Assembly: GCF_001194135.2 (NCBI RefSeq)
Contig: NC_068982.1
Location: forward strand, 92,499,818-92,563,817
Source of the DNA: Octopus bimaculoides
Taxonomy: Eukaryota
Direction: 5' to 3'
Length of the DNA stretch: 64,000 nucleotides
The notes under the pieces were generated by a model that was given only the letters and a program-made list of their open reading frames with translations, was not told the DNA's origin and did no database searches. The translations under genes and the position numbers were made by a program. Positions 1 to 64,000 of this stretch are shown piece by piece; the stretch's first letter is position 1; every line of letters starts with the position of its first letter.

Positions 1-3000
1 AGAAAAACTCTTTATAAAAGAACTTATGTCAAAGATATTTGATGAAAGTTTGTTTTTAAGAATTACATTATTCTGATGTTTGTAAGACATTGCTATATCT
101 ATCAATTATTTCATGTTATTTTTCATTCTCGATTATCCCAAATAACATTCAGGGAGAACAAGTGAGTTGTTTCAATTCAAATATTATATATATTAATTTT
201 CTTTTCTTTCTTCATGCTTGTTAACATCTTGTTTTAGAAGTTTTACTTAGAACCACAGTACATAGATATTGAGTTGTTATGCAAGGTTTTTTTTATTTTT
301 GTAACACCATGTTAGTTGTCTTTGTGTTTGTCTTCAGATTTTATTTTCAATGGCTGTCTATTTAGCAGCATGAATTTTATTAGTTATTTATTTATAAGAA
401 GTATTATGTTACATGATACTAATACAGTGGTTAATTTAGCAACTACCAGGTGATGTAATTAATATAGTTTAGCATAACAATCTCTATATTATATATTTAT
501 GATGTGCTACTAAAACATTGTCTTTTTCATATTCTCTTGTATTATTAAGTCTAGTGTATAGTCGTCTAAATATGCGGCATCTATTTTGTTAGTTTTGAAG
601 TTTATTTTATTTTTGCATTCTGCTCTGATACAGTATTCGGTATTAACTGTGGGTAACGGTTACTTGATATTTATCAGTTTAACATTTATTTCTTGTTATT
701 TATTGAAAGTTTTTTCATTTTTTCAATTCAGAATGATGTCAAAAATTTAAATATTTCATTCTAAATTGATCAGTAACATATACTTTGTGGTGATGGGTAT
801 TTATTGAATTTATATATTATTCATTTGCAAATAAATAAAAACAAAAAACTACATTAATTTTGGTGTAATTTGATTTGCTTAATGCAATGAAAAAAGGAGT
901 ACCATTAAATACAAGAAATATATAGATATTTGAAGCTGATATGGGTGTGTTTGAAGTAGAGGATAATAGACAGTAACAAAACAATAAGAAAATGTTTTAA
1001 TTGAAAATTTCTATGAGACCTTAGAAAATTCAACCTTGAGGATAAAAGTATGGAGACTATGTTGCATAATCCTCATCCAATTTATGTTAGCATGGAGAAG
1101 TAGTGGTTGAAGATTTCTTGATTAGTCATTAAGGAACAGTAAGTAAAAATAAAACAACCTCCAAAGTGATAAGAAATAATTCTTTTGATTTTTATTAATT
1201 ACTTATTTCAATTTTTTAAAGGTAAATTTAAAGAACACATGTAATTTCAAATATAATTATGGTCAATCAAGGGTCATTCAGTTGGTGTAAAAAAATGGAA
1301 TTGGGACCTAGAGCTGATTTTATTATGCATTTGTTTTATCTCTCTCTTTTACTGAGGTTGCATGACTAAATATAATTTGGAGAAATTGCATTTGTAGTTG
1401 GGTGTCATCAATCAAGCTGAAGCAAGCAAAGTTATGTACCTTGCTTACTGGCACTCAGTAATAAGATTTGACCCAAGTTAATTATTTTTAATATGATAAG
1501 ATATGCTAATTGTTGCAAACATGGCCAATCATAATTTTCTATAAACAATTGTTTTGCTAAAGAAATTTTTCAGTTTAAAGAACAAGTATTTTAACACCTT
1601 CTATAAATTTTACAATCACAATATTATGTATTGTAGCATTCTGCCAAATAAATAAAATATAAAAAGTCATACACAAATTTTCTTGTAACAAAAAAGTTTC
1701 AACAAACTGTTTCTAATCACGGCATTTTCTGTACATTTCTTTTAATAAAGATAACTGGTTAGTGCTCTATTTAGTAATTGTTTCTAATTTTCATTCATTT
1801 AAAGGTGAAGTTAGACTTGTAGTACATTTTAGTTGATAAATTCTACAAGTTAAGGAAATAAAATTTCCATAGATCTTTCCTAAATAGCTTAAAGCTTCAG
1901 TATTGCAGATGTTATCAAATAAACTGTTTTCCTCACTTTGATTAGGAGTAAAAAATAAAAGGAAAACCTGTCCAGTTATGAATAATTGCTAACTTTATAC
2001 AAAATCACCTACATTCCCCATTGCATCATATAAAATAATACCTGATTTACCAGAAAATCTTCCCTTTATTAATCACAAGTAATTTAATCACTAATGAATC
2101 ATCATCTTTTTTATTTTTGATCTCCCATTTCATACATACATGAATGCACACACACATATGCACAGATATGGCTATGTAGTTAAAAAAATTTGCTTCCCAA
2201 TCACATGGTTTCAGGTTTAGTCCCACTGCATGGTACCTTGAGCAAGAGTCTTTTACTATAGCACTGAGCTAATCAAAGTCTTGTGAGTGAACTTGGTAGG
2301 CGGAAAGGAGCCTGTCATATTTATATCATCATCAGCTAATGTCCATCATCCATGGTTGTATGGGTTGGATAGTTCAACAAAATCCAACAAACCAGAGGGC
2401 TGTAAACATATATATAGTTGAAATGAACAAAAAACAAATTATTGATATTTCATTAGGTATATTTCAGTAATCAGAAATCAATCAGATTGATTACAAATCA
2501 TTTCAACAAACTACAATACTGAAGTAGGAAATCCATTCTAGACATCCCATTATATATATATANNNNNNNNNNNNNNNNNNNNNNNNNNNNNNNNNNNNNN
2601 NNNNNNNNNNNNNNNNNNNNNNNNNNNNNNNNNNNNNNNNNNNNNNNNNNNNNNNNNNNNNNNNNNNNNNNNNNNNNNNNNNNNNNNNNNNNNNNNNNNN
2701 NNNNNNNNNNNNNNNNNNNNNNNNNNNNNNNNNNNNNNNNNNNNNNNNNNNNNNNNNNNNNNNNNNNNNNNNNNNNNNNNNNNNNNNNNNNNNNNNNNNN
2801 NNNNNNNNNNNNNNNNNNNNNNNNNNNNNNNNNNNNNNNNNNNNNNNNNNNNNNNNNNNNNNNNNNNNNNNNNNNNNNNNNNNNNNNNNNNNNNNNNNNN
2901 NNNNNNNNNNNNNNNNNNNNNNNNNNNNNNNNNNNNNNNNNNNNNNNNNNNNNNNNNNNNNNNNNNNNNNNNNNNNNNNNNNNNNNNNNNNNNNNNNNNN

Positions 3001-3046
3001 NNNNNNNNNNNNNNNNNNNNNNNNNNNNNNNNNNNNNNNNNNNNNN

Positions 3047-3091
<45 letters not shown>

Positions 3092-3472
3092 TAGAGAGAT
3101 ATGCTGAAAAGTTCCTGGCTTTAAGGGTATTGCAAAAGGCCTGGTTGGAGGCTCAACTTTCCAAGTTCCTTTACAGGGTTTAGAAAAAACTGATGGGCCA
3201 CTGCAGTAATTGTGTAAATCTGAGAGGGGAATATGTTAAATGAAATCATAATTAACTGATCCTCCTGTATTTCCTATTATTCAAAGCCAGGAACTTTTCA
3301 GTGTGTGTGTGTATATGGTATAACACTATACATACATATATCTAGGTATCTGAATGTAGGCTTGTGTGTCTATATATAATAAACATACATACATATGTTT
3401 GGGAGTGTGTACAAGTAATGACTATAAATTTGTATAAGCCTCTGTGTGTGTGTGTGTGTATATGTGTGTGTA

Positions 3473-3563
<91 letters not shown>

Positions 3564-4434
3564 NNNNNNNNNNNNNNNNNNNNNNNNNNNNNNNNNNNNN
3601 NNNNNNNNNNNNNNNNNNNNNNNNNNNNNNNNNNNNNNNNNNNNNNNNNNNNNNNNNNNNNNNNNNNNNNNNNNNNNNNNNNNNNNNNNNNNNNNNNNNN
3701 NNNNNNNNNNNNNNNNNNNNNNNNNNNNNNNNNNNNNNNNNNNNNNNNNNNNNNNNNNNNNNNNNNNNNNNNNNNNNNNNNNNNNNNNNNNNNNNNNNNN
3801 NNNNNNNNNNNNNNNNNNNNNNNNNNNNNNNNNNNNNNNNNNNNNNNNNNNNTATATATATATATATATATAGATGGTGACTATATACATAGTGTCATAT
3901 AAACATATATGTACATGTGTAAAAACTTTATTCTACTTTTTTTGCCAATGGTGTATATTTTAGTAAACTTATTGTCATTTTTACCTATTTTTTTCACTTG
4001 TGCCATTGCTACTGTTCACCATCTATATGTGGTTACTCGACTTGCTAGAAATAGCAGCCAAATCATCCTCAAGTCACATCTCATTGTCCTTTAAAAAGAA
4101 GGGCACATTTAATAATGTAATTCAAGATATGTGTTTGATATCTGCTTTACCAGATTTGAGCTTTACCAGATCTGAGCTTTATAGATATGTGTTTGATATC
4201 TGCTTTACCAGATCTGAGCTTTATAGCAAATTTATTTAAATTATGAGCTAGAGCTAGAGCTAATTTTTCTTCTATTTACTATTGTAGTTTTGATAATGTT
4301 TTCCAATTTAGTGTTGATTTAATTTGCAATCCTTTATTTTTAGTTTTTTTGCCATGTATTTGATAAATTGATATATTAACTGGAAAATGATTCCATACTA
4401 AAATTTTCTGTTTTTTCTTTTTTTTCTAATTTAG

Positions 4435-5582
4435 GGCGAAGTCATCCTGTGCGCACATCTACGGCCATTGGACAAAATCAAGTACCAGTGTCTCCTATTC
4501 CACGGAAAGGTTTATCTCCAAGCAAAACAAGCCCATTGTATGCACATATGTCAAATAAAGCAAGCAGTCAAGGAAAACAACCCAATACCTTGGAAGTTAA
4601 TAAAATTGCATCTAATGATGTTGAAGAAGGGATTGATGCTGTAGCATTCCAGAGTTTGAATCAACCTTGTGACAGTAAAAAAACACATCATGTAGGGCAA
4701 AACACTAATCCCATGAACATACAAGAGATTCCATTGGAGGACTTATCTCGTAAAGGCCGAAAGAGTAAATCTGATGGTGAGCGGCGGTCATTTTCATTTG
4801 GTGGTAGTCATCGGTCAGAACACAGTAGGAGTCACTCACACAGCCCTCGTAGAATACGAAGTGGTTCTAGTCCTGCTTCCTACTCTCCAGATCGTCGTAG
4901 CAGTCGTGTTCGGTCAGTATCATCAGATAAAAGTAAACATGACAGAAATAGTGACAGCCATTCAACAATCACACCTGGTTCCTGCTCTCAAAGTGGCTCG
5001 CAGTCTTCATCAGACAATAGTCCAGAATCTACTAAAACTTCTTTGAAAGATCTGGCTAAACTGTTACAATCCCCCAAAACTCTACGACCTGCAGAGGCTC
5101 CAACATTGTCTCTCTTAGTAGATGGAGAAAAAACTGATCCAGGGAGTCCAACCCTGCTACCTCCAATGGAGACACATATAGTGAAAGTGAAAGCAAGCAG
5201 TTTTAATGGTGCTACCAGTGCTGGCACTTCTTCAACATCTGCATCAGATGAAGACAATAGTGAAGAAGCTATACGTAGCCCAATTATTGTGCCAATGCGA
5301 GGAGTTAGCTCTCCTTCGGTACAGCTCACCCGTTTAGCCCAGATAGTACAACAGCACTATAAGTATGCTGATAACAACAACGAACATGCACAGCTGGTGT
5401 TTTCTCCAGTAGAACCACCTGCTGAAATTGGTCAGCCAGTTGAAGCAGATGATGTTTTGGACTCTCCGGTTAATGGTGTCCCATCAGCAGCACCTAGTGA
5501 TGTCACAAAACACTCATCTCCAGTTAACAGTGTCCCACCACCACCATCCACTGATATTGTGGAACAGTCCACTTTGGGATAA
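4435..5582 (+). CDS. Terminal coding exon of an unidentified plus-strand gene; Ser/Arg/Pro-rich, probably disordered C-terminus (about 381 codons)
   Basis: Pyrimidine tract plus AG acceptor (ttttttctaatttag, AG at 4433-4434); open frame (x)GG CGA AGT CAT CCT GTG... to TAA 5580-5582; GC and codon usage clearly unlike the flanks; no recognisable domain. Confidence 0.8.
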
Positions 5583-5881
5583 AAAATTCTATTTATTGTT
5601 GCTGATATGTTTGTGTAGTTCAGAAAAAAAAAAAAGAAAAAAAACTAATAAAATTGAAAAATTCCCTAACTCTTTGGACCATCTTAAAATCTAAGATAAT
5701 TTAATTTGGAACAAATAAAATGTTACGCTAGAAGGAGGCAGAAAAAATGTTAATTAATTTAAAAATTGTAAAATAATATATTAGTTATTACTAAAGAAAA
5801 GTAAAAAATTGAACTCTTTATTCCCCAAATCCCTGAACCGACCACAAGATTTTTGCAGTACCTTCCTGAGTATCTGTTGTT

Positions 5882-5908
5882 AATAAATTTTTATTTCTGC
5901 GCAATAAA
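5882..5908 (+). terminator. Candidate polyadenylation signals of the plus-strand gene
   Basis: AATAAA at 5882-5887 and 5903-5908, about 300 nt after the stop; AATAAA is common in AT-rich DNA. Confidence 0.3.
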
Positions 5909-7483
5909 TTCTTGTTAAAATATTTTCTCACCTTTTTATTAGTATTGTTTATTTCTCTTATTCTAATTAGTTTGTAACGATTGGAAAAAATAATGTATGT
6001 TGTAAAATACTGATGTTGGTTTAGATTGGCTGGGTCAGCTGCACAATATATTGCTACTTATGTTGGTTTTTACATTTCTTTTTGAGTTCCACACTCTTTA
6101 GATTTGATCTCACCATTTCATTCTCTTCCACTGTTTCCTTTACCAACATCACTTTTCTCCATATGTCTCTATTAAAGGTAATGATTTTAATAACCAGCTA
6201 GATTATTTCTTATATATTGTAACTTGTGAATAATAACATTAATAATAGAATGAGCCAGTCACTAGTTTACTGCATTTCTGACAGTAAGATAATATCTGTA
6301 ACTTGGTGCAAAGGTGTCTGAAGAACATCAGTTTTTCTATAGTAAAAAAAAAAAATCGAAGCATATCATGATGATGATGATGCTTGTTTATCTAAGTTTG
6401 CATAGGTTTGATTGGTTTTCTCCAGCACAGGGTCTTGCCACTTACTGTGAGTCCCTGTCTTTCCCTTTTGGAGGTTCAGTCTCTTAAGAAATAAGTCTCC
6501 ACCATTTTTTCCCATGTCTTTCTCTTCTACAGTTGCCTTCCACTTGGATAATTTAATAGTTTTATTCAACTGTCATCCACCATATGTATCAAACGTCCAT
6601 ACCAATGCAGTCTTTTTCTCTTGCACATTGTGGGAAAGAGAAAAGACTCATATACTGTTTTACCCTTAGTTCAGTTGTGCTTTACTGTTCACATACATTA
6701 ACATTACACAAACAGAGATGCATACTTATATCATTTCCTTCTAGTCTTTGCACACCCTCTTCATTCAGTGCTCATGCTTGGCTATCAAGAACATCACATT
6801 TCTTACATGTGCATCATACAATTTGCTCTTCACTTATAGAGAGAATTCCTTTGCAAGCAGAGATAAATTGTTCTTACTCTGGCTACAATGCATTTGGAAT
6901 ACCCACTCCACTGGTAATTTGGTCATCAAGGTAATAGAAGCTATCAGCTTTTTCTAGAGACTTTTCTGTGCTTTCAAAAGTATTTCATAAATGTTTTTGT
7001 TATATACAAAGCTTCTCTTTGTGAGCTTATCTGTAATCCAAATGCCAGATATAGGTGTACATCTTGTACACCCATTTGATGCTGGTATTTGATGCAATCA
7101 GAATTCCAACCTATTCTCTTCTGCATATTAAGTGTGGTCACTTATTAGAATCTTTTGTTTTTCCTCCTTACTAAAACTTTTGTCTTTGCAGGGTTTACTT
7201 TGAGGTCTCTCCTCTCATATTTGGAGTTTTTTCCTTTACTCTTTAACAGACTCGCCTACAAAGACTAATCCATGAGCATAAAGGATTCCCTAAGGATAGT
7301 TGGTCTTAAATTCCCCTATTGTGACTTGGGTAACTGTAACAAATAGGAGGCAATGAGCTTCCACACAGTTTTTGTCTGCCAAATTTTATTCACAAGGTAT
7401 TGGTCAGTGTCATTTCTCTCCAGTTTCTACAAATCTTCCACATTAAATTTCTATGTCACTTTTTACACATGCTTCATACAACA

Positions 7484-7760
7484 TCATCATCGTTTAACAT
7501 CCGTTTTCCATGCTAGCATGGGTTGGATGATTTGACTGAGGACTGGTGAAACCAGATGGCTACACCAGGCTCCAATCTGATTTGGCAGAGTTTCTACAGC
7601 TGGATGTCCTTCCTAATACCAACCACTCCGAGAGTGTAGTGGGTGCTTTTACGTGCCACCGGCACGAAGGCCAGTCAGGAGGTACTGGCAACGGCCACGC
7701 TCAAAATGGTGTATTTTACGTGCCACCTGCACAGGAGCCAGTCCAGCGGCACTGGCAACA
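7484..7760 (-). repeat. Dispersed retroposon 3' end with (ATG)n tail
   Basis: Highly similar to 18110-18400 and 55618-55960. Confidence 0.85.
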
Positions 7761-10644
7761 CTTCATAAAAACACTTTATTAATGCTTCTCTGAATTTCAT
7801 CCACCTCTTCTTTTTTCTGGCATCTGTACTTGACATCAAAATGTTTCATACTTCCATTCTGACAACACATCATTAGCAAATTTCCTACTCTTAGATCCAC
7901 TCTGATTAGGTATACCTGATTTCCTGCTACCCACCTACTTTACTACCTTTTTTTCTTCCACGGCTTCTATGTTGATTGGTACCCTGTTCTCTTCAAAATC
8001 AGTTCTTTGTAACAGTAAGATGTCTTTATGTTGTAGTTCTCTTTCATGTTCTCAATCAATATAGGTATAACAATTGTGTGGAAGTCTCAGCTAACAGTGA
8101 GATGATTTAATTCCCATGCCATCTCTCTCCAACTTTTCATTTGCTTCTATGTTCATATCATTAATCACCAAAGTTTATTGAAGAATACATTTCTCTATTC
8201 AGTGTTCAAAAATATCTGCCTGTCTTGCTTTCTGATAAGTACAAAATCAATCTGGTTCTCATTTCCATCACTAGGCTATATCTGAAAAAGTAAATGGTGG
8301 ATAACAATTCTAGGTCTAGGAACTTCAGTAGGATAATTTTGTTTTAGATTATGGAAAAAGGAAATTTTGAGAATTTTTGCTTGTTATTTACATGTAAGAA
8401 TGGCATATTTAGTAGCATGCTGAACAAAATACCTTGAGGTACATATTTACATTCTGATTTCAAATCCAACCTTGAACCCTAACCATTTGCCTTTCATCCT
8501 CCAAAGGTTGATAAAATAAGTGCTTGGATCAATGTAATTAACTGTACCCTAGAAGCCTGGTTCCAACATGGCTTTAAGTTCAGTTGATGAAACCAATGAT
8601 AGAATATAATTTCCTCCCAATAGCAACTACCAGTCACTTGTGAGCAAGAATGACTTAGTGATTCTTTCAGTAATTGTTTTAGGTGCCTATGTTGTTGTGA
8701 GCAGACATAGACAATCTCTTGGCCCTCCTGTCCTTGCTTCCAGTGGAACATCCAGGATATGACAGCTGGAGGGAGAGGAGCATAACAGAATCCAGTTGGT
8801 ACTCATTTAAAGCTGAGTTGAATGGAGCAATGTGAAGTGAAGTATGAATATGTGCTATCTGGTCCAGGAAATGAACCTCTGACTTTATAGGATAAAAGAA
8901 AAACTGGATATACTACTTAGATTTTTTTTTTGCTACATAATCAGTCAGAATTTATTTTCTTCTAAACAGATGTACAAATTATTCAGCACCTGAAACAATT
9001 CAGTATCCTTTTAATTTGCTTGGGAACTGTCAGTAAGCTGCTAGTACCTGCTTCTAATTCCCATGGTTGTAAGGGGGATCTTCCTCAGAATAGGATGCAA
9101 GTAGATTTTTATTCCTTTGTTGGAACTGAACTCAAAACTTTGAGCCAATGGTATTCTCAGTTCTACTTATAGTAGTGAATGATATCACCTGTTGGTACCC
9201 CGTTGAATTAGACTCTGCTATTGACAGTTGACAGAGACACAGTACACTAAGCTCATTGTCCAATGTTCTAATACCATTGATCCCTGTTCTTCCCTGTTAT
9301 TAACACCATCATTACTATAACACATATACAGATAATATCTATCATGACAACTTTCATATTCATTCTTGATATGTTCCAGCATATTTAAATGTGAATATGC
9401 TAACCCCTGCTGTGTTTGGTCATAGGAGAACAATTCTTTTAGATGAATGTGTGTTCATAACACACTCGATACAGTAACATATGAAGACTCTGGGAAACAT
9501 GGTGTTTGAACATCTTTGAATCTCATCAGCCAAAGGCAGACTACTGAATTTAACGTGTTTGTAATTCTTGTTTATAACTTCAAACAAGTTATTTGCTGAT
9601 GCAACAGATGATAAATTCTCATGTACACAGTAAACAGTGAGAATCAAAATAAGTTGTTCTGGCAGATTCAAAAGTAAATATGCTAATTACAGTTGTATTT
9701 TATCAGTGGAAAACTTCTTTCAGACAAAAATCTATATAATTATTGTAGTTTCACATAATTTTGGAAGATAGTGTATATTACTCTTTCTTATTTCTTTTTT
9801 TTTTTTCTTATAAAGATGCATAACACAAAGGATTGATTTATGCAATCCTCATTATACAAATGATATTCACTGTGGAGGTGGGATGCTGATTCTGCAGATG
9901 GAGCTGGTAGGAGTGGCGTTTTTTCAGATTGATAATCTAGGATGATGATTTTTCAGGTGATTGGTCAATTTGGTTGATACTTTATTGACCTCAGCAAGAT
10001 GAAAGGCAAACTTAACCTTGGCAAGATTTGAGCTCAGAATGTAATCTTGGAGGCATTTGAGTCCAGAATGTACTTCTACAGGATTTGAACTCAGAATGTG
10101 AAGATCTGGAACACCACTAGGCATGTTCTCCAACCTGTTTTTTCTTTTTCAAACAGCAATACAAATCCAGGAATTTTGGGGAGGAGTTAGTTGATGAAAT
10201 CAAACCCCAGTGCTTGATTGTTACTTTATTTTATTAACTCTGGAAGGAGAGAAAGCAAAGTTCACCTTGGTGCTATTTGGATTCAGACCAAATATTACAG
10301 ATCCACAGCCCTTACATCAATAATAATAATTATAATTGATGGTAATAATCTAGTTAGTTGATAGCTCTTCGAAAGAGTGAAAAACAGAACCAAAACAAAT
10401 TAGGTAATCTTAATACATTCATTTTCAAAATATCCTCAATCAATATGTTACTATAATTTATAATAGATATAACTATATTTAGGGACTGAAATTGAACAAC
10501 ATAGAAATAGAATATCCACTTTGTGTTTACCTGTACAAATTTCATCTTTTAGAACATGTGTTGACTGCCTTTCAAATCTTCCTCCTCGTTCTTGTTCTTC
10601 CTCTTCCCAGGACTTAAGTCTTTTCTCTTCAAATATTCACTGAA

Positions 10645-10679
<35 letters not shown>

Positions 10680-10877
10680 GGAAATAATTTTAAGTATAAT
10701 TATGAGAGTATTAATAGATGTTTTTAATTTTTTGTCATTTAAAAAATTTTCTGTTTATCTTTATCATAGTTTTTTTGGTTCTTTTTTTTTTTCACTTACT
10801 TTCAATATTTGTGTGGTGAAAGAGATAAACTCTTTGTAATCATCAAAGTAAGTCATGCTTCACCACCTCATCTTATA

Positions 10878-11067
10878 TCTTCCTGGGTCTCCCTCTACCC
10901 CGGATTCCGTCAAATGTTTGGGAGTGGCACTTCTTCACACAGCTCTCTTCATCCATCTGTAGGACATGACCATACCAATGTACTACAGATGGATGAGGAG
11001 AGCTGTGTGAAGAAGTGCCACTCCCAAACAGTTGAAGGAATCCGGGGCAGAGGGAGACCGAGGAAGA
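10878..11067. repeat. Fold-back (inverted duplication) of an RTE 3' fragment, arms about 90 bp
   Basis: 10878-10967 is the reverse complement of 10978-11067 with 6 mismatches; 10-nt loop. Confidence 0.92.
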
Positions 11068-11247
11068 CATTGTGCCAAGAACTGAGCTGAGACCTTTTGA
11101 CTCCATTCTTCCATTCACCTTTACACAATAGTTACAGCTTCCACCCAGTTCAAATAGCAATGACAGTCAATAAATTTCAATGTTGTTCATTGAGTAAAAT
11201 AATATACTCACAAATGGATTTTCCAGGTTATTGCTTTGGTATTGAGT

Positions 11248-11627
11248 TGTTGGCACTCTGTCGCTTACGATGTCGAGGGTTCCAGTCGATCCGATCAATG
11301 GAACAGCCTGTTCGTGAAATTAATGTGCAAGTGGCTGAGCACTCCACAGACACGTGTACCCTTAACGTAGTTCTCGGGGATATTCAGCGTGACAGTGTGA
11401 CAAGGCTGACCCTTTGAATTACAGGCACAACAGAAACAGGAAGTAAGAGTGAGAGAAAGTTGTGGTGAAAGAGTACAACAGGGTTCGCCACCATCCCCTG
11501 CTGGAGCCTCGTGGAGCTTTAGGTGTTTTCGCTCAATAAACACTCACAACGCCCGGTCTGGGAATCGAAACCGCAATCCTATGACCGCGAGTCCGCTGCC
11601 CTAACCACTGGGCCATTGTGCCTCCAC
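11248..11627 (-). mobile_element. Full-length tRNA-derived SINE with 10-bp TSD
   Basis: A box TGGCCCAGTGG and B box GGTTTCGATTCC on the minus strand; TSD GGTATTGAGT (11238-11247, 11628-11637); related copies at about 18606-18799, 57953-58200, 59627-59820. Confidence 0.85.
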
Positions 11628-11870
11628 GGTATTGAGTAAAATAGGTCTATTCTTTCCAACTGATCTATTTGTGTATGGAAAAATTGTATCTTGTTCTGTT
11701 AAGAACAACAATGTGCTGCAGCTATTGTGATAATGCTGGAAAAAATGTCATCAACATTTCATACACTAAGTTTTCCAGTGATAAGAACTTTATTCCTAAT
11801 TGCTGTCATTTTGACACTTAATTCAGATGGGTTTATATATACATGCATATGTTTTAGCATTAATTTATTT

Positions 11871-12681
11871 GGATCTTTTCCCTTTGAACGGCAGAACGAG
11901 AAATTAATTTTTTGTAACTAAACGCTTTTAAACTTCGGACACAGGTAGAATGTGTCATATAAAACATCTTTTACTCTTAATATTGTTGAGAAAAGTTTAT
12001 ATTTTCAAAGTTATTTCATGTTAAAGTTGTTGTATTTTGCTAATTTCAAACAATCAATGACGTGTATTCAGCTGAATAAAATTACTGCTGTTGTTTGTCA
12101 ACAACAACTATAGGTGGTGTATATTTTGTTTGTCACTGTTATTTATGACATCATTTGTGTGTTTGTACTGGTTTTAGCCTTAAGGTGTTAGGGTTAAGGT
12201 TTAGGGTTACTGTTAGGGTTAGAGTTACAGAAAAAAATTAAAAATGAAGAAATTGGAGGGGTGGGGGTGGGGGCAAAAAAGTCTTTCCGAAAATAGTAGC
12301 TGAAAAACAGGAAAAAAAAAACTAAAAGCAGTAGAAATGCACGAACGATTATGGTGGTGCCATGAAGTAAACATGCTTCAGATACACTTGTTTATTCATA
12401 CAAATGTAACTGAGATGAAATATGTCATAAATAACAGTGACAAACGAAATATACACCACCGGAAGTTGTTGACAAACAACAGCAGTAATTTTATTCAGCC
12501 GAATACACATCATTGACTGGTTGAATTTAACACGAAATAACTTTGAAAATAGAAACTTTTCTCAACAACATTAAGAGTAAAAGATGCTTTATATAACACA
12601 TTCTACTAGTGTCCGAAGTTTGAAAGTGTTTAGTTACAAAAAAATTAATTTCTCCATCTGCTGTTCAAAGGGTAAAGATCC
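11871..12681. mobile_element. Non-autonomous fold-back DNA element (Merlin-like) with long TIRs and a telomere-like core
   Basis: Termini GGATCT...AGATCC; arms about 11871-12151 and 12423-12681; 8-bp TSD ATTTATTT (11863-11870, 12682-12689); degenerate TTAGGG repeats 12174-12228. Confidence 0.8.
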
Positions 12682-13478
12682 ATTTATTTGCTATCCTATT
12701 ATATTTTCTTTTAATCATCTTCATTCATTAACAGCCATAAAGCTAAAACTGAGCAAAGAAAGAATGGCACCTTGGGTAAGTGTCTTCTGCTGTAGCCTCA
12801 GGTCAACTGAAACTTTGTGGTTGAATTAGGTAGGCGGAAGCTCCCATTGATTGTGTAAGTGCTTGTGCCTCCTAACAGAGAGGTGAGATATTGCCATATC
12901 CAACCGATTCAGTGCTGGCTCTAAATTCCATAGAAAATCTGTAGAGATAACTTAAAAGTGATTGAATTGCACTGCTAACACAAAAAATAGGACACAGTAT
13001 TGATTTATTAACTTTTAATATATCTAGTAGTATATTATGGATGCAAAACGAAATACAGTGTCCCTACCGGCAATGTATGTACCAGTTGCCAGGAATGTGC
13101 TTAATACATAAATTGGTCTATCCAATAGTATTACACTGATAAACCTAGTAGTTATTTAAGCAATGTGTTCATGGATGGTTAATGGGTTGTTTGTGGAGCA
13201 ATAACTCCTAAAATATGCACATATATATATATATATATATATNNNNNNNNNNNNNNNNNNNNNNNNNNNNNNNNNNNNNNNNNNNNNNNNNNNNNNNNNN
13301 NNNNNNNNNNNNNNNNNNNNNNNNNNNNNNNNNNNNNNNNNNNNNNNNNNNNNNNNNNNNNNNNNNNNNNNNNNNNNNNNNNNNNNNNNNNNNTACATAG
13401 ATGTATTTGTATACAAAATGTTGTAACTTTCAGTGGTGGCTCTAAATTCAATAGAAAATCTGTAGAGATAACTTCAGT

Positions 13479-13523
<45 letters not shown>

Positions 13524-13617
13524 CAGACACATATATATATAGATAAGAATCAAATTGGATACTGAACATTTTGATTAATTTAATTAAAAAAAAAGATTTC
13601 CTCTTTTTATATATACA

Positions 13618-13651
<34 letters not shown>

Positions 13652-13740
13652 ATTTCAGTCATGTGGACACTTTTGGCCTCATGAATCATTTCCTTTTTAC
13701 ATTCAAGCTCATAGTCTTTCAATTTTTATCAACAATTGGT

Positions 13741-13863
13741 CTACTGGGACGTCTCCTCTTTTGTTGTAGCATTTTCCTCTGCCTTAATTGTAGTTTGGGG
13801 GATCAAGTTACAAAGGTTTCTCTCAAAGGGTTTCATCTTCATTTTAATTTCTCTTTGGCATTT
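13741..13863 (-). CDS. GRID2IP: Probable terminal exon of the delphilin-like gene (KCQREIKMKMKPF...EETSQ*)
   Basis: Strong acceptor tattttatttcttcacag; phase 0; continues KYE|KCQREI like the formin post-FH2 helix; TAG at 13743-13741; implies a 7.6-kb last intron. Confidence 0.55.
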   Translation of the reverse strand, partial: KCQREIKMKMKPFERNLCNLIPQTTIKAEENATTKEETSQ

Positions 13864-16800
13864 CTGTGAAGAAATAAAATATATTTGTAGGACAGAATTT
13901 TAACTTGAACTCTGTATTATAAATAAGGTTTCTCATAATCTAACTTTAAAAAAAAAAAGTGTGAGTAAATTTGAGCAACTTATTTTCACTTGGATAGCTT
14001 AGATATTGAATGGAGGAGTAGTCATTTATTTTCAATTCATCATTTGCTTACTGTTAAAAGCTTGTTTGGAATGCAACAATTCCAAGAAAAGAAAATAAAG
14101 TAACATCAGAGGGTTCAAGTTCATAGTGGTAGAATGTGTGTCAAAAGTGAAGCAACAATATGCCTGTGAAAGTGGTTCTTTTTACAATGCTGCATTTTGA
14201 CAGTCTTAACACAGTAAAGGCTGTTTAGACGTGACAAGAACAGCTGCAATGGTGACTACGAACCCGTGGCCAGAAGGAAGGGAGGCAGTTGGAGTTATGA
14301 TGAACAGGGCCTTTAGTGCAATTCAGACAATTATGTGAAGCTACTGGAGACTGGTCAATTCTTGTCTGGAGAGCATTACTGCTGGAAGGCCAAATGTATG
14401 CCAGCAGGATTCGGCTCCTTGCCATACCTCCAGAAAAAGTCTGAAGTGATTGTCGGAGTATTTCTACGCTCTCACCAGCCCCAATTTCTGACTTTCTAAT
14501 TCGACACTAGTAAAATTTCCAAGTTAGACAGTACTCGCTATCCTGAGATGATGTGTACCTGCACACACGGTAATATATCGGAGAAAGTAAGAAGAAAGGG
14601 TGATGACCTAAGTATCAGAATAAGTAGTTAAAAGTTGCAAGGGTATGCGGTTGGAGAGAGAGAAAGAAAGGGGGAATGTGGATGTGGTCAACAGTAAGAT
14701 TGAGTGAAGGGTGTCAATAGGGACTGGCTCGAAGAAGTGGGAATAATAACTGGTTGCACAGAAGAAGGTGATAGTGTGAACTATTGGGTAGTACTTACAT
14801 TGGTCTTTGACAAAATAATACAGCAAATAAAAGAATGTGAGTGATAAGAAGGTGACTGGTGTAGAAAATAGTGGATGAGTGATAGCNNNNNNNNNNGTAG
14901 AAAATAGTGGATGAGTGATAGCGAGAAGAATTTAAAGAGAGATGGATGAAAGAGAGAGAGTTAGGGTGATGAGATGCTCAATAGGGAGATGAGGGCAGAT
15001 ACAGACTTGACAAGCATGTATTGAATGGGAGACCCAAATATGAGGACATACATGTACACATACATATAAGTTACATATTTATGTTTATATACACATGCAT
15101 ACATACAAACGCCCCTCCCCGTTCCACACATTTTTAGCGTTGGTTTCGTCATGCTTGTACAGATGGTCAGGTCAACAGTGTATCTTATATCATCTCAGAT
15201 CTTTGTCATCTTCTCAATGCTCAATATTTTGAGATCAGTCTTCACCCCTTTGTCCCATGTTTTTCTGGATCTCCCTTTTCCACAGGTTCCACTAACTTAG
15301 AGTGCCGTATTCTTATTCATACAGTTGTCATTTTTCTTACGCATCACATGGCCATAGCAGTGCAGTCTCCTCCTTTGCACACTACATCTGACACCTCTTG
15401 TAACCAATTTTTCTCTCAGTTCATTTGTATTCATGCATGCTGACATTACACATCCAGAGGAGCATGCTTGCTTTATTTTATTCTAGTCTCTGTGGGTCTT
15501 CTGCATTCAGGATTCACGTCTCACTATCACGCAGGGCCGGTTTTAAGCCAATTAGACAGATTTCTTCAAATTGGGCCCCGCGCACATGCTCAGACGGAGG
15601 ACGCTATGATAAATTTTTAGTATATCATCGTGACAAATGGCGGAGCCTCAAGGCCTCAACGCTTTTTGGCTGGAACTGGCGTACTACACGAAGCAGAAAA
15701 CATCAATCTTCAACTTTTGACAATTCTCTAATTGGACCCCACACTCCCCAGCGCCAGCCCTATTCTCATGCAGCATCGCAGTTCATATTCAAATGTCATA
15801 GAATTTGCTTTTTCTCTGAAAGTGAGATCCTTTATTACCAACAGGTTCCCTGAACTTTCACCCATGCAGGTACAGCAATACATGTGCTAAATGGAGGTAG
15901 TGGTGGAGACTGGGATAACACATCTCCATTCAGACCAGTACCGTCTTACAACATGACTACACTGAGTAGTTGCCGGGGTACTCATGGGTCTCGTAGCCTA
16001 ATTCTGATCTGTGTATGGTGTGACTTGCTGTCAATAAACACTAGGCAGATCTGTTGCCAGACTTCGGTACCTGGGGATGCTTCAGAATATTCTGGGTAGG
16101 CACTAACTTGTAATTAATGCTAAAGTGGAGTTTCGAAATAAGTGTATCATTGTAAACCTGAGGGTGCACCATTGAATAGTGAGGTGCTGTCCGCAAAATT
16201 TTTTTCCCACGAGAGTTCCGGACTCCAGTAATGACCTCATTTGCATACAGCCAATCAGAATTTTTTTTTCGCGTGCTGTCCGGTGCATCCCTTTAGCGGC
16301 GGGCATGACTACAGGGCCCAGTGCATTGATTTGTCCACGGACCTATGGCAGTGATCTAGGCCTCTTAAGTACTCCTCTTGCATAACCTACATGAATGCTT
16401 TCGAAAATGTATCAGTTTTCTCTCCATTCGACGAGTATTTGTATGTATATGTGTGTGCGTATATGTAAAAAAAAAAGTGGACTCGCACGCATACATACAA
16501 ATATATACATCACATATGTATCTACAAAATGAAACTTGAAATTTCGAATACTGATATAATCGGAATCGACACCATCTGAAGTGTATTTATAGAAGATTTC
16601 ATTAAAAAATATCCATTTTTCTGAAAGTTATGATAAAACGAAGTGAGAAGGGAACACACTTGTGTAGGTATCACACACACACACACACGTGTGTATGCAT
16701 AATAATCCTTTTTGTTATAGGCATAAGGCCTGAAATTTTGTGGGAGAAGACAGTGCTTCTTCACTGGTACGTAATTTATCGACCCCAAAAGGATGAAAGG

Positions 16801-18041
16801 CAAAGTCGACTTCGACGGAATTCGAACACAGAACGTAGCGATGCCTGCTCGCCCGCCTTATGTGTATGCATAATGATAATGATTCAGTTATTTGTGAATG
16901 CGGAGGTTTAGATGCTTACTTTCGTAAACGTACGCATTATTTGGGTATAAATTTGTGGTTGTAAGGAAGTGCTGCGTTACGATAAAACGAATTTATAATA
17001 GCGGCACCGGTACATTTATAACATGTTATTTTTAGCTCCCCAATGTTAAATGAACAAATTCTGGTTAATTTATATACAGAATAAATCGGATGCAAAGGTA
17101 GTCTTCTAAAAAAAAGTGAGGGAAAAAGATATAAACCTTCATTTTTTTTATACTCTGCGATTTACTTTCTACTACTGGTTATTAAAGATTTGCGTTTAAT
17201 TTTCTTCATATTTTTAAAAACTAAGAAAGCGATTTTTGTTCCTAAATATAAATTTTTTTTACGTCCACATCTGTTAAGTCTGATATTTTTATAGACTAAA
17301 TTATCGGAGTTACATCGTGCTATTTAAAATAATGAATTGAAATTCAGAAAATATACTGAGGGAAAATATGAAAGGTAATGTTAAAGGAAACCACACGTGC
17401 ATATGTGCGTGTGGATATATATATATATATATGCATGAATGTATGTACAAAAATAAAAGAATGTTAGATTCATAATTGACTTTAATTAAACATTTGGTTG
17501 AGGAAATTTCAGAAAAGAAATGCTTAAGTATGTTTTAACAGATATTCAAGGATAAATCTGAAGGTAACGTTACAGTTAACAGGTAAATTGGAGCTGTATT
17601 TATGATGTACTTGTAGCGTATGTGTAAAGTACACTTGCAAATATAATTAGAAAGAAATCTATCGTAGCAAGATATGGTCTTGTTAAAAGAAAAACAATAA
17701 AAAACATTATCACTAATGTAAATAAACTAACTTAGCACTAGTACTATTTAAAGTAATTTTGTGCCGTTCTAACCCAAGGCCTCGGTAGCGCAGTAGGCAG
17801 CGCGTCAGTCTCATAATCATGCTTCAAATAAGAGGAATCTGAAGGTCGTGAGTTCGATCCTCACCCGGGGCAGATTTTTTAAAGTCCTTGACTAGCATAC
17901 TTAAATATATATGTTCCCAAATCTATTAATTTGTAGTGGGTAACTATTTTTTTAAATGTATTTCTACTAATTTGCTGTAGTATTCTGATTATGATGTTTG
18001 ATGGGCAAGACTTCAGCCCGTCCCCCACCAGAAAACCACCA

Positions 18042-18086
<45 letters not shown>

Positions 18087-21000
18087 CTGACACAAATCCC
18101 ACTTTTCGGTTACGTCCGCTTTCCATGCTAGCATGAGTTGGACGATTTGACTGAGGACTGGTGAAACCAGATGGCTACACCAGGCTCCAATCTGATTTGG
18201 CAGAGTTTCTACAGCTGGATACCCTTCCTAACACCAACCACTCCGAGAGTGTAGTGGGTGCTTTTATGTGCCACCGGCACGAAGGCCAGTCAGTGGGTAC
18301 TGGCAACGGCCACGCTCAAAATGGTGTATTTTATGTGCCACCTGCACAGGAGCCAGTCCAGCGGGACTGGCAACGAACTCGCTCGAATGTCTTTTCACGT
18401 GCCAGGAAGGTGACGTTGGTAATGGTTACGCTCAAATGGTGCTATTTATGTGCCACCGGCACAGAGATCTGCAAATCAAATTGGCACATCGAAACGTTCG
18501 TAAATGAATCATTATACAATCTCCACATAATTAAATCAATGGTTAACTAGCCCAATTGACTTGCTTTTTCTTGTGTTTGTTTCTCCATTCTCCACTTAAT
18601 TATATATGTTGTTGTTGGCACTCCGTCGCTTACGACGTCGAGGGTTCCAGTTGATCCGATCAACGGAACAGCCTGCTCTTGAAATTAACGTGCAAGTGGC
18701 TGAGCACTCCACAGACACGTGTACCCTTAACAGACACAGTGTGACAAGGCTGGCCCTTTGAATTACAGGCACAACAGAAACAGGAGGTAAGAGCGAGAGN
18801 NNNNNNNNNNNNNNNNNNNNNNNNNNNNNNNNNNNNNNNNNNNNNNNNNNNNNNNNNNNNNNNNNNNNNNNNNNNNNNNNNNNNNNNNNNNNNNNNNNNN
18901 NNNNNNNNNNNNNNNNNNNNNNNNNNNNNNNNNNNNNNNNNNNNNNNNNNNNNNNNNNNNNNNNNNNNNNNNNNNNNNNNNNNNNNNNNNNNNNNNNNNN
19001 NNNNNNNNNNNNNNNNNNNNNNNNNNNNNNNNNNNNNNNNNNNNNNNNNNNNNNNNNNNNNNNNNNNNNNNNNNNNNNNNNNNNNNNNNNNNNNNNNNNN
19101 NNNNNNNNNNNNNNNNNNNNNNNNNNNNNNNNNNNNNNNNNNNNNNNNNNNNNNNNNNNNNNNNNNNNNNNNNNNNNNNNCGATAGAATACGTACTAGGG
19201 TTACAAAGAATAAGTCATGGGGTCGATTTGTTTGACTAAAGGCGGTGCTCCAGCATGGCCACAGTCATATAACTGAAACAAGTAAAAAAGTAAAAGAGTA
19301 AGAGTAAATTTGGGAGAAAATGGGGTGGGGCGGAAGTCTTTCCTAGATATGTTTGCTTGAATCCAGGTGAAAAAGTCACTGCTAAAAGAATTAGGAAAAG
19401 TCACGGTAATAAAGTCACAGGGATTTTGTCCGGGGGTGTTTTGTCCAAGGGGGTTTTGTCCTAGTGGGGTTTTGTCCGTATTCCATAAATCAATTGTGAC
19501 TTTTTTTCCTGTGACTTTATTACCGGCCACCATAAATTAATTGTGACTTTTTTCCTGTGATGTATTTTCCTAGCTAAAATTGTGACTTTATTATCAGTCA
19601 CTGTTTGTTTAATGAACTTGATGAGAAGGTCAGTTGTAGACTTTATAAGGTCAGTTGTAGACTTTATAAGGTCAGTTGTAGACTTTATAAGGTCAGTTGT
19701 AGACTTTATAAGGTCAGTTGTAGACTTTATAAGGTCAGTTGTAGACTTTATAAGGCCTGTGATACGTTTGGAAAGCTTGAATCGAAGCTCTGGTTGGAAT
19801 TAGAAATCGAAGCAGCAATGCAAGAGATCTATCAATAGAGCTGTTAAAACACATCCAGGAGATTCAGCAGGCCTTTGGCAATGATATCATGGACAAAACT
19901 CAGAACAAGGAGTAGTACAACTGCTTTGAACTTGGTCACACCTCAGTGGAGAGTGAGGCATGCTCAGGCAAGCCAACCATTAGCAGAAACGAAGAGCCGA
20001 TTGAGACGGTTTGACAAATAGTCATAGATGACTATCTTATAACAATCTAGGAAAGTGGGAATAAGCACAGGATCAGTGCATTCCATTTTAACAGGATTTA
20101 TGCACGTGGTGAGAGTTGGCAAAAAAATGAAGTCGGATACTTTCTGAACGCATCTTGTAATCCAATTTCCTAGTCAAGAACAACACATGACTTGTTCCAC
20201 AGGTTCCCTACTCTCCTGACTTGGCACCGTTTGACTTCTAGTTCTTCCCCAAACTGAAAACAATGCTGAAAGGGGAGCGATTTAAGTTGTGAGAGGGAAC
20301 AATGAGAAAAGTGACGGCAGAGCTTCATAGCATTCCTGGGAAGGTGTTCCAGAGGTATTACCGGTAATGGCAGAACTGCTGGAAGAAGTGCGTGAACTCT
20401 CAAGGGGAGTATTTTGAAGGTGATTGAATAAAATTTGTGAAATGTACAACATTGTATTTTTTTTTATGCCCAAAGGTCAGATACTTTTTTAATGCACTTC
20501 ATATGTACGTAAAAACAAATGATAAAAATTACTTGGATACAGTGGAAGAGTACACTAATTTATTTCAGCTGACTCAGCTTACAGTTACTCTTGAGTTTTC
20601 CCTATGTTCAGTCAGTTAGTTGGTAGAATAAAATGGATGGAAAAAAATAGAAAACTTGCCATGATAGTAGGTAGATCTGACCATACTGTTAGTTGTGTAT
20701 GATGAATGGCTAGTGGAAGGAAGTAAGTGACTGGCTGGCCATTTGTTGGTATTTCAATGAAATACATACAAGCCTTTAATCATGACCCTAAAGGTTTCTG
20801 CGAATTGCATACATCCAAAGAAAAGACAAAACGAAACTGGGAACATGGAAGGTGTGAAAGAGGTTGAAAGGGATGCTAGATGGGTGGCAGTTGTGAGGTG
20901 GTAATGTTATTTCTACTTTCAGTGATTAGGAATTACTATTGTTAATTAGCATTGTGGTACATAAAACAAAAGTAGTGAATTGTGGAAGGTCTGTTTGTCT

Positions 21001-24000
21001 GATGAGACAGTGGAACTCTTCTCAGCAATGCAAATTTTGGTGTTGATTATTCAGTTCAGTGCACCTTGGTGCTTAGTCCAAAACTGCAAACTTAGGAAGT
21101 GCTTTTCAGTTATAAAACATATTCTTTTATATAGTGCATTGAATCATCGAGAATTAATTATTTTCATAGGTGCAGGTATGACTATATGGTTAAGAAGTTT
21201 TCTTCTCAATGAAATAGTCTTGGGTTCAATCCCACTGTGTGGCACCTTGGACAAGTGTCTTCTACTATAGCCTTGAGCTGACCAAAGCCATGATGTTAAC
21301 GAAAATGATGATGATCAAAACTAGTAAGAAAATATCTAATCAAATTCATAAAGCTGCTATTTTCTGGCATAAAGAAACAAGTATTAACCAGAAAAAGAAA
21401 GTCATTGTGGTTGTTTAGGATTTTTGATAATATAGATAATTAGTAAAAATCTAACAGTTCTTACCTCATACTTGTTTAAGAATTCTGCAAATATCCCAAA
21501 TATTTGGTCTGTTGTTATGTTCCCCACATCATTCTCACCAAAAAATTCTAAGGTAGTATGAAATTCTTTGACAGCTTCCTCTAAATCCTTGAATAAACCC
21601 TCCAAAGTTGAATTGGATTTGGAAAGAAATATCTTTGAATGTTAAAGAATTTAACAACTGCATTATAGAATTTCTCAAGTGATGGATGGAACAGATATGG
21701 TCAAGTTCTCTTTGCCTGTTCCTTCAGCCTTCACACTTTCAAGAGCTAATTAGGATACCATACCACATAGCTAAAGATTTGTATAAAAAATTGGGTTTAT
21801 GTCCAATATTTTCCAATACCATAAAATAACTACTGTAGCATTAAATGCAGTGATTAGGATAAACTTTTAGGGGTTAGCTAACATAATTCTTGTTGAAAAT
21901 AGAAAATGATCAAACCTATCTTTCTATTACTTACATATGTGGTCAGTGCCTCTTTAAAATTAAGCAGCATTTGACAGAGTTTACTATGTCTCTTAACAGA
22001 TTGTAGTTCAGTACTCATATGTTACCTCTAAATATTGGACTGGAGGCCTTCATGTTATATGTCTGCTTCGGCTGAACTAAGTGCTGTAACTTAACAACAA
22101 CAACAACAACAATGACAGGAAATATAACTATGTATTTACATGATCTATAATTATTTAATGTCCAGAATTGTTGATAGCAGAATGTAATAACTATTTAACA
22201 TAAATGGAGTTTTTAGCTTCGAGGAATTGATGACTTTAAAATTGTAGCTGCTAGCTACTCTAGTTAGTATCTAAGATATATAATAACTTTTCTAAATGTA
22301 AATCCTTATGTCCATGAGCTATCCTTTCCAAGATGAAGCTGAATTTGTTACTAATAATAGACTTACTCTGGAAAACTTGTTAAAGGGAATTGAGTAGACA
22401 TAAATTTTACAAAAGAGGAATTCAGTTGATCCATTTTTTCTGCCCACATTTCATAGGAAGATTATAGGGGTAGAGTCCTCAGGCACTTTCTCCATAGGGT
22501 CCTATCAGAAGCAACCATTATTACACCTTCCAACTGGTTTCTCAGGCACAACTAACTGAGATTATGAATAATAGTCAGCCATCTTGTTCTTGGTCTAACC
22601 TTAGGTTTCCTGCTGATTTGCAAAGAAATAAAAAATAAAATTTAAGGTGTTCTCGACTTATATTAGGTATTTTAGAATTAATTACATTAGGTATTTTAAA
22701 ATGTATTATGTCATTGTCCTTGTTGTCATTGCCCTTTTGCATTCACTTTTCATGCCAGCATAGGTTAAATAGATTTTTACCACTCCTCTTGATGGGTCAG
22801 ATGACTACACATTGTTTGAAAGTTTCATTTTAGTTGGTTTCTATGACTGGATACCTTTCCTAACATCAACAACTTAACAGAGTGCATATTTATAATGTAT
22901 CAGTAATTTGGATAAAATCTTTAAAAAAATGTTTTATTTATTAGTGGCTTTAAATCACTGAGGTGCAACCAAAGACACTGTCACTGTTTTCATGTAGTAT
23001 ATGCAGTGCAAGTTATCAAAGTCATCTCTAAGCAATGCAGATGAAATTATTTGAACTTAGTGTTGTTTGTTAACAGAATATTTGATAATTATACAATACT
23101 TTTTCCTCTTTCCTCAGTACACTACACCTACCTATCAAACAATGACTGACAATGGGTATAGTTCAATATCAGTGACAGTAAGTGAACTACTGGTTCTTTG
23201 GCTGTTAGCTTAACACATTTTGGTCTCACCTGTGACTTTTAGTATTATAAGGATCAAACATTCATTAAAAAAATGAAATTTATGCTTAAATCTAGAAATT
23301 AATTCTTAGTCTTATGTGATGTATCAAAACTCAGTGAGTAATTGGGAGATTATCTAAAAAATTGCAACAGTTATTTCTTATGAATCAATAAGGATACATT
23401 CATAATATCTTGAATTGGGTCTTTTGAATCATTTTGTTCAATATTTTCCATGAGTTCTGTTGTTTTCTGCAGTAAAGAAGAAAAAAAACTGTTAGGTTTG
23501 TAGAACAAAAAAGAATGACTACAATACAATAATGCTTTTTGGTAGTAAGAAACTCTAGGGAAAGCTGAACAGCAGAGAAGGTTTTCAGAGAAGAAGCACT
23601 CACCTCCAACTCTGCAAGTGTTTCACTTCTTAACTCCTTATACTCTATGGGGGCCAAACTGCATCCAGGTCATGACTCCTGGATACTCTCATCTGCTACT
23701 GCATTCTGTGCTACTGTCTGCATTGCAACCCTTCTAGATGGTTAAAGTGTTCCAGACCCTATACAATTCATCACAGCATATCAGAGTGTATAGTATATTA
23801 AACAAAAATCAACTAAGATAAATAGTTCAGAGTGGCCAGTGGCATGTCTTTGAACAGTCTAGATAAATACAAGTATACCAAATACCATACAACATACATT
23901 CTTGATTTACTAAAATTATCTCCACTTCTGGAGGATGTATCATAATAACCAAATGGCAATGAAAACCAGCTCCTTTGGAGGAAGGGAGATAATCTCAAGG

Positions 24001-27000
24001 ATCACGAATTCTTCAAAGTTGATATGTCATTAAAAAAGAAGTACAGGCTTATTGTCTGCAGAAAGGAGGATTGTTGTGGGCATATGTTTCTAACCCAATA
24101 ACTGCCATCAGCATGACAATTGTCTGACCTTATCTCCAATTGCCAAGTGGCAACATGTTATAAAAGATATAATACAATGATAATATTATTTAATTTCATT
24201 TACTAAATAAATGGATCTATATGTAAATTACCTGCCAAGAAGTTTTTATTTCCTTCAATTCACTGTAAATATCAGCATTGGATACTGTAATAGAAAAATA
24301 TAATAATTATTGTAATATTTGGTTGTTTTGCAGAATGGACATAATAGCAGAAAAATATAGAAGAGTAGTCACCCATCCATCTCAGCAAAAACAAGTTCCT
24401 GTCAAACTTACCCCTACAACTCACTCAGGTGCTGTAATTGATACCATCCATCCCCTTATACTTCACTGTCCCTTATCACTTCCTCCTCTTTTCTAGTCCA
24501 CTCCTATTTCTTTCACTTTCCCCAAACTGATATTCAGCATTGACCATGCTTCCATTGTGTGCCCTATTCGCTGTGTCCACTCCAATTCCCATCATTAATT
24601 ATCTGTTTTCTCTCCTTTTACACTCTGGCTAACTTACCTATCCATCCACTCTTTCTGTTCCTCTAACCTTATTTTCTCTCTTATATTTATCTTGTACCTT
24701 GAGGGCATATCCTCACCATCTCTGTCTGTCTGTCTCTCCTCTCCTCCCCTTTCACCGCCCTACTCTCTCTTCCCTCTCCCTATCCTCTCCCCTTCCCCTC
24801 CTCGCCCACCTTCCCCCCCTCCTCGCCCACCTTCCCCTCCCCTCCCCTCCACCNNNNNNNNNNNNNNNNNNNNNNNNNNNNNNNNNNNNNNNNNNNNNNN
24901 NNNNNNNNNNNNNNNNNNNNNNNNNNNNNNNNNNNNNNNNNNNNNNNNTCCCCCTCTCTCCAGTGGGAGAAGCCAAATATCTCCCCTTCAGCATGACACT
25001 TATTCCTGTCCCTCTATCATACTTCTACTGATTTCAATACTGCACATCACTTAATTGAAGTGTCTTGTCTTGTGAGCTACTTGTGCTAGTGCCAGGGATA
25101 AAATGCACCTAATAGGTAAAATGCACCTAAAAGGTAAAGTGGTTGACCTTTGGAAGGGCTTCCAGCTTTGGAAACCATGCCAAATCAGACATTAGAGCTT
25201 GATGCAGTCTTCTGACCTGTCAGTTCCTGCTGAACCATTCAGCATGTGCCAGCATGGGAAACAAACATTGAACAATAATGATGATGATGACGATGATAAT
25301 GGGGGACACTATGATGTATCATATAGCAGATTGGACACTATAATGCTGTACATAGCAGAGCCACACTGCAATAGAGTAATATACTGGAAATGACACTATA
25401 ATGTAATATATAGGAAGACGGACAATATAAAGTGGTTTAGAGCAACAGTGTAATATTGTGGAGTGGACAGTGTAATGTAGAATAGTAGAGTGAACAGTGT
25501 GATCTTGCATATTAGAAATATGTTTGAGTGAATACTATTGCAGAATAGTGGACACTACAATATAATAGGAATATCCCTATTTTTCTAAATTTTCATTTGA
25601 CCATGTTGACAGATTATTTATATTTGTACTGTTTTAATGTAATGTGCTACATCTGATAAGATGGCACCTGTTTAATAAAATGTTACACCTGCCTGATGGA
25701 ATGTGCCCCCTCTTATGGTGTGTGCCACCTAAATGATGGAATATATCACTCTGAGTGTGCCACTTTTATGCTAGTGTTCTGCCTTAACTTTGATGATGTA
25801 TTCCACTTCTGTGATGGTAAAAATACCTGAATGACATGTATTAGATAATTAAGAAAAGCAAATGCAACTCTATTCTATTTCATCAAGTTTCAGTTGCTTG
25901 TTGCAGTGAGCTGTGCTAACATTCTGTGCACCTTAGGCTTAGCCTAGAGTTGTTGTTCAGGGATGAAACAAACTAGCAACTCTTTAACTGGTAATTCAAC
26001 AACCTGATGCAAGGATATTCTATGTCCTATCTTATTTTGAAAGAGCATCCTCTCTATTCTGTTCTATTTAAAAAAAGGCATGTTCTGCAACCAACTCTTT
26101 TCAAAATAGTATCCTATGTTATACCTTGTAGCAGAAATATTTAACAATCAGATCACTATATCTGATGTTGCAATTCACTAGAATATTACCTGATATTCAG
26201 CAAAGTCACATTACCCAACCAGCAAATGTGGTTTTTAAACGAACAAAACATCATAAAGGGCCAAAATTAAGGTCCTCTGTATCCTGCTTATATCTTATTA
26301 AAAAAATATGATAATCTGTGATGAATATTATTTATAGGATATCCTGTATCCTACCTTACTTTAAAGGTTAATGTAAACAAAATTATATACTCACTACATG
26401 AAATTAAGTTACAAGGAACTCAATTGTTAGAGTAAAAAACTACCAGCTTCAGGATGTTGTCCTTATATCTAAGAAATTCTTCTGTCCTGTACACCAAGTG
26501 AGTACCATGGTTAAATCTTACCCATTGATTCAAGCATTTCACTAGCTTATAGAAAACTGGGTTTCTCAAAATAGACAGTACTGTCCCTTGGATACTAATG
26601 AAAAGTTTTATTTCATCAGTTGTGGTAGGGATGATTAAATGTGTCTTTTAATTGTCCTAATTTTCAAAAATATTTTCAGTTTTATTCTCTTTGAATCGTC
26701 ATGTAAAATGAACAGTCAAAATGTTTTGATGTTCCATATTGTATTGATGGAATAACTTGATTGCATGAGTTGACCTTTTAAAAGTAACAAACCTGTTGGT
26801 AGCAATTTTTGGGGTATATTTAACTTTGTTGCATTGCAGCAAAGGGATTTTGAAAGGCTGTTAGTAAAAGAAAAGGGAACTAAAGTTTAAAATGTTTGAG
26901 AAGCACTGATATAGAGTGATGAATCATGAATTTGGATGAAAAACATTCACATTCAGTGGCATCTGATGTTTCTTACCATTTGCGCATTCTATTACTGCTA

Positions 27001-29848
27001 ACAGTTCAGAACGTAAGTCACTATTTGGAAATTTCTTGCTAACGGCTTCTGTTAAAGAATGTAGAAGCGATGTCTTATTTTCTATATCTTTTGTATCATC
27101 AATCTACAAAGAAAGAAATGACAATGGTAAATGCAAAAATAGTTTGTTGAGAGTAAAATAACATAATTAATTATGAAATGTTAATTTGATATAAAAAGCT
27201 GTTTACAATGCTGTTGTTCTTGCTTAGCCCTAGGTTAGTAATCAGTGGTATGACCTATGATTAAAAGTATTCTCTAATCTGGACTGTCCTATTACTTTAA
27301 GATTGACTAGGATTAAATTATTTAATGTTCTTCTCTTTTTCTAGACTGTAGTGTGTGGTTTGAATGAGATTTGTCTGCTATATCTAGTAGGTTGAGAGAC
27401 CATACAAAAATTCTCCAGTGAACACATAATAGAAATTTTATTAAAAGATATTGACCACATTAGCTTCTAGCCATGTATAGACATATTACAGTGAAACTGT
27501 AACTAATTGATCACAGTTGTCTACTCAAGGGAGCCTCAAAATAGTCACTCAATTTTTTAGAAATAGTAACCAAATTTCTTTCATATCACATTCTACCTTC
27601 TTAAAAAGGAAGACCATATTTAATAATGTAATCCTAAATCCACTCTGAAATGGAATGATTATAGCTGGAACACATTTGATTATAAGTCTGTTTGACCAGG
27701 GCTGATCTGAGGTTCATTATCTACTACAGTTTGATTCTCCATGATATTTCTATTTCTGACTAGAACCTTATATAGATGAAATATTGAACAAAATTTCTTT
27801 TACTCTTTCATCAGCATAATTATGGCTTTTACATGGTAACATGTCTTCTCATATAGATGGTGAACTGAACACGATTGTCTGCTTTTTGGGGTCTTTAGCA
27901 GAGTCCTTTCTGTTCTAAGTATAAAGAACAATTCTCTGAAATGAGAAGAGTTTTCTTTCTCTCTTTTCTGTCATCACTCTTGAAGATGTTTTGAAAAGGT
28001 GTGGGCACTGATTTTTCTCTATTGATTATCTCATTGAAAAACAACCCCCCCCCCCCAAAAAAAACCCAAATTAAATCTATTGGATTTTGTCAATCAACAA
28101 TATTAGAAATTTTATAGAAATTATGCACTAGATCTTTTCTTTAAGATGGTTTACACTCAGTGTAATTTCATCAAAAGTTTGAGGGGGAAGCTCAGTACTC
28201 ATAGCCTTTCCTGGTTCTCTTGGACTGATGGGGGGGGGGTATATAACTTGGTAGAATAATATGGGTAATCTTCAGTGTGAAATTTTGAAGATTATGGACT
28301 AAAAGCACAGACAGTTTCTTTCCAGAAGCAGTTACACGAAGAAAGAAGTAGATTCAATTAATTTAACCTCTGTATAATGTAAAACTATGCAGTTTTACAA
28401 TATACATCATAGTTGTAAACCTGTATAGTTTCATAATATGCATCATGTAAACTTAAACATTTAGGTATTCTAAAAGAAATGCCTTTCTACTTATTTCACC
28501 AGATGACTTACTGTCATCCAATGTAGTTTGTTGTTGCTATAGCAGAGTTCAGTCAACAAATCAACTCCAGTATATTATAGATATTGTTTTACTGTCATGG
28601 AAAGATTAAAAACAGACTCAAAGCCACAAAGGATGCAACTGATTATAGCAATTCCTTTAGCTTGTCACTCCTCTGTTTCAATTATTTTTTATTGATATAG
28701 CACGGGTATAATAAAATATTTTAGTTATGTTTACCTGAGTCAAAAAATTTATCCGAAAGCCTGCAGCATTTGAAATTCTGCTATTTCCTTCATTAAGGAA
28801 GTTCCCTATAGCAAGGATCATCTGAAGAGAGAAATGTAGTGAGATTTTATAAAATTGTGTATGAAAGGGAAATAAGAAAGAAATACTGGTGGAAAAATAT
28901 CTTGGATTACTAATCTTATCTTTTTTAGATTTTAACTTAATCCTTACAAGACAAGTGGGCCATTCAATTGGCCTATCATTTTAGGGGTAAAAATAAAGAA
29001 CAATTTCATTGAGAATATTCTTTTACTGGTTTCAGTGTAGAAGAATCAGAAGATTTCAACTACAGAAAGTTAAATTAAAACAGAAATAATTACAATTAAC
29101 AACACATAATATTTTCCTGTCAGTTGTAATAATAACATCATCATTAGAGGTTTTACTTGGTTATCAGAATCTCACTATTTGTTTTATTGATTGGTACTTA
29201 TTTTATTGACCTCTGAAGGATGGGAGGCAAAGTGGACCTCAATATATAGACCAGCCTTACTTCTCAGCCTTCAACACTTGTTCATTATATTCATCCTGTA
29301 ACCCATTCCTTATTTCTAACCATCTCTCACTCTCCCATACATTTTTACAACCTCAACTCACACATTTTCTATTCTCCTGTCCCTACTCACTTCTACTCAT
29401 CTTGTATCTTAAGGGAATACTTTGAAACTGCATCACCACTATTTTTATATTTTTTCCAGCTCTTTCTTGGCCACCCACCCTCTCTTTCAAAGGGTGAATA
29501 GTCATGTAGTTATCTCTACAGCAAGAAACTTGCTCTGTTAAAATCCTCTCTTTCACTATTTAACCTCTCATCCCATAGCAAAATGCTGCCTTCATCTCTA
29601 GTGTAATCCCACCCAATTGAAGAGAATCTTAGTTTTGCTGATGACATGGCAACCTCACAAGTGCTGGTGCCATGAAAAAAGGCATCCAGTACATGATGTA
29701 AAGTGGTTGGCATTAGAAATGGCATTCATTCAGTGAAACCATGTAAAAGCAAACATTTGAACAGAATACAATCTTTGAACCCATCAAATCCTGTCAAAGC
29801 ATCGCACCGATGCCAGCATGGAATATGGAGGTCAAATGATGATATATG

Positions 29849-29910
<62 letters not shown>

Positions 29911-32067
29911 TTTTGATTCCTTGTTTTACACGAAAAGCATTGAACTACAAACAGTGATGTTTATTGTTTTTCCTTCTCAACAAATTGTCTGCCAGTTTTG
30001 TGTTTGTGAAGACATGGGGAATAAGGTCCCTTGCTTGAAAACAGGTAAAGGTTAGCAATAAGAAGGGCAGCCAACTGTAAGAAAACCTTGTCAATAATGT
30101 GTATAGAGGGACATGGTCCAGAATCTTTATTCTGCCACAAATATGTGAGTGGTAGTTTTTTTTTTTTTTTTGTGTGTGTGTGTGTGTGTATGTGTGTGTA
30201 TAGGGGGTGGGTGTACTTATGACTTACTTATAAGGTCAGTATCTGTTCAAATTTGAAGTCATTTTTTTAATGACTGGGTTGTGTGACATTAAAACATAAT
30301 GCTTACCTGTAAAACATTTACTAAAAGATTGCTTTTCCTTAGTTGTACTGAAGCTGTCATGATGTTGTGGATAATCTACAAATGAAACAACAAAATATTA
30401 TAACAACAACTGCAACAGCAGCAACAACAACTGGTTAAGGAAACTACCATGCCAGGAGTGGGGAACCTGTTGCCAGTGGGTAAATCTTCTCATATAAAGT
30501 CTTTAAAAATCCAGAAGTAAAAAATGTCTGGCCATGGGGGAGTATTACTTTGCTTGGAAACAGGTGAGGGTTGGTAACAGGAAAGGTACCTAGTCATAGA
30601 AAATCTGCCTCAACAAATTCTATCTGGCCGATGCAAGAATGGAAAAGTGGACATTAAATGATGATGATTTCTAGCTTAGTTTTAAAAGAATTTTGTGTTT
30701 ATAAACTGTAGTTGAATGAGATCTATATCAATAATATAAATTATTCTAGGTAAAACTAGAAATGTATTCTAACATAAAATTAATCTTATATATTATAAAA
30801 GAAGGCAAAAACAGTGTTTAGATTAAACTTTATGCAAATATTGTATTCACCGAATTTAATTTAGTGATTCTTTCTTTGAAATCAGCACGGAACAACAACA
30901 CTTTGAGTCGGTCTTCATAGCTTGGGATTTTCATCAGCTGAAATACAGAAAAAGTAGATTGATATTTATTGGCTGGATTACAGGCTATATGGTCATGTGT
31001 ACAAACCTTATTTTGGCTGTTGTTTCACTCCTGGGTGAGATATTGGTGGCCAGACTGTCAGACACTTACTGGAAAGATGTAGGCAGGGAGGGCCAAATTT
31101 CTTGAGAGAAAGGACTAGGTATACTGGTTAGTGCAAGGTTGGTGGGGGCAGAGTTTGGATGCAACAAAGGTGATGATAGTTGGATAAATGAGTGGATTGG
31201 GAGTGCCTGAGTGGTGGATGTATGAGATCAGTCAATTCTAAGGAAGGGAAACCATAACTGTAGTGATAGAAAATACAGAGAGGGGACAGAATGCCTGTAG
31301 GTCAGAGGCTGGAGCATTCTGTTAGTGACTGAGTACTCATCAGTTAAGTAACTCTCTCCTAGATGTAGTCCAGGATGTTTGTATGCATAGCAGTACCTAC
31401 ACCCCATTTCCACTTTGTGGTTCTTTTACTCTCCATGTTTCTGTTTTATTGTGTTTCATTTTGTGTACTATGCAGGCACTTTTGGCTATCATTGCTGCCT
31501 TTCTTTACATGAATTATTTCTGCTTTCTCGCCTCTTTTTTACACTTTGCTGATGAGTTGTAGTGCACCTGAGGGCTGTATACAATAGGCTCATTATTATA
31601 ATTGTTTCAAATTTTGGCACAAGGGCAGCAACTTTAGCAGAAGTGGGTTAGTCAGTATTATTGACCCCAGTACTTAAATGATACTTTATTTTATTGACAC
31701 TGAAAAGACGAAAGGCAAATTTGACCCCAGCAGGATTTGAACTAGAGCTAGAAGAAATGTTGGATAATCAAGATAGAAGTACAGGTTTTATGTATAACTA
31801 TTTCTTGCTGAAATATCAATCATTATAAGGTAGAGGAGTGATACAGTTGCTACATATGATGAATTAAAAGCATTGTAGTATTTAGTTACATACCCCTACA
31901 TTCTGAAATCAAATCCAGCTGGAGCCAACTTTGATTTTCTTTTCTCCCAGAATCAATAAGTATTTGTTATGTACTTAGCTCATCCACTTCTCAGTGGGAT
32001 CAGTGGGAAAAACCATTATTTATTACAATAATTGTATGTATGTGTGTTTACATGCTCTTACATAGGT

Positions 32068-32121
<54 letters not shown>

Positions 32122-32782
32122 NNNNNNNNNNNNNNNNNNNNNNNNNNNNNNNNNNNNNNNNNNNNNNNNNNNNNNNNNNNNNNNNNNNNNNNNNNNNNNN
32201 NNNNNNNNNNNNNNNNNNNNNNNNNNNNNNNNNNNNNNNNNNNNNNNNNNNNNNNNNNNNNNNNNNNNNNNNNNNNNNNNNNNNNNNNNNNNNNNNNNNN
32301 NNNNNNNNNNNNNNNNNNNNNNNNNNNNNNNNNNNNNNNNNNNNNNNNNNNNNNNNNNNNNNNNNNNNNNNNNNNNNNNNNNNNNNNNNNNNNNNNNNNN
32401 NNNNNNNNNNNNNNNNNNNNNNNNNNNNNNNNNNNNNNNNNNNNNNNNNNNNNNNNNNNNNNNNNNNNNNNNNNNNNNNNNNNNNNNNNNNNNNNNNNNN
32501 NNNNNNNNNNNNNNNNNNNNNNNNNNNNNNNNNNNNNNNNNNNNNNNNNNNNNNNNNNNNNNNNNNNNNNNNNNNNNNNNNNNNNNNNNNNNNNNNNNNN
32601 NNNNNNNNNNNNNNNNNNNNNNNNNNNNNNNNNNNNNNNNNNNNNNNNNNNNNNNNNNNNNNNNNNNNNNNNNNNNNNNNNNNNNNNNNNNNNNNNNNNN
32701 NNNNNNNNNNNNNNNNNNGCTGCTTTTATGCTGGAACTTGGTAATTTCAAATGTCCAAGTAGAATGGCTGAAAGAAATATAT

Positions 32783-32826
<44 letters not shown>

Positions 32827-34562
32827 AGAGTGAACCTTTGATGCAAGTTTGATGAAGTGCCACTCTACTGTCTAAAACTGCAAATATTACATAAATTTTC
32901 ACTTGGATAAACTAGCATTGCAAGGAGAATTGGTACAGAAACAATTGTAACTGATCATTAAGGATGTGTTAAAGTATTTCTTTGTCTTATTATTTGGATT
33001 ATATTTTACTCTTCTCACATACATAAAGCTATTATTTAGCATTAAAATTAATGGTAATTGCTGTCAGGAGCTGATAGAATAAGCACTAAATTTTTAAATA
33101 AACGCTGGTGGGTGGGGTGTCAATCTGTTCAACTAAAACCTTCAAGGTGGTGCCCCAGCATGGCCACAGTCCAATGAATGAAATGAATTAAAGGTAAAAG
33201 ATAAAATATTTTTCCCCTGTACTTGAGCAGTCTTATTTTTAATGATTTTATATTTCTCTTTATCTATTTATTTATAACTTAAAATTAATTATATTCAGAT
33301 TATTAGTAAATTGAATTAATATAGATATGTTTTACTTACAAATGTTGTATGATTTTCTTGAATCCAAGATGGATACGATTTTCTTCTTTACAACTTTACT
33401 TTTCTCTAAAAAAAGAAACATTTAATTTAAATGGCATTGTTTAAAAAAAGTGTCTTCTTACTCTGTCAGCATAGAATCATGACTGGTTGCTTTGATAGAG
33501 TGTTAGATTACCAGAAGAAATGTTGACTGTTTGTATCCCATCATTGACATTTAGCACAACAAACCAAAAACATAATAAAACAAAGGAAACAAGAGAAAAA
33601 CCAATGAAATATATAAACAAATAAAAATTTTCATTTATTGATAAATTGTTCTTATTACCTGGCTCACTGGTTTTAAGTGCAAACCTCTTTTCTAGATTCA
33701 GAAGAGGGATAATATCATCTGAATCACTTTTATTAACCTAAAAAAGGAAAGAAGATTTATGTGAACAACAAGTGGAAAAGTTTCATGCCCAGGGCCCCTG
33801 CATCACCTTAAACATTTTTATAAGGATAAAGATTGTCATTGGTAGGAAAGAGCCTGCAAGTTGGAATGGGTCTTTTAGTGCATTTCCCTCACCTTTGATG
33901 TAATGCATTCACTGTTTATGCTGCACTAAAGTACATGCATAATAATAATACTACTTCAAATTTTAGTGTCTTCTGCATGTATGAAACCGTGTCTCAATGT
34001 TAACTTCATTTGTTTTCATACATAATGCACTGGAATTTCCTCTCCATTCGTGATTTACCATTAACTGCAGTGATCTGTGAGGTTGATGCAGTTAATAGAA
34101 AAATGTGTGAGGATCAACAAAGGCCATGAACCTTCTTTTCCTGCACTAACTTACAGAAAAAACAAAACATCTACTCTCACTTCATCTCCCAGTATCCAAG
34201 TAGGGAACTGTAATTACTGTGTAAATCATTCATTCAAAAATAGTTTGCTGCAAATTTGCTAACCTTATACCAAATAGTATTTTCATTTGGTTCTCCTTCA
34301 ATTTTCTGCCAGTGTAGCCGTTTATTCTTCAGTTTGCTTTGAGATGTACTCATTACAAAATTAGGAAGAGGTGGTGGCACTGGTGGAACTGTTTCTGAAA
34401 TATATAAATACAACCAAGTAATTTGTTAACCATTTTTTTCTTATGTTAGCATGAGCTTTATGCACATACATACATACATGCAAACATTGAAACAGCTGTA
34501 AAGATTTAATTACATCATGTAATATTATGTAACAATTTATGTAATGGTTCTCTCTCTTCTCA

Positions 34563-34595
<33 letters not shown>

Positions 34596-37500
34596 CATAT
34601 ATATTTATAAAATAATTTATCCATCAATTTAACAATGACCTAACAACTGCTAAAAAAGTAGAAAATTAATAAAAGAAGAAAGAGAAAGAAAAAAAGAAGT
34701 TGCCTAAAGTTAACATGTTTGTCTATTTGGTGATCACAAGACAATGATTTCAACCATGCAACAGCACCTCAAACAAGGGATGCATCTATTCACAGAAATA
34801 GAAAATCACAACTACTCTTGTCCAAACCAACACTTTCTGTGTTTCTGAAACTACAGAAGTGGTAGAATTTCATTGTCACTAATGTGTGATTTCTCCACTG
34901 CTGTAATGAAAGGTCCACTCTGCCTGTGACTCAAGAAGTTTCATCCATCAGCAACCATTGAAGACTGACTATGCAACAACTTGACAAAAGATGCAATGTG
35001 GATGTGATGGTGGTGGTGGGCAGAAAACCATAACTGCTCCTTCATTTACAACATGTTCTGTACATTTGAAACTTAGGAAGTGGAAGTATTTTATTATTGC
35101 AAACGTGTGGAACATCCAAGCTAACTTAACTTGATAATTTAACTCTTAGTTGGGGTGGGGTTCTGTCAGTTATGTGTCATCCTGTCTTAGTAGACCCAAA
35201 TGCTACACTAGTGCATATTTCTTTAAAGTGCGAAAGAACTGTACACATATTAGACTCATTCTGTCCTTCTTATACAATGTGTTCCACAGCAAGATAAAGT
35301 CATAACAATTGAGCTTGTATCAGAATGGTGGAAATTTTCAAAGAAGTTGAAGGTGTCTCCAGACCTTGCAGTACCGTTTAACTTGGTGTGTGTTTAGGCT
35401 ATAGAACATTATTCCAAATGTGGTGGTGATAGAGGTAGTGATGATGGTGGTAGAGGTGGTGGTGGTGGTGTCAATGATGGTGATGATGATATTGAATTCA
35501 ATTAGATGTTACTTGAATTAGCTGGAATGTATCTCTTGAACTATGTCAACAGGATTCTACTAAGTTTTTATTTTACCCTTTCTTCATGTTTTTGAATTTG
35601 TATTTCCTTTTCAATGCAATATCTAGAACATATGGTCATACAAATATTCTTTTTGTAAGAATTAGTTCACTAAAAACACTTTGGATTGAATGTGTAAACA
35701 TACCTTTCTTGTCCATTTGAGTGTTTGATTCAAGTTGTTTTATCTTATCACTGACAGATATATGGCTTTTAAGCCATTTCTGTGAATGGTATTTTTCATC
35801 TTCTCTCCAAGAATGCACTGGCAAATCAGATTGTGAATTAGAAAGTTCTGCCATTTGATGAAGAACTTCAGTTGCGGTTAGTTTATCGGCTCTCTTGTGT
35901 TCTTCATTTTCCCCAGTATTAGAATTATTTGATGCTTTGACTTGGTTAGAAAACTTGTTAGAAGAATCCTTTGATGGAATCACATCATAAGATTTTGATC
36001 TCAATTTGTTTTCAATATTGCTTTTTTTAGAATTCCTAATTTTATCTGGGATCAGCTCCTGGGATTTACTGAAATGTTCCTGTTTAACATGCTGAAGTAG
36101 AAATTTGTTTGATTCATGGCTCTTAGAGTTCATTTTCTCATTTTTAGAATACCTTCCAGTATTTATGGTAGAATTTTGTTTCTTTGACAATATTGGTTCT
36201 TCACAGCTTGGTGTATCATGTTCTTGCAATGTTTTCACCTTTAGAGATTCATGAGTAGGTATTATAGCAGCACGACCATCTTCATTTTTAGAATACCTGC
36301 CAGTATTTATGGTAGAATTTTGTTTCTTTGATACTATTGGTTCTTCACAGCTTGGTGTATCATGTTCTTCCAATGTTTTCACCTTTAGAGATTCATGAGT
36401 AGGTATTATAACAGCATGACCATCTTCTTCAGCTGCTAAATCTGTCAGATCAGCTTTTAAAGAACCTAAAGATGGAAAAAAATATTTCTCAGAATTAAAC
36501 TATGAAACACAATTTAGTCTTAATTAAAACTCTGTTACTTCTTTTATAAAATTACGATATAGGCAGACTTAAAATATCTAACTTTCTTGGTGTTACCAGA
36601 GAATTATATTAATTAAATGTATTGAGCTTAATCTTCTATTTCGTCAGTTGCTTTTTATTTATTTGAACTTTTAGATTTGAGACTGTATGAATAGATTATA
36701 TTTGCTTTCCACCAGGGTCAGATTAATAGAGAAGTGAGTGAAGGATGTTAGTGACATCTTATGAACTATGTTGTTGTAGACCTTTAAGCATCCTGTCTTT
36801 TTAAAGAGTATTTGACTACAATAACTAATATATACTTCCCTTATTTGAGGTGGTAGGTTTTAAGTTGGAGAAGATTTGGCTGCTATTTCTAACATGTTAA
36901 ATGACCACACCGAAGCTCCCCAATTAATTGAACAGCTATTTACAGAAAAGGTATTACAGCCAATGAGGGAAGAAAACTATTTTGTTTGGAAAAATTCAAG
37001 TAAGTGATGTGATAAATATTCACTGAGTGAATATTTACTTTATAGATCAATGTTTCCCAGCCCTAGGATTCTATGAGATGTTGCTCAGTGTTTTACAAGA
37101 AGTAGTGATAAATCAGCTAATTACATACAAAAGCATTTTGAATAATTTTGTGTTTAATTCTATATTCTATATTCATAATTTTCTTATACATGTTGGGAGA
37201 ATCCTGGCAATTACAGGCTGTAGGACAACTTTACAAAAGAAAAATGACTCCTTCATAAAGAATTGAAGAAAAATTTGATATAAACACGGCCCTGGTTAAG
37301 TTGAAATTTCTTTAACCCTTTTTGTGGCATTTGAAGGATTTGGTATTTTCAAACCTTTCAAAGACAGTTTTATGATTTGCTTAATCTCTTATGGAATTTA
37401 ATTTCACAAAAGAGGAAGATTAATAAAGATATATCAAGAGTTTTATGTAGAAGTTTCTCCAAGACATGGAATGTATTTCAAGGGTTCTGTGAAAGTAAAA

Positions 37501-40500
37501 AGATTGAGGAACATAGCTTGAAATAATATACTAAGATAGTTGTTATACAGACCAATGCTTCTCAAACTATTTGATGTGGCATACCGGCAGTTTTTTTTTT
37601 CCAGTGTGCCAGAGACCAGTAATATTCCTTAGTAATATACTGGAAACAGTATATATAATGAATATAATAAAAGTTGATAAGTTTTTTAATCTTATATTTA
37701 TTTTTTAAATAAATAATACAATATTACATAAATATTTTATAAGCATTTTATAATGAGTCTTTCTTTTCTGGAAACTTGCTTCATACTGGTAGCTGATTGC
37801 TGGCACCAGTCTGCAGACCACCACTTTGAGTGGCACTGACATAGACCAATGTCTTCAATACTTGGAAAATTTCAGATGACAACTTTCTGACCTTTGTCAG
37901 AACCTAAAAAAAAGCATTATATAAAATAATGGAAGACTGTACATATTGGTATCTAAGTCAATGCATTTACCTTGCTTTATGATAAACTTACTTTCTCCCA
38001 GTTTTTTGTAGTTTGCTTCAAATAATACTGACAAATGTTGACAATTTTATTTCAAATTCACCTCTCAACCCTTACAACTGATACCTGCCAATCTCCTCAC
38101 TCCTCTCAGTATCTGAAACGTTTGTCTTGTACTCTTCTTTTAATAAAAAAAAGTTCCTTCAAACTTTTCTTCTGGGACCTTTCAGCCTCTCTGTCTCCTT
38201 AGATATTTATCCTGTCTCTGGCTACACTCAAGATTTTAAAGCCTAATGAAGTGTGAACTTCAAAACCACACTCAACTCACTACATAAGTGTTGTGTGGAC
38301 GCCCCCAGGCGATAAGTAGGCTAATCTAATACGTATAAATAGCTAGACGAAAAGCATCGCGTAGAGTGAGCCAGAGCCATCGGTAGACTAGACGTCAAGT
38401 TCTGTAGAGTCGAGTCGCTGGAAGTGAGAGTTGAGTAGAGGTTATCCGCATGTGCAATATAACAGTGGAGATGAGGATTTCGTAGCTCACACAGCCACTG
38501 TGTAGTATTGCGATATAACAGTGGCGACGAGGTTTCGGATAGTACCGAAATGGAAGAGTTACTGAAAGCAGTTGCAAAACAACAAGAGCAGCAGCAGCAG
38601 CAACTACAGAAGTTAACAGAATTGTTACTGCAGGTGTGAAATACGACAATCATTTTCAGCAGATGGTGTTGCAAATTCCATCGAAGAATTTCACTACAAT
38701 CTGGATGAAGGAACTACTTTTGCTGAATATTACAGACGATACGAAGACATATTCCGAGAGGAATGCAAGGGATGGTCTAGTGAAAGGAAGGTAAGGCTCC
38801 TTTTGCGAAAGCTTGCTACTCCGGAACACGTAAGTTTTTGTAACTTTATTTTGTTGAGAAAGCCCATGGAATTGTGTTTTGATGAAATGATAAATATTTT
38901 GACTAATATTTTTTGCGAGAAAAGTTCGCAGTTTAACATTCGATGGGAATGTTTAAATTTAAAGAAAAATGAGTCTGATGATTTTGTAACATAGGCTGGT
39001 ATGGTTAATAAGGCTTGCGAAAGGTTTAAGCTGGAAGAATTAACACCAGATATGTTCAAGTGCCTAATATTCGTTAAAGGGTTAGTGGCAACGGAAGACA
39101 TGGAAATTATAAAAAGAATATTATCAAAGTTAAATCAAGATGTGAAACTCACTTTGCAGAAAGTGGCTGAGGAATGCCAACAAATAATAAACCTTCGAGA
39201 CGATACAAGGAAGATAGAAGACAAGAATAATAATGTATAAATGTGTAAAAAAAGTACAGAAAGAAGGAAAAATTTTAATTCAAAATGGTGCTATGGTTGC
39301 GGAGATCGACATTTGAGGAAAGATTGCCCCTTTAAAGATAAAACCTGTTTTAAGTGTGGTAAAATTGGACATATACAAACGAAATGCTAGTCAAAGAAAA
39401 TAGTAAAACAGAAGAATGTCTACTCAACAAAAGTAAATTATACCAGACAAAACCAAAAATTTGTGTTGGTAGAAATAAATGGGTTTCAGACCAAAATGCA
39501 ATTAGATACTGGTTCAGACATATCGATAATAAATACAGCAACATGGAGTAAGACAGGCAGGCCGTTGTATAAAAAAACTACTAGGATAGCTCATGGTGTG
39601 TCAGGGAAACAAGTTCAATTCTTGGGCGAAATTTCACCAGAAATAAAAACTAAAAACAGGACGAGGAAATGTAAACTAATGGTATCTAAGAATACAATGA
39701 ATATGTTCAGGGCAGATTTAATGGAAGGATTCGACCTGTGGGATCTATCACTGAATACATTATGTAACAAGGTGAATGCATCACAGTCCGTGTCAGAGAA
39801 AGCATTGGAAAAACTGAAATTAAAATTGAAAAAGATGTACCCTGATATTTTTTTGAAAGAGCTTGGTATGTGTAAAAATATTAAAGTAAAGTTTGAGTTG
39901 AAAGAAAATGTGGTGCCAGTGTTCAAACCGAAAAGGAATGTACCTTTTACAGCTTTAAATCAAGTTGAGAAGGAATTAAAAAAATTGGAAAACATGGAAG
40001 TAATTGAAAAAGTAGACTACTCTGAGTGGGCGGCTCCTACGGTATATATATAAAAATGAAGAACAATGAGGTAAGAGTATGTCGGACTTCTCAACTGGTC
40101 TTAATGATTGTTTAAAAAATTACAATTATCTGCTTCCAAACCCAAAAGAAATATTTGCCAAGTGCAATGGTGGGAAAATTTTTTCCAAGCTGGATTTGTC
40201 AGAGGCCTACCTCCAATTACTGGTAGATGAAGAATGTGCTAAAGTATTAACAATCAATGCTCATAAAGGTCTCTATCATTTCAAAAGACTGCCATTTGGG
40301 GTAAAGGTCGCACCAGCAATATTTCAGCAATATTTCAGCAGATTGTGAGTTTGCAGTCCCATACTTGGATGAAATATTGATCAAAAGTGAATCAAGGGAC
40401 CAACATATTGAACATATAGAAGAGGTTTTCAAACGAATATGTGATTACGGGTTTAAAGTAAGGGAGGATAAATGTGAATTTTTCTTGACAAAAATAAAGT

Positions 40501-43500
40501 GCTTAGGACAAGTAATCGATGAAAACGGACGAAAACCGGACCCTTCTAGGATCAATGTGATAAAAAAAAAATGCCTGCTCCCACTAACAAAACAACACTA
40601 TAAGCATTTTTAGGTTTGGTAAGTTATTACCAGTTGTACATACCTAAAATGTATGAGCTAAGAGCTCCGTTGAATAAGTTGCTAAAGGAGGACTTGAAAT
40701 GGAGCTGGACAAACGAATGTCAGAAATCATTCGAGGAATTAAAAAGCGGTTAACATCAGAGTTATCATTAACTCATTTCGACCCAAATCGGAAAATAATT
40801 GTGGCATCGGATGCCAGTGAATATGGTATAGGAGCTGTGATATTGCATAAATTTAATGATGGTAAAATCAAAGCTATTGCACATGCATCGAGAATTCTGT
40901 TACCAGCAGAAAGAAACTACTGCCAGATTGAAAAAGAGGCGTTATCATTAATCTTCGCAGTAAAAAAATTCTACAAATTCTTACATGTGAAGAAGTTTAC
41001 ACTGCAAACAGATCACCAACTGTTATTGTCTATTTTTGGTTCGAAAAAGGGTATCCCCATGCACTCAGCAAACTGCTTACAGCACTGGGAGACTACTCTG
41101 TTGAACTACAATTTCCAGATGGAGTTTTTGCCATCAATGAAAATGGGACATGCAGACGGGTTGTCTAGGCTAATTCCAAAATATGAGGAACCTTTTGAAG
41201 ACACGGTGATTGCATCATTAAAACTAGAAATGGAACTGAAGAACATTTTGTGCAATGTAGTATGTGATTTGCCGGTAATGCTGGAAGAAATTAAATTGAA
41301 ATCGGGAAATGATAGGTTCATAAATAAGATTTTTAAAATGTTGAGTAACACGAAAAATATAAATGAGCAAGATGCAGGTTCAAAGCACTATTCAGTATGT
41401 GATGAGGTATTATTATATACACAAAGAGTGGTAATACCTGAAGCACTGCAAAACAGAGTATTAAAAGACTTTCATGTAGGACATCCAGGGATTGTCTGGA
41501 TGAAGAACCTTATGAGAAGTTACGTTTATTGGCTGAATATGGACAAGCAAATCGAGAGACTGGTAAAGCAGTGTAGGGGATGTGCTATGGCAGCAAAGGC
41601 TCCCTCAGTGCAGATACAGCTGTGGCCAAAAATGGATTTGGCATGGTCTAGACTACATGTGGATTTTGCAGGACCAATAAATGACTCTCATTATATCATT
41701 GTGGTGGATAGCTATTCCAAATGGCCTGAAGTGTGTAAATGTTCAAGGCCAACCACAAGTGTGACTATTGACTTCTTGGAAGAACTGTTCGCTCATTATG
41801 GAGTGCCAGATACGATTGTGTCAGATAATGGTACACAATTCGTGGCGAAGGAGTTTGAAAGATTCTGTAAGTCGGTTCAGATGAAGCATGTGTTAACTCT
41901 GCTATACCATCCAAGGTCAAATGGGTTAGCGGAAAGATTCGTTGACACATTCAAGAGAGCCTTAAGGAAGACCAGACGGGAAATCCTTGAAGATACAAAT
42001 ATGACAAAGTTTTTGCAGGTGTATAGAATAACACTGAATCCAAATGCAGAGTCGGGTAGGTCACCCGCAGATTTGATGTTTTCCAGAAAAATTCGTTCTA
42101 TTTTTGACAAATAGTTGCTGAGCAGGAAACAGAAAATAGAAAATTCGGAAAGAAAAACGAAATTTTTTAACACAGGTGACAAAGTGTATTTTAAAATATA
42201 TAGTAACGGAAAATAGGACTGGGAACAAGGAAGTATAACTGGACGTCTGGGTACATGGTAAAAAGACCAAAATATGAACACAGAAGGCATTTAAACCAAT
42301 TAAAAAAAAGATATACCAAAAACCAAGAGAGGCAAGAAGAACCAATAGATTTATGGTATGATTTGTTCGAGGTCCCAGAACCACAAGCAGAAGCAGAATT
42401 GACACGTAGGTCAAACAGGAAGAGAAAACCTACAAAAATGATGGAAATTAACGCTAAGAGGAAAAGATGTGCCAGTTTCTCACCAAGGAAATAAAATCGA
42501 TAAATTCGGGTTTAAAGACTTTCAAAAGGGGGAGGTGTTGTGTGGACGCCCCCAGGCGATAAGTAGGCTAGTCCAATATGTATAAACAGCTAGACGAAAA
42601 GTGTCGCATAGAGCGAGCCGGAGCCATCGGTAGACTTGATATCGAGTTCTGTAGAGTCAAGTCGTCAGAAGTGAGAGTTGAGTAGAGGTCATCTGCACAT
42701 GCGATATAACAATAAGAAAAAGAGCTACTCAGATTCCTCTATATTTATCACTAAAATCTCTTGTGTGAAAAAGTAAGCATTGAAGCATCTCTCTCTTTAT
42801 ATGTACTGATTGGTAATATGCAGTACTGTAGAAGACTCGACCACCTTTGGTGAAATGTACCATGACGCTAGAGTAGTGTTTGGAGGCTGAAATATTTTGC
42901 ACACTGCTAAGCACACAACATTCATTTTGCTGCTTAAACCCTTTGAATCCATTGATTCCCCTCTGTTCCTGTTGCTCACTCTCTACTCATTGCTCTATTT
43001 CGTTCTTGTGACTATCCCACTCTTTACTAAGCCTATGTATCAGAGACTGCTTTGGTCAGCCCTTACCAAACCAATGTATAAGAGACTATACTGGGCTATC
43101 CTCTACAATTCCTTCTCTCTAGTGCATCTACCTTATCATCCTTACTCACACTCTCCTCATCCTCTCCACCCTCTCCTAAGGTCACTTCTATTACCAGCTA
43201 TCACCTAACATTTATCTTATCTCATCACCAACCCTTACTTTTGTCCACCTCTGCTGTTGCCAGTCAGTCTCTAGTCTTTATCTTACTCTGTCACCTTCCC
43301 ATAATTTTGTCCACTTTTGCTGTACTAAATAATCCTGTCCCTTACATCATACTACTACTTTCTTTCTTCCACCTAGTCATCAAGGCCCTTCTGATGTCCT
43401 TGATCTCTTTTCTAATCCCCCTCTTTGGTCACCTGAGCAAATGTACATGCTCTAGGCTACTGTGTACTCTCAGCACTTGCAACTCTCATCCATTTTCAAC

Positions 43501-44307
43501 CTTGATGCTGGTGTCACTGCCCTTTCTGGTTTCATGTTCGAGTTCAAATACTCTCTACATCCCATTACTCTTCCTATACTGATGCAAACTGATTGCTTGT
43601 GTTCCTTAAAAGTGATGGACGAATGAGATAATCTTTCTAGTGCTGGTACCACAAAATGCACCCAGTATCTCCTGTAATTGTTGGCAAACTGAGTGGAGAA
43701 TGTATAGGGTCCAGAGGTTGTAAAATTATGTTCTCCACCACAATTAACTAAAGACCACATTCCTTTTATGAGAGATATATTCTTCATTTAAAAGAGTACC
43801 ATTTTAAAGCATGTCATAATTTCTTCTCACATCTAGAGTTACCATACTTCCCTTTTGATCAACATGTTCTTGGCAGTGAATCCAAAAGCTCATTTTCTTT
43901 TATGAACTAAAGCTGAAAGCAAGATCACCTATTACTTATTAAAGGTATTACACATTGTGATCAACTAAATGCGATGGGGAAAAGCTTTGTTAATCTTGGA
44001 AGATTTCAAACTACTAAACTTGAGACTTTTATAAGCAAGTATATCTATTACTTTTACTTCAATGCCAACTTGTAGACTCTATCATATTACTATATCATTG
44101 ATATTTCCCTACCATGAAAAACTCCCCCAGGTTTTGCAGTCTTGCAAGCTGCATGGCAACCTTACTACCACAAAAAGTACACAGTACATGCTGAAAAATG
44201 GTTAGTATCGAAAATATGCTAGAGCAGACACTGGAGCATATGGTCCTTGGACTCACTGGATCCTGTCAAACCACCCAACCCATGCCTGTATAGAACATAG
44301 ACACTAA

Positions 44308-44341
<34 letters not shown>

Positions 44342-44613
44342 GGGGGAGGGGGAGGAGAAGAAGAAGAGGAGGAGGAGGAGGAGGAGGTGAAGGAGAAGAA
44401 GAAGAGGAAGAGGAGGAGAAGGAGGAGAAGAAGAAGAAGAGGGAGAAGAGAAAGAGAAGAAGAAGAAAAGGGGAGGAGGAGAAGAAGAAGAAGGAGAGGA
44501 AGAGGAGAAAGAGAAGAAGAAAAGGGGAGGAGGAGAAGAAGAAGAAGGAGAGGAAGAGGAGAAGAAGAAGAGAAGAAGAAGAGAAGAAGAAGAGGAAGAA
44601 GAAGAGGAGGAGG

Positions 44614-44667
<54 letters not shown>

Positions 44668-44710
44668 TAGTAATAGTAATAGTAATAATAATAATAATAA
44701 TAATAATGAT

Positions 44711-44746
<36 letters not shown>

Positions 44747-47700
44747 GGATGGTATTTTCATGTTTTCAAAAAGTATGTGTTTGGAAGTCAGATCTGGAAA
44801 ATTTTAAGTGGTTTCCATAGAAGCTTTATGGCATAAATTGAAACTTAAATTGCTTTTCCTTTTCTATTTAAAATCATTTATAAAATAAACTTACCAAAGA
44901 AACTAACCTTGTGTTCCAGATGTAACTAAAGAACTGGTACTTTGACTTTTTCCCTTTGGTACAAGGTTCTTCTGTTTATTCCTCACATCCTTGCTTGTTG
45001 ATCGAATAGGATTGCTGTTATTTTCTGGCTTCTTCCTTTGGTGCTGTTGCTTAGGTTCTCTTTCACTTTGAGTCAAATCTGTGGTTTTGAGTGGAACTTT
45101 ATTTGTTGAGTCGGTATTGTAAATGTCTGGCAAAGTTCTTGTCTGATTACCTTTTACAGAAGATGGCAATTTGTAGTTTGCTTTGGGTTTGTGTTTTGGA
45201 AAACTTGGGGGTTCAGATATAGATTTACTGTTGTGAGCAACACCATTTTGTGTTACAGGTGGGAGCTTTCTATTAGAATTAGAAGATTTCTTTAAGAAAC
45301 TTGTCAAGAGTTTATCATGAACCACAGGCTGAGATTCTGATTGGTTGTCTGCATATGACCAAAACATCTTCTCACATTCTGTGCAACTTTTGGATTTACT
45401 ATGTTGGTGACTTGCTGCTAAAACAACCTGACTTTCTTCATATGACAGAGATGAAGATGAAGCCGAAATGGAGTTGTCACATAAAGAGGAATCACTCATA
45501 TCATTTGCAGTACTGTCAATGTTTAAGGGAAATTGTTTTATTAGCTGAAATATATTTAAAATATTTTATTATAATCAAAGGAAGCTCAACAACATATTAC
45601 ATAATTATAATAGATATATTTTAAGAAAACATTGTATTGCATGATTTTTCAGAGTTGGTTTCTACAAATGACCTACTCTTTATATAGTTGATATTATAAA
45701 GATCTTACATCTAAGATCAAAGTTTCATATTTAGGGACCTTTTACCTCTGTTGGCAACCAAAGGTCTCTCTTTCCAACTGAAAGGAAGATGCATGTGCAT
45801 GAACAGCACTGCCACATGGTAGCAAGACATGGGCCCTAAATGCAGAGGACATGCAAAGACTAGAGAAGAATGAAGCCAAAATACTCTGATAGATGTGCCT
45901 TGTCAATGTACATATTCAACAGAGTACTAGTGTGTTGAGAGAAAAGTTAGGCACAAAAAAAATTAGATGCAGTGTGCACGAGAGAAGACTGCACCAGTTT
46001 GGTCATGTGATGTGGATGGATGTGGACAGTTGCATAAAGAAGTACTGATCACTTAAAGTGGATTGAACTTGTATGGAAGGGGAAAACCCAGGAAGATGTG
46101 CAATGAAGTACTGAAGGCTGATCTCAAGACAGTGAGCATTATGAAGGAGAGGGCATAGGACCAAGATATCTGGCACCTTGTTGTACTCAAGAAAACCTGT
46201 CCACTACAATAAAATTGATATCCTAAACCACTTTGGTTAATGCTTGTCTGTGAGGAGTTCTGCCTACTTACCAACTGCTTCCCTACCACAAATGGAAGGC
46301 ACAAACATACATACATAAACAATAATAGTAAAAACACACTTGAGTACTAAAGTAACATGCATACCCACTATGCCAAAATAAGTTTATCCACTGTATACAC
46401 TTACATATATGCACATACTAACTAATTCACATATTCACAAACCCTTTTTTAAGTCTCTTGACTTAAGCAAAAGTGACTTGTCACTTTGTTAGTGACCAAC
46501 TTGAATTGTGCAAAGGGAAAAAAAAAAAACTTTAATAAATTCCAAAGCAAAGCATATATCCATATATGCATACGCATGTAAACACACATGCACATACATG
46601 TGAATACAAATGCTTTGATGCATGGAAGGAAAATTGATACTTTTATAGTTAAAAAGAAGAAATCTTGAAACATTATTATTACTTACAGTATTTTCTTCAT
46701 TATAATTTACTGCAGAAATGGGGGGAAATGCTGCACCTAGAGAAGACAAATGTAATAATTTACACCTAAAATATCAGAGAGAAAAGAAGATTTGGCAAGA
46801 ACAGCTCTATATTATGCAGCTTATATTAACAATATCAGAAGGATTAAAGGCAAAAGCAGTTCAACTATGATGGCTTAGAATCGTGAAATGTTAGATTATA
46901 GGGCATCTAATGTTTGTGCTTTTTCTAAGAATAAAATGGTTTTGACTGGCATTTGAAACCTCTTTTGTAGTTTTGGTTGGCTGGGAGCTTACTTTTTGCT
47001 TAACAGTGTTTGTCATTTATATATTATGAAAATTGTTCATCAATAAATTAATGTATTTTAAATGAAATGGGAAAATATTGGATATTTTGAATGAAGACAA
47101 GATAGGATTTGATTCCTAAAAACATTCAGTTTTCAGCAAAGGTAAAAAAAAAAGCAAAATGGGATTGGAATGATACTTACCAAGTTGTTTATTACTTGAT
47201 AATATTTTCCCCTTTATTAATGCTTGATGTTTAGGAATAAGATCTGGTAAAATACTTAACCATACTGTTTGTTTTGCTGGGGTATTTAGAATATGTTCTA
47301 TATTGATGATGCTTCCAAATGTTCTGAAAAAGAAGGATTTTATTCTAAATTAAAATTTATTTGAAAATTGTTCTTAACCAAAACTTTTCATCAGCAATAT
47401 TTTACTCAAATAAATAAAATGTTTTTATATTCATATTGTCATTAACACTGTGAGATTCATTCAATAGAGTGAGGTTCATTCAATATGTGACACAGTGTGA
47501 TAACTTTCAAAACGGGATTGAAGGCCTCATTTCTATTGAAGTTGGTTGCTGCAGCTTTTCAGCTATATCAGTGTGTTATTTCTGAAGATTGTTCTGGAAC
47601 CCAAACAATTGAAGAAAGCCACTGAGGAGATAGGTATGGCAGCTGAAATGAACTTAAGGTGTCTGTAGTTGATAAGACACTGCAGGTGGAACCCTTCCAC

Positions 47701-48171
47701 AGGTGAAGAGTAATTCAGTCCTTACTACCTCACTCACATGAAGTATACAGGCTAAGGGTTGAATTGCTTGTGCCCCTGAGATACTTGTTGATAATACAGA
47801 AGAGGTTGTAATACCCCTGAGTAACTCCTGAGGTTTCTGCATGGGGCAAAGCATTTCTAATGTTTATATCACTTAGAGTAGAATTCTTCATATCTGAAAT
47901 CTTTAGATATGATTTTTAAAGATTTTGAAATCATTCTTATTAATGAAATGATGGTATAGTTCTTACACAGCTAAACTTAATGGGTATTTAAGCAATGTAA
48001 CCGTGAATAGTTGATGGCTTAGATGTGGTATTGATGAAAGAGCAATAACTCTTGAAATATGCATATACATATTTATCATCAATCACATTGTTTACATAGA
48101 CACATTCATTTAGGAAATGTTGTAACTTGCAGTGCTGGCTCTAAAATTATCTATAGAGATAAACTTAAAAG

Positions 48172-48208
<37 letters not shown>

Positions 48209-51200
48209 TTATAATTATAAAGCAAATAGCTTTTGATGATTACAATCTTTTTTAATTAACAAAAAAAATTTTAATTACTTATTGACTGCATAAACATCAA
48301 GGTTATTTTTGACTTTATTATTTTCACATGTGCTCAGGTGATGTTCCATAAGACTTCTGTTATCTAAAATATAAATAAATATGAAACCAAAAATTAGATA
48401 AAACTAACAAAAGCAAATTAAATAGAAAATATTTATAGAGTCGTGATTTCTTTGCATAGGTACATGGTGAAAGCTAGTTGAAGAAGAAGTTTATAAACTA
48501 ATGAATCAACTTTGATATATATATTGTTGTCTTTGGGGATTGTCATGTTGCCAGTTTAGCCAATGAAAACACACACACTATATATTTGGTATTCACATGC
48601 TTCAGCTTTATTCTATATTAATTGTATTTTGGCTAGAGTTCTTTCGTCACACTTCTGTGACCACATTAGTGGTCCTTTGCTTTCTTCTTCCTTTTTTGTG
48701 TCTCTCCTTACTAACGATCTGCCATTTTGTATTCCTGTTGTATGTGTCTTTATTTGCGCATGCATGTATCTCTGTGTGTGCCTATGTTTAGTAAGTGTGT
48801 GTGTGGGAATGTGTATGGTACCTGCATTATCAGTATCCCCTGTTTATACACATTTGTTTAATTTACTTTTATTTATTTTATTCATTTGTTTTAATCTACT
48901 ATGTCATTTCTTTCTTTTTTTTTCTATTAATTTAATTTAATTTATTTTATTTTGTTTATGTATATAATTATTCAATTCCATTTATTTATCTGTGCATTGT
49001 ATTAGTTTCATATTATTATCAGTTTATGGGGATCTTATTCTGTCATAGGTTGTGGTGTGTGGGGTGTGTGTACTAGTGTTCCATTCTAGTTTTTTATTTA
49101 GGCTAGGTTTATCTTCTATTATGTGTGTAGCTTCCATAATTTGTCTAAGCTTTGCATCTGTTCTATGTGTGGACAAGATTTTAACTTCTATGTTGTTGAG
49201 GGAGCCCCAGTGTTCCTGCTCAGCATGTTGGTATAAAACTGATGAGCTCTTCTCTTCTTTAAGTTCCCTCCAATGCTCATTTACCCACTCTTCTATGCTC
49301 TGTGCTGTCTCTCCTATGTACGTCATTGTCTTGTTTCTGCACCATCCCTCTGTACATCTTATAGTATAGACTACATTCCTAGCTTTACAGTTTATTTGTG
49401 GGCTAAATCTACATACAATACAGTTCCTACCAGTACAGGGGGTTCTACGAAGTGGGTAGGTTCTACGAAGTGGGTAGGTTCTACTGATTAGGGATTTGAT
49501 AGGGTTACCTGGCCTTTCTACAATCTTAGTTCTTAGCTTAAGTTTGTTTAGGGCCCTTCTAAAGTGGTATGCCAGTTCGCCTCTAAGGGTGGTGTTAATG
49601 AAACCCCCCACACACCACAACCTATGACAGAAAAAAAATTAATGTAATAAAGCTTTATTATTTTTTAGATTAGTTTTATTATTATATATATCTTTTATAT
49701 TGAATAAAATATTAGCTTCAAATTTTGGGCACAAGGCCAACAATTTCAAGGAAGTGGATAAGGCAAACACATCAATTCCAGTGCTCAAATGATACTTCAA
49801 TTTGAAAGGGATGAAAGGCAAAGTTGATCCTGGTGGGCTCAAGAGAGAGAAAAAGAGAATGAAAAGGAAAATGTAAGCTGAAACAACATACTGTTATTTA
49901 AATATTCATTGAGGTTCTCTTTTATTCGAATGTATTTTCTGTCCTTTGTTGACATTTTCAGTATTAAGAACAACCAGAGAGATTTCTTGGATGGAGTGTC
50001 CAGAATTAATCGCAGATATGTTAATAACCTAATGATGTTACTGATTAAAAAAAAGTAGAAGCAAAAATATAAAAGTAAGACAATAATATATATAGGAAAT
50101 ATAGACTTTTGGGTAAATAAATCCATCCTATCTTTGCTAGTATAGATAGACTGATTGAAACTGATGATGACCATAACAATAACAACAATGACAATGATGA
50201 TGACAACGACGATGACAACAATGACAACGATGGTAATGATAATGATAATGATGGTGGTGGTAATGATGGTGATGGTGACGATGATGATAATGACAACGAA
50301 TGCACTGCTGCCACCAACTCACCTGCCTCTGCTGCCTTTGCCAATAATGAGATGAAAATAACAATGGGAGTGGTGATGTTGATGCTTTTTTCCTATAAAG
50401 GTAAGTTGAATAAGTGAGGCAGTATCATCCGTCTTCTGACGAGTGATGTTGATGTGATTTAATGTTTATCAGAGAAACACTAGTAGGTAGAAAATTACAG
50501 CCGGCAGCAATTCTGGGAAAGAGGGATTAGAATAAGGTTTAAAGATGATGATGCTCTCAAGACAGCTTGAATTCCTACAGGATAATAAATAATGCTTTGG
50601 GGTATAAAATTTATTAGAGTTAGCAGTTAATATCAGAGCTATTTATACAATTACCTTATCAAATCCATTATAGAATTTACATGGTAAATTCTATAATGTG
50701 TGATTAAAAAGATCAATTTGAAACTATGTGGTCAATCCCACTATACAACACTGTACAACACTTTGGGTAGGTACTTTCTATTTCAGGTCCATGAAAGCTT
50801 TATGAGTAAAATTTAATGGATGGAAACTTCCTTTGATATTGCTGCACCTTTTATGTGTCCATAGCTTACACCAGGTACAGTGTATGGAGTTTCTACCCAT
50901 GCCTTTTCTACAAATTGAGCAGGGTCATCTACCTGAAGGGGTTTGTGATTTGACAGCCTTCCTACTTACTAAGACTTTGGTTTTTGCTTGGTTAACTCTA
51001 AGACCCTTCGATTCTAGACCTTGCTTCCACACACTAAATTTCATCTTTAGTCCTGACAGTGACTTGGCTATTGGAGCAAAGTCATCAGGATAGAGGAGCT
51101 CCCAGGAGCAGCCTATCTTGAATTCCTCTGTTATTGCTTGGAGGATTATAATGAATAAAAAGGGGCTGAGGACTGATCCTTGGTGAACCCCTACTTCTAC

Positions 51201-54200
51201 TCGGAATTCTTCACTATACTTGTTGCCAACCCTCACCTTACTGGCAGCATCCCTATACAGGGCTTGTACCGCTCTTACCAACCACTCGCCTATCCCCAGT
51301 TTCCGCATTGACCAAATAAGGGATCGGGGGACCCTGTCAAAGGCTTTCTCCAAGTCAACAAAAGCCAAGTACAGAGGTTTATCTTTGGCTAGATATTTCT
51401 CCTGCAGTTGCCTAATCAGAAATATAGCATCAGTGGTGCTTCTGCCTGACAGAAAACCAAACTGCATCTCACTTAGGCTAACTCTCTCCCTAATTAGTTG
51501 GGCTATGACCCTCTCTGTAGCTTTCATCACCTGATCCAATAATTTGATACCCCTGCAGTTATTTCTGTCTAAAGCATCACCTTTACCCTTGTAGCAGTTA
51601 ACTATGGTGCTGCTACACCAGTCATTGGGTATGACTCCTTCATGAACTAACTGATTTGCGATACAGGCGACAAGACCATAACCCCCCCCCCCCGATATTT
51701 TAAGCATTTCAGCAGTGATTCCTGATGAGCTGGGAGCTTCCCCTGTCTTATATCCTTAATATCCTTAATTCTTTATCTATCAGGGTACTGTTGATTTGGG
51801 TAGCTGGGCCCTCAGTTGGTTCAACCTTTGGCAGACTTGCCTCCTCCCATTCATTCTTCACATTCAGCTGTCTTTCATAATGGCATCTCCAAGCCTCTTC
51901 TTTGCAGAATCATTAAACGCAAGGGCACCATCATCCATGCGGACACATTTCTCTCCTATGACATCACGGTTTTCTCTCACATACTGTCTTGCAATCCAAA
52001 ATACTTCAGTTCTTTGGTCCTCATGTCGCTGAACATAGACAAACTTCTTCTTTTCTGCTACTCCCTTGGCTATATATACCTGTCTCCTAGCTTCCCTTTT
52101 AGCTATCTGATACATTCTCCTGCTACCCCTACTCTTCCAGGCCGTCCAAACCTGTTTCTTTGCTCTAATGGACCTGTCTACAGTATTGTTCCACCATCAT
52201 GTTACCCTAGGTCTGGAAGGGACTTTACACCAGCCACAGATTTGGTCTGAGGCACTCATCAAACTGACTCACAGGAATTCCCAGCTGCCTTCTATGTCTG
52301 AGGACTGTAGCTCCTCCTCCCTATCATTAAATTTCTCAGTAAGGAAATCCCTAAACCTCTGACCATGTCCTTCTTTATCAGATTGGTCTGCTTTTTGGCA
52401 TCCTTCTGGCCTCGAGTCTAAAGTCACTAATGACCAGTCTATGCTGGGGGTACATTCTTCACCAGTGAGGGTCTTTGTATTTAAGAGCAACCATGCATCC
52501 CTCTGTCTGGGGAGAATGAAATCAATCCGGCTAGCAGAGTCACCTGATTGATACGTTATCAGGTGGCTAGCTGGCTTCCTGAAGCTGGTGTTGCAGATCA
52601 ATAGGATATTTGTATCGCAGAACTCCAGGAGCCTAGTTTCCTCTTCATGGCATTATTACCAAGTTGTAATGAGAGAAGCTGCTAGATAAATGATAAACAA
52701 TAGAACAATGTTTAAAAGAAGCTTCTAAGTAAATTTATGAAGAAAAAAGAAGAGAAAGAAGATTGAAACCATGTAAACAATTCTCTAGTGACAAATATGC
52801 ATTACCTGGAATTAATGTACTGGAAAAAGTAAAGCAACAATAATTTTCGTTCCAGTGATGTTAATAAATATTCCATCTGAAAATGTAGATCATGGTTTGA
52901 TATAAATTCTCTGTTATAGACATCTTACATAATTTATCATATTCCCTCTAGTAATGATTTATTACATCTGTTACATAATACTGTTAGATAAGAGATATGA
53001 AATTCCTATTTTACTTGAAAATATTGATTTCTAACATTGACATATTGGCTCAAATTTGTGAGGATACTACAATCAGTTAAATTAGTCCCAGTATTTGAGA
53101 GGTGCCTATTTTATCATCACTACAAGATGGAAGACAAAGTTAACTTCAGTGGGATTTGAACTCAGAATGTAAAGCAACATAATTAACCCTTCAGCATTTA
53201 AACTGGCCATAGCCAGCCCTGTTTTATGTTCAGACTGGGCAGATTTGGTCTTTCACACCTACCTGACAATGTCATTCAAATCATAAACAATCAAATCATT
53301 GAAATTTCAGTGCTATGAGATAATGCATGGTTAATTTAAAACAATGTGAATAAAAAAGCATTATATTTGACAGAGTAATCTGAATGCTAAAGGTTAATTA
53401 CCACAATGGATTAAGGCAAAAAAATAAATAATAAATCTGTTTTCCTTGAAAGCTGTGAACAAGCACTAGCCATTGTTCCAAAATTTCTGTCTATATACTG
53501 AATATTTTGATTGTTTCAAGATCTCTGATGGTACTTTCTCAAGATAGTAATGTGTAACACAAATAAAAGGAAACATCAAGCTTTAATATTTTTAAAATCT
53601 GAGTTCAAATCTCACTGAAGTTCACATTGCTCTCCATTCTTCTACATCAGATAAAATAAGTATTATAAGTATGTGTCTAAAATGTCTGACAACAACAACA
53701 AAGGGGATAACTCCAATAAGATCAGTTGATTGAAATTTCTGGATAATATAGATAATGCAGAATGGAATGGATTTCATTTTTGAAACCAACTAGATGAATA
53801 CTATAGTAAATTACCTTTTCATGATATATTTACATTAAGTATGATACATAGATAGCTAGAGGCTTGAAGTTTGAAATTTGGGAGAGTCTGTTAGTTGATT
53901 ATATTGACTCCAATACATGACTAGTACTTTATTTTATAGACTTGTCCCCTCCCCCCAAAAGAGTGTGATTTAAACTCAGAACATAAAGAACTAGAGAGCT
54001 AGAACAATTACTTTAAGGCTTTTTGTCCAACACTTTATTGATACTGCAGTCACCATCCTTACAATATTTCTTATAATAATAACCTATAGATAATCTAAAA
54101 CATAAGATAAAGTAAACAAATTACAATACTAAAATAAGAATGCTCCAGTTTGGCCATAACTGCATGGCTTACAACATGTAGCTTATGTTGCTGATATTGC

Positions 54201-55617
54201 CAAATTGAACAATATAGTCAGAAAGTGTCAAAATTGCAATGACATTTGGTTGACAACTGATGAGAGATTGAGCTTATCTGTATCGTGTATTTTTACATGT
54301 CCCCATATATTCCTTTGTCATCCCCGTGTGACACATTTTTCATTGCAACATATAGTTATGGTCAAGATCAACTAAAGCTTTGTGAGTGACATTGGGTATA
54401 CAGAAACTGTGTGGGAAAGACCGTCTTTCTTAATACCATTCTTCTTTTTAGGTTGCAGACTTAATCCCTTGCCAGGTTTAATACCATCACCTGACTCATA
54501 GGTCCCAACCTTTAGAGAAGTTATCCTGTTGCAAATATTCAGATCAGGTCTGAGAATAACTTCCTTTCTTCCGCCCTTTCTCCCACTCTTCTCAAGGGTT
54601 TTGATAAAGGTCATAGCTATTGATCATCCTCCTCTAATTAAGTCATAGAAATAAGAAGGAAAACAAACAACAAATATAATTCACAAATACCTTCTGTTTG
54701 AATGTGAATCCTTCATTGTCTTTATAAGAACTGAAATCTTCAACTATCCAGTCAAAAGAGTCTTCATTGGTGTTTGCAATGAAATTAGTTGTTTCAAATA
54801 AAGAGTTCACTTGAACTAGAAAGTTGAGTAAAAAAAAAACAAAGGATGGTATTAATGTGAAAATATATGTAATGCAGCATTAGTACCACTAATGACTTAT
54901 CTGCTATACATGGATGACTTCAAACTGTGTGCCAAAAATGAAAATGATCTTGATTTTCATGTTCAGACAGTAAAGATGCATAGTAAGGATGTTGATATGC
55001 ATTTATAGTGAATAAGCATGTAATATTGATTATGAAGACAGGTCAAAGGATTAAGACAGATAGGACAAAGATACGATAAGATGATACCATCAGATCTTGG
55101 AAAGAGAATGAGTGAGTATCACAGGGTCATAAATAAATCTGGTTGTGATTGAGAGATGGAAACCTTGGAAAGAGAATCTATATCACTGATTATAACCATT
55201 CAGGAATAAGTCATAAGAATGGATTTGAAAAGACAAAAATCAATGAGACTCAGTCAGACACCAAATACAGAATGTGTGGAAAAGTATTTACGATCTGCTC
55301 AGAAAATACAGAAATCTAGCATAAAAAGAGTATAAATGCAAGCAAGATTCATTTGGTAAAATTGGAATGTTAGTTGAGTTTGTGATTTTGAAGTGATGGT
55401 AAAGTAGTATGAACATGTTTTGAAACATGTAAGATGCAAAGTAGTAGAAGAAGGATAAAGGAAGAAGCTTACTAAGAGAAAGAGGAGGTGAAGAAAGAAA
55501 TAGATGTAAAAGAGGATGTAGTCAAGAGATAGTAAGATATGAGAGGGTTAATAGAGAAGGAAGAAAAGATGGAGAAGAAAGTAGAAGAAGATGGAAGAAT
55601 AAAAAAGGAAATGAATT

Positions 55618-55683
<66 letters not shown>

Positions 55684-57547
55684 GTTTAACGTCTGCTTTC
55701 CATGCTAGCATGGGTTGGACGATTTAACTGAGGACTGGTGAACCAGGTGGCTACACCAGGCTCCAATCTGATCTGGCAATGTTTCTACAGCTGGATGCCC
55801 TTCCTAACGCCAACCACTCTGAGAGTGTAGTGGGTGCTTTTACGTGCTACTGGCATGAAGGCCAGTCAAGCGGTACTGGCAATGGCCACGCTCGAAATGG
55901 TGTATTTTACGTGCTACCTGGACAGGAGCCAGTCCAGCGGCACTGGCAACGATCTCGCTTGCAATGAAATTAAGGGAGAAAGAAAGAAAAGAAGAATCTA
56001 AAAGAAGTTGAAAAAGGAGGAGGAAGAGAAGAAGGAGGAGGAAGAGAAGAAGGAGGGGGAGAAGAAGGAGGAGAAGGAAAAGAAGTAGAAGGAGGAGAAG
56101 GAAAAGAAGTAGAAGGAGGAGAAGGAAAAGAAGTAGAAGGAGGAGAAGGAAAAGAAGTAGAAGGAGGAGAAGAAACAGCAGCATCAGCAGCAACAGCATT
56201 AATGAAGTTTAAAGAAACAGATTCTGACAGCAGAAGAGATGGAATGAGAAACTGTAATAATTACATTTTCCAGCCATCTTTGGGTGTCGTTCAATTTGTA
56301 GCAGAGGGGCTGGACCACATTCTTTAAGGATCTTTACCACTTGTTCATGAGTCATGTTTCTAGAAAGACACACATTTATAACTAGACTATATAGATTGTA
56401 TAATAGTTTGTATTGTAGTGAATAAATTAATAATGCAGTAAATAAATGATGTAGAGTACACTATTTGTCTTAACTGGTGACCTTTTTCTCATGATTCGAG
56501 TTTCATATCACTTTGATCTTCAGGAGAGAACTGTTTTCTTTCAGATTTTTGTGCCCATGGGAATGGGTTTGTTCTTTTATGTTTGACTAATCATTTCCAT
56601 TGGTGATTTTTAATATTGTTTTATGTTTTCATGTTTCACTATTCTCTTTTGGAGAACCTTGTATCAGAATTTAAGAACAACATCGCTGGCGTTGTTGAGT
56701 GGTAAGAAGCTTGCTTCTCAACCGCATGGTTCCTGGTTCAGTCCAATTGTGTGGCACCTTGGGCAAGTGTCTTCTACTATAGTCACGGGCCAACTAAGGC
56801 CTTGTGAATGGATTTGGTAGATGGAAACTGAAAGAAGCCTGTTGTGTATATGTGTGTGTGTGTGTGTGCATGTGTGTTTGTGTCTGTATTTGTCCTTCCA
56901 TCACTTGACAACCAGTGTTGGTGTGTTTATATCCTAGTAACTTAGCGGTATGGCTAAAGAGACCAATAGATTAAGAACCAGGCTTTAAAATAAGTCCTGG
57001 GGTTGATTTGTTCAACTAAAACCCTTTAAGGTAGTGCTCCAGCATGGCCACAGTCAAATGACTGAAGCAAGTAAAAGAGTAAGATAACTAATTATGCAGA
57101 GCTGTTATAATTCCCATCAGTAACAAATGTTTCTATTGTCTCAATCTATAGCTTTACTTCATTTCTGTAACCACTTTAATAAATACAGATTTATTTGTGT
57201 CAATGTGAACCTCTCCGTGGTCATTAGACCCAGTGAAAATAGCAAGACAAATTGAATGATCATCATTGTTGTTGTTGTCATAGTTGTGATCATTGTCATC
57301 ATCAACATTGTTGTCATCATTGTTGTCATTTAATGTCCACTTTTCAAAGCTTGCATAGATCAGACAAAATTTGTTGAGGAAGATTTTCTATGACCAAATA
57401 CCTTTGCTGTCACCAATCCTGACCTAATTCCTTGCAAGATAATACTTCCTATGGCCAGACATGTTTTTCATGGTAGACTGGAAATGAAAAACTTTGTTGA
57501 CGATGCTCATTCACATCCATCATATGATGTCAAGACAATGATACACA

Positions 57548-57635
<88 letters not shown>

Positions 57636-57866
57636 GATTTTGTTTTAGCTTCTGTCTACCAAATCCATTTATATGCCCAAGGTGCTGCACAATGGGACAG
57701 AACCCAAGAACACATGGTTAGGAAACAGGCTTCCTAACCTCACAGTCAAGCCTGCACCTGTGTACTTCTAAATATATTATGCCTGAAAGTAAGCTAAGTT
57801 TCCTCTTACAGGTCTAAGCTTGGGCACCTCAATGATGACACCGCCGCCGCCGCCGCCGCCACCACC

Positions 57867-57898
<32 letters not shown>

Positions 57899-60097
57899 CA
57901 GCAATAACAACAACAGACACTGACAATGACAACAACAGCAATGCATATTCTCATTGTGGAGGTGTGTGGCTTAGTGGTTACAGTGTTGGTCTCATGATTG
58001 TAAGACTGTGGTTTCAGTTCCTGGACTGGGTGATGCATTGTGTTCTTGTGCAAAATGCTTCATTTTGCATTGCTCCAGTCCACTCAGCTGACAAGAATAA
58101 GTAATCCTGCGATGGACTGGTGTCCCATCAAGGTGGGGAATATATACACCATGAAACTAAGAGACCAGCCCTTATATGTCAGTATCACTTGAAAAGGTAA
58201 TTTTACCTTACCTTACCTTATATACTCTCATATCTTACTTTACTCACCTTGTATCAATGTCATTAATCTCCATAATAAAGTCTCCAGGTAAAATGCCAGC
58301 AGTTTCAGCTGGTCCTCCAGGGTCCAACCATTCTACATGAACTGGCCCACTCCCTTTTATCACAAATCCTAGTGGGTTGTTTGCACAAGTTATTCGTAAG
58401 TTTCTGTCAGGAAGAGAAAGATAACATTTTATGACATCAAATGTTACAAAAAGTAACTCTTTATTTAACACAATATGACACAATACCTGTAGTCTTTTGT
58501 GGACTATAATAAAAGAAAGCAGTCCTCAGTCAAACCGTCTTACCCATGCTAGCATGGAAAGCGGACGTTAAACGATGATGATGATATATATGTACATACA
58601 TATATATATTGTGGCATTGTTTTACAGCTGGGTATCATTCTCCTTACTCATCCTTAACTACTTTTGCATGTAAGGGATCTCTTATTTCACATGTCTTTTT
58701 AAAGTATGAAGCCATCTGATGATTTGTTAACAGAAGCGACATCTACAACACTTGTATCTTGGAATTTTTGTTGAGTGCAAAAGGCCTGAGCCCAAAACCA
58801 TGTGGTTGGGAAACAAACTTCTCAGCAATCAAACAGTCATGTTTGCACCTCTGAAAGATATATAATAAAATGAAATAAAAAGACCAAAGCCTAGAATGTC
58901 AGTGGATATGTGACAGACGTGTAAAAAAAAGGTTTACTAAAAGAAATAGATTCTTTTATCTTACAGTACTTACAAGCTGATGTGTTTTTTACTTGGGGAG
59001 TACATTTGGTGGGAGCAGTTACAGTAAAGATGTTTTTTTTTCATTAATGGTTCAAATATTTCATGCTGTTCAGTTGGAATGAATGGCCTGAAAGAAAATT
59101 GATCAATAAATAAAGTGATCTTCCAACCTTTTATTTTTTAAAAATAAATATAACAAAAGAAGTGATGAATTTTGTACAATGTTCTTATGCTATTTCTGTA
59201 TTGACCTATGGATTTGTCTCATATTTATAATAGACTAATATTGGAAATATCTTTAATAAATATTAAAAAATAAATAAGCTAAAATGGGATTAAATATCCA
59301 GTGAAAAATCTAAAATAATATTAGTTTGGGCTAAGGTGGTAAGCTGGCAGAATTGTCAGCGTTCTGAGCAAAAAGCTTTGTGACATTTTGTTCAACTTTT
59401 TGCATTCTGAGTTCAAATTCCACCAAGGTTGACTTTGCCTTTCATACTTTTGGAGTCAATGAAATAAATACCAGCTGAACACTGGGGCTGATGTGATCAA
59501 CTAAACCCTTCTCTTGAAAATGTGCCAAAATTTGAAACCAATATTAGTTGGGGATTAATATTTCTTTCATCAATAAATATGGGAATTAATTCTGAATGTT
59601 TTCCCCTATTAAGGGATTACTAATGAAGGCATGTGGCCTAGTAGTTAAGGTGTTAAGCTCATAATCATAAGATTGTGGTTTCGATTCCCAGACTAGGTAG
59701 TGTATTGTGTTCCTGAGCAAACCACTTCATTTCAAGTTGTTCTTTGATCACTTCACTGTCTGACTTGTGGCATACTGTGTACCTGTACAGGCAATGTTAG
59801 TTTGATGGCAGGAGTGAGCTAATGTACAGCACAGACATTTTATCTTTGTAAAGAAACCTGTGCTTGCTGTTCAGTAAAATGTTGTGGAATCCTGATCTGT
59901 CATTTACAACAGGAAAGTCCACCACTACTACCAGTGAAAATAACATTTTGTCAAACCTGGCTTGTAAATCATTAAGTAAATATTCAGAAATGTTCTCTCC
60001 CATCACCCAATCTCCTTTATAGCACTTTCTTTTCCTCTCATCACACTGCTCAGGCGGTTTTCTTTTCAATATTATTACCAACAACAATTATGTATCT

Positions 60098-60128
<31 letters not shown>

Positions 60129-60870
60129 TTTCCATTACTAATCCCTCTATAACCATCTTGCTCCTATTTCCTCTATTAACCTTATTTCTGTCATCTGTGT
60201 GACCTTGAATGAATGGAGATAATGTAGGGGGTAGAGAAGACTCTTTAGTTTTGCCAGGGACAAGGTAACATCTCTAGTGCTCTTGGTCCCATGATTCTGA
60301 TAAAGTACACTTAGTGCAGTCTATAAAGTGGTTGGCAATAAAAGAACTTCCAACCATAGAAACTATGCCAAGAATGGCACATACAAGTAAGACATAGTTT
60401 CTGGGCTGTTTAATATGGCAGTAATTCCAAAGATCTGACTGGCACTATGAAGACCCATCCAGCCAATATCAGGAAGGAAAAACAAGTGCAAAACAATGAT
60501 GCTTAGTTGAGGTCGACATAAAAGTGTCTCAAACTGGATGTTTAAAAGGAATTTTATCTGGGGATACAAACTTTCAAGTACTCTTTCCTTTTGTGGATAC
60601 TGGTCTCCAGTTTAAAAAAAGGAAATTGAATTGAAGACAGTCCAATGATTGTAATCAGTGAAAAAAAAAGTGGGGTGGAAGAATGAACAAATGAAAGAAT
60701 AAAGAAATTACCAAATGTATTTCAAGAACTTCCGTTCCTGAGGTTTCTTCAGCTTACTGTCCAATGTGATGCACAACTTAAAAATATCCCCATCTCCAGA
60801 GTAATCCTTTAGAATGCTTGCTAACTCCAGCTTTTTTTTCATGTCATCATCAAAATATTTGCTCAACTGA

Positions 60871-60937
<67 letters not shown>

Positions 60938-62771
60938 GTAATAATAAAGCAAACCTCGAGAGAGCCAAACAATGGTATGAACACAAGCCAGAGGGAGTAA
61001 TGGAAAACAAACATTATAAAATACTCTGGGATTTTAACATACAGAGTGACCAAGTCATAGAGGCAAGACGACCAGATATCGTGATCATCCATAAAGATGA
61101 AAAAGAAGCAAAGGTGAAATGTAAGGAAATAGAAAAGAGTGAGAAATATCAGTCACTGTGGGATGAGATAGAGAAGTTATGGGGCATGAGGAAAGTAATG
61201 GTGACACCGGTGATAATTGGAGCATTAGGAGCAGTTTCCAAGGGCTTTGAAAAATATATTAAGAATATTGGAGCTGCTGTCAGGCTTGAAGTGATCCAGA
61301 AGACAGCCTTGTTGGGTACAGCTTGCACTTTAAGGAGAGTATTGTCTCTTTTTTGAATCACAGGAGAAGGCACCAACTGAAACCTTTGGTGATTTGTTAT
61401 TGTCTACTTTCAAGTAAAGAACAACTGGTAATTAAGAACTAACCAAGAACTTTTAATAATATTAATGATGACGACAAAGATGACAATGACAACGATGACG
61501 ACAACGACGACGACGATGACGACGACGACGATGACGACGACGACGATGACGACGACGACGATGACGATGACGACGATGACACGATGACAATGATGACGAC
61601 GGCGATCAGAAATAGAGTTGAAATTGTAGATTGGACCAAAAGTGACATACAGAAACTTGACATACAGGGGTCCTGGATGAACAGACAAAATTTTGCATTT
61701 ATTAATATAGATATGAGTAAAGCATGTAAAAGCTTTCCTTTGACTCACCGGTTGGTAACTAGTTTTATTCCTATATTAGTTTTGTTTTCATTTGAGTTTC
61801 AACTCCTGTTAGGGTTGTAGGGTTGATGTAATAACAGTTGTTTGGCCATTCTATACCTTCTGACTTCAGTGAGTTTGATGCATTTGATGTTTTCTTTGAA
61901 CAACTGCAGGGAAAGCAGGGAAGGGTCCAGAGGGATGATAGATTAAGTATAGTGGTTTGGTGGGGCTTGGATATTCACACATACGTACACGCATATGTAT
62001 GTATGTATGTATTAAAGGCCTGTGATATGCAGGACACTGACTGGGAGAACAATGCCTGTCATCGCCACGGATGGAGGAAGCAGGTTAAGGAGGGGATCGA
62101 CACTTTTGAGAGAGCACGTATCCAGCATGAAGAACTTAAGCGAGCTGCGCGAAAGCACACGGCTCGTATAGTGAANNNNNNNNNNGAGCACGTATCCAGC
62201 ATGAAGAACTTAAGCGAGCTGCGCGAAAGCACACGGCTCGTATAGTGAATGTGGAAAGCTTGGTCTGCAATGTTTGCAGTCGTGTATGCTTGTCAAGAGC
62301 AGCGCTCATTAGCCACCAACGGAGCTGCAAATGCAAAATATAAGTTAGTCCTAGAGCGCACAATGTTCATGAAAGTCGGCAATGGTCTTCCTCGGTCACA
62401 AGTGGACGGCCATCACATGTATGTATGTATGTATGTATGTATGTATGTATGTATGTATGTATGTATGTATGTATGTATGTATAACTGTATAATTGTAAAA
62501 TAAAAATTGAGTTAATTTCTTTAATAAATACATAAATACAGAATTAAGAATGAGACAGATTTGAAATTTTGAAATGTGAATTTTTTTACCTTAGAAAATA
62601 GTTTTACTGAAGATTTTATTTGTGGGCCTTGCAATAAAGGTTGATGTTCTTCACCTCGTTCACCAGTTGGAATCACCGATAGAGTCACATGATCATTTTC
62701 AGTAATAAGCTCCCAAGTGTTGCCCTTAATTTTTGTCAAAGGCTTATTGTTCACAGCCACAATAATGTCAC
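13741..62771 (-). CDS. GRID2IP: Delphilin-like formin gene (PDZ, harmonin-N-like, FH1, FH2), 5' end outside the window; span of the exons listed individually
   Basis: About two dozen GT-AG exons join in frame with matching phases except across the N gap. Motifs: PDZ (PLGFVIKGSGPVHVEWLDPGGPAETAGILPGD), HN-like (LDTPSKKSLW, LNTPAKQTVW), FH2 (KRLHWQKI, ILAIGNFLN, GFRINFL, TKDIENKTSLLH, FFGE...FGIFAEFL). Domain order matches vertebrate delphilin as recalled. Confidence 0.85.
14130..14500 (+). mobile_element. Tc1/mariner-superfamily transposase remnant
   Basis: GRP.V.QQDSAPCHTSRKS..W motif (second catalytic Asp region). Confidence 0.65.
15150..15420 (-). mobile_element. RTE-type LINE 3' fragment
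   Basis: Degenerate RRL-x-x-YGHVMR...G-x-GR-x-RKTW motif. Confidence 0.65.
15480..16420. promoter_or_regulatory. CpG-retaining segment with clustered promoter-type motifs (alternatively a transposon remnant)
   Basis: AAATGGCGG (YY1-like) 15635-15643; ATTTGCAT octamer 16239-16246; AGCCAATCAG (NF-Y) around 16249-16258; ACTACA-ggg-CCCAG (partial ZNF143/Staf-like) 16308-16321; many CpGs in an otherwise CpG-poor window. Confidence 0.4.
17779..17872 (+). tRNA. tRNA-Met(CAT): Elongator tRNA-Met (anticodon CAT) with a 21-nt intron (17816-17836) at the canonical 37/38 position
   Basis: Acceptor stem GCCTCGG/CCGGGGC plus discriminator A; D arm; TCAGT-CTCATA^A-TCTGA anticodon arm; T arm GTGAG-TTCGATC-CTCAC. 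The spliced 73-mer is nearly the same as the remembered eukaryotic elongator tRNA-Met. Confidence 0.95.
17875..17880 (+). terminator. Pol III terminator (T6) of the tRNA gene
   Basis: TTTTTT begins 3 nt after the discriminator base. Confidence 0.85.
18110..18480 (-). repeat. Second copy of the same dispersed retroposon
   Basis: Direct alignment with 7500-7760. Confidence 0.85.
19580..20505 (+). mobile_element. Mariner-type DNA transposon remnant (deleted, disrupted)
   Basis: HTH region (FG.D.M.KTQ...G..SVESE..SG.P), then PYSPDLAP.DF..FPKLK..LKG.RF. Confidence 0.8.
19626..19755. repeat. 21-bp minisatellite, 6 perfect copies
   Basis: AAGGTCAGTTGTAGACTTTAT x6 plus AAGG. Confidence 0.95.
21465..21632 (-). 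CDS. GRID2IP: Delphilin-like FH2 C-terminal exon (IFLSKS...LEFFGEND...FGIFAEFLNKYE)
   Basis: Acceptor cattcaaag (weak), donor GAG|gtaaga; FFGE and FxxFxxF motifs. Confidence 0.88.
23398..23466 (-). CDS. GRID2IP: Delphilin-like FH2 exon (KTTELMENIEQNDSKDPIQDIMN)
   Basis: Acceptor ttttttcttctttactgcag, donor AAT|gtatcc. Confidence 0.8.
24232..24284 (-). CDS. GRID2IP: Delphilin-like FH2 exon (VSNADIYSELKEIKTSWQ)
   Basis: Acceptor tatttttctattacag, donor CAG|gtaatt; phase 1 to 0 and the expected length. Confidence 0.8.
26977..27103 (-). CDS. GRID2IP: Delphilin-like FH2 exon (IDDTKDIENKTSLLHSL...)
   Basis: Acceptor tttctttctttgtag, donor G|gtaaga; TK...LLH motif. Confidence 0.92.
28735..28821 (-). 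CDS. GRID2IP: Delphilin-like FH2 exon (MILAIGNFLNEG...AAGFRINFLTQ)
   Basis: Acceptor tttctctcttcag, donor CAG|gtaaac; GN(Y/F)(M/L)N formin signature. Confidence 0.93.
30307..30375 (-). CDS. GRID2IP: Delphilin-like FH2 exon (IIHNIMTASVQLRKSNLLVNVLQ)
   Basis: Acceptor gtttcatttgtag, donor CAG|gtaagc. Confidence 0.88.
30851..30937 (-). CDS. GRID2IP: Delphilin-like FH2 exon (LMKIPSYEDRLKVLLFRADF...)
   Basis: Acceptor ttttctgtatttcag, donor TCG|gtgaat; phase 0 to 0. Confidence 0.9.
32122..32718. other. Assembly gap (597 N) interrupting an FH2 exon
   Basis: N run; other gaps lie near 2563-3046, 3564-3852, 13243-13393, 18800-19180, 24854-24948, most flanked by microsatellites. Confidence 1.
32719..32767 (-). 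CDS. GRID2IP: Delphilin-like FH2 exon, truncated by an assembly gap (SILLGHLKLPSSSIKA...)
   Basis: Acceptor atatttctttcag; the frame runs into Ns at 32718. Confidence 0.8.
33340..33405 (-). CDS. GRID2IP: Delphilin-like FH2 exon (KKKIVSILDSRKSYNI)
   Basis: Acceptor gtttctttttttag, donor T|gtaagt; ILD-x-x-K-x-x-N formin motif. Confidence 0.88.
33659..33737 (-). CDS. GRID2IP: Delphilin-like FH2 exon (VNKSDSDDIIPLLNLEKRFALK)
   Basis: Acceptor ccttttttag, donor G|gtaata; phase 0 to 1. Confidence 0.8.
34264..34394 (-). CDS. GRID2IP: Delphilin-like exon: short FH1 (PPVPPPLP) and start of FH2 (KRLHWQKI...TIWYK)
   Basis: Acceptor tatatatttcag; donor AAG|gttagc gives the phase 0 needed by the next exon. 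Confidence 0.88.
35704..36465 (-). CDS. GRID2IP: Delphilin-like large linker exon with an internal 144-bp tandem duplication
   Basis: Acceptor ttttttccatctttag, donor G|gtatgt; phase 1 to 1; 762 nt open. Confidence 0.82.
38289..38464 (+). repeat. 5' LTR
   Basis: Aligns without gaps to 42536-42711. Confidence 0.95.
38522..38532 (+). other. Primer-binding site complementary to the tRNA-Ser(GCU) 3' end
   Basis: TGGCGACGAGG is the reverse complement of CCTCGTCG+CCA; a degenerate second copy TGGAGATGAGGAT starts at 38466. Confidence 0.75.
38550..42114 (+). pseudogene. Disrupted gag-pol of the Gypsy element
   Basis: ATG 38550, early TGA; fragments 38803-39240 (gag), 39463-40053 (PR), 40079-40613 (RT, YLDE in place of YxDD), 40699-42114 (RH-IN). 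Confidence 0.9.
42536..42711 (+). repeat. 3' LTR
   Basis: Preceded by the polypurine tract, followed by the TSD. Confidence 0.95.
44306..44747. repeat. Compound microsatellite (ATG)n-(GAG/GAA)n-(ATA)n-(ATC)n
   Basis: Read directly from the sequence. Confidence 0.95.
44908..45544 (-). CDS. GRID2IP: Delphilin-like large linker exon (Ser/Lys/Pro-rich)
   Basis: Acceptor tatatttcag, donor G|gttagt; 212 open codons plus 1 nt. Confidence 0.8.
45880..46200 (+). mobile_element. RTE-type LINE 3' fragment
   Basis: Degenerate ERRL...FGHV...GKPRK motif. Confidence 0.6.
46687..46736 (-). CDS. GRID2IP: Delphilin-like small exon (GAAFPPISAVNYNEENT)
   Basis: Acceptor tttgtcttctctag, donor ACT|gtaagt; phase 1 to 0 bridges its neighbours. 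Confidence 0.7.
47181..47323 (-). CDS. GRID2IP: Delphilin-like exon: second half of the third HN-like domain (TFGSIINIEHILNTPAKQTVW...)
   Basis: Acceptor ccttctttttcag, donor G|gtaagt; phase 2 to 1. Confidence 0.85.
48279..48363 (-). CDS. GRID2IP: Delphilin-like exon: first half of a third HN-like domain (NRSLMEHHLST...LDVYAVN)
   Basis: Acceptor tttatattttag, donor AA|gtaatt; phase 1 to 2. Confidence 0.75.
49024..49632 (-). mobile_element. Penelope-like element fragment: GIY-YIG endonuclease ORF bounded by a 27-bp inverted repeat
   Basis: C..C.VC...C..RNVVY.I.C...C...YIGET...R/W..EH and EA..I...P.LN motifs; perfect inverted repeat 49038-49064 / 49606-49632. Confidence 0.85.
49892..50040 (-). 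CDS. GRID2IP: Delphilin-like exon: second half of HN2 (NIIRLLTYLRLILDTPSKKSLW...)
   Basis: Acceptor ttttttttaatcag, donor A|gtatgt; phase 2 to 1; LDTP-x-K-x-x-LW motif. Confidence 0.85.
50825..52650 (-). mobile_element. RTE-type LINE fragment (end of AP endonuclease, RT, Cys/His finger), disrupted
   Basis: IDFIL APE motif; FVDLEKAFDRVPR, GVHQGSVLSPFLF and YPDD RT motifs; frameshifts. Confidence 0.9.
52806..52876 (-). CDS. GRID2IP: Delphilin-like exon: first half of HN2 (MEYLLTSLERK...)
   Basis: Acceptor ctacattttcag, donor AG|gtaatg; phase 0 to 2. Confidence 0.75.
54691..54815 (-). CDS. GRID2IP: Delphilin-like exon: linker into HN2 (...SFDWIVEDF...FTFKQK)
   Basis: Acceptor caactttctag, donor AAG|gtattt; phase 1 to 0. 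Confidence 0.8.
54880..55340 (+). mobile_element. Degenerate Dong/R4-type RT and zinc-knuckle remnant
   Basis: LLYMDD(F)KL.AKNE RT motif and a C-R-x-C-G-like remnant. Confidence 0.55.
55618..55960 (-). repeat. Third copy, with an expanded (CAT)n tail
   Basis: Direct alignment with 7484-7760; (CAT) run at about 55618-55683. Confidence 0.85.
56063..56170. repeat. 24-bp purine-rich minisatellite, about 4 copies
   Basis: AGAAGGAGGAGAAGGAAAAGAAGT repeated. Confidence 0.9.
56265..56359 (-). CDS. GRID2IP: Delphilin-like exon: PDZ2 C-terminal helix (NMTHEQVVKILKECG...)
   Basis: Acceptor gtctttctag, donor T|gtaatt; phase 2 to 1; THEQVV PDZ helix motif. Confidence 0.9.
56690..57085 (+). mobile_element. 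tRNA-derived SINE of a second family, with internal (TG)n
   Basis: Shares head and body with about 2160-2320, 21170-21290 and the inverted copy at 57640-57760; the tail matches 19195-19300 and 33080-33200. Confidence 0.75.
58248..58403 (-). CDS. GRID2IP: Delphilin-like exon: PDZ2 core
   Basis: Acceptor ctttctcttcctgacag, donor AG|gtgagt; PLGF loop, GGPAETAGILPGDFIMEIN. Confidence 0.92.
58974..59087 (-). CDS. GRID2IP: Delphilin-like exon: end of HN1 and linker (PFIPTEQHEIFEPLM...)
   Basis: Acceptor attttctttcag, donor TT|gtaagt; phase 2 to 2; completes the Trp codon of the previous exon. Confidence 0.8.
59330..59540 (+). mobile_element. tRNA-derived SINE of a third family
   Basis: GAGTTCAAATTCC B box plus TTGCCTTTCAT body; related pieces at about 8440-8540, 16690-16830 (minus), 49750-49840 (minus). 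Confidence 0.65.
60712..60866 (-). CDS. GRID2IP: Delphilin-like exon: harmonin-N-like domain 1 (LSKYFDDDMKKK...FLKYIW)
   Basis: Acceptor (tta)n-tttcag, donor TG|gtaatt; phase 0 to 2. Confidence 0.8.
60948..61452 (+). mobile_element. Dong/R4-type non-LTR element 3' fragment (restriction-like endonuclease domain) next to (TAA)n
   Basis: KILWDFNIQSD...RRPDIV...EKYQSL...PVIIGALG...KTALLGTA motif set; TAA repeats on the left and TAATAA at the right end. Confidence 0.85.
61985..62480 (+). mobile_element. RTE-BovB-like LINE 3' end with C-terminal C2H2-like finger and (ATGT)n tail
   Basis: WE...R..WR..V..G...FE and C-x2-C-x-R-x-C-x-S...H motifs, followed by (GTAT)n. Confidence 0.6.
62590..62771 (-). 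CDS. GRID2IP: Delphilin-like exon: C-terminal half of PDZ1 and linker (GDIIVAVNNKPL...VKLFSK)
   Basis: Acceptor tttttcctgtttttag, donor AAG|gtaaaa; phase 1 to 0; GD-I-x-x-V-N PDZ motif. Confidence 0.85.
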
Positions 62772-63635
62772 CTAAAAACAGGAAAAAATATTTGCAGCAA
62801 TATCCATTATACACATTGTGTCCTTGATAACAGTGGATAATTTCAAGGTACTCCAGTCTACTCAACTGAAAATGAGAACCACACTAGTGCTGGCACAGCC
62901 CCCTCTCCCTGCCTCTCTCTCTCTCTCTCTCCTGCCCCCTACCTCTCTCTTTCAGATTGTCTATGTTCTGCTGGATCAAAGGGTATGAAGGCCAAAAATG
63001 TCTATATATGTTTTTGACTAAAACAATTAGTGAAAGCATCATACATACAACAAAGTCATATTTGCTGCCAGTATGATGGCTATGACTTAACCCTTTAGCA
63101 TTCAGATTACTGTGTCAAATGTAATGATTATTTATTCACATTGTTTTCACCTCTTCCAATGCTCCCCTCCCTTCTCAAAGGATCTTTGTCTTTCAAGTTA
63201 CTTGGTGACCCTGCCAGTGCTGGTGCCACGTAAAAAGCATCCAGTCCTCACAGTAAAGTGGTTGGCATTTGGGAGGGCATCCAGCCATAAGAACCATGCC
63301 AGAACAGACACAAAAGTCTGGTGCAGTCTTCTACCTGGCCAGCTCTTGTCAAACCATGAAATTTATTAAATGGAAACTGTGTGGAAACTCATCAAAGGGA
63401 CTGTTCATGGAAGGTAGATTTAATCTATCACCTGGCTTAACACTACCACCTTGCGTTTAGGTGCCTTCAACAGAATCCCCTTATTTTATAAGCCTTTAGG
63501 CCAGGTCTTTGGCCTGCAGATAACTTTCTCCCTTCTGCTAACCTCTTGGCTGGTTGTCCACTTTTCTTTTGATTAAACTTCATCAATTATGTTCATCACT
63601 AAACACATTGCTTAAATCTATACATGTATATGTAT

Positions 63636-63666
<31 letters not shown>

Positions 63667-64000
63667 AAACACAAACCCCTTCAGGTAGATGGCCCTGCTC
63701 AGTATGTAGAAAAGGAGTAGGTAGTAACTCTATAAGATGTACCCGGTGCAAGCTATGGACACATAAGAGGTGCAGCAACATCAAAGGCAGGTTAACTAGC
63801 AAGTTAGTTTTTGTTTGTGGCAGATGTTCAGGTGCAATAAAGACTGTAAGCAAACAGGAAACAACTTCTATCTCATTCCAGGGTGAAAAACTAGAGGTAG
63901 TCGATAGCTTCCGCTATCTGGGCGACCAAGTTAGTAGTGGGGGTGGGTGCGCTGAAAGTGTAGCTGCTAGAATAAGAATAGCCTGGGCAAAGTTTAGAGA
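63667..64000 (+). mobile_element. 5'-truncated, apparently young RTE-type LINE of the same family, running off the window
   Basis: Stop-free frame PSGRWPCSVC...VDSFRYLGD...RIRIAWAKFR; matches the reverse complement of about 50830-50950. Confidence 0.88.

What the first reader, a model, noticed from the sequence alone, without database searches (positions are those of the whole stretch)
17779..17880. Intron-containing elongator tRNA-Met(CAT) in an animal genome
Seen: a perfect cloverleaf with a 21-nt insert after A37. The antepenultimate intron base G17834 can pair with C32 (the anticodon-intron pair), and further pairs extend it (U33-A, C34-G, U36-A, A37-U). An intact T6 terminator follows. 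Established: metazoan tRNA introns are normally described in Tyr(GTA), Ile(TAT), Leu(CAA) and Arg(TCT), whereas Met(CAT) introns are typical of plants and some fungi. Inference: this is a functional TSEN/RtcB-spliced Met gene, a possible lineage-specific intron gain or retention and a potential source of a circular intron RNA.
Basis: partly seen in the sequence, partly recalled or inferred. Interest (0 to 1): 0.75.

Follow-up and report, generated by a model that had tools for sequence, protein, structure and literature searches.

The report
Intron-bearing elongator methionine tRNA gene
This is a well-formed, probably working gene for the ordinary (elongator) methionine tRNA, interrupted by a 21-base intron; the same kind of intron turns up in a coral, a dust mite and many other marine animals, so it is an old, shared feature and not a speciality of this genome.

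Summary
Window 17779-17872 (+) is an elongator tRNA-Met(CAT) gene with a 21-nt intron (17816-17836) at the canonical 37/38 site. G17834 can pair with C32, and a T6 terminator sits at 17875-17880 (Rfam 54.4 bits; ARAGORN with introns allowed).

The reading as a functional, endonuclease-spliced gene is supported by comparison, not by expression data. The idea of a lineage-specific gain is not supported. Sixteen genes on 15 of these contigs and one bacterial-bin contig have a mature sequence identical to the window's, with 13 other introns. Nearly all the introns share one signature that the window's intron also has: they start AUC and carry G-A-G at -5 to -3.

One such contig is Orbicella faveolata (coral) by an exactly matching protein. 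Another is Dermatophagoides (dust mite) by two proteins in clusters of at least 90% identity. Initiator tRNA-Met genes on the same contigs have no intron.

The gene is therefore an ordinary member of a widespread animal class. That class is under-described: recent papers call Met introns a plant and fungal trait, or suggest they were lost in animals. I could not name the window's species (probably a mollusc). Splicing and circular intron RNA remain untested.

The parts
17745..17752 (+). TATA-like element TATTTAAA, 27-34 nt upstream of the mature 5' end. Possible upstream Pol III promoter element (inferred).
   Evidence: Read from the sequence. A TATA-like motif at -40 to -16 occurs in only 30 of 113 related genes, so it is not a class feature.
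17779..17815 (+). 5' exon, tRNA positions 1-37. Contains the A box TAGCGCAGTAGG (17786-17797) and the anticodon CAT (17812-17814).
   Evidence: Rfam RF00005; ARAGORN with introns allowed; identical to the 5' exon of the 16 other genes with the same mature sequence.
17816..17836 (+). 21-nt intron at the canonical 37/38 site, ATCATGCTTCAAATAAGAGGA. G17834 (position -3) pairs with C32 (17810). GAG at 17832-17834 is complementary to C32-U33-C34.
   Evidence: The constrained fold puts the 3' splice site in a 3-nt bulge next to the C32-G pair. The intron matches the class consensus AUC...GAG-N-N.
17837..17872 (+). 3' exon, tRNA positions 38-73. Contains the B box AGTTCGATCCT (17851-17861) and the discriminator A17872. 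No CCA is encoded.
17875..17880 (+). Pol III terminator, TTTTTT.
   Evidence: A run of four or more T starts within 10 nt of the discriminator in 110 of 112 related genes.

Best explanation
A functional nuclear gene for elongator tRNA-Met(CAU) that carries a canonical intron inherited from an early animal ancestor, possibly an older one.

Proposed mechanism:
1. RNA polymerase III transcribes the gene from its internal A and B boxes and stops at the T6 run.
2. RNase P and RNase Z trim the ends.
3. The mature domain folds normally. The anticodon loop (C32-U33-C34, and perhaps U36-A37) pairs with the 3' part of the intron (GAG, and perhaps UA). This places the 3' splice site in a 3-nt bulge next to the C32-G(-3) pair.
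4. The tRNA splicing endonuclease (TSEN) cuts after A37 and after intron base 21.
5. An RtcB-type ligase joins the halves to give CUCAUAAUCUGA, and CCA is added.
6. The released 21-nt intron is degraded or circularised.

Shown here: the gene anatomy, the capacity for the pairing, and conservation of both across many animals. Inferred: every enzymatic step.
For: 1. Strong tRNA model match and a correct Met(cat)-plus-intron call.
2. Elongator, not initiator. It has T54 in the T loop and lacks both A1:U72 and the GGG/CCC anticodon stem seen in the ten intron-less initiator genes found on related contigs.
3. The 73-nt mature sequence is 100% identical to 16 other genes on 15 metagenome contigs and one bacterial-bin contig. 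These carry 13 other intron sequences. That pattern is expected for exons under strong selection and introns drifting.
4. Other exon types differ from the window's by compensatory pairs: C5-G68 to A5-U68 in 25 genes, and G7-C66 to U7-A66 in about 20.
5. Among 93 distinct genes, intron position -3 is G in 92, -4 is A or G in 92, and -5 is G in 68. Eighty-five start ATC. The window's intron matches at all six positions, and the signature holds within each of seven exon-type lineages.
6. The pair at 32/-3 is the one anticodon-intron pair reported as conserved and critical for excision (PMC10485636).
7. A terminator follows within 10 nt in 110 of 112 related genes and in the window.
8. Taxon anchors. 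Contig L065 encodes a protein identical to Orbicella faveolata XP_020622617.1. Contig L062 encodes two adjacent proteins that fall in clusters of at least 90% identity with Dermatophagoides pteronyssinus proteins.
9. No intron-less elongator Met gene occurs in the 122 loci held (120 pattern contigs and two others) or in the window.
Against: - No expression, splicing or aminoacylation data exist for this copy. A recently silenced copy would look the same.
- Only 64 kb of the genome was available, so I cannot say whether intron-less Met genes exist elsewhere in it.
- The related loci were selected for having an intron, so the lack of intron-less elongator genes among them is weak evidence.
- The anticodon-intron helix is short: 3 pairs, a mismatch, then 2 pairs. 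Predicted energies are small (-3.5 kcal/mol). The C32-G(-3) pair appears in the constrained minimum-energy fold of only 36 of 84 related introns.
- The unconstrained fold of the whole precursor does not show the helix.
- Many of the 93 genes are paralogues or come from related hosts, so the counts are not independent events.
Confidence: 0.8

Rival explanations
1. A structurally intact but silent or unspliced copy: a young pseudogene, or a gene that is never expressed.
For: There are no expression data. It is the only tRNA in the 64 kb, in repeat-rich, gap-ridden sequence with retroelement fragments. Its intron has an A35/A mismatch at position -6, where 43 of 93 relatives have a pairing U.
Against: There is not one substitution relative to a mature sequence shared by 16 other genes. 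The A box, B box and T6 are intact. The intron keeps all six consensus positions. A or another non-pairing base at -6 is common among relatives (50 of 93).
Confidence: 0.13
2. A lineage-specific intron gain in molluscs or in this species, convergent with the plant and fungal Met introns.
For: Model animals are described as having introns only in Tyr, Ile-UAU, Leu-CAA and Arg-UCU genes, and reviews treat Met introns as a plant and fungal feature (PMC12168002, PMC13578239). Outside their ends, the introns have no alignable sequence.
Against: The same insertion site and the same AUC...GAG-N-N signature occur in a cnidarian, an arachnid and at least five further exon-type lineages. Many independent gains with the same 5' AUC, which the pairing rule does not require, are far less likely than inheritance.
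Confidence: 0.04
3. A tRNA-derived SINE head or a retroposed tRNA copy, not a gene.
For: Invertebrate genomes are rich in tRNA-derived repeats, and the window holds LINE and LTR-element fragments.
Against: The full cloverleaf scores 54 bits. The terminator follows two bases after the discriminator, with no SINE body or A-rich tail. No CCA is encoded. No flanking direct repeats bracket it. A retroposed mature tRNA would lack the intron. No other copy exists in the window.
Confidence: 0.03

Closest known systems
Intron-containing elongator tRNA-Met genes of land plants, green and red algae and many fungi
   Same: Same isoacceptor, same 37/38 site, short intron, and the same need for GAG at -5 to -3 to pair with C32-U33-C34. 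The two fungal- or plant-type genes caught in the scan (L036, L038) also end GAGCC and GAGCA.
   Different: The exons here are animal-type. The animal introns share a 5' AUC start that the plant, fungal and algal examples lack. Animals join exons with RtcB, not a Trl1-type ligase (established knowledge; PMC12168002).
The intron-containing tRNA genes of model animals: Tyr-GUA, Ile-UAU, Leu-CAA and, in vertebrates, Arg-UCU
   Same: Canonical 37/38 intron, anticodon-intron helix with the conserved proximal pair, and presumably the same TSEN and RtcB machinery. Tyr-GTA (8 of 8) and Ile-TAT (5 of 5) genes on the same metagenome contigs also carry introns.
   Different: A different isoacceptor, one not listed for human, mouse, fly or nematode. 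No intron-dependent modification is known for it.
Human intron-less elongator tRNA-Met(CAU), whose C34 is 2'-O-methylated by box C/D RNPs (Vitali and Kiss 2019, cited in PMC13578239)
   Same: Near-identical mature tRNA. From memory, the human sequence differs at the 7:66 pair and one D-loop base. The coral exon type U7-A66 is of that kind.
   Different: The human genes have no intron. Whether the intron in other animals substitutes for, or interacts with, C34 modification is unknown.
tRNA intronic circular RNAs (tricRNAs) of Drosophila and C. elegans (PMC4536317)
   Same: They would arise from the same cleavage products if RtcB also closes the intron.
   Different: The documented tricRNAs come from longer introns (about 40-250 nt). 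A 21-nt circle has not been shown, and libraries usually size-exclude such RNAs.

Membership tests
Eukaryotic nuclear elongator tRNA-Met(CAU) gene | Cloverleaf with the conserved tRNA nucleotides | tested here: met
   Rfam RF00005 54.4 bits, full-length model match 1-71; ARAGORN cloverleaf.
Eukaryotic nuclear elongator tRNA-Met(CAU) gene | Anticodon CAT at positions 34-36 | tested here: met
   17812-17814.
Eukaryotic nuclear elongator tRNA-Met(CAU) gene | Elongator and not initiator features: T54, no A1:U72, no three G-C pairs closing the anticodon stem | tested here: met
   G1-C72, anticodon stem UCAGU/UCUGA and T loop TTCGATC. This contrasts with the ten initiator genes on related contigs: AGCAG..., GGGCCCATAACCC, GATCGAAAC.
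Eukaryotic nuclear elongator tRNA-Met(CAU) gene | Pol III type 2 promoter (A and B boxes) and an oligo-T terminator | tested here: met
   By inspection: TAGCGCAGTAGG at 17786-17797, AGTTCGATCCT at 17851-17861 and T6 at 17875-17880. The consensus forms are from established knowledge.
Eukaryotic nuclear elongator tRNA-Met(CAU) gene | Transcribed, processed and charged with methionine | not testable with these tools
   No RNA data are available.
Canonical eukaryotic (TSEN-spliced) tRNA intron | Located between positions 37 and 38 | tested here: met
   The boundary is ambiguous by one A, with the same mature product.
Canonical eukaryotic (TSEN-spliced) tRNA intron | Anticodon-intron pair between position 32 and intron position -3 | tested here: met
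   C17810-G17834. G at -3 in 92 of 93 related genes. Importance per PMC10485636.
Canonical eukaryotic (TSEN-spliced) tRNA intron | 3' splice site in a 3-nt bulge next to that pair, and 5' site in a loop | tested here: inconclusive
   Present in the constrained fold of the window's arm (-3.5 kcal/mol). The energies are small, the unconstrained fold differs, and only 36 of 84 relatives show the pair in their minimum-energy fold.
Canonical eukaryotic (TSEN-spliced) tRNA intron | Removed by TSEN, exons joined by RtcB | not testable with these tools
   Needs RNA sequencing or an in vitro assay.
tricRNA (circular tRNA intron) | Reads across the intron's 3'-to-5' junction; resistance to RNase R | not testable with these tools
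   No RNA data are available.
tRNA pseudogene or tRNA-derived SINE | Degenerate cloverleaf, no adjacent terminator, SINE body or A-tail, flanking target-site duplication, many copies | tested here: not met
   Whole-genome copy number was not testable.

The most novel reading that the evidence does not exclude
The elongator tRNA-Met intron is an ancestral feature of animals, perhaps of eukaryotes. It has been kept in cnidarians, arachnids, this probable mollusc and many other marine invertebrates, and lost only in some lineages, including vertebrates, flies and nematodes. On this reading, its animal-specific AUC...GAG-N-N signature reflects a function that needs the intron. One candidate is control of modification of C34 or A37 on the precursor, a job that vertebrates may have handed to snoRNA-guided C34 methylation. 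The evidence here favours the descent part. The functional part is speculation.
Probability: 0.3. Interest if true: 0.6.

Novelty: new member of a known kind. Interest (0 to 1): 0.3.

Why it matters
On its own this gene is ordinary: one more canonical tRNA intron.

The comparison it prompted has some value. Two recent papers describe Met introns as a plant and fungal trait, and one of them suggests they may have been lost in animals. Public sequence already holds many animal elongator Met genes with an intron at the same site, a shared end signature and exons under strong constraint. The initiator genes on the same contigs have none.

That makes tRNA-Met a fifth intron family in animals, and a natural test case. 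The same mature tRNA is made with an intron in corals and mites and without one in humans. Any intron-dependent modification or regulation could therefore be found by direct comparison.

Tried and rejected
- Naming the window's species failed. The 377-aa ORF at 4449-5582 has a best hit of 65% in two unlabelled Logan runs and only a weak hit to Pecten maximus. The LTR-element ORF has a best named relative at 60%, Argonauta hians. The LINE RT ORF gave only unlabelled or mislabelled hits. Seven window ORFs are not in the protein collection as exact sequences. 'Probably a mollusc' is as far as this goes.
- I looked for a syntenic Met gene in loci fetched through protein hits: Pecten maximus L126, Argonauta hians L124, and L121-L123. 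None holds any tRNA.
- No mollusc anchor was found among the metagenome contigs. Most contigs lack usable ORFs, and the clusters for the worm-like exon type carry no names.
- The one hit in bacterial genome bins (FXLX01000321.1, 'SUP05 cluster bacterium CRYPA') is clearly host DNA, but I could not identify the host.
- Paper searches for accession prefixes and for mollusc or invertebrate Met introns found nothing relevant. The supplement of PMC12168002 with per-kingdom numbers is not held.
- Single-linkage clustering of the introns to get independent lineages collapsed into one chain. I replaced it by grouping on exon type.
- ARAGORN's default Leu(taa) label was rejected as an artefact of running without introns.
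- The sigma-70 promoter and intrinsic-terminator scan does not apply to a Pol III gene.

Full report
**What is there**

Window 17779-17872 on the + strand is a tRNA gene. Rfam's tRNA model matches it end to end at 54.4 bits (gathering score 29, E = 6e-9). The match leaves a 23-nt insert in the anticodon loop. It is the only Rfam or tRNA hit in the 64 kb.

ARAGORN in its default mode labels the gene Leu(taa). That is an artefact of forbidding introns. With introns allowed it returns tRNA-Met(cat), 73 nt mature, with a 21-nt intron.

With the canonical 37/38 placement, the parts are:
- 5' exon at 17779-17815.
- Intron at 17816-17836 (ATCATGCTTCAAATAAGAGGA).
- 3' exon at 17837-17872.

Runs of A make the boundary ambiguous by one base, without changing the product.

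The cloverleaf is close to perfect. The acceptor stem has seven pairs, including U4-G69. The D stem has four G-C pairs and the T stem has five pairs. The anticodon stem has four Watson-Crick pairs plus U31-U39. That U-U lies inside the search pattern used below, so every related gene recovered has it by construction.

Several features fit a Pol III gene:
- The sequence matches the A-box and B-box consensus at 17786-17797 and 17851-17861.
- No CCA is encoded.
- TTTTTT lies at 17875-17880, two bases after the discriminator.
- A TATA-like TATTTAAA lies at 17745-17752.

The gene is an elongator, not an initiator. It has G1-C72 and T54, and it lacks the GGG/CCC anticodon stem of the ten initiator genes found on related contigs.

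**The intron**

G17834, the antepenultimate intron base, can pair with C32 (17810). The helix can continue with U33-A17833 and C34-G17832. An A35/A17831 mismatch follows, then U36-A17830 and A37-U17829.

I folded the anticodon arm with its stem fixed. The minimum-energy structure contains C32-G17834, U33-A and C34-G, and it places the 3' splice site in a 3-nt bulge. The energy is small (-3.5 kcal/mol), and the unconstrained fold of the whole precursor does not show the helix. Thermodynamic prediction alone is therefore weak evidence.

The pair between position 32 and intron position -3 is reported as the one anticodon-intron pair conserved among eukaryotic pre-tRNAs and critical for excision (PMC10485636).

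**Surroundings**

The window is draft animal DNA at 35.5% G+C, with about 2 kb of N gaps. It holds microsatellites and retroelement fragments: LTR-element protease and RNase H-integrase ORFs at 39.4-42.1 kb, and a LINE reverse transcriptase at 50.9-51.7 kb.

Nothing near the tRNA looks coding. No flanking direct repeats or SINE-like body surround it. No second copy exists in the window, even at three mismatches.

I could not name the species. The evidence is a weak hit to Pecten maximus and a 60% hit of the LTR element to Argonauta hians. Both point loosely to a mollusc. The other attempts gave nothing.

**Related genes elsewhere**

I scanned the metagenome contig collection for GTCAGTCTCATA, then 7-37 unspecified bases, then ATCTGAAGGTCGTG. 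This is the window's anticodon-arm exon sequence split by an insert.

Of the 124 matches (the window's own gene included), 112 have animal-type exons. They collapse to 93 distinct genes with introns of 13-36 nt. Their properties:
- The acceptor stem is fully paired in 84 of 93.
- A run of four or more T starts within 10 nt of the discriminator in 110 of 112.
- Sixteen genes on 15 metagenome contigs and one bacterial-bin contig (L125) have a mature sequence identical to the window's over all 73 nt. They carry 13 other introns.
- The other main exon types differ by compensatory pairs: C5-G68 to A5-U68, and G7-C66 to U7-A66.

This is the pattern of exons under strong selection with introns free to drift.

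The drift has limits:
- Position -3 is G in 92 of 93.
- Position -4 is A or G in 92 of 93.
- Position -5 is G in 68 of 93.
- The first three bases are ATC in 85 of 93.

The signature holds inside each of seven exon-type lineages. The window's intron matches it at all six positions. A chance insertion would do so about once in 4,000 times.

GAG at -5 to -3 is explained by pairing with C32-U33-C34. The two fungal- or plant-type genes caught by the scan share it as well. The 5' AUC is not explained by that pairing and is particular to the animal-type genes.

**Which organisms**

- Contig L065 encodes a 231-aa protein identical to XP_020622617.1 of the coral Orbicella faveolata.
- Contig L062 encodes two neighbouring proteins. 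They fall in clusters of at least 90% identity with Dermatophagoides pteronyssinus mitochondrial carrier homolog 2-like and calcium-independent phospholipase A2. The NCBI accessions of those two proteins are consecutive.

A cnidarian and an arachnid therefore both have the intron.

One further copy has exons identical to the window's. It sits on a low-coverage contig filed in a 'SUP05 cluster bacterium' genome bin and is evidently host DNA. I could not identify the host.

On ten contigs an initiator tRNA-Met gene lies next to the intron-bearing elongator gene and has no intron. No intron-less elongator Met gene occurs in any of the 122 loci held. Those loci were selected for having the intron, so this is weak evidence.

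**Interpretation**

The best explanation is a functional elongator tRNA-Met gene with a canonical intron, spliced by TSEN and an RtcB-type ligase, and inherited rather than newly gained (confidence 0.8). The enzymatic steps are inferred from established knowledge of the pathway. Nothing here shows transcription or splicing.

The rivals are a silent but intact copy (0.13), a lineage-specific gain (0.04) and a SINE or retroposed copy (0.03).

**Comparison with the literature**

A 2025 survey of GtRNAdb states that tM(CAU) introns are conserved in plants and fungi. It lists Tyr, Ile-UAU, Leu-CAA and Arg-UCU for animals (PMC12168002). [quoted passage not shown]

My searches of the held library found no paper that describes Met introns in animals. 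The genes are in public data and very probably in GtRNAdb tables that I could not consult.

I therefore rate the window's gene as a new member of a known kind, with low-to-moderate interest. The wider pattern is worth a short note: an animal-wide, signature-bearing Met intron that model organisms lack.

**Limits**

- The counts include paralogues and related hosts.
- Only two contigs are tied to a named organism.
- The mollusc origin of the window is unproven.
- Circular intron RNA is only a possibility.

Noticed in passing
Loci L004, L012, L033, L050, L060, L077, L081, L086, L089, L099, L100, L109 (e.g. L050 9565-9690): GC-rich, alga-like contigs carry Met-CAT genes with a 15-17-nt insert at 37/38 and a second insert of about 11 nt inside the T loop (GGTTCGAG[TGTATCGGCCA]CCCCAC). 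The second insert is probably a non-canonical intron.
   Followed up: no
Loci L010, L016, L018, L019, L030, L057, L068, L075, L090, L106: Intron-less initiator tRNA-Met genes lie within about 1 kb of intron-bearing elongator Met genes. The intron is therefore specific to the elongator.
   Followed up: yes
All animal-type loci; window 17816-17818: The animal Met introns begin AUC, the same three bases as A38-U39-C40 of exon 2. The coral type begins AUCUGA, the first six bases of exon 2. This hints at an origin by local duplication, or at an alternative mature-like anticodon stem in the precursor.
   Followed up: partly
L125 (FXLX01000321.1) 811-853: A 1-kb, 0.55x-coverage contig filed under 'uncultured SUP05 cluster bacterium isolate CRYPA' carries a eukaryotic Met-CAT gene with a 17-nt intron. 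This is host DNA in a symbiont genome bin.
   Followed up: partly
Window 50925-51707 (-): A LINE reverse-transcriptase fragment. Its closest database proteins (74-76% identity) are labelled 'Herbaspirillum sp. MAG' and 'Escherichia coli, partial'. These look like animal DNA in bacterial records.
   Followed up: no
Window 39463-42114 (+): LTR-retrotransposon pol fragments in separate ORFs: aspartyl protease, then RNase H and integrase. The best named relative is 60% identical, in Argonauta hians.
   Followed up: partly
Window 4449-5582 (+): A 377-aa serine-rich ORF with a 65% identical homologue in two unlabelled sequencing runs. It weakly resembles Pecten maximus LOC117345210, which lies directly downstream of a CLEC16A gene, so it may be a C-terminal exon of a CLEC16A-like gene.
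   Followed up: partly
Window 19605-19793: A 21-bp minisatellite of 7 copies (AAGGTCAGTTGTAGACTTTAT). A 67-bp imperfect repeat lies at 18252-18464.
   Followed up: no
Window 3.4-3.9 kb, 13.2-13.5 kb, 24.7-25.0 kb, 32.0-32.8 kb: Assembly gaps (runs of N) flanked by TA, CA and similar microsatellites. The window is draft-quality scaffold.
   Followed up: no
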